A stretch of 64,000 bases of DNA, from positions 11,842,001 to 11,906,000 of the forward strand of contig NC_088812.1 of NCBI RefSeq assembly GCF_011386835.1. Direction: 5' to 3'. Origin of the DNA: Chrysemys picta bellii (taxonomy: Eukaryota). The notes beneath the pieces are model-generated. The model did not search any database and was not told where the DNA came from. It was given only the letters and a program-made list of their open reading frames with translations. Every line of letters starts with the position of its first letter. The first letter of the stretch is position 1. Below, in pieces: positions 1-64,000 of this stretch. Both the position numbers and the translations under genes were made by a program.

Positions 1-1100
1 CAGGCCAGGGCCAAGGCCAGGAGCAACCTGGCCAAGCTCACCCTGGAGAGCAGCACTGCCCTGAAGAAGCTAAGGGGCGTCCTCGAAAAGGTAAAGGCCA
101 GAGTTCCCCTAACCCTGCAGGAGAGGCCTCTGCCCCGCCCATGGGGACCTGCTCTCCCATGCATGCCTGGAGTAGCACTGGCCAAATGCAGCTCACCGCT
201 GCCCCTGTCCAGGAGAGGCAGCAGAGAGAAGTCCCAGCCATGCAGCCTGGCTGGTGGGAGACTCGCTTCCCCCAAACCCATCATCCCTTCCTGGCCCCAG
301 GGAGACACTTCTCCTGCCGTCCCCCTGCGTTGTCAACACAATCCAGCACCCCCCAGGAAAAGCGTCCAGAGCACACTGCTCGCCGAGCTGTCCCCAAGCG
401 GCCCGCTAAGGCCTCGCTTGCCCCGCAGGCAGAGCTCACCCTGCGGCTGGCCGAGATGTGTCGGAAGCTGGAGACCGAGGAGGAGAAGGTGCTGCCGTTC
501 TACGCCTCCTCGCTGAGCAGGGAGGAGCAGGAGGAGCTGGAGCAAGTCTCCCTGGAGAAGCCTGGGGAGCAGCTGGCCCAGGTAAGGGGTGAAACCGGGG
601 TGCTGGAAGGAGGGCAGGGACCCAGACGCTGGGGGTGCCTAGAGGCAGGCTGGCATAGCTGGTGGAGCGTGTGCCGCACTGGGCGGCTGGGGAGAAGGTT
701 GCTGAGAACCAAGCGCTCTTTAATTGAGGGGACAAGCAGAACCAGATGGGTGCATTGTGGGAGCCCCCCCTCAAGCTCTCCTCTGTCCTTCCAAGTGCAG
801 CTGATGCAGGATTACCTGGGCCTGGAGCACTTCTGGCAAAGGTACAACAAGGTGAAGCTGGAGCAGCTGGCTCTGGAGCGGGAGAAGGCAGTGCTGCGCC
901 AGGAGAACCAGAAGCTGCGCTTGCTCCTCAAGCAATACCTGGACGGGATCTCGGTGAGCGACGAGGTGCTCAGCCGGCTCAACCCACTGCTCATCCTCAA
1001 CCCCAAGCCCCGTGCGCCCGGGCCCGCAGGCAGAGCCCACCGAAAACCGCCCCTTCACAACGTCATCGAGGCTGCCCACGAGGTGCCACACATCCTGTGA
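1..1100 (+). CDS. CCDC65: Coiled-coil domain-containing protein 65 / dynein regulatory complex subunit 2, last three coding exons: join(<1..90,429..581,801..1100)
   Basis: Exons translate to QARAKARSNLAKLTLESSTALKKLRGVLEK / AELTLRLAEMCRKLETEEEKVLPFYASS... / LMQDYLGLEHFWQRYNKVKLEQ...LKQYLDGISVSDEVLSRLNPL, matching the DRC2 C-terminus. GT donors at 91 and 582, AG acceptors at 427-428 and 799-800, all phase 0. Stop TGA at 1098-1100; ATTAAA near 1248. Confidence 0.93.
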   Translation, partial: GQGQGQEQPGQAHPGEQHCPEEAKGRPRKGKGQSSPNPAGEASAPPMGTCSPMHAWSSTGQMQLTAAPVQERQQREVPAMQPGWWETRFPQTHHPFLAPGRHFSCRPPALSTQSSTPQEKRPEHTARRAVPKRPAKASLAPQAELTLRLAEMCRKLETEEEKVLPFYASSLSREEQEELEQVSLEKPGEQLAQVRGETGVLEGGQGPRRWGCLEAGWHSWWSVCRTGRLGRRLLRTKRSLIEGTSRTRWVHCGSPPSSSPLSFQVQLMQDYLGLEHFWQRYNKVKLEQLALEREKAVLRQENQKLRLLLKQYLDGISVSDEVLSRLNPLLILNPKPRAPGPAGRAHRKPPLHNVIEAAHEVPHIL

Positions 1101-1631
1101 GCCGCCCCGCCCGGGGCATGCTGGGAACTGCGCTCTGCCAGCTGCGGCAGCTTGTGCCTGGCGCGCGTGGCTGGGAGAGTCGGGCGTGAGGAGCGGCGAG
1201 CGCTTCCCCGGCGGTGCTGTCCCACTCCGTGCCCATAGGAAGCTGCCATTAAAGGGTTGTAATGATCGCAGTGGTGACGCCTGACAGGGGAGTGTAGGGG
1301 AGCCGAGGGGCATCCAGGCACAGGGCTCTACCCCCGCGTTCCAAGGCAGGCTGGTAGCCCTGGTGCAGCGCTGCAGCCTCCAGGCCAGGCCCTGCCCCAG
1401 GGAAGCACGGCGCTGGGATTGCCTGATCCTGGGAAAGGGCCGGCAGGCGGCCACTGTGAGCGAGATGCCTTCACTCTCCTGCCCTGTCAGCTGGCTTGGC
1501 CAGGTTCAAGCCAGTCCTGCTGCTCCGGCCCCCTTCGGAGGGGAGCAAAGGGCTTCCCCCAGGCCCTCTTCCCCAGGGACCCTGACAAAAGCAGCCACGG
1601 AGCAGGTGCTGATACTGTGGGGAGAGGACGT

Positions 1632-4600
1632 TTATTTCTTTTTGGCCTTGTTTCTCTTCTCCTCCTTGAGCCTCTTCTTGGCCCCCCGGGAGCTGCTGGC
1701 CTTGTGGTAGAGGTGGTAGCCAATCAGGCCCAGCAGAGCCGGGATCAGCCCGATGCAGAGCAGGGGCAGCACGTCATTCGTCACCTTCTGCCAGTAGCTG
1801 GCCCGGGAGAGGCCAACCAGCTCCACGTCGAACTGCAGCACAGCGTCCGCTGGGGAGAGAGGGGGCATGGCTGAGCTGGGCCCCCCACACACGCCGCAGA
1901 GGTGGGAGTGCTCCTGACACAGCTGGCACAGGGCATGTGCTCACTGCCCAAGCTCATGGGAGGGCACCAGACAGCACTGCCCCCCCAGAGCAGGGCACCC
2001 GCACGCTGCCCTGCCCAGAGCAAACCAGAGGCAGCTGCAGCTCTGGGGAGTCCCAGCCCTGCCACGTCAGCTCTGGCAGCCTCTCCAGGCAGGCCAAGGA
2101 CTGAAGGGGCTACAGAGCCCAAGCTCCCTCGGTCCTGGTGGGCCACAGCGTCCAGCTCCGGGGCTGTCTGTCAGCCTGGCACTGAATTCACCAGGGAGCA
2201 GAATCTGTAGCAGGTGTTGCTGGGTAACCAGAGGGCTGGGGGAGACCTAACAGCAGCCTAGTGCTCTCTGCCCTGGGGTGGGGGCACCAGGGCTTGGCTC
2301 TGAGACTCAGGCCGATTAAGGAAGATCCCACGTCCAGCCAGGCTGGGCAGACACGGAGGCGGCAGTTACCTGGGACAGCAGGCGGGGATCCTCGCTTGCC
2401 GTAAGCCAGCTGAGGCGGGATGATCACCCTCCGCTTCTCCCTGCCAGGCAGAGGGAGAGGCACATCAGAGCAAGGGCCCAACCTTCTGCCCTTTGGCAGC
2501 ATAGCCACAGCCCTGCCGTTCGCACGCAGCATCCCCTGCCCAAGGCACCCCATCCACCAGGGAAGTGCGACCACTGCTGGGGTGGAGCACCGCAGCCACC
2601 CAGCACAACTCCATCACAGTTCAGGACAAGAAGTGCCTAATGCCGAATCAAACTGCAATTGTACATGGGTAGAATGTAAGCGATAGAGCTGGGCTGGGGG
2701 CAGGATGCTGAGGGTACCAGCCCGTGTCCAAGGAGAAGGGCCTGGAGGCGTTAAAATAACGAGAATGCATTAGGGCCTCCTCTCCAAGGCAGCACGTCCA
2801 GCGGCAGGTGGTTGGGGCACTGGCTCAGTGACCGAGAGCAGCTTCCTGCGTGGTTTCGCATCCAGCCCTGGGTGGGCTAGTATCAGGGCTGCATGCGCAT
2901 CTCCAAGTGCTTGCAGGCCCAACCACCTGCACCTGCCTGCAGAAACCAGTCCGCAGGAAGGGAGCGCCTCGCCCCTGCCCCCAGTGGGCAGCCCAGCCCA
3001 GAGGGCAGGCAGAGAGCGCCTCGCCCCTGCCCCCAGTGGGCAGCCCAGCCCAGAGGGCGGGCAGAGAGCGCCTCGCCCCTGCCCCCAGTGGGCAGCCCAG
3101 CCCAGAGGGCAGGCAGAGAGCGCCTCGCCCCTGCCCCCAGTGGGCAGCCCAGCCCAGAGGGCAGGCAGAGAGCGCCTCGCCCCTGCCCCCAGTGGGCAGC
3201 CCAGCCCAGAGGGCAGGCAGAGAGCGCCTCGCCCCTGCCCCCAGTGGGCAGCCCAGCCCAGAGGGCAGGCAGAGAGCGCCTCGCCCCTGCCCCCAGTGGG
3301 CAGCCCAGCCCAGAGGGCAGGCAGAGAGCGCCTCGCCCCTGCCCCCAGTGGGCAGCCCAGCCCAGAGGGCAGGCAGAGAGCGCCTCGCCCCTGCCCCCAG
3401 TGGGCAGCCCAGCCCAGAGGGCAGGCAGAGAGCGCCTCGCCCCTGCCCCCAGTGGGCAGCCCAGCCCAGAGGGCAGGCAGAGAGCCCCCTTCCTGCTCCT
3501 GGAGATGAGCACACACCGGGACCCAGGCCCAGCTTCCTGGAGAGAAAATGCAGGTACAGCGAAGGACTGGCCCCCTGCCTAGGCTCTGACCTGATTTTTA
3601 CCATGTTTGCGTCTCCAGCCCCCTGCCCACTCCACTGATCCAGCCCCGTGGGAAGCCCCATCCCGGAGCGGAAGGGGAGCGCTGAGGCCCCCCAGCTTGT
3701 CTACTGCTTTGGCCGAGAGCACGGAGCCAGGATGCCTTTCCCCAGCCACACCATCACTGCTCTCGCTAGCAAGCCAGGGCCTCACTTACCCAACGCACAT
3801 GTCTAGCAAGCTTTGCTCCAAGCCTGGGAGGAGGGAAAAACCACAGAAGAAGAGACACAAATCAGGGGGATTCTCTGAAAGGGTTCCTACCCTCCTGGGT
3901 GACGGGGCCTCTTTGGGATTGCTCTTCTCCCCACCCCCTGTCGCAGGAGGTCTCCCTTCCGAGCCCCCGGCCCCGCTGAGCTCTGGCAGGCTCACGGCAC
4001 CAGGGGGGCTAAGCTGCTGAAGGCGGCCCCAGTGAGGCAGGGACAGCGCGGGCCGGGGTGCCTAGGAAGTGGGAGCCAGGGATCTGGACGGGTCTGATCA
4101 TTCAGCAGGGTTACGAGAGAAGCCTCCCAATCGGAGCCCGGGCCAAGCCGAGGAATTCCTAATACTCCCCCACACCCCGACCCGGCGGAACATCTGCAAG
4201 GGCTGGACGTGGGAGGGGAGGTTCTGTCACACAAACACCGGCAAGGGGCGGTGGCCCCTTCACAGACCGTCACTGCAGAGAGGACAGGCAGGGGAACATG
4301 TCGGTGCGTTCCAGGGGCAGCCGGATTCGGAGCAGTGCAGGGGGCCCGTGGGGCACCTGATCCTTCCAGCCGACGCCAACAGAGACCTGCACCTTCCACT
4401 GCAGTTAGTATGTCAGTAGTACCTAGAGGCCCCTGTCGCACCAGGCGCTGAACAGGCCCTGACTGAGAGCAGCCCCCCCACTTGCCGGGGAGGTGGGGGG
4501 TTAAGTGACGGCCAAGGGCACGCACGCAGCCAATGGCAGAGAGCCCAGATCTCTGGAGGCCCAGCCCAGCCTCCTCCCCACATTGGGGCCCAGGCTCACG

Positions 4601-5585
4601 TACCAGGGATCACCTGTTTTTTACCCAGCTCCACCTGCAGGGGGTCCCGCGAGAGCGAGGTGTCGATGATCCGCCCATCCTCCAAGCTGCCCTGTGGGGG
4701 GACATTGGACACACGCGGGTAACCCCCAGCGCGGGCACCCTGCCGCCAGACCAGGGCCAGCTCGGGCGCGGGGCCCTGGGGCGAGGGAGCGCCTGCTGCG
4801 CCACCGCCGACAGACGCGCAAAGGGCCCTGCCATGGGGACGCCGGCCCCGACCCTAGGCCTCCCCAGGGTGGGCAGCGGGGGCGAGCGGGCACAGCAGGG
4901 CGGGGGGCAGACGTGGGAACAAAGCCGGGTGAAGGGCAAAGGGGGCAGAAGGGCCAGAGTTCTGCCCTGTGCCGCTGCTGGGAGGGGGACACGACTGCAG
5001 GACCCCCGACACAGGGGGCACTGTCCCCAATCTCCCCCCCCCCGGGGCACTGTCCCGTCCCCCCCACAGGGGGCACTGCCCCCCTGCCATTCCTATGCCC
5101 CAGAGACTCAGGGGCACTCCCCCGCCCCGCCCCGGGAGCCGCTCACTGCCCCAGCCGGAGGGGGCCCAGTCTCCCCCTCACCCCCGGGCACCGCCACGTC
5201 TGGGGCTCAGCGCCGCCCCCCCCCGGGCGCACGTGCGGGCCAGGTGGGAGCCGCCCCGGCCTGGCCCCGCCCCGGGCGGAAGGAGCCGCCCGTGCTGACG
5301 TGTCCGGCGGCTCCCCCCGCCCCCCCCCTTACCGTGTAGTGAATCTCCACCGTGTCCCCCAGCGCCGAGCGCGCCGCGCAGTCCTCGGGGGGCGCCACCT
5401 GCGGGGCGAGCGCAAGGGGGGGTCACAGCTCTGGCGCCGGGGTCCCCCCCGTCTCCCCCCCCCGCACCCCGTTCCGGCGCGCCCCCCCTCACCAGGGTCT
5501 CCAGCTGCGGCCCGCTCTCCTCCCGCGCCCCGCACCCCAGCAGGAGGAGGAGCAGGAGGGGGGCGGCCGGAGGGTGCGGGAGCAT
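1632..5585 (-). CDS. FKBP11: FKBP11 peptidyl-prolyl isomerase, 6 exons: complement(join(1632..1849,2370..2440,3790..3823,4604..4691,5333..5398,5493..5585)), 189 aa
   Basis: The CDS has a signal peptide ([16 protein letters not shown]), an FKBP domain ([67 protein letters not shown]), a TM segment ([10 protein letters not shown]) and an ER-retention-like tail ([11 protein letters not shown]). All introns are GT-AG, and exon lengths 93+66+88+34+71+218 sum to 570 nt in frame. Confidence 0.95.
2962..3486. repeat. 52-bp minisatellite, about 10 near-identical copies, in FKBP11 intron 4
   Basis: Unit gagcgcctcgcccctgcccccagtgggcagcccagcccagagggcaggcaga starts at 2962, 3014 and onward at a period of 52. 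Confidence 0.95.
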
Positions 5586-5958
5586 GGTCAGCACGAGCCT
5601 GCCTGGGAGCCGCCTGGCCGGGGAGTGTGTGGGGGGGGGCCGCTACCGCCTCCTCCCCCCGCCCCGCCCAGCGCCGCCTGGTGCCTTCCCACCCCCTGTC
5701 ATTCAACCCCGGCCGGGCACTTCATGCTCCCCCACCCCGGCAGCTCCGCCCCAGCCGGGCCCAGGGACACGTGCGAGCTGAGCCCCCCCCCGCACTGTGG
5801 GATGTCAGCACAGCCGCTACCCCCGCCGGCACCTGGCGTCGGGCCGGGGTCAGGGCCACCCGGGAGCCCTGGGGCCAGGCCAGGCAGCAGGACAGCGGGG
5901 GGGTCTGGCTCCAAACTCGGGGTCACTGCGGGGGGGGGGGATTGTGAGGAGTGGTCAG

Positions 5959-6237
5959 ACACACACCTGGCAAACACACCTGGCACACCTCACACACACA
6001 CACACCTGGCACACCTCACACACACACACACACCTGGCACACACACCTGGCTCACCTCACACACACACACACCTGGCACACCTCACACACACACACACAC
6101 CTGGCACACACACCTGGCACACCTCACACACACACACCTGGCTCACCTCACACACACACACACCTGGCTCACCTCACACACACCTGGCACACACACCTGG
6201 CTCACCTCACACACACACACACCTGGCACACACACAT
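5959..6237. repeat. CA-rich degenerate tandem repeat (cacacctgg / cacctcacacacac units) just upstream of FKBP11
   Basis: Repeated acacacctggcacacctcacacacac pattern visible directly. Confidence 0.9.
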
Positions 6238-7923
6238 GCGTTTAGGGCCAAAACTCCAGGGCTGGTGTAAATCACTCGCTCCCTTGGTGCCAATGGGGCC
6301 AGATCCCCAGCGGGTGTAAAGTTACTCCGTGTTGGCCGCGCTCCGGCGAAGGCTCCCCAGCGACAGCGTTAGCCGGCACAGAGCCGGGGAGCTGGGCAGT
6401 GGCGGTTCAGGAGGAGGCCAGGATGGCCTTCCCTGGGGCAGCTCCCCCCCCCCGACACACACTTTACCCAGGTGCAAACTGCTCCACAAGGTGCAAAGCC
6501 TGTTCCAGAGTGCTCAGCGCCCCACTGCTCCCACCAAACCAGCAGGGAACCCCCCTCCCCTGAGAGCAATGGGGCGTTCGTTAGTCCCCCAGCCCCACCC
6601 CGCATCACTGGCACAGGCCCAGCTACCAGCGTTAGGCTTTGGGTGGACTGGGCCTTCCGGCAGGCTGGTAGTGGGGTCCCGTCGCGTTGCCCAGCTGCGC
6701 TAACTCCATGGAAGGCCATGGCTTTGGCCCACGGGCTTGGCGAAGGGCAAGGGGAGGGGGCAGACAGCAGGGGGTTGGTTTCCTAGGGGAGGAGACGCAT
6801 GAGCCCCCTTTGCTGCGTCTCGGTCACGGCCACGGTGGGAGCTGGGCTGGTGGTAGGATGACGGCGTTGGCTCTCCAGGCTCCCGGCAGGTGACGTTTCT
6901 CTGAAAGCCCCAGTTCCCGGCACCTGCCACCTTTGGTTTTGTCAAAGTGGATGTTCAGCTGAACAGAGCTGGGCTGCGTGAGCCCTGCGGGCCCAGCGAG
7001 CGGGCCGTGAGGCGAGACCCTGCGTTGATCGTGCGTTACATCTCCCGAGTGCTTTGGGGTACAGTATATGGCAGTGGCCGGGGTGGGCTGCAACAGGGGT
7101 CTGGCAGTGCCGGCTGTCCCAGATCACCCCCTTGCGGCCAGGCAGGGCACCACCGAAGCCCGACCTTGGCTTCCCTCCACCCAGGGAAGGAACAAGTCCA
7201 TGCAGGTTTTCAGGTGTCGAAGCGCATCCCCTTTTGGGGCGGGGGTGTGTGTGTGTGTGTGTGTGTCTCCTTCACAAACAGGAAATGGCCAACGACCAAA
7301 GACCTTCATCCTGGCAGGGAGACAGTCAGTCCCTGGCCCTTCGCCAGCAGGGTCTGCTCAGCTCAGCTCCCTTCCCTGGACTCCAGGCTCCTGCCAGCCT
7401 GGGCGCCCTGCCACTGTTTGCAAGCAAGCGCCCTTCGCTGGGAACAGGCCTCCCTGGCGTTCTCCTTGCAGGAATCTCCTCTCCCTAGGTGTGCACCGTC
7501 CTGGCCCCCTGCTCCTCGGGGCACAGCACCTTCTTGCCACGGCCACGGCCACGCTATGGGCACGACCGCTGCAGCACCGCTGCTTCCTGTCGTGGCAAAA
7601 GGGGGTTTCCATCCACGTAGGCAGCCCACCGCTCTGAGCAGCGATCGAAATTCTTCCACCTGCCTGGCTGGAGCTACACCAGGGCCTCTACCCACCTCGT
7701 CTTTAAGCATAGACTAGGCCTAGGAGAGCCAGGCCTTTCGAAGCAGCTTCTCCCTGGGAGCAGGCCCCCTAACCACCCTCCGGTCACCCAGCTCCAGGGG
7801 CTCATTTGCCAATTAACCAGGAAGTGGCCACCTGGGGAATCAGTTTACCCCCAAGCAGGCCCTCAGGAGGGAGTAACAGGGGCTGGATCCTGACCTCCCT
7901 TAGTGGGGAACTCAGAGTCCAGC

Positions 7924-8690
7924 CTGGGTCCTGTGCCCTGCTCTGGGAGGGGAGTGGGGTCTAGTGGTTAGAGCGGGGGCTGGGCTGGGCACCAGGACGC
8001 CTGGGTCCTGTGCCCTGCTCTGGGAGGGGAGTGGGGTCTAGTGGTTAGAGCGGGGGCAGGGCTGGGCACCAGGACGCCTGAGTCCTGTGCCCTGCTCTGG
8101 GAGGGGAGTGGGGTCTAGTGGTTAGAGCGGGGGCAGGGCTGGGCACCAGGACGCCTGGGTTCTGTGCCTTGCTCTGGGAGGGGAGTGGGGTCTAGTGGTT
8201 AGAGCGGGGGCAGGGCTGGGCACCAGGATGCCTGGGTCCTGTGCCCTGCTCTGGGAGGGGAGTGGGGTCTAGTGGTTAGAGCGGGGGCAGGGCTGGGCAC
8301 CAGGACGCCTGGGTTCTGTGCCTTGCTCTGGGAGGGGAGTGGGGTCTAGTGGTTAGAGCGGGGGCAGGGCTGGGCACCAGGACTCCTGGGTTCTGTGCCC
8401 TGCTCTGGGAGGGGAGTGGGGTCTAGTGGTTAGAGCGGGGGCAGGGCTGGGCACCAGGACTCCTGGGTTCTGTGCCCTGCTCTGGGAGGGGAGTGGGGTC
8501 TAGTGGTTAGAGCAGGGGGCTGGGAACCAGGACTCCTGGTTCTCTTCCCAGCTCTGGGAGGAGAGTGGGGTCTAGTGGTTAGAGTGAGGGCAGGGCTGGG
8601 CACCAGGACTCCTGGGTTCTGTGCCCTGCTCTGGGAGGGGAGTGGGGTCTAGTGGTTAGAGCAGGGGGCTGGGAGTCAGGACTCCAGGCT
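7924..8690 (+). repeat. 77-bp tandem array derived from a tRNA-like SINE head, about 10 copies
   Basis: Unit ctgggtcctgtgccctgctctgggaggggagtggggtctagtggttagagcgggggcagggctgggcaccaggacgc starts at 7924 and 8001. It contains an A-box-like GGTCTAGTGG and a degenerate B-box-like GGTTCTGTGCC. Confidence 0.85.
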
Positions 8691-10914
8691 GGGTTCTCTA
8701 TGAGTGACTCACTCTGTGTGTCTTATATTTCCTCACAGGAACAGCTTTCAGATGATTAGAACTGGGGGTTAAAATGCTGACTCTCCCCCCACCCCCAAGC
8801 ACCTTCCAGCCTTGGCAGGCAGACGTGAGGTGGAGCAGAGCATCTGGGGCATGCTGAGCTTTAAGGCACCAAGCTCCCAGCACCAGAAGGTGGCAGCAAA
8901 TCATCAACAATTCCTCCCTTTCCATCCACTTCCTACAGCGGGCGCTCCTAGGGCACTGCTGGAGGGAAGCTCGCAGCATTAGCATCCCCGCCAGCCTGGA
9001 CAGGGCACTGCTGCAAACAGGGCCCCGAATGCTTGCTGAGGATTTGATTTGCCAGAGACAAAGTCAACCTAATGGCATGTTTAAGGCCCCTGACCCTAAC
9101 CGTGTTTCGGGCATCCGAAGCAGCTGCAGACGGGGAGGGACGATCTAGTGCTTGGGGCCCAGGACACCGGGTAAGTCCTCGGCCATGCTACTGCCCTGTG
9201 GGTGATGTTAGGCAAACGAGCTCATCGCCCTGGGCCTCAGCTCCTCCGTGCCGGGGCTAACGCTCCTTCCTGGCTGGAGGCAGGGACCGCATCTCACTCC
9301 GTGTCTGGGCAACTCACGGCGCGATGGGGCCCCTGAGCTCAGCCGGGCCCCCCAGACGCTACGGGAAGACAAATAATCATTTACAGAGCGGTGGCAGTAC
9401 CTAAGGCCACAGCCAGATTGGGCCCCGCCGGGCTGGGTGCTGCCCAGGGCCTGCTCCAAAGAGCTCGGAGTCTGACAGGAGAAATTCCCCACCAGAAAGA
9501 AAGGTCCGGTGCTGGTGTGGCCATGCCGGGACCCCGTGGCAGGGTCGGAGCCAGGACGCAGAGCTGGGCAGGCCATTTCCACCGCACGCACAGCCCCAGC
9601 TGGCAAGAGGCGGGTCCCTGGGGAGGAGGTTTGGGCGGATACCTGTGAATGGGGCTGGGGTGTAACCTCCATCCATGGCTCCCGAGCGCATCGCAGCACC
9701 TGCCGGGCCAGGGCCGAGGTGGGCTCCTCTGCTCTGGGGCGTGCAGACCAGGCCCGTGAGATGATGCAGCGTGTGCTGTCTGGCCCAGCAGGGCCGCGCC
9801 CGGGTCCAGCCCCACCATAGTGCACATCCGCCCAGTTCGTGACTGACCGGTGCCCTTGAGAACTGGGGCCTCGCTGAGCCGTGGCCTGGCTTGAAGAACA
9901 CTGGACTAGCTAAAGGGGGCCAGGCTGACCAGTGTGAATGCACTCGGCCACTCCCGCTGGCTGCTCCTGTCCGGGGAAGGCCCCTCTGCCCCGCTTGGAC
10001 TGTGGCCACACAAGGGTGGGGATGGGCTCGCACACTCGGTAACAGTCCCCCCCAGGCACCATGGCTGTAAAGCACCGACCCTGGTGCAGAGCTGCCGGGT
10101 CTGAGGGACCCTGGTGTGGCCAGCGCGTGTGCTCTGACGGGGCCGTGCAGGCTGCGTTCGTTCTGTGCAGGGGCAGCGCCGGGGGCCCTGCTCAGGAAGG
10201 TGCTAGGAGCTGTACAAGCGTTTCCAGCTGCTCCTCTCACCAGGGACAGCCCCAGCGAGCTGCACCCCCCAGTCATCCCGCTCAGCAGTGCCAGCTCTAG
10301 GGCTGGGCGGAGGAGCCAGCTCCGGTTGGGCTCAGCTGAAGGCTCGTGCTCCGGCCTGTGGGCACCAGCTTTGCCAGGCCAAGCAGCGTCCAGCTGGGAG
10401 TCTGCCTGTCTCCCTGCAGCACGGGGGTGTGGGGCCACCCAGCACCACAAGGCGCCGCGGGGGGCCAGAGCGTGGGCTGGGCTGTGGGGCTGGCTCCCAG
10501 GGCGACGGGATCGGCATGCCAGCTATTCCTCCGCCGGGACGCTGCTCCCATTGTCTGGGCCACGCCTGTCATTCCCCGGCCGCGGCCCCGCCACCTGCAC
10601 CCACATACCAGCCCCCGTTGCCGTGATGTGGCGAAGACGGGCTGGCGGCTCGGGCCGTGAGGCTGTAATGGGATTACGGGAGCTGGGGCGGCTCGGGGCT
10701 GCGCCCCCTCCCCTGCCCAGAGACAATGTGAGATGGATGGGCTGGTGGGAAACCGGCCCCAGCCTCCAGCCCGGGAGCGGGGAGGGGGGCTCCGGCAGTG
10801 GGGTCCCAGCAGACCCCTGAGCAAAGGCTGCTGCCAGGAAGGGACACAGGATCGGGCCCTGTCACCTCACAGCTGCTGCAGCCATGGCTTATAACAAAGT
10901 GCCAGAATCAAAGC

Positions 10915-11156
10915 AGGAGTCCTGGCCCCCTACACCCCCTCCCCCTCCCAGAGCCGGGGATAGAACCCAGGAGTCCTGGCTCCTGGCCCCCTGCATTCCC
11001 TCCCCGAGCCGGGGATAGAACCCAGGAGTCCTGGCTCCCGGCCCCCTGGACTCCCTCCCCCTCCCCGAGCCAGGGATAGAACCCAGGAGTCCTGGCTCCC
11101 GGCCCCCTGGACTCCCTCCCCCTCCCCGAGCTGGGGATAGAACCCAGGAGTCCTGG
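10915..11156 (-). repeat. Shortened SINE-head tandem array, left flank of the LTR element
   Basis: Repeated gggatagaacccaggagtcctggctcc units run up to the LTR start. Confidence 0.85.
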
Positions 11157-11574
11157 TGTGACGGAGCAGGGAGCGGGGCAGATTTGACCTGGGAATGTTG
11201 CAGGGGGATTGCAGTGGGGATGTGGGACTTCCCTTGAAGGAAGCTACCTGAGCTGTAACCTGAGCCAGGAGGGGGTGGGGAGAATTAACACCTTCTGCCC
11301 GGGAGACTGAACAAAGGAGAGGAGCAGCAGGAGGAGTTTTGGTTTAGTTTCTGTTTGGGCTGGGTGGTGCAACGCAGGGAACCCCAAGCTGGGGTCTAAG
11401 CTCCCTGAACCTCCCAGAGGGACCTAATTGAGGGGGTCTGGTCGTACCTACACGCTCTGCTTGAGACTGTGTTCCTGTCCTTAAATAAACCTTCTGCTCT
11501 ACTGGCTGGTTGAGAGTCACAGTGAATCTCAGGCAGAGGGGTGCAGGGCCCTGACTCCCCCACACTCCGTGACA
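11157..11574 (+). repeat. 5' LTR
   Basis: Runs TGTGACGGAG...CTCCGTGACA, a 9/10 terminal inverted repeat. AATAAA at 11484-11489. Confidence 0.96.
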
Positions 11575-11576
11575 AC

Positions 11577-11594
11577 TGGTGGCAGCGGTGGGAT
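11577..11594 (+). promoter_or_regulatory. Primer-binding site complementary to the tRNA-Leu 3' end
   Basis: TGGTGGCAGCGGTGGGAT is the reverse complement of ATCCCACCGCTGCCA-CCA, the 3' end of vertebrate tRNA-Leu(AAG/TAG). It begins 2 nt after the LTR. Confidence 0.85.
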
Positions 11595-11704
11595 CTACTG
11601 CACCCCGTGGACGGCGCTTCCTGCAGTAAGTGACTGGGGAGCAGTAAAACGAAGGGGGATTGACGGGGACCAGGCGTGCTGAAGAGTGAGTGGCCAGCAG
11701 GAAG

Positions 11705-14700
11705 ATGTATGCCAAGCGGCTTAAGAGCGACCTGGTGGAGCTGTGCAAGCAGAGGGGGCTGCGCATTGGGAGGTTCACCAAAGAACAGCTCATTGCCCGG
11801 CTGGAGGCGGAAGATCGCGCGAATGAACTGATCCCTGTGTCTCAGGGAAGCAGCCTGGCAAATGCAGCGCAGGCACCAGTGTCTGTCCCAGCTGGGAGTG
11901 GTCAGCCGGCTGCTGAGGGCTTCCCGAGACCCCTCCTTCCTATGCCTAGGGGAAGGGTGGGGAGGAGCCCAGCAAATACCGAGGGCGCCAGCAGGGGATC
12001 CTCCCGGCGAAGCTCGCCGGCCAGCAGAGGATCCTCCCGGCAACGTTCGGCATCTGTGGAGCGGAATTGGCTGGAATGGGAGAAAGAGCTAAAACTGAGA
12101 GAGCTGGAGGATCGTGAACGACAGAGACAGCATGAACGGGAGGAGAATGAGAGACAGCGTCAGCATGAACTGGAACTGGCGAGACTGAGGGGCAGCGAAC
12201 CCCCGGCTGCGGTGAGTGAGGGGGGACCCAGGACTGCACGGAGCTTTGATAAGTGCATCCTGGCCCCACGCAAGGAGGGGGAGGACATGGATGACTTCCT
12301 GGATGCCTTTGAGATGGCCTGCGAGCTGCACCGGGTTGATCCCGCGGACAGACTCCGGGTCCTTACCCCCTTACTGGACCCCAAATCCGTGGCATTGTAC
12401 CGCCAACTGGGAGAGGCAGAGAAAGGGGACTACGAACTATTCAAAAAGGCCCTGCTACGTGAGTTTGGGCTGACTCCTGAGATGTACCGGGAAAGGTTCC
12501 GGAGTCAGGATAAAACCCCTGAGATCTCTTATCTGCAACTAGCCGTCCGCATGGAAAGATACGCCAGCAAGTGGGCTGGTGGGGCCCAGACGAAGGAGGA
12601 CCTGGTTAAACTGCTGGTACTGGAGCAACTGTATGAGCGGTGCCCATCCGACCTGAGGCTGTGGTTGGTGGACAGAAAGCCAGAGAACCCGCGACACGCA
12701 GGGCGGCTGGTCGATGAGTTTGTAAAGAGCCGGTCAGGGGGTGGCAGGGAGGAGCCCCAAAGGAACAGGCCCGCCGCGATGCAGAGAGAGAGTCACCCTG
12801 GGACCTCCCAAAGGGGGAATATGGGGAATCCCCTCCCACGGGGAATGCCCAGCGTCAGGGACAACCGACCGGCTCGAGGGGACCCACGGGACATGAGCTG
12901 CTATTACTGCGGCCGAAGAGGCCACGTTCGGGCCCAGTGCCCCAAGCTCAAGGACAGACTGAGCAGACCGAACCCGCACTGGGTTAACTTGGTAGAGGCC
13001 CAGACGAACGAGGGGCAGGCTTCTCACGCAAGAGGAGCTGGCAGCTTATCAACTGCTCAAGAGAGAGAAGGGCCCCAGGCCAGCTTCTCTGGGGGGCCAG
13101 ATGCTCCGGATTCAAAGTTCTCCGTTTACAGGGTGGGCGCGGGGCTGTCCCTGCGGAGCGAGTGCCTTGTTCCCCTGGAGGTGGATGGGAAGAAAGTTTA
13201 TGGATACTGGGACACGGGCGCAGAGGTGACACTGGCCCGGCCCGAGGTGGTGGCCCCAGATCGGGTGGTGCCCAACACCTTCCTGACCCTGACCGGGGTG
13301 GGCGGGACCCCATTCAAGGTTCCCGTAGCAAGGGTACACCTGAAATGGGGGGCCAAGGAGGGCCCCAAGGATGTGGGAGTGCACCACCATTTGCCCACTG
13401 AGGTGTTGATGGGGGGGGACCTAGAGGACTGGCCAAGCAGCCCCCAGACCGCCTTAGTCGTGACCCGTAGCCAGAGCCGGCGAGGGGCACTACGCCCTAA
13501 CCTTGGGAAGGATGTCACACCGGAGGCACCGAACCCTACCCGGGTAGGGAGGGAACACCCAAGGACAAGGCTCGGGGTGGCTGGGGCTCCCGACCCAGCC
13601 GACGAGAGGGAGCAGGTCCCCATCCCTTCCCCAGCCGCCGAGTTCCAGGCCGAGTTGCAGAAGGACCCCTCCCTGCGGAAGCTAAGGGGCCTGGCTGACC
13701 TCAGTGTGGTACAGACCATGAGGAGAGGATGCAAGGAGAGGTTCCTGTGGGAGAAGGGGTTCCTGTACCGAGAGTGGGCTCCCCCAGGGGAAGTGGAGTC
13801 GTGGGGGATCAGGAGGCAGCTGGTGGTTCCCCAGAAGTTTCGCCACAAGCTACTGTACCTGGCCCATGACATCCCTCTCGCAGGGCACCAGGGGATCCGG
13901 CGAACCAGGCAGAGGCTGCTACAGAACTTTTACTGGCCCGGGGTCTTCACCAACGTCCGGCAGTACTGCCGATCCTGTGACCCCTGCCAGCGGGTGGGGA
14001 CGGCCCGGGACAAGGGAAAAGCAGCGTTGAGACCTTTGCCCATCATAGAGGAGCCTTTCCAGAAGGTGGCCATGGACATAGTGGGACCTCTCAGCAAGAC
14101 GACCCGGTCTGGGAAGAAATACGTCCTGGTGGTGGTAGATTTCGCCACCCGCTACCCCGAGGCAGTGCCCTTATCGTCCATCGAAGCAAACACTGTGGCA
14201 GATGCGCTGCTGACCATTTTCAGCCAAGTGGGGTTCCCCAAGGAAGTCTTGACGGACCAAGGGTCCAACTTCATGTCGGCCCTACTCCGGTGCTTGTGGG
14301 AGAGATGTGGGGTCCGGCACAACTGGGCCTCAGCATATCACCCCCAATCCAACGGGCTGGTGGAGAGGTTCAATGGGACGCTAAAAATGATGCTGAAAAC
14401 ATTTATGAATCAGCACCCGCAGGACTGGGACAAGTACTTACCTCACCTGCTGTTTGCGTACAGGGAGGTACCCCAGGAGTCTACCGGGTTTTCGCCTTTC
14501 GAACTGTTATATGGAAGGCAGGTAAGGGGGCCCCTGGACCTGATGAGAGACGAATGGGAGGGGAAGGCCACTCCTGATGGAGAGTCGGTGGTGGAGTATG
14601 TCCTGACCTTCCGGGAACGACTTGCCGAGCTCATGGACCTGGCCAGGGAGAGTCTGGCCAGAGCCCAGAGGAAGCAGAAGGTCTGGTATGACCGCACAGC

Positions 14701-16363
14701 ACGGGCCCGCGCCTTCGCCACTGGGGATCAGGTGATGGTCCTCATCCCCGTGAGGAAAAACAAACTCCAGGCCGCCTGGGAAGGGCCCTTCAAGGTTGTC
14801 AAGCAACTAAACGAGGTAAACTATGTGGTGGAGCTGTCGAACCGGGCACACCACCGCCGGGTGTACCATGTGAATATGATGAAGCCATATTATGACAGGG
14901 GGAATGTGGTGTTGGCCGTGTGTGAACATTGGGAGGGGCAGGGAGATGACCCTTTAGTAGATCTATTCCCTGGGACAAGAGCTGGCTTCCCCCTGGAAGC
15001 AATTCCCCTCTCTGATCGGCTAACCCCGGCCCAGCGAGCTGAGATCGGAGGGGTGCTGCATCTGTACCAACAGCTGTTTTCCAACCAGCCTGGACGCACT
15101 AATCTGACTGTCCACCGGGTGCAGACAGGATCGCACCCGCCTATAAAATGCTCCCCCTTCCGAGTCACAGGGAAAACTGCTCAGGACCTGGAAAGAGAGG
15201 TCAATGACATGCTGGCTTTGGGGGTGATCCAGCCGTCTTCCAGCCCTTGGGCCTCGCCGGTGGTGCTGGTCCCCAAAAAGGACGGGTCGATCCGGTTCTG
15301 TGTGGACTATCGGAAGCTCAATGCCATCACTGTAGCCGATGCCTACCCCATGCCCAGGCCGGACGAGCTCCTAGACAAGCTGGGAGGTGCTCGGTACCTT
15401 ACCACCATGGATCTTACAAAGGGCTATTGGCAAGTGCCGCTGGATGCAGATGCCAGGCTGAAATCGGCCTTTATCACCCCTCTGGGGCTCTATGAGTTCC
15501 TGACCCTGCCCTTCGGACTCAAGGGAGCACCGGCCACCTTCCAGCGCCTGGTGGATCAGCTACTGAGGGGGATGGAGAGTTTTGCCGTGGCGTATATCGA
15601 TGACATCTGCGTCTTTAGCCAGACCTGGGAGGACCACATGTCCCAGGTTAGACAAGTGCTGGACCGACTCCAGGAGGCTGGGCTGACCGTAAAACCGGAG
15701 AAGTGCAAGGTGGGGATGGCTGAGGTATCCTACCTAGGCCACCGGGTGGGGAGCAGCTGCCTAAAGCCGGAACCAGCCAAAGTGGAGGTGATCAGAGACT
15801 GGCCCGCTCCTCAAACCAAAAAGCAGGTCCAAGCCTTTATTGGGATGGCGGGGTACTATCGAAGGTTCGTGCCCCACTTTAGCGCCATAGCCGCCCCCAT
15901 CACTGAGCTGTGCAAGAAGGGGAAGCCAGACAAGGTGGTCTGGACCGAGGAGTGCCAGGAGGCTCTCCGGGCGCTGAAGGAGGCTCTGGTCAGTGGCCCA
16001 GTTCTGGCAAACCCAGACTTTGACAAGCCCTTTATGGTGTTCACCGACGCCTCAGACACGGGACTGGGGGCGGTGTTAATGCAGGAGGATGAAAAGGGGG
16101 AGAGACACCCCATCGTGTACCTGAGCAAGAAGTTGCTACCCCGGGAGCAGAACCACGCGGACATCGAGAAGGAATGCCTGGCCATGGTGTGGGCCCTCAA
16201 GAAACTAGAGCCATATCTCTTTGGGCGACACTTCACCGTGCACACCGACCACTCTCCCCTGACTTGGCTGCACCAGATGAAAGGAGCCAACGCCAAGCTC
16301 CTGAGATGGAGCCTGCTCCTGCAGGATTATGACATGGACGTGGTCCATGTTGAAGGGACGTGA
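11705..16363 (+). CDS. Gag-Pol polyprotein in a single ORF: SAP-like N-terminus, SCAN-like capsid region, CCHC knuckle, aspartic protease, integrase, RT, RNase H (C-terminus truncated by frameshift)
   Basis: First ATG is at 11705 (the track start at 11690 is GTG). Motifs in order: LKSDLVELCKQRGL...TKEQLIARL; LVLEQLYERCPSDLRLWLVDRKPEN; CYYCGRRGHVRAQC; WDTGAE; H..H/C..C followed by MDIVGP, TDQGSNF, GLVERFNGTLK and WEGPF; YIDDI; FTDASDTGLGAVL. Confidence 0.93.
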   Translation: MYAKRLKSDLVELCKQRGLRIGRFTKEQLIARLEAEDRANELIPVSQGSSLANAAQAPVSVPAGSGQPAAEGFPRPLLPMPRGRVGRSPANTEGASRGSSRRSSPASRGSSRQRSASVERNWLEWEKELKLRELEDRERQRQHEREENERQRQHELELARLRGSEPPAAVSEGGPRTARSFDKCILAPRKEGEDMDDFLDAFEMACELHRVDPADRLRVLTPLLDPKSVALYRQLGEAEKGDYELFKKALLREFGLTPEMYRERFRSQDKTPEISYLQLAVRMERYASKWAGGAQTKEDLVKLLVLEQLYERCPSDLRLWLVDRKPENPRHAGRLVDEFVKSRSGGGREEPQRNRPAAMQRESHPGTSQRGNMGNPLPRGMPSVRDNRPARGDPRDMSCYYCGRRGHVRAQCPKLKDRLSRPNPHWVNLVEAQTNEGQASHARGAGSLSTAQEREGPQASFSGGPDAPDSKFSVYRVGAGLSLRSECLVPLEVDGKKVYGYWDTGAEVTLARPEVVAPDRVVPNTFLTLTGVGGTPFKVPVARVHLKWGAKEGPKDVGVHHHLPTEVLMGGDLEDWPSSPQTALVVTRSQSRRGALRPNLGKDVTPEAPNPTRVGREHPRTRLGVAGAPDPADEREQVPIPSPAAEFQAELQKDPSLRKLRGLADLSVVQTMRRGCKERFLWEKGFLYREWAPPGEVESWGIRRQLVVPQKFRHKLLYLAHDIPLAGHQGIRRTRQRLLQNFYWPGVFTNVRQYCRSCDPCQRVGTARDKGKAALRPLPIIEEPFQKVAMDIVGPLSKTTRSGKKYVLVVVDFATRYPEAVPLSSIEANTVADALLTIFSQVGFPKEVLTDQGSNFMSALLRCLWERCGVRHNWASAYHPQSNGLVERFNGTLKMMLKTFMNQHPQDWDKYLPHLLFAYREVPQESTGFSPFELLYGRQVRGPLDLMRDEWEGKATPDGESVVEYVLTFRERLAELMDLARESLARAQRKQKVWYDRTARARAFATGDQVMVLIPVRKNKLQAAWEGPFKVVKQLNEVNYVVELSNRAHHRRVYHVNMMKPYYDRGNVVLAVCEHWEGQGDDPLVDLFPGTRAGFPLEAIPLSDRLTPAQRAEIGGVLHLYQQLFSNQPGRTNLTVHRVQTGSHPPIKCSPFRVTGKTAQDLEREVNDMLALGVIQPSSSPWASPVVLVPKKDGSIRFCVDYRKLNAITVADAYPMPRPDELLDKLGGARYLTTMDLTKGYWQVPLDADARLKSAFITPLGLYEFLTLPFGLKGAPATFQRLVDQLLRGMESFAVAYIDDICVFSQTWEDHMSQVRQVLDRLQEAGLTVKPEKCKVGMAEVSYLGHRVGSSCLKPEPAKVEVIRDWPAPQTKKQVQAFIGMAGYYRRFVPHFSAIAAPITELCKKGKPDKVVWTEECQEALRALKEALVSGPVLANPDFDKPFMVFTDASDTGLGAVLMQEDEKGERHPIVYLSKKLLPREQNHADIEKECLAMVWALKKLEPYLFGRHFTVHTDHSPLTWLHQMKGANAKLLRWSLLLQDYDMDVVHVEGT

Positions 16364-16465
16364 CAACCTGATAGCGGACGCATTGTCCCGGAGAGGGAGC
16401 CCTGAACTTCCCCAGGTCACTGGGCAGAGTGACCCCGCTCAGTTCAGTCTCGAAGGGGGGAGAGA

Positions 16466-16883
16466 TGTGACGGAGCAGGGAGCGGGGCAGATTTGACCTG
16501 GGAATGTTGCAGGGGGATTGCAGTGGGGATGTGGGACTTCCCTTGAAGGAAGCTACCTGAGCTGTAACCTGAGCCAGGAGGGGGTGGGGAGAATTAACAC
16601 CTTCTGCCCGGGAGACTGAACAAAGGAGAGGAGCAGCAGGAGGAGTTTTGGTTTAGTTTCTGTTTGGGCTGGGTGGTGCAACGCAGGGAACCCCAAGCTG
16701 GGGTCTAAGCTCCCTGAACCTCCCAGAGGGACCTAATTGAGGGGGTCTGGTCGTACCTACACGCTCTGCTTGAGACTGTGTTCCTGTCCTTAAATAAACC
16801 TTCTGCTTTACTGGCTGGTTGAGAGTCACAGTGAATCTCAGGAAGAGGGGTGCAGGGCCCTGACTCCCCCACACTCCGTGACA
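16466..16883 (+). repeat. 3' LTR
   Basis: Copy of 11157-11574 with two substitutions (gctct/gcttt and ggcag/ggaag). Preceded by the PPT gaaggggggagaga. Confidence 0.96.
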
Positions 16884-17118
16884 CCTGGCCCCCTAGACTC
16901 CTTCCCCAGAGCCAGGGACAGAACCCAGGAGTCCTGGCTCCCGGATTCCCTCCCCCTCCCAGAGCCGGGGATAGAATCCAGGAGTCCTGGCTCCTGGACC
17001 CCTAAACCCCCTCCCCGAGCTGGGGATAGAACCCAGGAGTCCTGGCCCCCTAGACTCCCTCCCCAGAGCCACGGACAGAACCCAGGAGTCCTGGCCCCCA
17101 GCCCCCTGCTCTAACCAC
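16884..17118 (-). repeat. SINE-head tandem array, right flank of the LTR element
   Basis: gaacccaggagtcctggc units continue seamlessly from the left-flank array across the TSD. Confidence 0.85.
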
Positions 17119-18744
17119 CTGCTTGGAGCACTGGGGATTTGAGGGGCAGCACTAGCTCTGGGGAGCGTTGAGTGGGGGGAACTGATTGGCAGACCCTGCA
17201 GATGTGCCCCCCAGCCCAGTCCCCAGGCATGTGACATTTTGAGACCCCCCCCCCCCACATCCCCCACCCAGCGCTCCTTCCCCTGCACCCTGGGCTGAAG
17301 TGCCAGCCCCACCCACCCCCACCTCTATCACTCACCCCAGGGGGCAGAACGCTCGTGTCAGACAAGCAGGGCTCAGGCCTGGTACCCGTGGCCACCGCAC
17401 CCGGGCACATGCCTGCAGCATGGAGGGACCCGGGGCAGCTGCTGGGCTCCAACTGCCCTGTCTTGGGGGGAGGCGGGGCTTTATATCTCCTCCCCCCATG
17501 CACCCCACCCCTCACTTTGCTCCCCCAGTGCTGGCGTGCCCCGGTCAGCTCGGGCCTGGTTCAAGTCGACACCACAGGACCTACGGCAGGGGCAGCGTTC
17601 CACCTGGGCTCTGGCAGCGGCATTGAAACCCAGGGGCTAAGCCTGGCCTGGCCTCCGCCCACCGCAGAACCCACGGGCGATGCTCCGGACGGGTGATGCC
17701 CCGGACGGGCGGGTTTGACCTGCCCTTGTGGAGGCACCGGCCTGGGCCCCAGGAGACTGGAGGCAGCTCCCAGCAGGAGCCTGGCCAAGGCCTTCGGGCT
17801 CATCCACACTATTAACAACCCTGGCACCGCCATCCCTGCAGCAGTACGGTCCCACTGCCCACACCACCACCGCTCTACCCCAGAAACCGAGCAGGGACTG
17901 GTGCCCATCTGTACCGCCCCGCTCCTGAGCCCCGAATCCCGGGCAGGGCAGGGGCCGTCTCCCCCCACGGCTGTGTTCTCGGGACACGTGGGTGGAGTTT
18001 CCATTTACCCACCACCACCTGGCACCCGCTCTACCCACTGCTGCCCCCCGAGAGCGCAGCCTCGCCCCCACTCGTGCCGCTCCGAAACGTCCGGCCTGTC
18101 CTGCCGCAGGGCTCCGGCTCGGATGGGGGCCCAGCACGTGGGGGGCTGAGGCTGCGTGGCTGGAGGGTGCAGGGGGGTTGCAGCCAGCAAGGGGGGTGAC
18201 CGGGCTGGAGGAGTGCGAATGGCCGAACCTGCAGGGCCCCTCCCCGGGGCTCAGGATCACACCGTCAATATGCAGCAGAGCTGGCGGGGCAGAACCCAGG
18301 CGTCCTGCACCAGGGCCCCTCTCTCTTCCAGAGCCCCAGGGCCAGCTGCCAGGCCCTGTGCCCCCCCCCCCCCCTCCCGGCCCAGCGCGGGGGCGAGGAT
18401 TCAGTGCCTGCCCCACTTGTTTCAAATCAGAGTGTGGAACGGGCACAATCCGCCTCCCCCAGCCAGGATTAGAGCTAATGGGATTTACCATTTAGCCAAT
18501 ATCCCCTTAAATACAGGACCGGGGGGGGGGGTAAAGCTTCTCTCTGGCTCCGGATCTCCCTGCCCCAGAAGCACCATCGCTCCCCTAAGCTGTTTCTAAT
18601 TAAAGTCAGCCCCAGCCTGTCCATCACCCCTTCCCCAGCCCGCCCAGGGGACCTGGCTTCACTGGCACTGATGGGGGTGGGGGGTGAGGGCACCAGATCC
18701 GGGCCACGTACCAGCTCAGCCCAGGTGCGATGGGGAGTCCCAAC

Positions 18745-19050
18745 CCCCCTGCTCTAACCCACCAGCCCCCACTCCCCTCCCAGAGCAGGGGAGAGAACCC
18801 AGGAGTCCTGGCTCCCAGCCCCCCCTGCTCTAACCCACCAGCCCCCACTCCCCTCCCAGAGCAGGGGAGAGAACCCAGGAGTCCTGGCTCCCAGCCCCCC
18901 CTTGCTCTAATCCACTAGACCCCCACTCCCCTCCCAGAGCAGGGGAGAGAACCCAGGAGTCCTGGCTCCCAGCCCCCCCTGCTCTAACCCACCAGCTCCC
19001 ACTCCCCTCCCAGAGCAGGGGAGAGAACCCAGGAGTCCTGGCTCCCCCCC
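18745..19050 (-). repeat. SINE-head tandem array, about 73-bp unit, about 4 copies
   Basis: Unit gctctaacccaccagcccccactcccctcccagagcaggggagagaacccaggagtcctggctcccagcccc. Confidence 0.85.
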
Positions 19051-19139
19051 GCCTGAGAGAGTAGTTGGGGGTGTCAGTTCCTCTGGCAGCCCCGGGGAAG
19101 TGAAAGAAGCGACACTGGGCCAGCACTACATAAAACATG

Positions 19140-19145
19140 TTTAAT
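19140..19145 (-). terminator. Probable ARF3 polyadenylation signal (ATTAAA)
   Basis: tttaat on + reads ATTAAA on -, about 1.6 kb downstream of the ARF3 stop. No AATAAA was noticed in between. Confidence 0.45.
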
Positions 19146-20770
19146 ATTCAATGGGGGTACAGGGGTCCTCGTGTATCCAACACCCCGAGAGCCGGGGGGG
19201 AGGGGAGAGGCAGGTGGTGCTATACACACGGGCCACGTCCCAGGGCAGAACCACGGGCAACATGTCACACCAAGCAGAGACCGGGGGTATAAATACATGT
19301 GCTGGGGAGGAGCTGACAGTCCGTCCGTCCGTCCGCCCGGGGGGTGTGTGTGTTCTCGTTACAATCACTGTGCTGCACACGGGGAGGGGGTGGGGGGGTC
19401 ACCTGTGAATCGCTGGCCCCTGTTGGCTGGTTAGGTGGCTCCCCAAGCCGGGGGAGTGGGTGAGGCCCAATTTCCCTCCATCTTGGGGGAGAAGGATTGG
19501 AGGGGGTCACATGCATGACTGCTGGGGGGGGCGGGTACAAAGGAAAAATTAATACACTCCTTGCTAACCAGCCCACCAAGAAACAGCCGCTAATTACCCA
19601 GCCCAACCTGAGCTAACGTGCTCCCACCACCGGCCCCTGGGGGACAGGATCCCCAGGGCTACCATCCCTCTGCTGTGGGCAAGTCCGGGGGGCAGTGGGG
19701 GTCCCTGATGCATCTCCCCTAAATCCCTGCTCAGCCCAACAGGCGCCTCTTGGGGTGTCCCCACCGCAGGTGGTCATGATAACGGGAGTGCCCCCCACAG
19801 CCCCCCACGGCTGCCGAGGAGGTGGGCGCTGGGGAACATGGGGGGGCTGCTGCAGGGGGAGGAATCCTCCCTCTTGAAGTGACATGATTTGGTGTGTGGG
19901 GGGGTGAACCTGGGGCCCTTGCTCTGGGGCGACCTCGGGGAGTTATTTAGCAGCTGTGGGTGCCGCCCCAGTGGAGACACAGGGAAGCGCACGGGAACGC
20001 TGGGTCCGGCAGCGTCTGAAACCCGGGGGGGGGGGGGCGAGGCTGGAGGGGCAATTTCCACCATGGTCCCGATTCTGCCACTGAATCCACAGCCCCCCTG
20101 CGCCCCCCTCGGCAACGTTCACCTCCCTTGCACAGAGACTGCACTGGCCGGTCCCCCACCAGCTCTGCCAGCCCCCCCTGGTGCCTGTACAGTGTGGAGC
20201 AGGGGGAGACTGGGGAAAGGGCCACGTTGCCAGCAGGGGGCGCTGCCCTAGCAAGTGATACCAACCCCCCCCCCCACCACCACCCAGATGAAAGATGGAA
20301 CGGGATGAGACCCAAAAACGACTCGCCCGGCTGCCCCCTCCCCCTGCAGTGTCCCCTCCCCCCCAGCACAGACCAGTAGCCCCCCCTACACAGAAGCTTA
20401 AAGCTGCCTTGAGGAATTTACCTCCGTGTCACGTCACAGGGCACCAAGAACAACATAAAAACAACACAAAAGAAAGGCCACTGCTACACGCGGGGCAGTC
20501 GGTGCCCCCCGCCCCGGCGGCAGGGGGCTGCCCCAGCACGGAAGCAGATGCCCCCCGCCCCCCATAAATATTTATATATCGATATATTCATCACACGCGC
20601 ACACACACCGAGATCCGTGCAAACCCCGGGGGAGGGGGGGGGCCAGAACCGAGACCCCAAATCAAACCCACAGCAACCGGTGCCAGAAAGAAAGCAAAAC
20701 CCAACGAGAGGGGGAGGGGGGAGAACCGACGGGTCCTGCCAGCCTGAGAGGGGGTGGGCAGAAGGGCGGC

Positions 20771-23613
<2,843 letters not shown>

Positions 23614-24194
23614 TCAGCTCCACGGCAGGGCTGGGTCGGGCGGGGCATTGGGCGGCTCAGGCCCCGAGTCCCGGCTCGATGCCCGGCTGACCCAGCCCTG
23701 ATCCCCATGTGTTCGACAGCCATGGCCAGCAGCGACAGTCAGGGGCCCCTGCTGGCCCATTGGCTTCAGGCTACCCAGCCCCATGGCTGGGGGCAGAGGG
23801 GAGACCCGCCGGCAATCGGTGAGAAGGATCGGCCTGGAGCCCAGGGCAGCGCCACAGGCTGGTTTTGTGCACCACACAAGGGACCTTTCTCCCTGCGTCA
23901 CAATACTGAAAGGCAGAGCCGGGGGCAGCCGTGCCAGGCCGTGCCCAGCGCCCACCAGGGCCAGCTGACTCGGCTGCCCTCGCTCCCCCTCCACGGAGCG
24001 TCGGCCCCCAAGGCACCGGCAGCAGGGTCACGACACTGCTGCCAGCGAGGGCCAGGAGCAGCACATGCAGGGCTGGGGGCGGAGGGGGGGTCCATCGCAC
24101 AGGCTCTTAATGCTGCGCTAACCAATCAAAATAGCCCTTCCCCCAGCGCCTGCCGACCGCAGCCCCCAGGAGGTGGGTCCAGACCAGCCTTAAC

Positions 24195-24335
24195 ACAGAT
24201 GGGGAAACTGAGGCACTGAGACAGGGACTTACCCAAGGCCATGGCGTCAACAGAAGAATTCCCAGCCTCCAGCCACTAGACCCCACTCCCCTCCCCGAGC
24301 TGGGAACTGAACCCAGGAATCCTGGCTCCCAGCCC
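24195..24335 (-). mobile_element. MIR-like CORE-SINE
   Basis: cagatggggaaactgaggcac...cttacccaaggcc plus the tRNA-like head ccactagaccccactcccc...gaacccaggaatcctggctccc. Confidence 0.7.
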
Positions 24336-25214
24336 CCCACTTCCCCTATGCCTGTACATGGGACCTGCTCAGGGGAAGGGGGCACCGGCACCTCTCACCG
24401 TTCCAGACCATTACTCTCTCGCTGGCGTTTTAGGCCATTCCCTGTCCTCGGGGTATCAGCGCCCCCCTGCCCGCCCACACCAGCGCCTGATGCTTCACCT
24501 CTACAGCCTGCCCATGGCACTGCCAGGGCCCCCCTCAGACGCCCCCGGGCCCAGATGCTCCAGACCCATGAGCCCCCTCCCCCCGTGAGAGCACCGGGCC
24601 CTCCCAGCAGCCCCCAGGACTCCCAGGGCTGCGACCCACCCACCCAAAATGACTAATAATGAAGCACGACAACGCTCCCTGCCTTCCACCCGCAACACTT
24701 CACAAGTGATAAAGGGGGGAGCTCCCCCCAGGAAAACCCACAGGGGGTTCACTCTCTGGTCAGCATGGGGGCAAAACCCCAGGCCCTGCTGCCCCCACCC
24801 GGGAAAGAAGGGCCCCTCGGGGTGGGAGGTAGCCCCCAAGCCTCAGGGGGGACCCTGCTCAGAGAACAGGGCTGCGCTCATTCTTTGGAAGGGCCCTGCC
24901 CCCCCACTGGGCTCTCAGCCCCTTCCACTATTGGGGTCTGCAAATAGGACCCCAAAACCAGCCTCCCCCGGCAGCAGGGGGGCAAGGCCTGCTGCCCCCA
25001 TCGGGATGCTGGCCCCCAGCTGGGCTCCCCGCTCTCCCCGAGGCACACCGCCCCCCCCAGACACCCCACTCTGGATGGGGCCCTGGGGCAAGGGACGTCT
25101 GGGTCCAGCTCCTCTGCTAGTCTGAGACACCCCCACTCCCAGGGCTCCCCAGGCTCAGTGACATGGGGGGACCGGCTGCCCCCCCAGCAACAGGCCCCAC
25201 TGCAGCCCCTGCAC

Positions 25215-26185
25215 CTCCAGATGGCCTGCACACAAACCCCCACCCTGCCGGGGATCAGGCCTGCTCCCCCCATGAACCCCACTGAGCGTGCCCCCCAGGG
25301 TACGGGCCCCATTGCATGCCCCACACCCCGCCCCCAGGGGGCAGGCCTGCTCCCTCCCATGCACCCCCTGAGCGTGCCCCCCTGGAGTACAGGCCCCATT
25401 ACATGCCCCACACCCCGCCCCCAGGGGGCTGGCCTGTTCCCCCCCCCATGCACCCCACTAAGCGTGCCCCCCCGGAGTACGGCCCCCATTGCATGCCCCA
25501 CCCCCCGCCCCCAGGGGGCTGGCCTGCTCCCTCCCATGCACCCCACTGAGCGTGCCCTCCCGGAGTACGGCCCCCATTGCATGGGCCCCCCAAGGGGGCT
25601 GGCCTGCTCCCCCCCCCCATGCACCCCACTGAGCGTGCCCCCCCGGAGTACGGCCCCCATTGCATGCCCCCCCGGGGGCTGGCCTGCTCCCCCCATGCAC
25701 CCCACTGAGCGTGCCCCCCGGAGTACGGGCCCCATTGCATGCCCCACACCCCGCCCCCAGGGGGCTGGCCTGCTCCCCCCCATGCACCCCACTGAGCGTG
25801 CCCCCCCGGAGTACGGGCCCCATTGCATGCCCCCCCCAAGGGGCTGGCCTGCTCCCTCCCATGCACCCCACTGAGCGAGCCCCCCCCGGAGTACGGGCCC
25901 CATTGCATGCCCCCCAAGGGGGCTGGCCTGCTCCCCCCATGCACCCCACTGAGCGTGCCCCCCCGGAGTACGGGCCCCATTGCATGCCCCACACCCCGCC
26001 CCCAGGGGGCTGGCCTGCTCCCTCCCATGCACCCCACTGAGCGTGCCCCCCTGGAGTACGGGCCCCATTGCATGCCCCACACCCCGCCCCCAGGGGGCTG
26101 GCCTGCTCCCCCCATGCACCCCACTGAGCGAGCCCCCCCGGAGTACGGGCCCCATTGCATGCCCCCCCAAGGGGCTGGCCTGCTA
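25215..26185. repeat. GC-rich minisatellite, about 11 units of 75-90 bp, in ARF3 intron 1
   Basis: The cattgcatgccc anchor recurs at 25311, 25398, 25488, 25576, 25659, 25734, 25822, 25902, 25979, 26067 and 26154. Confidence 0.92.
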
Positions 26186-26214
26186 CTCCCCAGGCCCCTG
26201 CACCCCGCACCTAC

Positions 26215-26400
26215 CTGCTCCGGCTCCGGCTCGCGCTCTTCCTCCCGCCCCCTCCTCCTCCTCCCCAGCTGACTCTGCACCGACCCCCCTCCCCCCCCAG
26301 CCGGAAGCAGCAGGCCCCGTGCACGCACCCGGGGATCTCGCGAGAGCTCTCGCCTAACTCTGGGGAGAGGGGGGGCAGCAAACCTCGCGAGATCAGCAAC
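26215..26400 (-). promoter_or_regulatory. Probable ARF3 non-coding first exon and CpG-island promoter
   Basis: Strong donor CAG|GTAGGT at 26215/26214, in CpG-rich context. TCTCGCGAGA at 26336-26345 and CTCGCGAG at 26384-26391. Human ARF3 also has a non-coding exon 1. Confidence 0.6.
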
Positions 26401-26689
26401 CCATCTCCATGGCAGCAGCTGCAGCAATGCATGGGGGGGGGGTTGCTGCACTAGTGGGGGAGGGGAAGCGCAAGGGGGGCTGCATTGGGGGTGCATTGGG
26501 GAGCTGAGGGTGTGAAGCATCGTGGGTCTTGTGCATGCCTGGGGGCGCTGGGGTGGGGCTGTTACCCGGGGGATGATGCGTGTGAATGGGGGGGTCACAT
26601 CAGCGTGGGCGTGGGACACGCGGGGGCTGGAGCGTGAATAGGAAGGCTGAGATTCATGATGGTGAGGTGCCATCGGGAGTGTGCATGGG

Positions 26690-27342
26690 GGGGCCGTGGT
26701 GTATTAGCGGGAGATATGCGAGGGGGGGATCATGGTGCATTAGCGGGGGTGACGTGCATGCAGGGGTCATGGTGCATTAGCGGAGTGACGTGCATAGGGT
26801 CATGGTGCATTAGCAGGAGATGTGCATGGGGGGCCGGGGTGCATTAGCAGGAGATGTGTGTGGGGGGCTGTGGTGCATTAGTGGGGGCGATGTGCATGTG
26901 GGGGTTGTGGTGTATTAGCGGCAGATGTACATGGGGGTCTGTGGTGCATAAGCAGGGGTGACATGCATGCAGGGGTCATGGTGCATTAGTGGGAGATGTG
27001 CATTAGCGGGGGTGACGTGCATGCAGGGGTCATGGTGCATTAGTGGGAGATGTGGTGCGTTAGCGGGGGTGACGTGCATGCAGGGGTCATGGTGCATTAG
27101 TGGGAGATGTGGTGCGTTAGCGGGGGTGACGTGCATGCAGGGGTCATGGTGCATTAGTGGGAGATGTGGTGCGTTAGCGGGGGTGACGTGCATGCAGGGC
27201 TCATGGTGCATTAGTGGGAGATGTGGTGCCTTAGCGGGGGTGACGTGCATGCAGGGCTCATGGTGCATTAGTGGGAGATGTGGTGCCTTAGCGGGGGTGA
27301 CGTGCATGCAGGGCTCATGGTGCATTAGCGGGAGATGTGCAG
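26690..27342. repeat. 57-bp minisatellite upstream of the putative ARF3 promoter
   Basis: Unit tagcgggggtgacgtgcatgcaggggtcatggtgcattagtgggagatgtggtgcgt starts at 27061, 27118 and onward; copies are more degenerate to the left. Confidence 0.92.
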
Positions 27343-27684
27343 GGGGGTCACACTGCACAAGTGGAGAGGGCGCAATGCAATAGGAGGAGGCTCCCCTGCA
27401 GCATGAGTAGGGGATAAGGCAGGAACAAAGTTCCCCATGTGACCATCGGCTGCCCCCCCCCCCCAGCATGGCCTGGCCCAGTCGCTGCCTACAGGCAGGT
27501 TGCTCCAGTCCCTTGGGTGCTGCTTGCCCAGAGCAGAACCCCCCACCCCGGGGAGCCAGCTTCCCCCTGGCTTACTGTGGCAGGGTCCATGAGGTGCTGC
27601 AGAGCCCCCCGCAGGGTGCACCCCACGGCAGCCAGAGGGACACACAGGCGCTGCACCCCTCTGCCACTCCGTGGGTGCTGCTGC

Positions 27685-27845
27685 ATTGCTGGATTGGGAC
27701 TCCGAAGCCCTGGATTCTATCCCCTGTTCTGCTGGGTGACCTGGGGCAAGTGCTGGTCCCGTCTCTGTGCCTCAGTTTCCCCATCTGTAAAGTGCTTTGG
27801 GATCCCTGGGTGAGAGGTGCTAGATAAGAGCTGGGTATTGATTAT
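27685..27845 (+). mobile_element. MIR-like CORE-SINE with L2-like tail
   Basis: gggtgacctggggcaagt...ctctgtgcctcagtttccccatctgtaaagtgctttgggatcc...tattgattatta. Confidence 0.7.
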
Positions 27846-28024
27846 TAGCCCCAGCCTCCCTCCCGACCCTGCCACCTGGACCTGCCTCGAGGGAATGAGG
27901 GAGCCTCTCCCCCTGCTGTCAGAGCCAACCCTTCCCTGGGTCTGCTGGGGCCCTCGCACGTCTGGCCATAGTGCAGTGAGATCACCCCTCCCCATGGCAG
28001 GGCCGTCGAGTGGTTAGAAAATAT

Positions 28025-28442
28025 TACGGGGAGCCAGGACTCCTGGGTTCTATCCGTGACTCCGGGAGGGGCGTGGGGTCTAGTGGGTTAGAGAAGGAAG
28101 GGGCTGGGAGCCAGGACTCCTGGGTTCTATCCCCGGCTCCGGGAGGGGCGTGGGGTCTAGTGGGTTGGAGGAGGAGGGAGCTGGGAGCCAGGACTCCTGG
28201 GTTCTATCCCCGGTTCCGGGAGGGGCGTGGGGTCTAGTGGGTTGGAGGAGGAGGGAGCTGGGAGCCAAGACTCCTGGGTTCTATCCGCGACTCCGGGAGG
28301 GGCGTGGGGTCTAGTGGGTTAGAGAAGGAAGGGGCTGGGAACCAGGACTCCTGGGTTCTATCCCCGGCTCCGGGAGGGGTGTGGGGTCTAGTGGGTTGGA
28401 GGAGGAGGGGGCTGGGAGCCAGGATTCCTGGGTTCTCTCCTG
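28025..28442 (+). repeat. SINE-head tandem array, about 77-bp unit, about 5-6 copies
   Basis: Units gggagccaggactcctgggttctatccccggctccgggaggggcgtggggtctagtgggtt. Confidence 0.85.
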
Positions 28443-30639
28443 GCTCTGCAATGGACGGATCTACTGCATCTCGTTCAGCGGCCCCGGCCCTGCGCCCCAC
28501 TGGGATGTGGGTGGGGGAGCTGCCAGTGCCACTCTCCCCCAGCAGGTGGCGCACTGCGCCTTGCAGTGTGGACACGCACTGGAGGAGAGGGGTACCTCTG
28601 GGGCTGGGCATGGCCCCACCTGCCCCATGGGCAGCCAGGCTGGGCACCTGCCGGCTGGGAGCCAGGACGCCTGGGTTGTGTCATTGCAGGTGGGTCAGTG
28701 CACTTCAACTGGAGTCGGGGCTCCGGGGTTCCCTCCTTCCCCAAGGCATGAGTGCACTGCACACAGAGCCCCCCTGAGCCCCCCTCACTGCACACAGAGC
28801 CCCCAACCCCCCCCAGTGTTCACTCACTGCACACAGAGCCTCTTGAGCTCCTCTCACTGCACACTGTACATACAGAGACCCATGTACATGTGTGCTCTGC
28901 ACACACAGCCTTGCACACTGTATGCACACACACAGAGCCCTGCTCATGGTACACACACACACAGCCCTGCACTCTGTACAATTTCTCCCCCCCCCCCCCC
29001 CCCCCGCCCGGCTGGAGGCTGGGCTGGGCTGCAGGGCAGGCTGAGGTCAGGGCAGGGCCTGTGTGTTTGCAGCGTGAGTCAGAGCCTGCAGCTCCCAGGG
29101 AGTGTCCCACCTCAGCTGCTAGGGGAGCAAGATGCTGGCAAGCAGGGCCTCCCCAGGGCAGGCGCAGCCCCCCCCCCCCCATTGACGCCCCTCAGCCCTG
29201 CCCCGGGGTGGGGGGGTAGACGCTGCATGCGGCTTCCACACTCAGTGACCCGCAGCCCCATGGCCAAGGCTGTCTCCCACACCCTGCTGCCCGGCATCCC
29301 AGCACCTTCTGCTGGGGTCTCTGCCCTGGGGGCCGGGCCCTGTGCTGGGGGCCCCTGGCTCGGCGTCCTTGCTCCCAGGAGGGTCCCTCTAGCCCGCTCC
29401 CCGTCCCCCACTGCTGCAGAGGAAATGCACCACCCCTGGGCGGCCCAGACGGGAGGCCCCTGCCCCACCAGGTCGGGGTTGCCTCATTCCCCGTGAGGGA
29501 GGGCGTCTGCCCTCTTCATGCACAACAGCCTGACCCCGCCCAGCTCTCCTCCCCTCTCACACCCAGTGGCTGTGAGTTCCACAGGCCACCCGCCTGCCAT
29601 GCAAAGGGCACCCAGTTGGGTCGTGTTTACATTTGCTGCCCGTCGGTCCTGCCGAAGGCCCTGGGGGCACCGGCGGGTGTGCGGGGTTTCCCCTGCAGAA
29701 GCAGTGCCCCACTCTGGTCTCGGGGGGGGGTGGTGTCTGGTGCAGTTTGAAATGGGGGGGCGAGGCAGGTCTTGGGGGGGGCAGGGTGATGCACCCTCCC
29801 TGGCTAATGTCTGTGCAGCCTCTGGCTGATCTGGGGCCTGCGCTCCCTGGGAATGTTCCTCACCCCAGGTCAGCGGGGGGGGGGGGGGGAGGGGGGGACT
29901 GACACTGGCCCCCCTGCCTGGAGGTGGTTGGGGGAGGGGCACTGCAGCAAGGAATGTAGACGGTCAAGGGACCCCTCGGCAGCCCCCCAGCATCCCCCCA
30001 ACCCCACCACTGCCCTCTGGTGCCTTCAACTCAGGCTGATTTCTCTGTGTGTGGGGGGGTCTGCTCCACTGGGGTCATGGCACACAAAATCCACTGGGGC
30101 AGAGGGGAGCGTGTGTCCCAGGAGCCGCTAGCCAGGGACCAGCTGGTCTCGGGGTCGGGTCGGGTCGGGTGGTGGGAGGCAGCAGGTTGAACCCCAGAAA
30201 GCTCACCTCACAGTGAGATAGTAATGGGCTCTGGTCACCACCCTCCTAGGGCCGGATTTGAACCCGCAGCCTAGCAGGGCAGTTCCCTGTCCTGTAGCCT
30301 CCCTGAGCAGCCGCTATCAAATCCCTGCAACAAACCGTCTGCTTCATGGGTCAGGACCACCCGTCTGCCTTCCACTGCCCCCAGCCTTCTCCCCTGAGCA
30401 CCAGGCCTCTGCTTTGCCCAAGCCACGGGGCTTGGCACTGAGAACCTGCCATGCCCAAGCAACCCACTGCCACCAGGGAGCTCGCAGCCCCATTGGGGGC
30501 ACTGCTGTAACGAGACGCAAGGATGTCTGCACGGAGTCTCAGCTGTGGGGGCACTGCTGTGAGGAAGCTTGCAGCACTGTTATCAGCTGTGGGGAGCCCA
30601 GCCCTCCAGCTACATGCCATGTGGGTTCGCAAGGAAGGC

Positions 30640-30965
30640 ATGAGTCCTGGCTCCCAGCCCCCCGCCTCTAACCACTGGACCCCACTCCCCACCCAGAACC
30701 AGGGATAGAACCCAGGAGTCCTGGCTCCCAGCCCCCCCCCCACTCTAACCACTGGACCCCACTCCCCACCCAGAACCAGGGATAGAACCCAGGAGTCCTG
30801 GCTCCCAGCCCCCCCCCCTCTAACCACTGGACCCCACTCCCCACCCAGAACCAGGGATAGAACCCAGGAGTCCTGGCTCCCAGCCCCCCCCACTCTAACC
30901 ACTGGACCCCACTCCCCACCCAGAACCAGGGATGGAACCCAGGAGTCCTGGCTCCCAGCCCCCTC
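30640..30965 (-). repeat. SINE-head tandem array, about 4 copies
   Basis: Units ctctaaccactggaccccactccccacccagaaccagggatagaacccaggagtcctggctcccagccccc. Confidence 0.85.
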
Positions 30966-31517
30966 TAATCCCCCTTCCTCCCAGTTTCCATGTAACAAAT
31001 GTTTAACCAACATATTTGCTGGGCCTGGGCTGGGAACGGGCCTTGCTGCCCCAGCCCTGTCCAGCGCCTGCACCCAGGAGGGGCACAAGAGCAGAGGGGA
31101 CCCGAGCAGGCCCCACCCGGCGAGCGTCGGCGCAGGAAGGGGTCTGTGCAGCGCCGGGCACTGCAACCCGGTGCCAGTGAATTCACCGCAGTCACTCCCC
31201 AGGCAGGTGCTTTTACTGACAGGAACCGGCGGTTGCTGCTACAATAGCCAAGCGGGGCCGCGCTTTGCCGCGAGAATCGGGTACAGGTGTGAAAACAGGC
31301 AGTGAGACACGGAGCGCACAGACCGGGTAACGCTGATGGGGCTCGGAACCCCTGAGCTCTCTGCCCTAGAGCAATAAATTAACCCTGCGGCATCCCCCAC
31401 CCCGGCCCCCTGCTGATACCCACCCCAGCCCCCAATGCCCGAACCTGAGATCCCACTGCGTCCCCCCGGCCCCCACTGCGTCCCCCTGACCTCACTGCTC
31501 CACCCCGACCCAATACT

Positions 31518-32039
31518 CAGATGCAGTATTGTGTCCAGTTCTGGGCACCGCATTTTAAAAAAGATGTGGAGAAATTGGAAAGGGTCCAGAGAAGAGCAAC
31601 AAGAATGATTAAAGGTCGTGAGAACATGACCTATGAAGGAAGGCTGAAAGAATTGGGTTTGTTTAGTTTGGAAAAGAGAAGACTGAGAGGGGACATGATA
31701 GCAGTTTTCAGGTATTTAAAAGGGTGTCATAAGGAGGAGGGAGAAAACTTGTTCACCTTAGCCTCTAAGGATAGAACCAGAAGCAATGGGTTTAAACTGC
31801 AGCAAGGGAGGTCTAGGTTGGACATTAGGAAAAAGTTCCTAACTGTCAGGGTGGTTAAACACTGGAATAAGTTGCCTAGGGAGGTTGTGGAATCTCCATC
31901 TCTGGAGATATTTTAGAGTAGGTTAGATAAATGTCTATCAGGGATGGTCTAGACGGTATTTGGTCCTGCCATGAGGGCAGGGGACTGGACTCGATGACCT
32001 CTCGAGGTCCCTTCCAGTCCTAGAATCTATGAATCTATA
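31518..32039 (+). mobile_element. 5'-truncated CR1 LINE (ORF2 C-terminus plus 3' UTR)
   Basis: Translates [30 protein letters not shown]...[12 protein letters not shown]...[17 protein letters not shown]. 3' UTR ends ccttccagtcctagaatctatgaatctat. Confidence 0.93.
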
Positions 32040-32634
32040 AAACCCCTCACTGTGTTCTCCTGATCCCCACTGCTCTGCCGACCCCCACTGCTCCTCCCCA
32101 ACTCCCACTGCTCCGCCCCAACCCCACTGTGTCCCCCTGATCCCCACAGCATCCTCCCAACTCTCACTGCTCTGCTCCACTCCCCATACCCCCACTGCCC
32201 CCGCAGCATCCCCCCAACCCCTCCACTGCTCCGCTGACCAGCCCCCCCCATCCCCACTGCTCCTGCAGTGTCCCCCTGGCCCCACCCCTGAAAGCCCCAC
32301 TGCCTCCTGGCAACCCCATAACACCCTTTCTGCCCCCCATGCCTCTGCTCCCCCACTCCCCTGCAGCATTTAAAGCATTTGCAAAATTTGCTTAGCTTCC
32401 CCCCCGGCCCCACTGCAGCGCCCTCCCCCTCCCCACGCTTCTTGTTCCCTTCCCACAAAGCCCTAGGAGTTACGGGCGCGGAGCTGGGGTGCTGCCCTTC
32501 TCTTTGGCCCGCAGCCTTTGCGCACGCCCCGAAACACCTGCAGGGACCCTCGTGTCAGGCAGCGGGCAGGGGGCTGCTCCGTCCATGCTGCCGGGGCAGG
32601 AGGCAGGGCTGGGGGCGGCGCAGGCGGCCCCCCC

Positions 32635-33945
32635 TCACTTGCAGACGCTGAGCCAGGTGTTGAGCCGGCACTGCTCACACAGCACGGAGCAGCACCAGTG
32701 GAAGTGGCAGCGGCAGCGCTCGCGGCGCGTCTGGCGCAGGAGGTTGTGGCCTCGCCCGCAGCACAGGCTGGCGCACCCGTCCGTTCGGGGGCTGGTGCGG
32801 TTGCAGGCACGGCCGCGGGTGCCGGGCGAGTCGAGCGCCGGGTCGTGCTCGCAGAAGTCGGGTGATTTCTCGAAGTAGACCAGCTCGCGGGCCAGGCGGC
32901 GCGGACCCAGCCGCGGCCCGAACACGCCGCTGTTGCGGTTGTGGGCGCTGATGAAGGCGGCGTGTTGCATCCGCTCCCGCAGCACCGCGCCCACCAGCCG
33001 GAACTCGGGCACCACCGGCCAGCACGTGCGGAACTGGCAGCTGCCCGACGTGCCGTGGCACTTGCACTTCCGCTTCATGTTCTCCGCCACCACCTGTTCC
33101 GGGGGAGACGGGTGAGCCGGCGGAACTCCCCGCCACTGGACCGTGCAGCGACCTGCCATGGGGGCCTGCCGCTGCTGATCCCCGGCTGCTCCCTGCTGGG
33201 GCTCAGGACGGAGCCCCCCCACACACACGCATGCAGAGTGAGCTGTGCCCGTCCTACTTATGCCTGGCCTGAGGCATCTGCCATGGGCCTCCCAGGGAGC
33301 AGCAGTGACCCTGCCCCTCCGCCCCTGCCCCCTAGCATCCCTCCCCTCCTCTCCTCGCCCGCTGTGCCCCGCAGGCACTGTGCCCCTCCCCCAGTGCCTC
33401 TCCCCCCCGTGCCCCTGCCCCCTAGCATCCCTCCCCTCCTCTCCTTGCCCGCTGTGCCCCGCAGGCACTGTGCCCCTCCCCCAGTGCCAGTGCCTCTCCC
33501 CCCCGTGCCCCTGCCCCCTAGCATCCCTCCCCTCCTCTCCTCGCCCGCTGTGCCCCGCAGGCACTGTGCCCCTCCCCCAGTGCCAGTGCCTCCCCCCCGT
33601 GCCCCTGCCTCATGGGCACCATACCTGCCTGCCCACCCAGTTGTTGTGGATCCTCATCCGGGCCTGGATGTCGCGTGGCGCCTCTCGTGAGTCCAGGAAG
33701 TCCCGGGAGAAGCGCTCCCCAAAGCTGATGTCGGGCCCGCAGCCGCCCCACTGCCAGGTGTCCTGCGGGCCGGGCTCGCCCAGGAGCGAGGCCAGGTGAG
33801 GGGGGAGGCCCTTGCCCCGGGACAGCGCCTGCAGCTGGCTCAGTTTCAGCCGCTGCTTCTCCTGGCCGCCGTGCTCCCCCCAGGCGCAGCCGCAGCCCTG
33901 CAGCTTGCCCAGGCTACAGGCCGTGGCCACCGAGTGCATCACGCC
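32635..33945 (-). CDS. WNT10B: WNT10B, last exon (32635..33093) and 3' part of the penultimate exon (33625..>33945, cut by the N gap)
   Basis: Translates [19 protein letters not shown]...[44 protein letters not shown] | [25 protein letters not shown]...[12 protein letters not shown]...CCGRGHN...FHWCC...WLSVCK*. GT-AG and phase 0. Located next to ARF3 as in human. Confidence 0.92.
33310..33610. repeat. About 80-bp tandem repeat, about 3.5 copies, in the last WNT10B intron
   Basis: Unit ccctgccccctagcatccctcccctcctctcctcgcccgctgtgccccgcaggcactgtgcccctcccccagtgc. Confidence 0.85.
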
Positions 33946-34445
33946 NNNNNNNNNNNNNNNNNNNNNNNNNNNNNNNNNNNNNNNNNNNNNNNNNNNNNNN
34001 NNNNNNNNNNNNNNNNNNNNNNNNNNNNNNNNNNNNNNNNNNNNNNNNNNNNNNNNNNNNNNNNNNNNNNNNNNNNNNNNNNNNNNNNNNNNNNNNNNNN
34101 NNNNNNNNNNNNNNNNNNNNNNNNNNNNNNNNNNNNNNNNNNNNNNNNNNNNNNNNNNNNNNNNNNNNNNNNNNNNNNNNNNNNNNNNNNNNNNNNNNNN
34201 NNNNNNNNNNNNNNNNNNNNNNNNNNNNNNNNNNNNNNNNNNNNNNNNNNNNNNNNNNNNNNNNNNNNNNNNNNNNNNNNNNNNNNNNNNNNNNNNNNNN
34301 NNNNNNNNNNNNNNNNNNNNNNNNNNNNNNNNNNNNNNNNNNNNNNNNNNNNNNNNNNNNNNNNNNNNNNNNNNNNNNNNNNNNNNNNNNNNNNNNNNNN
34401 NNNNNNNNNNNNNNNNNNNNNNNNNNNNNNNNNNNNNNNNNNNNN
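33946..34445. other. Assembly gap (500 N)
   Basis: Run of exactly 500 N. Confidence 1.
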
Positions 34446-37400
34446 TTTATTGTCCTCCCAGTTTTAAAACAACTATAGACAACGGGTCCTTGCTCCACCT
34501 GCTACTCAAAACGCTGGGTTTGCTGGTTATCCAGTTCCAGTTCCGAGGGCTGAATTACACTGGAAAAGCGTCCGACCCACAGTGGCGATTAACTTTACGA
34601 GATGAAAATAATTTAGGTTGAAATATAGATTTCAGCGCCAGGTTATACGGTAACTGCCTCCTGCCGTTTTATTTTTGTTGACTCCATAATTTTGCTGTTT
34701 AATGTTATGCACACACACTTGGGGATCCACACGACACGCTAATACAAGTCAGTTTTAGTTCGTTCACTCTCCCGCCCCTTGCCCTGCACTCTGCACTGAA
34801 AACACTCAATTTAAAAAAAAACCCACAACAAAATGCAAAGGGATTATCCTAAAATCTTTCGAAAGCCGAGTGTTTATGGATGTTTAAAAGTGGATTATTT
34901 GGTATGAAGTGGGTCCACTTCTCAGGTTTGCCCAATTTATTTTATTGTTTAATAAAGCAGATGCCCCTTTCAAAACACATTCTCTCGACGCCAACTTGAA
35001 CTAACTCTGCCCCATCTATCGCCATAAGACCCTTGTTAATCACAAAGCCGAGTTTGCTTTGGCTCTTAACACCACACTCAGGACAAGCCGAACCAGACTT
35101 ACTCTTGCAGCCAGCATGTTCGTTGCTTTTCCACTGACTTGGTGCTCACCAAAGCATCATCAGCTGAACACACAAGCAGTGCAGGCTTCCCTGCATGCCC
35201 TGTCCTAGAGGGGGCTCTGGGCCCCATTCAATCCTTGGCCTCTTGGCCGAGGCGAAGAACAATTTCAATTTTTGTTTTCAACTGTGTGCAGGGCCTGGCA
35301 AGGAACAGGACCGAGATCGACGAATTTCACACAAGCTAAGTAATCGGCTAGTAATGCCAAGAGCGCTGCCGAGCCGGAGGCCCAGTTCCACGGCCGTTAC
35401 TCCTTATTCACACCAGCAGCCCCGTTCGAGTCAAGGAGTCTGTGCCCAACATCAAGGAAGTGAGGTTCAAGACGCCATCTCTGTATTTTAAAAGGGGAGA
35501 AGAGAACTGGGAACTCCTCACAGCAGTTGGCCAAGCCAGGTGCTGACCAGCAGGAATTTTTACTTTGCAAGACTGGCTACATCTGGTGAATAAGGCACTA
35601 CTCATCTAAACCCACTAGCAATGACTGGCCTTAAGGACCCTCAGCTGAATAAACAGTTTTGTTGGTATTTTTTTCTGAGACATTTTTACAAACAAACACT
35701 CAACATCTGCACTGATCAGACCCTAGATCTCAAAGTCAGCAGTGCCAGGTGACTGAAAACAATCCCTGGTTTAAAGAAACCGATCGTTTCAAAGGATGAA
35801 TTTTACATTTTGGTGACATGCGCTGGGTCTGGAAGGAATTTGATTATAAAGGAAGATCAAACGGTTACGTTCCAGGTTTGCTCTCAATTGCCAGTTAGCA
35901 ACTGCTTGATAGGAGTGCGCTTGTATTTACACACTACCTTTGTCTCAAAGCCTTTTACTAAGGCTGAATGATCAACCCCTATGAAATACAGCTGCCTTCA
36001 GAATGGTCTGCACAATTGAAAGGGAAGGGGATATTTAGATCACTGGAGGATCCCCTATTCTTAAGAAAAGTGTCCCAGGGGATCTTTGGTGCCCACACAG
36101 AAGAGACGTGACCCTCCTTGGTTTATAAGGTCTTGTGTGAAAGTTCCAGAGCAAAATGCACACAACAGTTTATCTCCTTGGAGAGGGTAGAGTCCATGCT
36201 CCTGGAGATTTGACCCTGCAGCTACAGGGACATGACACATGTCAAAGTCACACTTTTCCCATTGAGCCATCCCATCTCACACTGCTACTGTGGCAGAGAG
36301 CAGGCCAATACCTACCCTGTCCTCCTAGCTTTCAGACATGATCGTGTTAGAGCATTAGGAACTTAAATGCACTAAAATTAGAGCAGAGTGGCTTTAGAAC
36401 TGCTTGAAGTTCTCAGCTTCTCTGAAATAAGGACTTTTCCCCTAGTGACAAGACTCGGGGGGGGAAAAACCTCAGAAATAGCCCAATTAAAAGCAAAAAT
36501 CTCCAATCTCACTGTGATGCCGTTTGTAAACGTCCTTTGCACTGAGAGGGGCTTTTGAGAAAAGCTAGGACTGGACTGCCTTATGGAGGGGGGAAAGGGC
36601 TGCATCATTGTGTGTTTAGTAGATATTTGGATTATGAAAGAATTCTAGAGATAGAAAAGTCTTGTTAGGTCACACCTAGTCCATCTAATTCCAAGCGTCT
36701 CAAACCATGAAGATTCCATCAGTCCCTTGGGACGCAATTCTGCAGTCCTATTGTTCTCACTGGAAGACAGCCTAAATGTTTCTTCTCTTAATTTCATCCC
36801 ATTACTCTGTTGATACCCTAAGTACTGTGAAATAGTGCTCTGCATGTTAAATATCCCAACGTCAGCCGTGGAACACTTTTCAGATTCCTGATGCCATAAT
36901 TGCAAGCGCGAGAACACTAAACTCCAACCAAATTATACTGAGGCATCTGCATTATTACAAGTAGGATCACAATGAACATTAACCCCTAATGAGAAGAAGC
37001 CGGCCTTCTGCAGAAAGCCCCAGATCCTACAACAGCTTTTGGAAAGCCTGGCCACAACGATTAACATTCTTCAGGTCCTCACGAGAGCCCAACACTCCAA
37101 GTTGATCTGCATGTGTGTCGTCTCCCTGGAGAGAACGCACGTTTATTTTTGTGCTCGCCATGATTCACTGTTTAAGATGCACAAATTGGACTCTTCGTGC
37201 CGTTCAAGCTGTGAGCTGGGATAAACAGGAGCCTCTCTAGGGAACGGTTCAAATGAACACCCTCACATTTTAATGGCATGAAAACAATTAACCGACAAAA
37301 GCAACACAACAGATCGCGATGAAAACTTCCAGCTTCAGTGAATCCACTAATCAAGGCAAAAGCAACAGCTTGTGCTTTTCAACTCAGAAGCAAACTTGCC

Positions 37401-38380
37401 ACAGCCGGCTTCAGAGTGCTGTACATTTATTTCTCCCTCCACTCGGGGTGCAAAGAAAACAAGATACTCACAGGGTCGATGGTGCTAAAACGTACTCGCT
37501 TCATCCTCTCCTTCAAGGAGACGGACCTTGTCTAGATTGAGACTCTTTCAGTGACCTTTAGGGTTAGAATGCCTCCACTTACTATGCTGAAAGAGCTGGG
37601 GAAATACGTTATAAGTGCGTGAGTTCAGGGCCCCCATTCTGCACAGGGGGTGGAGGGCTGAGATGATATTTCAAGATGTACACTTAGCTTCCAATCATTT
37701 ACAGAGTGGGACGTGACCTTAAAATGGCCCTATTAATACTGAAAGAGCCCAAATTTAAAAGGTGGCATCAAAACAATAAGAGCTGTTAGAACTGACTTCA
37801 TCCTACCGCAAATTGCAGCTAAAATCCATCTTTTCTCTCCTGCCTCTAATCTCTGAATTTCTCTGCCCCCTCTTCAGCTGTTATTGAACTTTGTTCTGGA
37901 TAGAGCTGGTATGAGAAATACAATATCAAATAAAGCTGTAATGCAAAACGAGCCAGGAGGGCCATGTTTTAAAAAAGCAAGAGAATAAACTTTCAAACAA
38001 TAGCCTGCAACAGACACTGGATAAAATATTCCGATGTTTCAGTCAAGCCCATGTAGGGTCTGTACCTGGTGGAATATGTTTGAGAATTTACGTACGTTCC
38101 TTCACAGACAAGAGGGAAGATACTAACACTGAACACTTTTTGTTGGCGAAAAAGGAAACATACAAATCAAAACACCTTCAAGCCCAACTGCATTCACCAA
38201 ATAGAAAGCTGCATTTCTCCTCTCCTGTTACAAACAGTCCCTAGACAAAGCCCTCTTCAAATAAGGACATTTTAAATTTAATTTTTATTTTACCATTAAT
38301 CCAAACTGCATGGCAGTAGTGAGATTTCAAACTGCTTTTAAATCCGTGAGGCTAATAATTCAGAAAACCTATTGGTCAGT

Positions 38381-40510
38381 TAAGAACATAAGAACGGCCA
38401 TACTGGATCAGACCAATGGCCCATCTAGCCCAGCATCTTGTCTTCTGGCAGCAGCTGCTTCCAGATGTGTCAGAGGGAATTAACAGAACAGGGCAATTTA
38501 TTGAGTGATCCATCCCCAGTTGTTCAGTCCCAGCTTCTGGCCGTCAGAGGTATAGGGACACTCAGAGCATGGGGTTGCATCCCGGGAAATAGCCATTGAT
38601 GGACCTCTCCTCCAGGAACTTATCTAATTCTTTTTTGAACCCAGTCACACTTCTAGCCTTCACAACATTCCCCTGGCAAGGAGTTCCACAGGTCGACTGT
38701 GCGTTCTGTGAAGAAGTACTTCCTTATATTTGTTTTAAACTTGCTGCCTATTAATTTCAGCAGGTGACCCCTGGCTTTTCTGTTAGGTGTAGGAGGTAAA
38801 TAACACTTCCTTATTCGCTTTTTACCACATCATGCTTTTACAGACCTCTATCCTATCCCACCTTAGTCATCTCTTTTCCAAGCTGAACAGTCCTAGTCTT
38901 TTTAATATCTCCTCAGATAGAGGCTGTTCCATACCCTTTATCACTTTTGTTGTCCTCTGTACTTTTTGCAATTCTAATACGCCTTTTTTGAGATGCAGCG
39001 GCCAGCACTGCAGGCAGTATTCAAGTTGTGGGCGTACCATGGATTTATATAGCAGCAGTATGATCTTTTCTGTCTTATTATCTATCCTGTTCCTAACATC
39101 GTTAGCTTTTTGAACTGCCTCTGCACACTGAGCAGATGTTTTCAGAGCACTAGCCATGACTCCAACCTCTTTTTCTTGAGTGGTAACAGCTAATTAAGAC
39201 ACCATTCTTTTGTATGTATACTTGGGATTATGTTTTCCAATGTGTATTATTTTCCACTTAACGTTGAATTTCATCTGTCATTTTCTTGTCTAGTCACATA
39301 GTTCTGAGAGATCCCTTTGTAGCTCTTTGTAGCCAGCTTTGGACTTAACTATCTTGAGTAGTTTTGTACCGTCTGCAAACTTTGCCACCTCACTGTTCAC
39401 CCCCTTTTCCAAATCATTTATGAATACGTTGACCAGCACTGGTTTTAGTACAGATCTTTGGGTAACCCCACTATTTACCTCTCTCCATTGTGAAAACTGA
39501 TCATTTAGTCCTATCCCTTGTTTTCTATCTTTTAACCAGTTAGTGATCCATGAGAGGACCTTCCCTCTTATCCCACGACTGTTCACTTTGTTTAAGAGCC
39601 TTTGGTGAGGGACCTTGGCAAAGGCTTTCTGAAAGCCCAGGTAACAGAGGGGTAGCCGTGTTAGTCTGGATCTGTAAAAAGAAAAAGAGTCCTGTGGCAC
39701 CTTAGAGACTAACAGACATATTGGAGCACAAGCTTTCGTGGGTGAATACCCACTTCGTCAGACACATGCGTCTGACAAAGTGGGTATTCACCCACGAAAG
39801 CTTATGCTGAAAGACCAAGTACACTATACCCCCCCAATCAACATGTTTGTTGACCCCCTACACGAATTCTAATAGATTGGTGAGGCAAGATTTCCCTTCA
39901 CAAAAGCCATGCTGACTCTTCCTCAACAAATCGGCTTACTGGTGTATAACTGTCAGGATTGCTTCTGGAGCCTTTTCTCAAGATTGGTGTTCTATTAGCT
40001 GTCTTCCAATCCTCTGGTACAGAGGCCAATTTAAGCTGTAGGTTACATCCCACAGTTAGTAGTTCTGCAATTTCATATTTGAGTTCCTTCAGAACTCTTG
40101 GGTGAATTCCGTTTGGTCCTGGTGACCTATTACTGTTTATCAGTTTGTTCCAAAACCTCCTCTACTGACACCTCAATTTGGGACAGGTCCTCAGATCTGT
40201 CATTCTAAAAATGACGACTCGGGTGTGAGGATCTCCCTCACATCCTCTGCAGTGAAGACGGATGCAAAGAATTCATTTAATTTCTCAATAATGGCCCTGT
40301 CTTCCTTGAGTGCTCCTTTAGCAACTCAATCGTCCAGTGACCCCACTGACTGTTCGGCAGGCTTCCTGCTTCCGACGTACTTAAAAAAAAAAAATCGCTG
40401 TTAGTTTTTGTGTCTTTTGCTAGCTGTTTTTCAGATTCCTTTTTGGTCTCCCTAATTATACTTTTACACTTGATTTGCCAGAGTTTATGCTCTTGTTCTA
40501 ATTTTACTTT
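38381..40510 (-). mobile_element. Decayed CR1 LINE (RT region to 3' end) with a nested insertion
   Basis: Minus-strand frames give ...KAFAKVPHQRLLNKV..., ...NDLEKGVNSEVAKFADGTKL... and ...RPQLEYCLQCW.... The 3' end reads taagaacataagaacggcc on +. The 5' boundary is approximate. Confidence 0.85.
39644..39808. mobile_element. Penelope-like element fragment with a terminal inverted repeat, nested in CR1
   Basis: gagtcctgtggcaccttagagactaac...aagctttcgtgggtgaatacccac is followed by its inverse. Flanked by the imperfect duplication ctgaaagcccaggta / ctgaaagaccaagta. The family assignment is from recall, not from a search. Confidence 0.65.
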
Positions 40511-41764
40511 CCTTTTGCAATAGGAATTTGATTTATTTTCTCCATCACCAATAAATGTTTTATATTAAGAATCAGCCATAGAAACTGAAAGCTAAGCAAT
40601 TAAGAAGAGGAAGATTTGTTGAGGTTTATTTTTCAGCCAGACTTATTCCAAACATTGTTTTTCTAAGCATCTATTTAACTCCAACATCTGATGCACTCTT
40701 GGGAGAAAAGCTGTGTGTGAAAGATTCAAACTGGTACTTCAACTGAGTGCCCAGAAAGTTCCCACAACAATTTTCTAGTCCTCCAGGAAACTTCCATCAA
40801 AAACAAGACAGACAAGACTCGATATTGCCGATGGTTAAAAAACCAAGCAAAACCTTTACATTTTATCATCACAAGGAAGCAATAAGTAAATAAAATACAA
40901 TAAAAAAATGACAAACTTTTTATTCCTATGCAGGTCAGCTTTATATTATTAAACTTTCTTCAGGAACTTGGTTTCATAAGGAAGCATTGTCAGAACTTTG
41001 AAATACATCCTTGCTGCCTTCCTACAACACAAGCCACCAGAGAGATGCCATAGTCGAGCAGTCAGAGCATCAGGTTTGGCAATCAAGACCTTCAGCGTTC
41101 CATGCCCAACCACCACTGATACAGGCAAGTAAATTTCATCTCCTGTGTTCCATCTGTAAAATACAGGTGAAGATACTCACCTCACAACTAATGGTTGTAC
41201 AGCACTTTGAGATATAAAGCCAAATGCCAGGAATTGAGATAACAATGATCAGTAGACAAGCCAGTGCATAATAAGCGGCATCACTTCCAAGATTTGTAGA
41301 ACCTCTCTCTGCTTGGACTTTTCTATGGTGGTTTTACCAATTAGAAGAATGCTTTGAAAACTGAAGACAATTTATTTTACTAGGGTGACGGGATAGAACT
41401 GAAATATTTTCAGTCCCGACATGAAGCTAATCAGGAACAGCCAGAGACATTCCCAATCCTGAAAACATGCCCAGGGAAATAAATACCAAGAGCAAACACT
41501 GCAACACAGGCTACACCTTTCTCCTTCCAACACAGGGCTGTCCAGGAAGAACACAGGGAGGCCTCACAAGCTGACTGCAGGGTCAGTTCAACAAGCGGAT
41601 CATTCAAACAAGGGAAAGCAAATGTCTAAAAGCAAACTCTTCCGAACTTCTTCATTCTTCTAATGACTTGGTCAGCCATGGAGTCATTGACAGAGGATAA
41701 ACTTACCCAAGAGGTCTGCGCACCTTTGCAGCTCCAACCAAAGTACTAATGGTGGGAGAGAGCT

Positions 41765-41920
41765 GAGGTCTATTCCCAGCTCCACCAGTGGGCAAGTCAC
41801 CCTAACTCTGTGCCTCAGTTTCCCCACCCAACAGATAAGGATACTGACCTCCGTGGTAAAGCATTTTGAGACTTATGGATGAGAAGCCCCTACGTACGTT
41901 CTGGGTATTATTATTATTTA
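41765..41920 (+). mobile_element. MIR-like CORE-SINE
   Basis: gggcaagtcaccctaactctgtgcctcagtttcccc...aaagcattttgagac...tattattatt. Confidence 0.6.
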
Positions 41921-42765
41921 TACAAGCATCACACGATCAGTCGAACTTCAGCTGTGGGACGTGTGAAGAAACAGATCTAGGGCAGATGCAGCCATAATTA
42001 ACATCTCTGCTAGGGTAAGAATTAATAAGAGCCAGAAACGCCCCTGTATTTTCTTTTTCCAACCCTTTGTTTCCATCACCAGCCGTTCACTTTCCAGCGT
42101 GAGGACTTTTTTCCACCTTTGCTACAGACAGACGTTCATCGGACGAACCGGCTTCTTTTTAAGTTTGGGTCATCGGAAGCATTTCAAAAAAGCTCAGGGC
42201 AAAGGATTTTTTTTAAAAAACATTTGTTTTTAATCAAACTGCCAATGCTTTAAATGCCAAGGGAGCTGCTTTCAGAGCTCCGAGTTGCATACTCATGCAC
42301 TGCCGCGGCTAGCTGCAGTTATCTGGTAGAGCAGAACTGGAGAACACCCTTTGCAGCTGAGTGATTTTGACAAATTAGCAAGTAAATAGACAAAATCAAA
42401 ACACAGAGCTAGCGCATCAAGATGTTGTCTTTGTCCTTTAATTTTATCCATTGCACTTGAGTTTTCACTATTTAATGCTTTGTAATAGATTAGTAAAAAG
42501 CCTGCACTGTCATTGGAAAAATGAATTCAATGTAATCCTAGACCAAAAGGCGGTGTCTACCTGTGCATCGTTTCTGAATTGGGAAGGGACCACTGATTTT
42601 CTTGGGTGCTTATTCTGAAGTGTGCCATCTAATGAAGTTTTACTGGGCAAATTTAATGCAATATTAAAGTTTTAAACCGCAGCCTTTTCAAGTTTCTGCT
42701 TTAGGAACGGGAGAAAGAAACGTGATATAGAAATAAATCTAACTCATGCACTCGACAGAAGATGA

Positions 42766-43722
42766 CTACATAAGAACGGCCATTCTGGGTCAGACCAATG
42801 GTCCATCTAGCCGAGTCTCTTGTCTTCCGACAGTGGCTACTGCCAGGAGTTTCAGAGGGAATGAACAGAACAGGGCAACTTCAAGTGATCTACCCTCTCA
42901 TCCAGTCCCAGCTTCTAGCAGTCAGTAGTTTAAGGATATCTGGAGCATGGGGATGTGTCCCTGGCCATCTCGGCTAAGAGCCATTGACGGACCTGTCCTC
43001 CAGGAACTTATCTAATTGGTTTTTTGAACCCACTTATACTTTTGGCCCGCATAACACCCTATGGCAATGAGTTCCACAGTTTGGTTGTGCGCTGGGTGAA
43101 GCAGAACTTCCTTTTGTTTGTTTTAAACCTGCTGCCTATTCATTTCATTGGGTGACCCCTAGTTCTTGTGTTATGAGAAGGAGTAAATAACACTTCCTTA
43201 CTCACTTTTTCTACGCCAGTCATGATTTTATAGACCTCTATCGTATCCCCCTTTAGCCATCTCTTTTCTAAGAGAAACAATCCCAGTCTTTTTAATCTTT
43301 CCTCAGATGGAAGCTGTCCTATACCCTTAAGCATTTTCAGTGCCCTTCTCTGCACCTTTTCCAATTCTAATGTATCTTTGTGAGATGACGCGCCCAGAAC
43401 TGCACACAGTATTCCAGGTGTGGCCATCCCATGGATTTACAACAGTGACATTATGATATTTTCTGTCTTATTATCTACCCCATTCCTAGTGGTTCCTAAC
43501 ATTGGTAGCTCTTTTGACTGCGACTGCATGTTGAGCAGATGTTTTCAGGGAACTACCAATGACGACTCAAAGATCTTTCGTGAGTGTAACCGCTAATTCA
43601 GACTCCATCGTTTTGTATGTACAGTTGGAATTATTCCCCCCCCCCCCCAACGTGCATTACTTTGCACTTATCAGCATTGAATTTCATTGGCCAGTCACCC
43701 AGTTTAGTGAGATCCCTTTGTA
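42766..43722 (-). mobile_element. 5'-truncated CR1 LINE
   Basis: 3' end reads cataagaacggccattctgggtcagacc. Minus frame gives LELEKVQRRALKMLKG...LGLFLLEKRWLKGD. Confidence 0.85.
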
Positions 43723-43988
43723 GTAGGGACTTATCCTAATAAACAGGTCCCCTTTACTGCTCTGGTCAACTCAACATGACCACCATTTTATTACACTTAG
43801 CAGCATCCTAAGCTATAAGGATAAGTTGGATATTTTTCCCTCTAGACAAGCACACTTAAATAACTCCCGTGCTAGAGTCCCTTATTCTAAAGGCTGCGTA
43901 AATAGGAGTAAAAATTCTGTCCTTTCTATAAAGATAATGCTTGAAAATCAGGGGGGGGGGGGTTGCAAGGGATACAATAAACCACTTT

Positions 43989-44081
43989 AAAAAGCAACAG
44001 AGGGTCCTGTGGCACCTTTGAGACTAACAGAAGTATTGGGAGCATAAGCTTTCGTGAGTAAGAACCTCACTTCTTCAGATG
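43989..44081. mobile_element. Short Penelope-like insert with a perfect 14-bp TSD
   Basis: The insert aagcaacagagggtcctgtggcacctttgagactaac...gcataagctttcgtgag is the same family as 39644-39808. caataaaccacttt occurs at 43975-43988 and 44082-44095. Confidence 0.7.
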
Positions 44082-45689
44082 CAATAAACCACTTTGGAGA
44101 TCTAAATCCATTTCCTCTGGGCAATACCCACAATTAGGTCCAACCGAGTGGCTTTATATAAAATATGAACTGTTACAAGAACTATATTTGACTGAAGCAA
44201 AGGTGCCTTTTTTATTTTTTAAGGATTATATCATTGGAAAGAGTCTCCCAGAGATGTCACTTTCTAATAATGCTAATAGGAGGCCTATGTGTACATTTCC
44301 CATGCAGCAATATACTTTTTATCTCAAGGCCATTGATGGAGGTGTAATAAAATAGTAAGTTCAACTACTGCTCTTAAACACTACGATTAAAAAACTTTTA
44401 AAACAAAGTTTGAATTCAAAGCATAAAAAGAAGGACCGTCTCTTACCGTGTCTTTGTACAGCATCTAGGTCCTTGTTGAGTTCTCTGGGCACTACCACAA
44501 TTTGAATAAATGATAACCATAATCATGGGCTGCTATGCTGAAAACTACAAGAGGCAGCATGAAATGCAAGAAGCTTCTTTTCTTTCTAAGGGAATGAAGG
44601 AAAACCCGACCTCCTCAGCATTTGCCTAGACGGATTCACAGACAAATGGAAAGTCAGTCCCACTCCCACCCACCACCCTAGAGTGACAGCGACCTTTACA
44701 AATAAAGGCATACTGCACTTTTGAACACCAATATTTTGAGATCCAACATGAGGCAGTATAGAAACACAATGTACTTGACTAACATTAACTGTACGGATGC
44801 CAGACGCACACAAACTTTCAACTGAACTGATCCACTGCAAACAGAATAAATAATCCTCACGCGCTCTCTTCCCCCACTGGCATTTTCTCCCTCTTCCTCC
44901 TTTGGTGACCTCGGATAACCCCATCTCCATCTCACAGGATGGGAGACCAAAACCTAATATCTGTGGTCCTATAATTCCGTTACCAGCGTACAAGCTGGTG
45001 CTGTATACATTCCCCAAAGGAATTAAGGCTTTTGGGGAATCAAATTAACTACTAGACCAAACTGCCTCCCACTCTAAACAATGACACTTTCACTAAGTCT
45101 CCAAACTCAGCCTTTGCAAGCTGGGGGGCATGACTAACTGAGGTCTCTGAGGTTGCATGGCGACCCTGAAAGTGAAAGCTAAGACGAAGCTCAAAATCAT
45201 TATCCTGTCTGCGCTGGGTCTCTCGCTACATGCACAAGACAAGTTCTAAGTGAGGACAATACCTACCCTTCTCCTCCCAACACCTCTGCAGCCTTGATCA
45301 ACAACTCAGCAATGACCGTGCCCTGGTCTTCGCCAAGCAAAAAGGGGAGTGATCGTACCACGGGCTAGCTAACAGGGCATTCTAGTTTCCAAGCATGTAC
45401 CTCAACCTGCTAACACACATGAAAACTACAGACTGCCTTGTCTTTAGGACTTGAACATGTGGTAAGAACACACCTCGATTCCTAGTCTGAACACACCCCA
45501 AAGCTTTGTCTAGATAACATTGCCTTTGGCACTTCTGTACACCAACCTTACGGTTTCAGAGGAGCAGACTTAGGGCATGAGGAATGGACTGCTCCCTGCA
45601 CTAACACAGTAACGCTTATCTGAGGACCTTGAGACACTTTACAAATATTATGATTAAAGCGTTACATTTTCTTAACCTTCCTCAAGATA

Positions 45690-45830
45690 TTACCCCAACC
45701 TTACTAATAGGGAAACTGAGGCACAGGGACATTATATGACTTGCCAAAGGGCACACACTGAGTCAGTGGCAGAGCTAGGAACATAGCACGGGACTCCTGC
45801 CCTGTGCTTTGGTCACAAGACCATCCCTCC
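45690..45830 (-). mobile_element. MIR-like CORE-SINE
   Basis: gggaaactgaggcacagggac...tgacttgccaaagggcacac...agtcagtggcagagctagg. Confidence 0.6.
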
Positions 45831-46724
45831 CTCGGGGGCAGCTGAACCACAGATAAGAAATATTATTTCTTCTCGCGCACAGGTCCCAGGACAGGCCACT
45901 TCTAAGTCTGGTACGTTCACTCGAGAGTTCAGATTTAACAGCAAGAGCCACAGAACCAGACAGCGGAGTACATAGCCGAGGCAGCTACGTTTATCCTCCA
46001 GCTGCCAACAACAGCTTGTGGTCCAAGAATGTCTCGCCGCAAGGCTGCCGCTGCTGTGTCTTCATGTGCCTTACCCCTGCCATGCTAGGAAATTTGGATC
46101 CTTCTTCCTTAAGTCTCCATGGCCCCTATCTATGCTGTGGTACTGCATGGGGATAGAAAAGAATTAATACAGCCCTCCTCTGCGATTGCTGGAGAACCCG
46201 AGCCTAGCCTCTGAGGAAATCACACGGACTGCATGGACAACCAGGGCTGAGGAGGGGCAATTGTACTGAGGCCCTGAGCTCAGGGCCGCCCCACAAAACA
46301 TCTGTCACCTCTGCATAAATAAAGTGAAATGGGAGTGGGTGGGGCCCTAGTGAACAGGTCATACCGGGCCCCCAAATTTCTCAATGGCACCTATGGACAA
46401 AGCCTTGTCCCAATGAGGAATGCTTTTGTGGAGGGTTTTTGTGTGCTGTAGTGAGGCAATACTCCTCACGTGGGAACGAAATTTAGATTTTGCTTGGATC
46501 TAAGTCATCTTCAGTGACGAGGCGAACAACACACATCAAGTGGTCAGGTATCATTCAGCAGATGGCACTCTGCACAATACATCCTGCTCCTCCTGAGGTC
46601 CCGAACATCGGGTGATAAAGACAGGATGGTCCACTGGCTAGGTCTGTACAGCGCCGAGCACAATGGAGCCTGGTCCATGACTAGGACTCCTACGCACTAT
46701 GGTAATACAAATAAAGTAATCACA

Positions 46725-46870
46725 GGTGCTAGCCTGGGACGTGGGACACCCGGGTTCAATTCCCTGCTCCACCAAAGACTTCTTGAATGACCTTGCTCAA
46801 GTCACTTAGCCTCTTGTGGCTCAGCTCCCCATCTGTAAAATGAGGATAGCAGCACTTCCCGCCTTCAGAG
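46725..46870 (+). mobile_element. MIR-like CORE-SINE with a recognisable B box
   Basis: cccgggttcaattccctgctcc...tgaccttgctcaagtcacttagcctct...ccccatctgtaaaatgaggatagcagc. Confidence 0.65.
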
Positions 46871-48021
46871 GGGTCTGACGCGGGTAAAGACATTCAAGAT
46901 TATGAGTAAATCTTCCAAATACCCCAACAAATGGAACCGTTAGTGCAGAGATAAAGCTGAGCAAGGAAATCATCATCTAAGCCAGACACCAACCTGACAG
47001 TTTCACGCTTCTCAGATGAAAAGTGCTAAGTATTATCCAACAGCAGCCTTAACCTTAACTCCGCCACCTTGTGCACGTGCACCATCACGCCAGCTGTAAG
47101 TAATACAATGTTCACACAGCTGCATCGGCCGGGCTAGGAAAAGGGTAAGTTACTTTAAGCAACGGAAAAGAAATACCTCCAAGAATGTAAGATGATCAGA
47201 CAAATCAACCTACAAGACACTGGACTGAAGCAGGGAGGCAAAGCAATTTTATGGAAATCCAACAAGATTCACTGTCCCTGAAGGACTAGAAATAAGAAAC
47301 TATCGTTGCATTTCTAAAAATGTGAAACCCTTCACTCTTCCCACACCCCCACAGGGTGCCTGGTACCACCAAGTGCCACCAAAACAGTCAGGTTACGTTT
47401 CTTTTTTCTTATAGAGGAATATCATGTCAAACTACAGGACCATTCGAGAGCGGGGAGTGGCCAAAGTAAAGGGAGAAGGGTAACAGGCTGGAAGTGACGG
47501 TGGGGGGAATCAGAGAGTGTTTCTTTCCTCTTTTCCAAAAGTAACTACAAGTAAAACCCTAGGAGGCGACGATTTATTGTGGATTCTTTAGTCTGATCCC
47601 TGTGGAGGGAAGGGTGTACCTCCCCCCACCCCAGTTCCCTAAAGCTACCAACCTTGCAGGGCAGTGTATGGAAAGGAACCGAGAAGGGAAAATAGAAGGA
47701 CGCAGGTATGTCCCCAGTCTATCCCCTCTCACGCCAGTGCCCCCCCCCAAGCATGAAGAAAAGGGGCTTCAAAAAGGAAGTCTGGGACACCTGAGCAGCA
47801 GGGAAACACTCCCCAATGCTCCCCCCATTCCCAATAGTTCCCCTATCAGCCCTCCAACCTCAGCCAGCCGCACCCCATTACCCCGGCCTTCTCCTCTCAG
47901 CCATCCCCTCCCTCCCAGAGAGATGCCTCTGTACCCACCTTGCCTCCCCCACCCACCCCAGACGCCTCCCTTAGCCCCCTCGCCACTCCTGGACAGCTGC
48001 CCCTGCCCCCAACCATAGTCA

Positions 48022-49025
48022 TAGTGATCAATGGCTCTATGTCTAGTTGGCAGCTGGTATCAAGCGGAGTGCCCCAGGGTCGGTCCTGGGGCCGGTTTTG
48101 TTCAATATCTTCATTAATGATCTGGAGGATGGCACGGACTGCACCCTCAGCAAGTTTGCAGATGACACTAAACTGGGAGGTGTGGTAGATATGCTGGAGG
48201 GTAGGGGCAGGATACAGAGGGACCTAGACAAATTAGAGGATTGGGCCAAAAGAAACCTGATGAAGTTCAACAAGGACAAGTGCAGAGTCCTGCACTTAGG
48301 ACGGAAGAATCCCATGCACTGCTACAGGCTGGGGACCGACTGGCTAGGCAGCAGTTCTGCAGAAAAGGACCTAGGGGTTACAGTGGACGAGAAGCTGGAT
48401 ATGAGTCAGCAGTGTGCCCTTGTTGCCAAGAAGGCTAACAGCATTTTGGGCTGTATAAGTAGGGGCATTGCCAGCAGATCAAGGGACGTGATAGTTCCCC
48501 TCTATTCGGCATTGGTTAAGCCTCATCTGGAGTACTGTGTCCAGTTTTGGGCCCCACACTACAAGAACGATGTGGAAATATTGGAAAGATTCCAGCGGAG
48601 GGCAACAAAAATGATCAGGGGCTGGAGCACATGACTTATGAGGAGAGGCTGAGGGAACTGGGGTTATTTAGTTTGCAGAAGAGAAGAGTGAGGGGGGATT
48701 TGATAGCAGCCTTCAACTACCTGAAGGGGGGTTCCAAAGAGGATGGAGCTCGGATGTTCTCAGTGGTGGCAGATGACAGAACAAGGAGCAATGGTCTCGA
48801 GTTACAGTGGGGGAGGTCTAGGTTGGATATTAGGAAGGTGGAGAAGCACTGGAATGCATTGCCTAGGGAGGTGGTGGGATCTCCATCCTTAGAGGTTTTT
48901 AAGGCCCGGCTTGACAAAGCCCTGGCTGGGATGATTTAGTTGGGGATTGGTCCTGTTCTGAGCAGGGGGTTGGACTAGATACCTCCTAAGGTCCCTTCCC
49001 ACCCTGCTAGTCTATGAGTCTATGA
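48022..49025 (+). mobile_element. 5'-truncated CR1 LINE with a frameshift
   Basis: Translates [19 protein letters not shown]...[10 protein letters not shown]...[10 protein letters not shown]..., shifting frame near 48620. Ends agtctatgagtctatga. Confidence 0.92.
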
Positions 49026-49039
49026 ACCCTTCCAGCCCC

Positions 49040-49530
49040 CTCCACCTCCCCACAGCCCACCCCCCATCCCCTCCCCACAGACCCCCCATTACCACACCAC
49101 AGCCCAACCCCTCCCCCTCTATCCCCTTCCCACAGCCCACCCCCATCATCACCCTACAGCCCAACCCCTCCCCCTCCATCACCACCCCACAGCCCACCCC
49201 CTCTATCCCCTCCCCACAGCCCCCCCCATCACCACCCCACAGCCCAACCCCTCCCCCTCCATCACCACCCCACAGCCCCCCCTCTATCCCCTCCCCACAG
49301 CCCCCCCATCACCACCCCACAGCCCAACCCCTCCCCCTCCATCACCACCCCACAGCCCCCCCATCATCACCCTACAGCCCAACCCCTCCCCCTCCATCCC
49401 CTCCCCACAGACCCCCCATCACCACCCCACAGCCCACCCCCTCTATCCCCTCCCCACAGACCCCACAGCCCCTCCCCACAGCCCACTCCCTCCCCCTCCA
49501 TCACCACCCCACAGTCCCCCCATCTCCCCC
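49040..49530. repeat. C-rich low-complexity tandem repeat (ccccacagccc / ccatcaccacc)
   Basis: Direct inspection. Confidence 0.85.
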
Positions 49531-49572
49531 CGGACCCCCACCCCCCGGCCAAGCTGCCCCTCCCCCTTCTCA

Positions 49573-50300
49573 CCTGAGGGGAGGGGCTGCGGGGGAGGGG
49601 CCCCCCGGCCCGGCCGCTGGGGGGTGGGGACTGGGGGGCTCAGCGGCTCCGCAGCGGCGGCTCCATCGGCGGCGGCTTCACCTGAGGAGGGACCGGGCCC
49701 CCCTCCCCTCCCCGAGCCACTTCCGGTCCCACTGCCAGGAGACAGGCGGGGGCAACCGCGCGCCGAGCGCATCGAGCTGGCAGGGAGCAACCGAGAGCAT
49801 CGTTCCGGGGGGGGGGGGGGCGTTGGCAGCAGCCGAGCGCCGAATGAATCGAGCGAGCAGGGAGCCGCTAGGCGCTCAGCCCTCGTTCCGAGGGGAGCCA
49901 GGGAAGCGGGCGAGTGCCGAGAGCATCGAGCCAGGGAGAAGCCCCGGGCAGCGGCGAAGCGCATCGATAGCCAGGTTGCCGCAGGAGCAGCCGAGAGCAT
50001 CGATTGGGGGAGCAGCCCAGCGTCGAGAGCATCGATGGGCAGGGCTGGCCCCGCGGGCTACAGCTGGCGGCAGGGCGGGGCGGAGGGCGTGGGCGAGAAT
50101 CGATTCCTAATGATCGATCCGCGCTATTGGCCCCCATCGATGATCGATCCTGAATTCACCCCCCCTCAGCCAACTTTCCATTCTGTATTTTGATTACCAA
50201 ATTATCTGCCACGTGACGGCGGGTCAAATCGATCGATAATCGACTGATCAATAATCGATCATCAGCCGATAATCGCCCCACCCAACCGCTCGGCAAAGGA
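49573..50300 (-). promoter_or_regulatory. CpG-island promoter and probable non-coding first exon of an unidentified minus-strand gene
   Basis: CpG-dense. ETS/GABP motif CCGGAAGTG on - at 49718-49726. Donor CTCAG|GTGAGA near 49573. About 15 kb of AT-rich intron-like sequence follows. Confidence 0.5.
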
Positions 50301-53300
50301 CAGGACAGCAGCCTGGAGCAAGAGTCCCCATGAACCAATCACGTCTCCAGTAGCATTAATTCACCTACATAACAGACCGAGAATCGGTGCCGAGAAATCC
50401 CGCTCCTCGATGACGGACCAGTGCCAAGAGTTATCACAGCACCGGGCCTGGTCCTGACATAACATGAACGACCCATTAGAGCATAACTATTTCCCAATTG
50501 ATTCATTCGCATTACGGAATTACACGTTAATTACCAGCAAACTGGGTGTGACCCTCTCCTGGCCTCCCTGTGCTACCAGGCCCTTCCTGTACTCCCCACC
50601 TGTTTCTAGGAGGTGTTGCTAGCTGTCTTGTCTTTTGAGTGCAGGACCCAAAACAACTGGAGGACTTGCCAATCCAGCAAGGAGCTCTGCTTTTACACGG
50701 GGTTTGGCTGGCACACAGCTCACTCCAGGATTGGGACCAGAGTCGGTTTCATTTTGGCCCTTTAAAAGAGCCAAGCTGCCTGACGTCAACGGGAGTTGTA
50801 GATACTCAGCCCCTCTGAAAATCAGGCCCCGGGGGGGGGCTCATGTCGGGTTCCCAAAAGCCGTGGCCATTTTTTAACATTTGGCTGCAAAAATCCCATC
50901 CTGAGGGTAGGGTTATTCCTGACCTGCGCTTAGCAGAATTCATTTCATTATAGAAAATAAAGACAAGAAATATGGATGATGGGCCAGATTCGCTCCTGCC
51001 ACAAGCCGGTGCAATTTCAGGCTTCAATTGGGAGCTACCGCTGCATAGACCGTCCGGTCTTTTGTTGTGTGTGTGTACAGCACCTCGCACAGGGGGGCCA
51101 CAACGGGGGCTTTTACTGCGCTACAATTATACGTAATGATCAGCATCAGAACAGAGTTACTCTTGCCAAAGCTCAAACCGCGGCTATCCCTGTACCGCTT
51201 CCTCTCGCTGCTTCTCCCCCTCTTTAGGCCCTGCCTGGTCAGGCCCAATCTGAAATTCCCTTTGAAGCCCGAGGCACCGTCTGAAGGACGCAATCAATTC
51301 CCCGCAGACGCTAATTCCAATCTCTTTGGAGTTGGGAATTTTTGACCAAATTAGCTAATTCCATCGTTTTATCCAATATGCAAATGGCGCAGAGCCTCAG
51401 GGCTGACTCAGAGTCAAATGACCTTTTGCTCCTAGAATTTCCCTTTGATCCAGACAGGAGCCACTTCAAACCTTCGCTGGCTCGCTGCATGAAATCTGAA
51501 GTTTTGACGTATGTGCCATGAAGGGGACCCTCTGTTGCCTACATCATGTTATTTGAAGGCCCCTGCTATTTCCACAGTGAGCGCTGTGTTCTTGGTGAAT
51601 GATGCTGTGTCAGTTACCCCGGGGGTCAGGTCTGATTCCTAGGTAGCCGGGCTCATCTGCATTTCTCCCTAAGCAACCTGGGCCCTTCATCACTTGAAGT
51701 GCGTTGGTGACTCGGTAGGTGGCAGTCTTCCCTTGGAGCTAGCACGGAGGGCTGGATCCTCAGGCATTTAGGCACCTAATTCCCGTTGAAATCCAAGGAG
51801 GGCAGATGGGCAGTGCTGGCTGATGTCAATGGGAGTTAGGCCCTTTGAGGGTCAGTGCACCAGAGATAGATGACAAAGACCCCAGGACACAGTCTGTATT
51901 CGCCTCAGTGCCCTGGCCCGGATCATTATCGTCTGTTTCCTTTTGTCGTTTCAATGGTGTACAATGTTCCTCTTCATTTCCCCACCTGGAATCATTGCAG
52001 CCTTGTCACCGGCTGTTCTACAGCTGCCACGTTCCACCCCAGAGGTGGCTGCATTTCAGTGGCGGGTAGAGAGGCTAGAAAGTGCTAGCAGCTAGAGAAG
52101 GAAGGTAACATTCTTTTATTAACAGGCCCATGGAAAGACGGCAGTGGTGGCACATCTTCCCGCTGCAGAGCGGCTTTCCACGGCTCCCGGCCTCCCCTGA
52201 TTATTAACACAGGCAACAGTCTCAGGTCTAGCTCCCCGCCCTGTGAACCCCCCACTCACACAGCACATACCGACGAATCCATTAGCCACGAATCACTGTC
52301 ACCGGCCCAGGGCCAGGTGAGTAGCCCAGTTTCTAGGGTGGTTGTTTACGGGCCCGATCTAAAGCCTGTGGAAGTGAGTTCCGCTGACTCCAAGGGAGGT
52401 TGGCTCAGATCCGCTACGCCTGCCACTCGCGTTACAGGGGAATCTAGATGCCTCGACTGTGACTGGACCTCGCTGTGCCAGGTGCTGCATAAACATAGGG
52501 GCAGGCTCTCTCCACTAGGCCCTGCTGCCTCCCAGAGGCTCTATCACACGCTGTCTGTTGAGGGGAGAATTCCACCACAGTCAGTCAAACCCGGGCAATG
52601 CCAGCTGGTGACACGGCCTGACACCCCCACCCCCCACACGCCTCAGCATTCCTGGGTCCCACTGAGCCGTCAGCCCCTCGCCCCCCTCCTGCCCCAAGCC
52701 AAGGCGCTCTGCTCTGCCTGTGAGAGGAGAAGCCCCCGGGCGCGGGAATGCCGCATTCCCTCCCTCTCCGTGCACTCGGGCTTCTACCACCCCTCGCCCC
52801 TTCTAAACCAGACCCACCAAGCGTGCCCTTGTGTCCTTCCCCTTCCTGGGCGGGTGGGTGCCAAGCCGGGGCAGGTGGGTGGGCGTATCCTGGAGGGGTG
52901 AGGTTCTGGAACCAACCCACAACCACTCCTTTGGCCCACCCCGACCCCACATCTGCAGGCTCCCGGCGAGCCCAGAGCACACCCCTGGCGGGCTCCTCCC
53001 CGCCCGGCTCGGGGCTGGTTTGGTGGCTTAGCCAAAAGGGGGTGTGTGTCAGAGCTTCTCGGCAGCCCCCGGAAGCCCCCACTCCAGGGTGCAGTATCAC
53101 TGGGTCCCGTAGCACTGGAGCCTGGTGCCTACCAACCGCTCCTGACTTTCGACACAACCGGTCTGCTAGCGGCCCCGTGTCCGCAGCCCTCCCCCAGGGC
53201 CACTACGTGCCAACGCGGGCCCGTCTTCCCATCGCAGGCCCGACACAGCTGCCCCAACGACGCCCCTATTGCCCCTGCGGGGGCCGAGCCAGCGCTGTGT

Positions 53301-54770
53301 ATTCCCACCCCACCTGCACTGGGGCTCGGGGCCCTGGAACCGCTCTGCACCAGCTGCCCACTAGCCTTCCCGGCCGCGGAAACGTGTGAAATCCGGAATC
53401 GGAACAGCCACCCCGGCTCCCCGCGCCAGGAGGGAGTGAGAGAGCGGGCAGGGCTCTGTTCGACCTTCCCTGCCTGCACAGGTGCCAGCTCCGTCCTGCC
53501 CCGGGGTCCGATATTGATGGGGATCCTACAAGGTGCACAAGCTGATGCTTCACGGACCCTCCGCGGCTTCAGCCCACTAGCCAGGGAGGTTTATTAAAAT
53601 GCACGTGCTCCGGCTGCTGAATACGTAACAGCCAGGCCCGCAGGGCTGGACGCAGCCAGTTCCACCCGCCCAGAGAAACGTGCCCAACACGGCTCAGGCC
53701 GGGTCAGAGATCAGCAGTGAGTTAGTGACAGACGCTGGGCGACGGGCTGCCCGGGTGCCCGGGGTTCCAGGCAGGAGGGGGAAGAGCCTAAACTTCTCCT
53801 GCACCAGCAGCTTCCTTCAGCTATTCCAGGGGGAAGGAGCCCCCCGCCCAAACCACCTGCAGCTCTCCTGCTACGAGACAACCAGCCTGTAATCCCCGAG
53901 GCGGCGTCCCTGCACCCCACCGCAGAGAGCCCCCGGGGTCTCAATCCCCCACCCAGCCCCAAACTCACAAGCCCTTACACCTTCGCAGGGAGCAAGCTGT
54001 GGCAGGCGCCGGTGCCAGGCGCCGGTGCCAAGCGGGGCTGTGCCCAGCGGGGCGGTGATGGGGCTGAGTGAGAAACACTTGATCAGCCCCAATCTAGGGG
54101 AATGGACTGGGACTGGCTGGATAGCCCTGCGTCTGCCTGTGTTAGCCAGGGCTGGAAAGAGGCTAGAGGGAGTGGGGAAGAGAAAGGCCAGGCACAGAGG
54201 GAGCTGGGAGCCTTCTGGCCTGTTGCTGGCCAGGCCTGCACCTGGCAAAGTTGGCTGCGAAACCTGCACCTAGGTGGAAAGCGGTGAAAGCAGAGGGGCC
54301 CAGCGTCCGAGTCCGATCTCCCAGGGAGCCGGGTTTAAAGACGGCTGCTTTCCCGACATTGCAGCCTCATGCTAGGGCAAGAGAGCCAGGAGCCAGGGCA
54401 CTGGAGAGACAAGCAGCACCAAGAGCTGATGAGCCGGTTCTGGGGATGGGCGGGGGGGATCCCCACTTTCTGCTTTGATTAGACCTGAGCCCAAGGAAAT
54501 TCTGAGATGTTGACAGTTGTTTGCATCCCGAATCAGACCAAAACGTTGAAATAAAAAACAAACAAACCGTGGAACGGAAAGTTCTGAAACATCTCAATCT
54601 GGAAACATTAAGCCATCGTGTTTCGCCACCGAGCCATGTCCCACCCCAGCTGCTGCAATGCCTCAAGGGAGGGGTAGTCTGGGTGCCTTGTGCCCCATTC
54701 TCCTCTATGGGACAAGCTCCCCAGATGGACTACGCCTCCCATGATGCACCATGGTGCATCTTTGGAGGCG

Positions 54771-56285
54771 TACATAAGAACAGCCATCCTATGTCAGACC
54801 AATGGTCCATCTAGCCCAGTCTCCTGTCTTCCAGCTGAGGCCAGTGCCAGGTGACTCAGGGAATGAACAGAGCAGGGCACTTAGTGAGTGATCCATCCCC
54901 AGTCATTCAGGCCCAGCTTCCGGCAGTCAGGGGCTAGGGACACCCAGAGCCCGGGGTTGCATCCTTGAGCATCTGGGCTAATAGCCGTTGATGGACCCAT
55001 CCTCCATGAACTTTATCTAGTTCTTTTTTTAACCCAGTTATACTTTGTCCTTCACCACATCCCCTGGCAAGGAGTTCCACAGGCCGACTGGGTGTTGGGT
55101 GAAGAAATACTTCCTGATGTTTATTTTTAAAACTGCTGCCTATTCATTTTATTGAGGGACTCTGGTTCTTGTGCAATGCAAAGGGGCAAATAACACTTCC
55201 TTATTACCTGTCTCCACCCCACTCATTTTATAGACCTCTCTCATATCCCTCCACAGTCATTTTTCTAAACAGAACAGGCCCAGGCTTTTGAATCTCTCCT
55301 CGGATGGAAGCTGTTCCATCCCCCTCATCAGTTTTGTTGCCCTTCTCTAACATATCCTTTTTTTGAGATGGGGGATCGGCACTGCACACCGTGTTCAAGG
55401 TGTGGACCTACGCTGGATTTATATGGGGGCATTATATTTTCTGTATTCTCTAACCCCTGTGCTAATGTTGTGTTTGCTTTTTTGACGGCCGGTGCACCCT
55501 GAGTGGATGTTTTCAGAGAACTATCCACAATGACTCCAAGATCTCCTTCTTGAGTGGTAACAGCTCATTCAGACCCCGTCATTTGATATGTAGAGTTGGG
55601 ATGATGTTTTCCAATGTGCATTACTTTGCATTTATCAACATTGAATTTCATCTGCTATTTTCTTCCCTAGCCAGTGCCTCCGAGTTTTGTGAGATCCCTT
55701 TGTAACTCTTTGCCACCAGCTTTGGACTTAACTACCTTAAGTCATTGTGTAGCAGCTGCAAACTTTGCCACCTCACTGTTTATGCCTTTTTCCAGATCAT
55801 TTTATGAAGATGTTGAACGGCGCTAGTCCCAGTACAGATCCTTGGGGACCCTGCTATTTACCTCTCCCCACTGTCAAAACTGACCATTTAGTCCTATCCT
55901 TTGTTTCATTGTTTAACCTGTTACCGATCTGTGAGAGCACCTTCCCTCTTATCCTATGACTCCTTACTTTGCTTAAGACCCTTTGGTGAGGGACCTTGGC
56001 AAGGGCTTTCTGAAAGTCCAAGTAAACTGTATCAACACATTTGTTGACCCCCTCGAAGAATTCTAGTAGATTGGTGAGGCAGGATTTCCCTTTACATAAG
56101 CCATGTTGACTCTTCCCCAACATATCATGTCTGATAATTCTGTTCTTTACTATAGTTTCAACCAGTTTGCCTGGTACTGATGTTAGACTTACCGGCCTGT
56201 AATTGCCAGGATCGCCGCTGGAGCCTTTTTTAAAAATCAGCATCACATTAGCTACCCTCCGAGCATCTGGTCCCGAGGCTGATTT
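54771..56285 (-). mobile_element. Decayed CR1 LINE
   Basis: Minus frames give WRVANVMLIFKKGSSGDPGNYRPVSLTSVPGKLVET...GKSCLTNLLEFFE...YLDFQKALAKVPH. 3' end reads cataagaacagccatcc on +. Confidence 0.88.
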
Positions 56286-57918
56286 CAGCAATTGCTCACA
56301 TACCCCGGTGAGTCGTTCTGAGGCAGCTGGGCCATAGAGAATGGGGTCTGAGGCACCAAAAATCACAACAAGCAGGAGGCAGTGCTCACCTGGGTGCAGA
56401 TTCATGCGGAACTAACCTGCAACGAACCATCGCAGGAGAGCTGACAAACCAGACGGGTCAGAGTCAGGTTGGCCTCAGACAAAAGATTTATTTAAAAATT
56501 TTCTCAAACAGAAAATTGAAAAATGTCAGGGGAAAAAACCTGAAATTTTCCTGGGGAAAATAGTTTTACTCTGGGGGAAGCCGCACATTCTGGTGGAGAA
56601 TCTCTGGCCAGCATACAGCTTATGGCTTTGAACATCTCAGCAGACTGACTAGCCGAGAAAGCCACTGACCACAGCACAGGGGACATTTCTGTAGCATTTT
56701 CCTAGTGGGGGGAAATCAGAGGATCTCTCGATCCCAGCCCCGGAGGCAGATGGCACCAGCAGAGCCAGGCTAGGCAGCATGGCTGTGGTGGTTTGATCCG
56801 TTTAGAAATCGGAACATTCCCCTGCCCAGGACACGAGGTCGTCAGACTCATGCTCAGCTCCTGCTGCGAGGAGAACTTCCACCCCAGGCAACGGTTAACC
56901 CCCCGAAGCCACGGGGGGCAGCCAGCTGCCCTGTAAATGAAGGAGACGAGTCCATAAACGCGGCACAATCTTTACAGCCGCCTGTGTCTGACACTTCCCC
57001 ACGGCCGTAAAGCAATCGGACTTTGGCACAGCCCGGAACAGCACCGGGGATGGGACGGGAAGAGCCAAGGTGTTTGCCCCGCGCCGCGGGGGGAGCCCAG
57101 AGCCAAGACGCAGTGGATCGGTCGGCGAACAGGCCAGCTCCGCGGCAGGAGGGAGGCGAGGGCTGGGGCAGCGCCGGGGAGCAGAGGATGAACGGGCTCT
57201 GAACCAGAAGGCACGTCGTGCTAAAGGCAGGCGGAGGGCACAGGCCGGCACGTGCACTAAGGGCAGGTGGGGAGAAGGGGATGGCTGCCGGCGGGGGGGG
57301 GTGGGGGGGGAGGTGGATTTTACGCTGGGTTAATGGGGGCGACATGGGCAGGAATAACAGCACCAGCGGGAGAACTGGGCGCTGCCGTCCTGGCCCCAGG
57401 CCAGGAACAGCTTCCTCTCCCTGCCCCCGCCCATGCCAGCCTGCCCCAGCCCGCGCTGGGGGGGACCTGCCTCCAGGGATAAGCTCCAGCCCCGCAGCCC
57501 GGTCCAGGCCGGGGCCGCCAGCACAGGGCCGCTTGGGGCCAGCTGGAATGGTATTTCAGTGCTAAGGCCCCTCTCCCCCGTCCTGGTGGGAACTAGGCTG
57601 AGACTCACCAAACTCATCTCACCAAGGGCCCCACCCTGGGGCCAGCCCATCTGTCCCCCCTGCCTCCTCCCTGAGCAGCAGGCCAGGCCCACAGGAAGGA
57701 AGCCCTGGAGGGGCCGGGGGGGGGTGTCCCTGAACCAGCCTCTCCAAGCTCCCCCTGGGGCTGGGTGGATCCGTTTCAGGGACTCCCTCCCCAACTCAGC
57801 CACCCCTCTCCATCCATCGGGGGGGGGGGGGGCCTGCATGTCTCCCCTGCCCCCCACTCTCCTCTGTGCTGCCGCAGGCCATTGGCGCCCACTGAGCGGC
57901 CGGGACCTGCCCCCCCCG

Positions 57919-60900
57919 TTAATCCTCGGCCAGGGTGACGGTGACGCGGTGCCAGGCGTTGCTCAGCACCCCCCGCAGGTTCCAGATGGGCTCCACCGTG
58001 TCGGGCTGCACGTTGTAGCTGGCGTCCACGGCCTTGCAGACAATGTCCAGCTCCGTGGCGCCGGGGGGAACGGGGGCCGTGAGCTGCCACAGGCGCCAGG
58101 CCCAGGCCCGGCCCGGCTGCTGCTCCTCGCCCGTCAGCTCGGCCACGCGCCACGTCCGGCCGCCGTCCAGCGAGACGTCCACGCGCACCACGCCGCGCCC
58201 GCCCCCGCTCCAGGCGTAGCCCTTGACCGTCAGCTCCCCGGGCGGGACGGTGGCCCCCGGCGCGGGGTCCGTGATGGCCGACTGGACGGGCAGCTCCTGG
58301 ATGGCGGGGGCCGTGGTGAAATCCACCGTGTCCCAGTCCACGGCGGGCGAGAAGCCCTTGTAGTCGTTCTGCTGCCAGTGGCTTGGGCTCTCCTCCGGGC
58401 TCACGGAGACCCGGCCCAGCCACTTGACGTTGCGGGCGCCCACCACGCCCGGCACCACCACCCGCAGCGGGTAGCCGTGGTCCCGTGGCAGCTCCTCGCC
58501 GTTCATCTCGTAGGCCAGCAGCACGTCGGCCCCGCGGCCCATGGCCGTGCGGTAAGGGATGGAGGCTCCGTAGGCCACCCCGCTCAGGTCCTTATCCAGG
58601 CCCTCAAAGCAGACGTGCTGCTCACCGGCCTCCCCCTCCTCCTCCCTGTAGCCGGCGTGCGCCAGGACATCCCGGAGCCGGACACCGCCCCAGCGGGCCG
58701 TGCTGATGGCCGCCACCCCCCACTCCAGCCCCTTCACCTGCCGGACGCGGCTCATCTCCGAGCGGCGGTTCCCGGCGCACTGCAGGGTGACCGTCACCTC
58801 GTGCTTGGGGAAGCGGCGCTTGAGCTCGGGCAGCGAGAGCGCCAGCACGCGGCCCCCCGGCCCCTCCACCTGCAGCCGGTAGCTGGCGGCGTCCACGGCC
58901 GGCACTGGGAGGTGGTTGCGTTTGAAGAAGAGCTGGTTGGGCGTCAGGTAGTTCTCGGTCAGCAGCTCGGCCGGCGGCTCCGCGTTGAAGGGCTTGAGGC
59001 TGTTGACTTGGAGGGCGGGGTGCCGAGGGGGGTCCCCAGAGTAGGGGTCCCCCTGGGTGGCCTGGCTCTGCTCCTCGGGGCTCAGCTCCCCCACCTTGTA
59101 GGCCTGCAGGATCTCCAGCACGTGCGCCTGGCTGTGCACGGCGTACATGGCCCAGAAGGGCTCCAGGGCGCCCCCCGCCGCCAGCAGGACCTTGCTCTTG
59201 CCCCCCGGGTGCAGCTCCACGAAGTCGGTGATGTCGAAGACCTCGCGGCCGTAGGTCACCCAGACCCGCTCGGCCAGGCTGCGGTGTCGCCCCACCTCCT
59301 GGCGGGTGAACACGGGGTACGGCGCCCCGGGCGCGGCCTCAGCCTTCGGCTCGGCCTCCGCCGCCTGCAGGGACAAGGAGAGGGGCTCGAGGTGCATCCG
59401 CCAACATCCACGCAGGCCTCCGAGGGCCTCACCCGCCTCGGGGGGGAAGGGATGCACCCCAGGCTACGCAGCACCTCAGGGGCAGAACTGGGAGCGGAAC
59501 CAGGAATCCTGGCTCCCAGACCCCTCCCTGCTCTAACCACTAGACCCCATTCCCCTCCCAGAGCTGGGGAGAGAACCCAGGAGTCCTGGTTCCCAGCCCC
59601 CCCCGCTCTAACCACTAGATCCCACTCCCCTCCCGGAGCTGGGAGAGAACCCAGGAGTCCTGGCTCCCAGCCCCCCCTGCTCTAACCATTAGACCCCACT
59701 CCCCTCCCAGAGATGGGAGAGAACCCAGGAGTCCTGGTTCCCAGCCCCCTCCCACTGTAACCACTAGACCATGCCTCCTTCCCCAAGATGCCCATCCAGC
59801 TCTCATGCCACCTTTGTGCCCTGAGGCAGAGAGCTGAGCACTCCAGGGAGGCTCTGGGGAGCCGCCGATCCCATGACGCTGGTCCCAGCTCCCTCACCCG
59901 CCTGCGGTGATCTCCGTAGGCCAGGCCGGCGCCCAGGCCCAGCAGAGCCCCCACGGCCATGACCTTCCGTCTCCGGCTGCCGTCGCCCGGGCTCCAGGTG
60001 CCATGAGTGCGGGAGGGGGTCCAGGCAGTGCAGGCTTGGGGGTGGGACCCCCAGGCCACAGCTGCCAACCTGGGGGAGAAACCAGGACTCCAGTGAGGGC
60101 AAAAATCCCCCAGCAACCTCCCTGCCATCTACAGGACACCCAGGGCACCAGCCCAGCACGTCCTGCTCGCCTGCCATCTACCGGCTGTGCAGCAGGGGGC
60201 GCTCTCTGCACAGGGCTGACCCCACTGCGGCACTAGGGGGCGCTGTGCTGCAGGGTGGGGCTCAGCAAGGGGCGCTTTGCCCCTCCCCCGCATTCCTGGC
60301 CCGCTTCCAACCCAGCCTCCCTAAAATAATACCTGTAATTTCAGCCCGACCCGGGAGTCCTGTTCACGTCCTTTGCTAGGCGACTGTGCGGCTGTTAAAC
60401 AGTTGCCACCTGCCACCCCAGAGGTGGCTGCATTTCAGCCTCCAGCCCCTGGGCTCCCTCTGGCACCTGAACGGTTCCCGGCCCTGGACTCCTTCCCAGG
60501 CCAGCAGCCGGTGGAACATTAACCCAGAGTTCCCCTACCACAGGTCTGATAAGATAACGCCAGCCATCGAGCCATAAAGGGATCTCCCCTGCCAGATAAA
60601 ACTCGCCTGCTCTCTCGCTGGGGCTGCGGCTGAGAGCGTCTGCAGGGGGCAGAGATTAGATTAGAGCCGCTGGGGGATTCTGCAAAACCCTGGCAAGGTG
60701 TCAAAGTGGCAGCTGCCCTAAAGAGAATCCCAAAGGAACTTCACGCTAGCTCCCTCCTCGCCTTTTCCCTTTGCAGTCCCAGGGGCTGCGGGTGGGAGTG
60801 AGGGGCACCGGCAGAGCTGGGGGGGAGCCCGGGGCTGGGCTAGCAGGGGGCTGGGCAGTGAGGGGCACCGGCAGAGCTGGGAAGGGGGGGGAAGAGCAGG

Positions 60901-62460
60901 GCTGGGGGAGCAGGGGGCTGGGCAGTGAGAGGCACCGGCAGAGCTGGGGGGGGGGGGGGGGAAGCGCAGGGCTGGGGGAGCAGGGGGCTGGGCAGTGAGG
61001 GGCACCAGCAGAGCTGGGAAGGGGGGAAGCGCAGGGCTGGGCGAGCAGGGGGCTGGGCAGTGAGGGGCACCGGCAGAGCTGGGGAGGGGGGGAAGCGCAG
61101 GGCTGGGGGAGCAGGGGGCTGGGCAGTGAGGGGCACCGGCAGAGCTGGGGAGGGGGGGAAGCGCAGGGCTGGGGGAGCAGGGGGCTGGGCAGTGAGGGGC
61201 ACCGGCAGAGCTGGGTAGGGGGGGAAGAGCTGGGCTGGGGGAGCAGGGGGCTGGGCAGTGAGAGGCACCGGCAGAGCTGGGAAGGGGGGGAAGCGCAGGG
61301 CTGGGGGAGCAGGGGGCTGGGCAGTGAGGGGCACCGGCAGAGCTGGGAAGGGGGGGAAGCGCAGGGCTGGGGGAGCAGGGGGCTGGGCAGTGAGAGGCAC
61401 CGGCAGAGCTGGGAAGGGGGGGGAAGCACAGGGCTGGGGGAGCAGGGGGCTGGGCAGTGAGAGGCACCGGCAGAGCTGGGTAGGGGGGGGAAGCACAGGG
61501 CTGGGGGAGCAGGGGGCTGGGCAGTGAGAGGCACCGGCAGAGCTGGGTAGGGGGGGGAAGCACAGGGCTGGGGGAGCAGGGGGCTGGGCAGTGAGGGGCA
61601 CCGGCAGAGCTGGGAAGGGGGGAAGCGCAGGGCTGGGGGAGCAGGGGGCTGGGCAGTGAGGGGGCACCGGCAGAGCTGGGGAGGGGGGGAAGCGCAGGGC
61701 TGGGGGAGCAGGGGGCTGGGCAGTGAGGGGCACCGGCAGAGCTGGGTAGGGGGGGAAGAGCAGGGCTGGGGGAGCAGGGGGCTGGGCAGTGAGGGGCACC
61801 GGCAGAGCTGGGAAGGGGGGGGGGGAAGCACAGGGCTGGGGGAGCAGGGGCTGGGCAGTGAGGGGCACCGGCAGAGCTGGGAAGGGGGGGAAGCACAGGG
61901 CTGGGGGAGCAGGGGGCTGGGCAGTGAGGGGCACCGGCAGAGCTGGGAAGGGGGGGAAGAGCTGGGCTGGGGGAGCAGGGGGCTGGGCAGTGAGGGGCAC
62001 CGGCAGAGCTGGGAAGGGGGGGAAGAGCTGGGCTGGGGGAGCAGGGGGCTGGGCAGTGAGGGGCACCGGCAGAGCTGGGAAGGGCAGGAAGAGCAGGGCT
62101 GGGGGAGCAGGGGGCTGGGCAGTGAGGGGGCACCGGCAGAGCTGGGTAGGGGGGGAAGCGCAGGGCTGGGGGAGCAGGGGGCTGGGCAGTGAGGGGCACC
62201 GGCAGAGCTGGGTAGGGGGGGGAAGAGCTGGGCTGGGGGAGCAGGGGCTGGGCAGTAAGGGGCGCCGGCAGAGCTGCGGGAGGCAGGAACTGGGCTAGCA
62301 GGGGGCTGCAGGGCAGGGGTGAGGTTCACCAGCGAAGTGGTGTTGGGGGGCCCAGGACTGGCCCAGCAGGGGAGCTGCAGTGGTTTCTGCAGACCCTCTC
62401 ATACCTGGGCGTTCTCTGGAGGACCCAGCGTCCTCTCACGATGGGTCGGAGCAGCAGCAT
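57919..62460 (-). CDS. SUOX: Sulfite oxidase, mitochondrial: complement(join(57919..59364,59898..60069,62405..62460)), 557 aa
   Basis: Transit peptide begins [11 protein letters not shown]. Cytochrome b5 domain ([22 protein letters not shown]), Mo-cofactor domain ([10 protein letters not shown]...[12 protein letters not shown]) and dimerisation domain ([19 protein letters not shown]...[15 protein letters not shown]) follow. Exons of 56+172+1446 nt are in phase with GT-AG introns. Confidence 0.94.
59490..59772 (-). repeat. SINE-head tandem array, about 4 copies, in a SUOX intron
   Basis: Units ctctaaccactagaccccactcccctcccagagctgggagagaacccaggagtcctggctcccagccccc. Confidence 0.85.
60797..62275. 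repeat. G-rich minisatellite of about 63 bp, about 24 copies, in the SUOX intron between coding exons 1 and 2
   Basis: Unit gaggggcaccggcagagctgggaagggggggaagcgcagggctgggggagcagggggctgggcagt. Confidence 0.95.
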
Positions 62461-62609
62461 CTCTGCCGGACCTGTGCAGGGAACGAAAGAACAAGAGATA
62501 AACGACCTCGTCTCCGACCCACGAACCCCAGAGCCGCCCGAGCAGGCAAGGCAGGACCAGTCCCTCGGGGGGCGGGGTAAGACACGCAGCAGCTTCCTCC
62601 TCCCAGGTG

Positions 62610-63109
62610 NNNNNNNNNNNNNNNNNNNNNNNNNNNNNNNNNNNNNNNNNNNNNNNNNNNNNNNNNNNNNNNNNNNNNNNNNNNNNNNNNNNNNNNNNNN
62701 NNNNNNNNNNNNNNNNNNNNNNNNNNNNNNNNNNNNNNNNNNNNNNNNNNNNNNNNNNNNNNNNNNNNNNNNNNNNNNNNNNNNNNNNNNNNNNNNNNNN
62801 NNNNNNNNNNNNNNNNNNNNNNNNNNNNNNNNNNNNNNNNNNNNNNNNNNNNNNNNNNNNNNNNNNNNNNNNNNNNNNNNNNNNNNNNNNNNNNNNNNNN
62901 NNNNNNNNNNNNNNNNNNNNNNNNNNNNNNNNNNNNNNNNNNNNNNNNNNNNNNNNNNNNNNNNNNNNNNNNNNNNNNNNNNNNNNNNNNNNNNNNNNNN
63001 NNNNNNNNNNNNNNNNNNNNNNNNNNNNNNNNNNNNNNNNNNNNNNNNNNNNNNNNNNNNNNNNNNNNNNNNNNNNNNNNNNNNNNNNNNNNNNNNNNNN
63101 NNNNNNNNN
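62610..63109. other. Assembly gap (500 N)
   Basis: Run of exactly 500 N. Confidence 1.
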
Positions 63110-63599
63110 TGCACACACACAGTCCAGCACTCCACTGCACTGCACCCCCTCACTGCACGGCACCTCCCCAGTGTGCATTGTACACACACTGCACACACAC
63201 AGTCCAGCACTCCACCACACTGCACCCACACTGCACCCCCTCACTGCACCACACATCCCCCCCCCCCACTGTCACCTGTCACGCAGTCCTCTTCACGCCT
63301 CCCTCTGGCTCTGACCCCAGCTCTCTCCTCTTCGGCTTCCCTGACACTGGCTTTTGTTCACCAGAACTTCAGGGCTTCCCTCAGTCGTTCGCTCTTTTAA
63401 TTTCCCCATTCACCCCTTCACCTCTGCACTCACCTCCTGGCCCACATGCTGCCTAACTTATCTAACCTGTCAATCCCCCCCACACACACACACAGCTCCT
63501 GTATCTATCCACCCATCCATCCCCAGACCCCCCCCTCTGTCTGTCTGTCTGTCTGCCCCCCCCCGTCCATCCAGTGCCAGCATCCCGCTCCCAGCTGAG

Positions 63600-64000
63600 A
63601 CCCAGAGACACCCTCCTCCCCTGCTCCCTTCGCTCGCTCCCCCAACGCCCCGCTGCTCCCTCCCCGCCCGGCCCAGCCCCAGCCCCAGCTCCGCTCTCGC
63701 CTTCTCCCGCCGCTCAGCCGCTCCGCTCCATGTGCCGGTCCCTGCAGCCCCTGTTCGCTCCCCGTGCCGGGGTTCAGCCCGCTCTCCCGCTGGGCGAGCT
63801 GGTTCTCCGCACCCTCCCCCGGCTCCGCGGGCGGGCTCCAGCCCCCGCTCCGCGCTCCCCCGGCTCCTGCTGGGATCCGAGGGTCACACTGCGCTGCAGA
63901 GCCGCGCTCAAGTTTTTCTTGGATCTGGGGAGACTCAGCCACTCCCTGAGCCGCCTGCCTGCGCCCAGTCGGCCCGGCAGCCTGCCGCCCTCATGGGCTG
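63600..64000. promoter_or_regulatory. CpG-rich island, probably a promoter or 5' exon of SUOX or of a neighbouring gene
   Basis: High CpG density. Ends with ccgccctcATGGGCTG on +, a possible start codon cut by the window edge. Confidence 0.35.

What the first reader, a model, noticed from the sequence alone, without database searches (positions are those of the whole stretch)
11157..16883. Very young, near-intact Gmr1-type gypsy retrotransposon with SAP-like and SCAN-like gag
Seen in sequence: the LTRs differ at only 2 of 418 nt, and the TSD, tRNA-Leu PBS and PPT are all present. A single 1553-codon ORF (from the ATG at 11705) has the order PR-IN-RT-RH, with intact DTG, HHCC, D-D-E and YIDD motifs. 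Established: integrase upstream of RT in a gypsy element defines the Gmr1 clade, and such elements were proposed as the source of the SCAN domain of vertebrate SCAN-zinc-finger proteins. Inference: the family was mobile very recently or is still active in this lineage. It also carries an N-terminal SAP/HeH-like helix pair, a possible chromatin tether.
Basis: partly seen in the sequence, partly recalled or inferred. Interest (0 to 1): 0.7.

Follow-up and report, generated by a model that had tools for sequence, protein, structure and literature searches.

The report
Broken copy of young turtle retrotransposon
This is a damaged copy, likely a few million years old, of a large turtle jumping-gene family of a known kind (Gmr1-like), whose capsid matches the SCAN domain of vertebrate gene regulators and whose first 40 residues are predicted to fold like a small nucleic-acid-binding SAP domain.

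Summary
The anatomy is confirmed: 418-nt LTRs differing at 2 sites, CCTGG target duplication, tRNA-Leu primer site, purine tract, and one ORF reading Gag(SCAN)-PR-IN-RT-RH. The RT groups with integrase-first, SCAN-bearing gypsy elements. This is a Gmr1-like element, already reported as abundant in turtles.

'Near-intact' needs correcting. A frame shift near 16350 cuts off the conserved end of RNase H, and 210 nt of leader are missing. 'Very young' also weakens. The assembly likely holds the other haplotype of this site 47 kb away, with its own damage. Pooled LTR divergence of 6/836 gives about 4-16 Myr, depending on the rate.

The family is large (804 exact leader matches) and young. Of 32 two-LTR copies, 7 have identical LTRs and 13 have uninterrupted ORFs. 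Present activity is not shown.

Two extras: a SAP-fold Gag N-terminus shared with frog elements (not found in my paper searches), and clustering of copies at chromosome ends. A tether role is untested. New member of a known kind; interest 0.3.

The parts
11152..11156 (.). Left target-site duplication CCTGG, inside a GC-rich 50-60 nt minisatellite
   Evidence: 5-bp duplication perfect in 28 of 32 two-LTR copies
11157..11574 (+). 5' LTR, 418 nt, TG...CA, AATAAA at 11484-11489
11577..11594 (+). Primer-binding site, complementary to the 3' end of tRNA-Leu (AAG/TAG)
11595..11704 (+). Shortened 5' leader; 210 nt missing near 11685 between short direct repeats
   Evidence: junction word found 2 times against 804 for the full-leader word
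11705..16363 (+). Single Gag-Pol ORF, 1552 aa, ending early at the RNase H C-terminus
11705..11827 (+). SAP/HeH-fold helix pair (residues 1-41), predicted
   Evidence: Pfam SAP below cut-off; model pLDDT 82, helices 7-17 and 26-41; top fold matches mostly SAP domains; conserved in turtle and frog elements
12050..12193 (+). Charged long helix, likely coiled coil (residues 116-163); repeat number varies among copies
12287..12733 (+). Capsid; C-terminal half is SCAN-like (residues 258-343)
   Evidence: Pfam SCAN E 4e-11; profile matches ZNF24, PEG3 and ZNF42 SCAN structures, E 3e-7 to 6e-4
12896..12946 (+). CCHC zinc knuckle (nucleocapsid)
13145..13459 (+). Aspartic protease, DTG at 13211 (limits approximate)
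   Evidence: motif; no Pfam protease row for this ORF, weak protease rows in relatives
13826..14890 (+). Integrase (HHCC, D-D(35)-E, SH3/GPF), placed before RT
15269..15748 (+). Reverse transcriptase, YIDD at 15593
16016..16388 (+). RNase H, broken by a frame shift near 16350; terminal motif stranded in another frame at about 16365-16388
16452..16465 (+). Polypurine tract, 14 nt
16466..16883 (+). 3' LTR, 418 nt
16884..16888 (.). Right target-site duplication CCTGG

Best explanation
This is a damaged, likely dead copy of a large turtle family of Gmr1-like gypsy LTR retrotransposons, likely inserted some millions of years ago and likely carried on both chromosomes of the sequenced animal. How the family works (inferred from anatomy and the standard Ty3/gypsy cycle): the 5' LTR drives a genomic RNA; one Gag-Pol polyprotein is cut by its protease; the SCAN-bearing capsid forms particles; RT primes on tRNA-Leu and the purine tract; integrase, encoded before RT, inserts the DNA with a 5-bp duplication (shown) at GC-rich sites, enriched near chromosome ends (enrichment shown, cause not). 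The N-terminal SAP-fold pair is most likely an auxiliary nucleic-acid-binding module of Gag (predicted fold, untested function). This copy has since lost part of its leader and the end of its RNase H; its other allele lost the start codon and the SAP part.
For: Anatomy and domain order. RT closest to Ty3 RT (E 7e-95) and inside the integrase-first group (31 rows on one side of a branch, 95/91). Family size: 804 exact leader-word matches. Youth: 32 two-LTR copies, median 1 LTR mismatch, 7 identical pairs; closest two copies 0.12% apart. Purifying selection among copies: pN/pS 0.29 integrase, 0.26 protease, 0.24 connection/RNase H, 0.39 SCAN, 0.51 RT. Damage. Other haplotype: same TSD and flanks in an inverted, gap-bounded block. 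The 4 flank differences in 10300-10930 appear as homozygous or heterozygous alleles in 4 of 4 other runs laid, as expected for alleles of one locus. Rate 2.3e-10 per site per year for painted turtle (PMC9995274, Supplementary Table 9).
Against: The frame shift is on one haplotype only and could be an assembly error (could not tell). The type element Gmr1 was not in the tree. 15 of 33 differences between the two haplotype versions have both states in other copies, so gene conversion or recurrent mutation may disturb the clocks. The genome-wide rate may understate mutation in GC-rich, methylated DNA. The SAP region shows no purifying selection among the young copies (pN/pS 2.5, few sites).
Confidence: 0.85

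Rival explanations
1. The copy is a very recent, functional insertion; the frame shift is an assembly error and the family is jumping today.
For: Only 2 LTR differences and all other catalytic motifs present; 13 of 32 sampled copies open to the RNase H end, 7 of 32 with identical LTRs; the other haplotype lacks the frame shift.
Against: The two haplotype versions differ by 0.78% internally, like their flanks (4/631, 8/1001 and 11/1301), and each has its own leader deletion. Identical 420-nt LTRs are expected for 1-5 Myr at turtle rates. No RNA or insertion-polymorphism evidence was obtained.
Confidence: 0.08
2. The near-identical element 47 kb away is a true segmental duplicate and not the other haplotype; the insertion would then predate the duplication.
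For: The blocks differ by 1.4% substitutions over 28.6 kb of aligned flank when repeats are included, high for alleles.
Against: The block lies between two 500-N gaps and repeats the CCDC65-like gene end. Other runs show single alleles at the distinguishing sites, for example only C at 10401 and 10407 in X1 and X2.
Confidence: 0.12
3. The SAP-fold domain is a chromatin or nuclear-envelope tether that steers integration to chromosome ends.
For: Fold matches to SAP domains (Tho1 TM 0.80; Hcc-1 Z 7.0) and the emerin LEM domain (Z 5.5); conservation from turtles to frogs; 33 of 59 leader-word hits on C1 and 35 of 83 LTR-word elements on 12 chromosomes lie within 3 Mb of an end, against 1.7% and 4% expected.
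Against: The Rho RNA-binding N-terminus fits as well (Z 6.5); Z under 8 is common for small helical folds; no Foldseek row reached E 0.001; net charge of the 40 residues is -4 to +5 across 30 homologues; no purifying selection among young copies; integrase preference for GC-rich DNA (TSD GC 70%) or uneven removal could also give the end bias.
Confidence: 0.15

Closest known systems
Gmr1-like Ty3/gypsy LTR retrotransposons (Goodwin and Poulter 2002 and Emerson and Thomas 2011, not read, known here through citing passages; bioRxiv 10.1101/2025.03.03.638093, passages read)
   Same: [quoted passage not shown]
   Different: Nothing in kind. The N-terminal SAP-fold pair and the chromosome-end clustering were not found in the papers I could search; this copy is damaged.
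Relatives in other turtles and frogs
   Same: RT 98% identical to a Chrysemys picta bellii protein, 91-96% to sea-turtle proteins (two clusters of 577 and 509 members), 91% to Pelodiscus, 62-66% to frog elements with the same order; many frog and turtle Gags begin with the same helix pair.
   Different: 13 of 32 sampled copies in this genome run 1597-1648 aa to the RNase H end; the window copy stops at 1552.
SCAN domains of host zinc-finger proteins (ZNF24 3lhr, PEG3 4bhx, ZNF42 2fi2)
   Same: Profile matches at E 3e-7, 4e-5 and 6e-4; Pfam SCAN above cut-off.
   Different: Here SCAN is the capsid C-terminal half inside a Gag-Pol, with a CCHC knuckle and no C2H2 array.
Yeast Ty3 (4ol8, 7q5b)
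   Same: Best solved-structure match for RT-RNase H, E 7e-95.
   Different: Ty3 has integrase last and a frameshift between gag and pol (recalled); here one frame and integrase first.
SAP/HeH-fold domains (Tho1 4uzw, Hcc-1 2do1, hnRNPUL1 1zrj, Rho N-terminus 1a62, emerin LEM 7ndy); SAP in Chlamys Penelope-like elements and Zisupton transposons (PMC8557442, passage)
   Same: Two helices joined by an extended loop, TM 0.80 to Tho1 and Z 5.5-7.0; SAP is a known accessory of other mobile elements.
   Different: Below Pfam's SAP cut-off; placed at the Gag N-terminus; ligand unknown.

Membership tests
Gmr1-like gypsy retrotransposons | Integrase upstream of RT (PR-IN-RT-RH) | tested here: met
Gmr1-like gypsy retrotransposons | RT of Ty3/gypsy type, not copia | tested here: met
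   RVT_1 hit and no RVT_2 row; best structure Ty3 RT, E 7e-95
Gmr1-like gypsy retrotransposons | RT groups with other integrase-first gypsy elements | tested here: met
   31 integrase-first rows against 9 integrase-last rows, one change, 95/91; 40 rows kept of 129; midpoint root only
Gmr1-like gypsy retrotransposons | RT groups with the cod type element Gmr1 itself | not tested
   no tool returned a sequence named Gmr1
Gmr1-like gypsy retrotransposons | SCAN-like capsid C-terminal domain | tested here: met
Gmr1-like gypsy retrotransposons | LTRs, tRNA primer site, purine tract, target duplication | tested here: met
Autonomous (transposition-competent) copy | Uninterrupted ORF through the RNase H end and a full leader | tested here: not met
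   frame shift near 16350 and 210-nt leader loss in the assembly; the indel is not verified in reads
SAP domain (PF02037) | Score above Pfam's curated cut-off | tested here: not met
   20.7 bits against 23.9; the SAP rows of homologues are also below it
SAP domain (PF02037) | Helix-extension-helix fold | tested here: met
   predicted model, pLDDT 82; SAP structures hold Foldseek ranks 1-4 and VIA ranks 1, 4, 9, 10, with middling scores
SAP domain (PF02037) | Binds DNA or chromatin | not testable with these tools
   needs a binding assay

The most novel reading that the evidence does not exclude
Turtle and frog Gmr1-like retrotransposons carry a SAP-fold module at the matrix position of Gag that tethers the integration complex to subtelomeric, GC-rich chromatin, and the painted-turtle family is still transposing: a living amniote source of SCAN capsids with a built-in targeting domain.
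Probability: 0.1. Interest if true: 0.65.

Novelty: new member of a known kind. Interest (0 to 1): 0.3.

Why it matters
As one copy it matters little: it is damaged and belongs to a group already reported as abundant in turtles. The family is useful because young, open-frame relatives of the SCAN domain's source survive in an amniote, so the capsid form of SCAN can be compared with the host form. If the SAP-fold N-terminus binds chromatin and explains the chromosome-end clustering, it would be a Gag-based targeting route in gypsy elements, where targeting is usually ascribed to integrase (recalled). The case also carries a practical warning: in turtles, near-identical LTRs can still mean millions of years.

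Tried and rejected
(1) The near-identical element at C22:11800082-11805646 as a second, fresh jump: rejected, it shares the TSD and about 37 kb of surrounding block.
(2) The 210-nt leader loss as a spliced intron or a spreading subfamily: rejected. Its ends are short direct repeats that do not give GT-AG, and the junction word occurs 2 times against 804.
(3) Genotyping the insertion in other animals: no verdict; the minisatellite breaks contigs at both junctions. The same data could not confirm the indel near 16350.
(5) Whole-Gag model: pLDDT 51, no Foldseek match at E 0.001; Arc and PNMA2 capsids appear only at E 0.75 or worse.
(6) phmmer of residues 1-45 against PDB sequences: 0 hits. ESM Atlas top score 0.80 (SAP), a lead only.
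(7) Targeting of the host minisatellite: one junction word gave 0 hits, too narrow to mean much.
(8) CR1 control for the chromosome-end bias: only 5 and 9 hits, none of the 8 outside the window seen within 3 Mb of an end (the length of C6 was not known); weak.
(9) P0028 (SCAN plus C2H2 gene model) as a fresh SCAN capture: no family sequence within about 20 kb upstream of its finger exon; unsupported.
(10) The bacterial promoter scan was irrelevant. ARAGORN found no tRNA gene in the window.
(11) Emerson and Thomas 2011 and a crocodilian genome paper were not held. Earlier scan findings: none.
Full report
1. Observation. The element spans 11157-16883. The LTRs are 418 nt, begin TG, end CA and differ at 2 sites; CCTGG flanks both ends; an 18-nt primer site starts 2 nt after the 5' LTR; a 14-nt purine run abuts the 3' LTR. 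A search of the genome with the complement of the primer site plus a tRNA loop motif gave 5 places; 3 of the 4 scanned are tRNA-Leu (AAG, AAG, TAG) genes. The ORF 11705-16363 has 1552 residues. Pfam places SCAN (258-343, E 4e-11), a CCHC knuckle, the integrase zinc finger, core and SH3 parts (708-1062), RT (1189-1348) and RNase H (1438-1542) in that order. DTG, HHCC, D-D(35)-E and YIDD are present. SAP scores 20.7 bits against a cut-off of 23.9 on the first 52 residues.

2. The copy is damaged. The frame shifts near 16350, so the ORF ends before the conserved terminal RNase H motif, which lies in another frame at about 16365-16388. That this motif's aspartate is the fourth RNase H carboxylate is recalled from Ty3 and HIV work, not tested. 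In pairwise alignments to 31 other two-LTR copies, 29 differ from the window by this indel and 2 have a deletion spanning the site. The window copy also lacks 210 nt of leader near 11685 relative to 28 of the 31; one other copy shares the loss and two have larger losses. The junction word occurs 2 times in the genome, the full-leader word 804 times. Contigs of four other runs could not show whether the indel is real or an assembly error.

3. The twin. The best LTR match elsewhere lies 47 kb upstream on the other strand. It has the same TSD and flanks. About 37 kb between two 500-N gaps repeat the window's first 22.4 kb and the 10 kb before it, including the end of a CCDC65-like gene. In 10300-10930 the two blocks differ at 4 sites. 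All 4 appear in contigs of other runs as alleles: X1 and X2 carry only the twin's letter at 10401 and 10407, X6 carries both, X7 only the window's. Fixed paralogues would show both letters in every animal. The twin is therefore most likely the other haplotype, and the insertion sits on both. The two versions differ by 0.78% internally, like unique flank (4/631, 8/1001, 11/1301). The twin's LTRs differ at 4 sites plus an indel. It keeps part of the leader that the window lost, but has lost the start codon and the SAP part. Each allele decayed separately. Against a clean clock: 15 of 33 differences have both states in other copies.

4. Age. K is 2/418 (Poisson range 0.06-1.7%), or 6/836 pooled (0.26-1.6%). 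PMC9995274, Supplementary Table 9 (row read) gives 2.3e-10 per site per year for painted turtle. That yields 10 and 16 Myr; an assumed 1e-9 for GC-rich methylated DNA yields 2.4 and 3.6 Myr. The copy is young for a turtle genome, but not fresh.

5. The family. I took the 38 best integrase-region matches outside this site, 2 LTR-pair loci, the twin and the window: 42 in all, a sample biased to young copies. Both LTRs were parsed in 32; 10 were dropped (6 lacked a primer-site or purine-tract anchor, 4 lacked a 3' end). The median LTR mismatch is 1; 7 pairs are identical; 28 of 32 have a perfect 5-bp duplication. 13 of 32 are open from the Gag start to the RNase H end (1597-1648 aa), 16 break earlier and 3 lack the start word. 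Copies differ by 1.3% on average and 0.12% at least, the latter equal to 0.6-2.6 Myr. pN/pS is 0.24-0.51 in protease, integrase, RT, RNase H and SCAN, but 1.0 in the capsid N-terminal half and 2.5 in the SAP part, on few sites. So the family spread within the last few million years; activity today is not shown. The closest named proteins are from Chrysemys picta bellii (RT 98%); sea turtles have 91-96% identical RTs, two clusters holding 577 and 509 members.

6. Placement. The RT-RNase H is closest to Ty3 among solved structures (E 7e-95). In an RT tree of 40 rows (of 129; rows without a single RT or an assignable integrase were dropped), the 31 integrase-first rows, the window among them, form one side of a branch at 95/91 against 9 integrase-last rows. 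Cod Gmr1 was not available. A Gag profile matches the SCAN structures of ZNF24, PEG3 and ZNF42.

7. The N-terminal module. With 30 aligned homologues, residues 1-46 fold at pLDDT 82 into helices 7-17 and 26-41. Foldseek ranks SAP domains 1-4 (Tho1 TM 0.80, rmsd 0.8 over 40 columns; E 0.27). VIA-align gives Hcc-1 SAP Z 7.0 (rmsd 3.0, 45 aligned), Rho N-terminus 6.5 (2.0, 43) and emerin LEM 5.5 (1.4, 39); such Z values are common for small helical folds. Across turtle Gags the region is 79% identical, against 64% for the next linker and 73% for the capsid. It recurs at the start of frog Gmr1-like Gags (Rhinoderma, Lithobates, Phyllobates, Bufo, Discoglossus, Pseudophryne, Xenopus). A profile found it in 25 of 239 held-out proteins at E under 0.05, plus one spurious internal match; many of the 239 are partial or unrelated. 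Net charge runs from -4 to +5. The fold is likely SAP/HeH; the ligand is unknown. An auxiliary nucleic-acid-binding role is my best guess; a chromatin tether is one option among three.

8. Target sites. TSDs are 70% GC and flanks average 52% GC. Copies cluster within 3 Mb of chromosome ends: 33 of 59 on C1 (1.7% expected) and 35 of 83 on 12 chromosomes with a second word (4% expected). The CR1 control was too small. The cause is open.

9. [quoted passage not shown] PMC4131045 (passages) reports about 200 Gmr1-like copies in Silurana, over half with SCAN. PMC4592553, PMC8321522 and PMC8557442 (passages) restate the SCAN origin and the odd domain order; the last notes SAP domains in Penelope-like and Zisupton elements. 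Emerson and Thomas 2011 and Goodwin and Poulter 2002 were not read and may describe the N-terminus. Searches for SAP or helix-extension-helix in a gypsy Gag (listings, with one paper opened) found no such report; Repbase and most subscription papers were not searchable.

10. Verdict. A real Gmr1-like gypsy element of a known kind, in a host group where such elements are known to abound. This copy is broken, likely on both haplotypes, and likely millions of years old. The family is young and large. The SAP-fold Gag terminus and the chromosome-end bias are modest, testable extras. Interest 0.3.

Noticed in passing
window 1-22433 and G000:C22:11794399-11831104: The first 22.4 kb of the window, plus about 10 kb before it, are repeated in inverted orientation at 95-98% identity in a block bounded by two 500-N gaps; likely a falsely duplicated haplotype.
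   Followed up: yes
G000 C1-C13: Family copies cluster at chromosome ends: 33 of 59 on C1 and 35 of 83 on 12 chromosomes within 3 Mb of an end; 4 of 7 copies with identical LTRs too. The control was weak.
   Followed up: partly
P0052 (Dendropsophus ebraccatus gene model): A frog protein model joins a whole Gmr1-like Gag (SAP-like, coiled coil, capsid, SCAN) to a C2H2 finger array. If real, it is a SCAN-zinc-finger fusion outside amniotes, against the single-capture view; it may be a gene-model artefact.
   Followed up: no
P0003, P0028, P0034, P0035, P0038: Turtle gene models splice family Gag pieces to host domains (Ig, C2H2, guanylate-binding protein, KRAB, MACF1). P0028 found no support within about 20 kb of its finger exon; the others were not checked.
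   Followed up: partly
window 12050-12193: The Gag coiled-coil repeat varies in frame among copies, from 12 nt shorter to about 140 nt longer than here.
   Followed up: no
window 12556-12605 and 13991-14026: Differences between the two haplotype versions cluster here, and many have both states in other copies, a hint of gene conversion.
   Followed up: partly
window 141-1100, 32635-33159, 57919-59397: Host genes: a sperm-tail (CCDC65-like) C-terminal exon, a Wnt exon and a sulfite-oxidase-like ORF (gene names from my own knowledge).
   Followed up: no
window 55854-56405: Fragment of a non-LTR reverse transcriptase, CR1-like by my reading (RVT_1).
   Followed up: partly
window 10920-11156, 16884-17107 and many other places: A GC-rich 50-77 nt dispersed minisatellite, split by this insertion, recurs about 25 times in the window on one strand and also inverted.
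   Followed up: no
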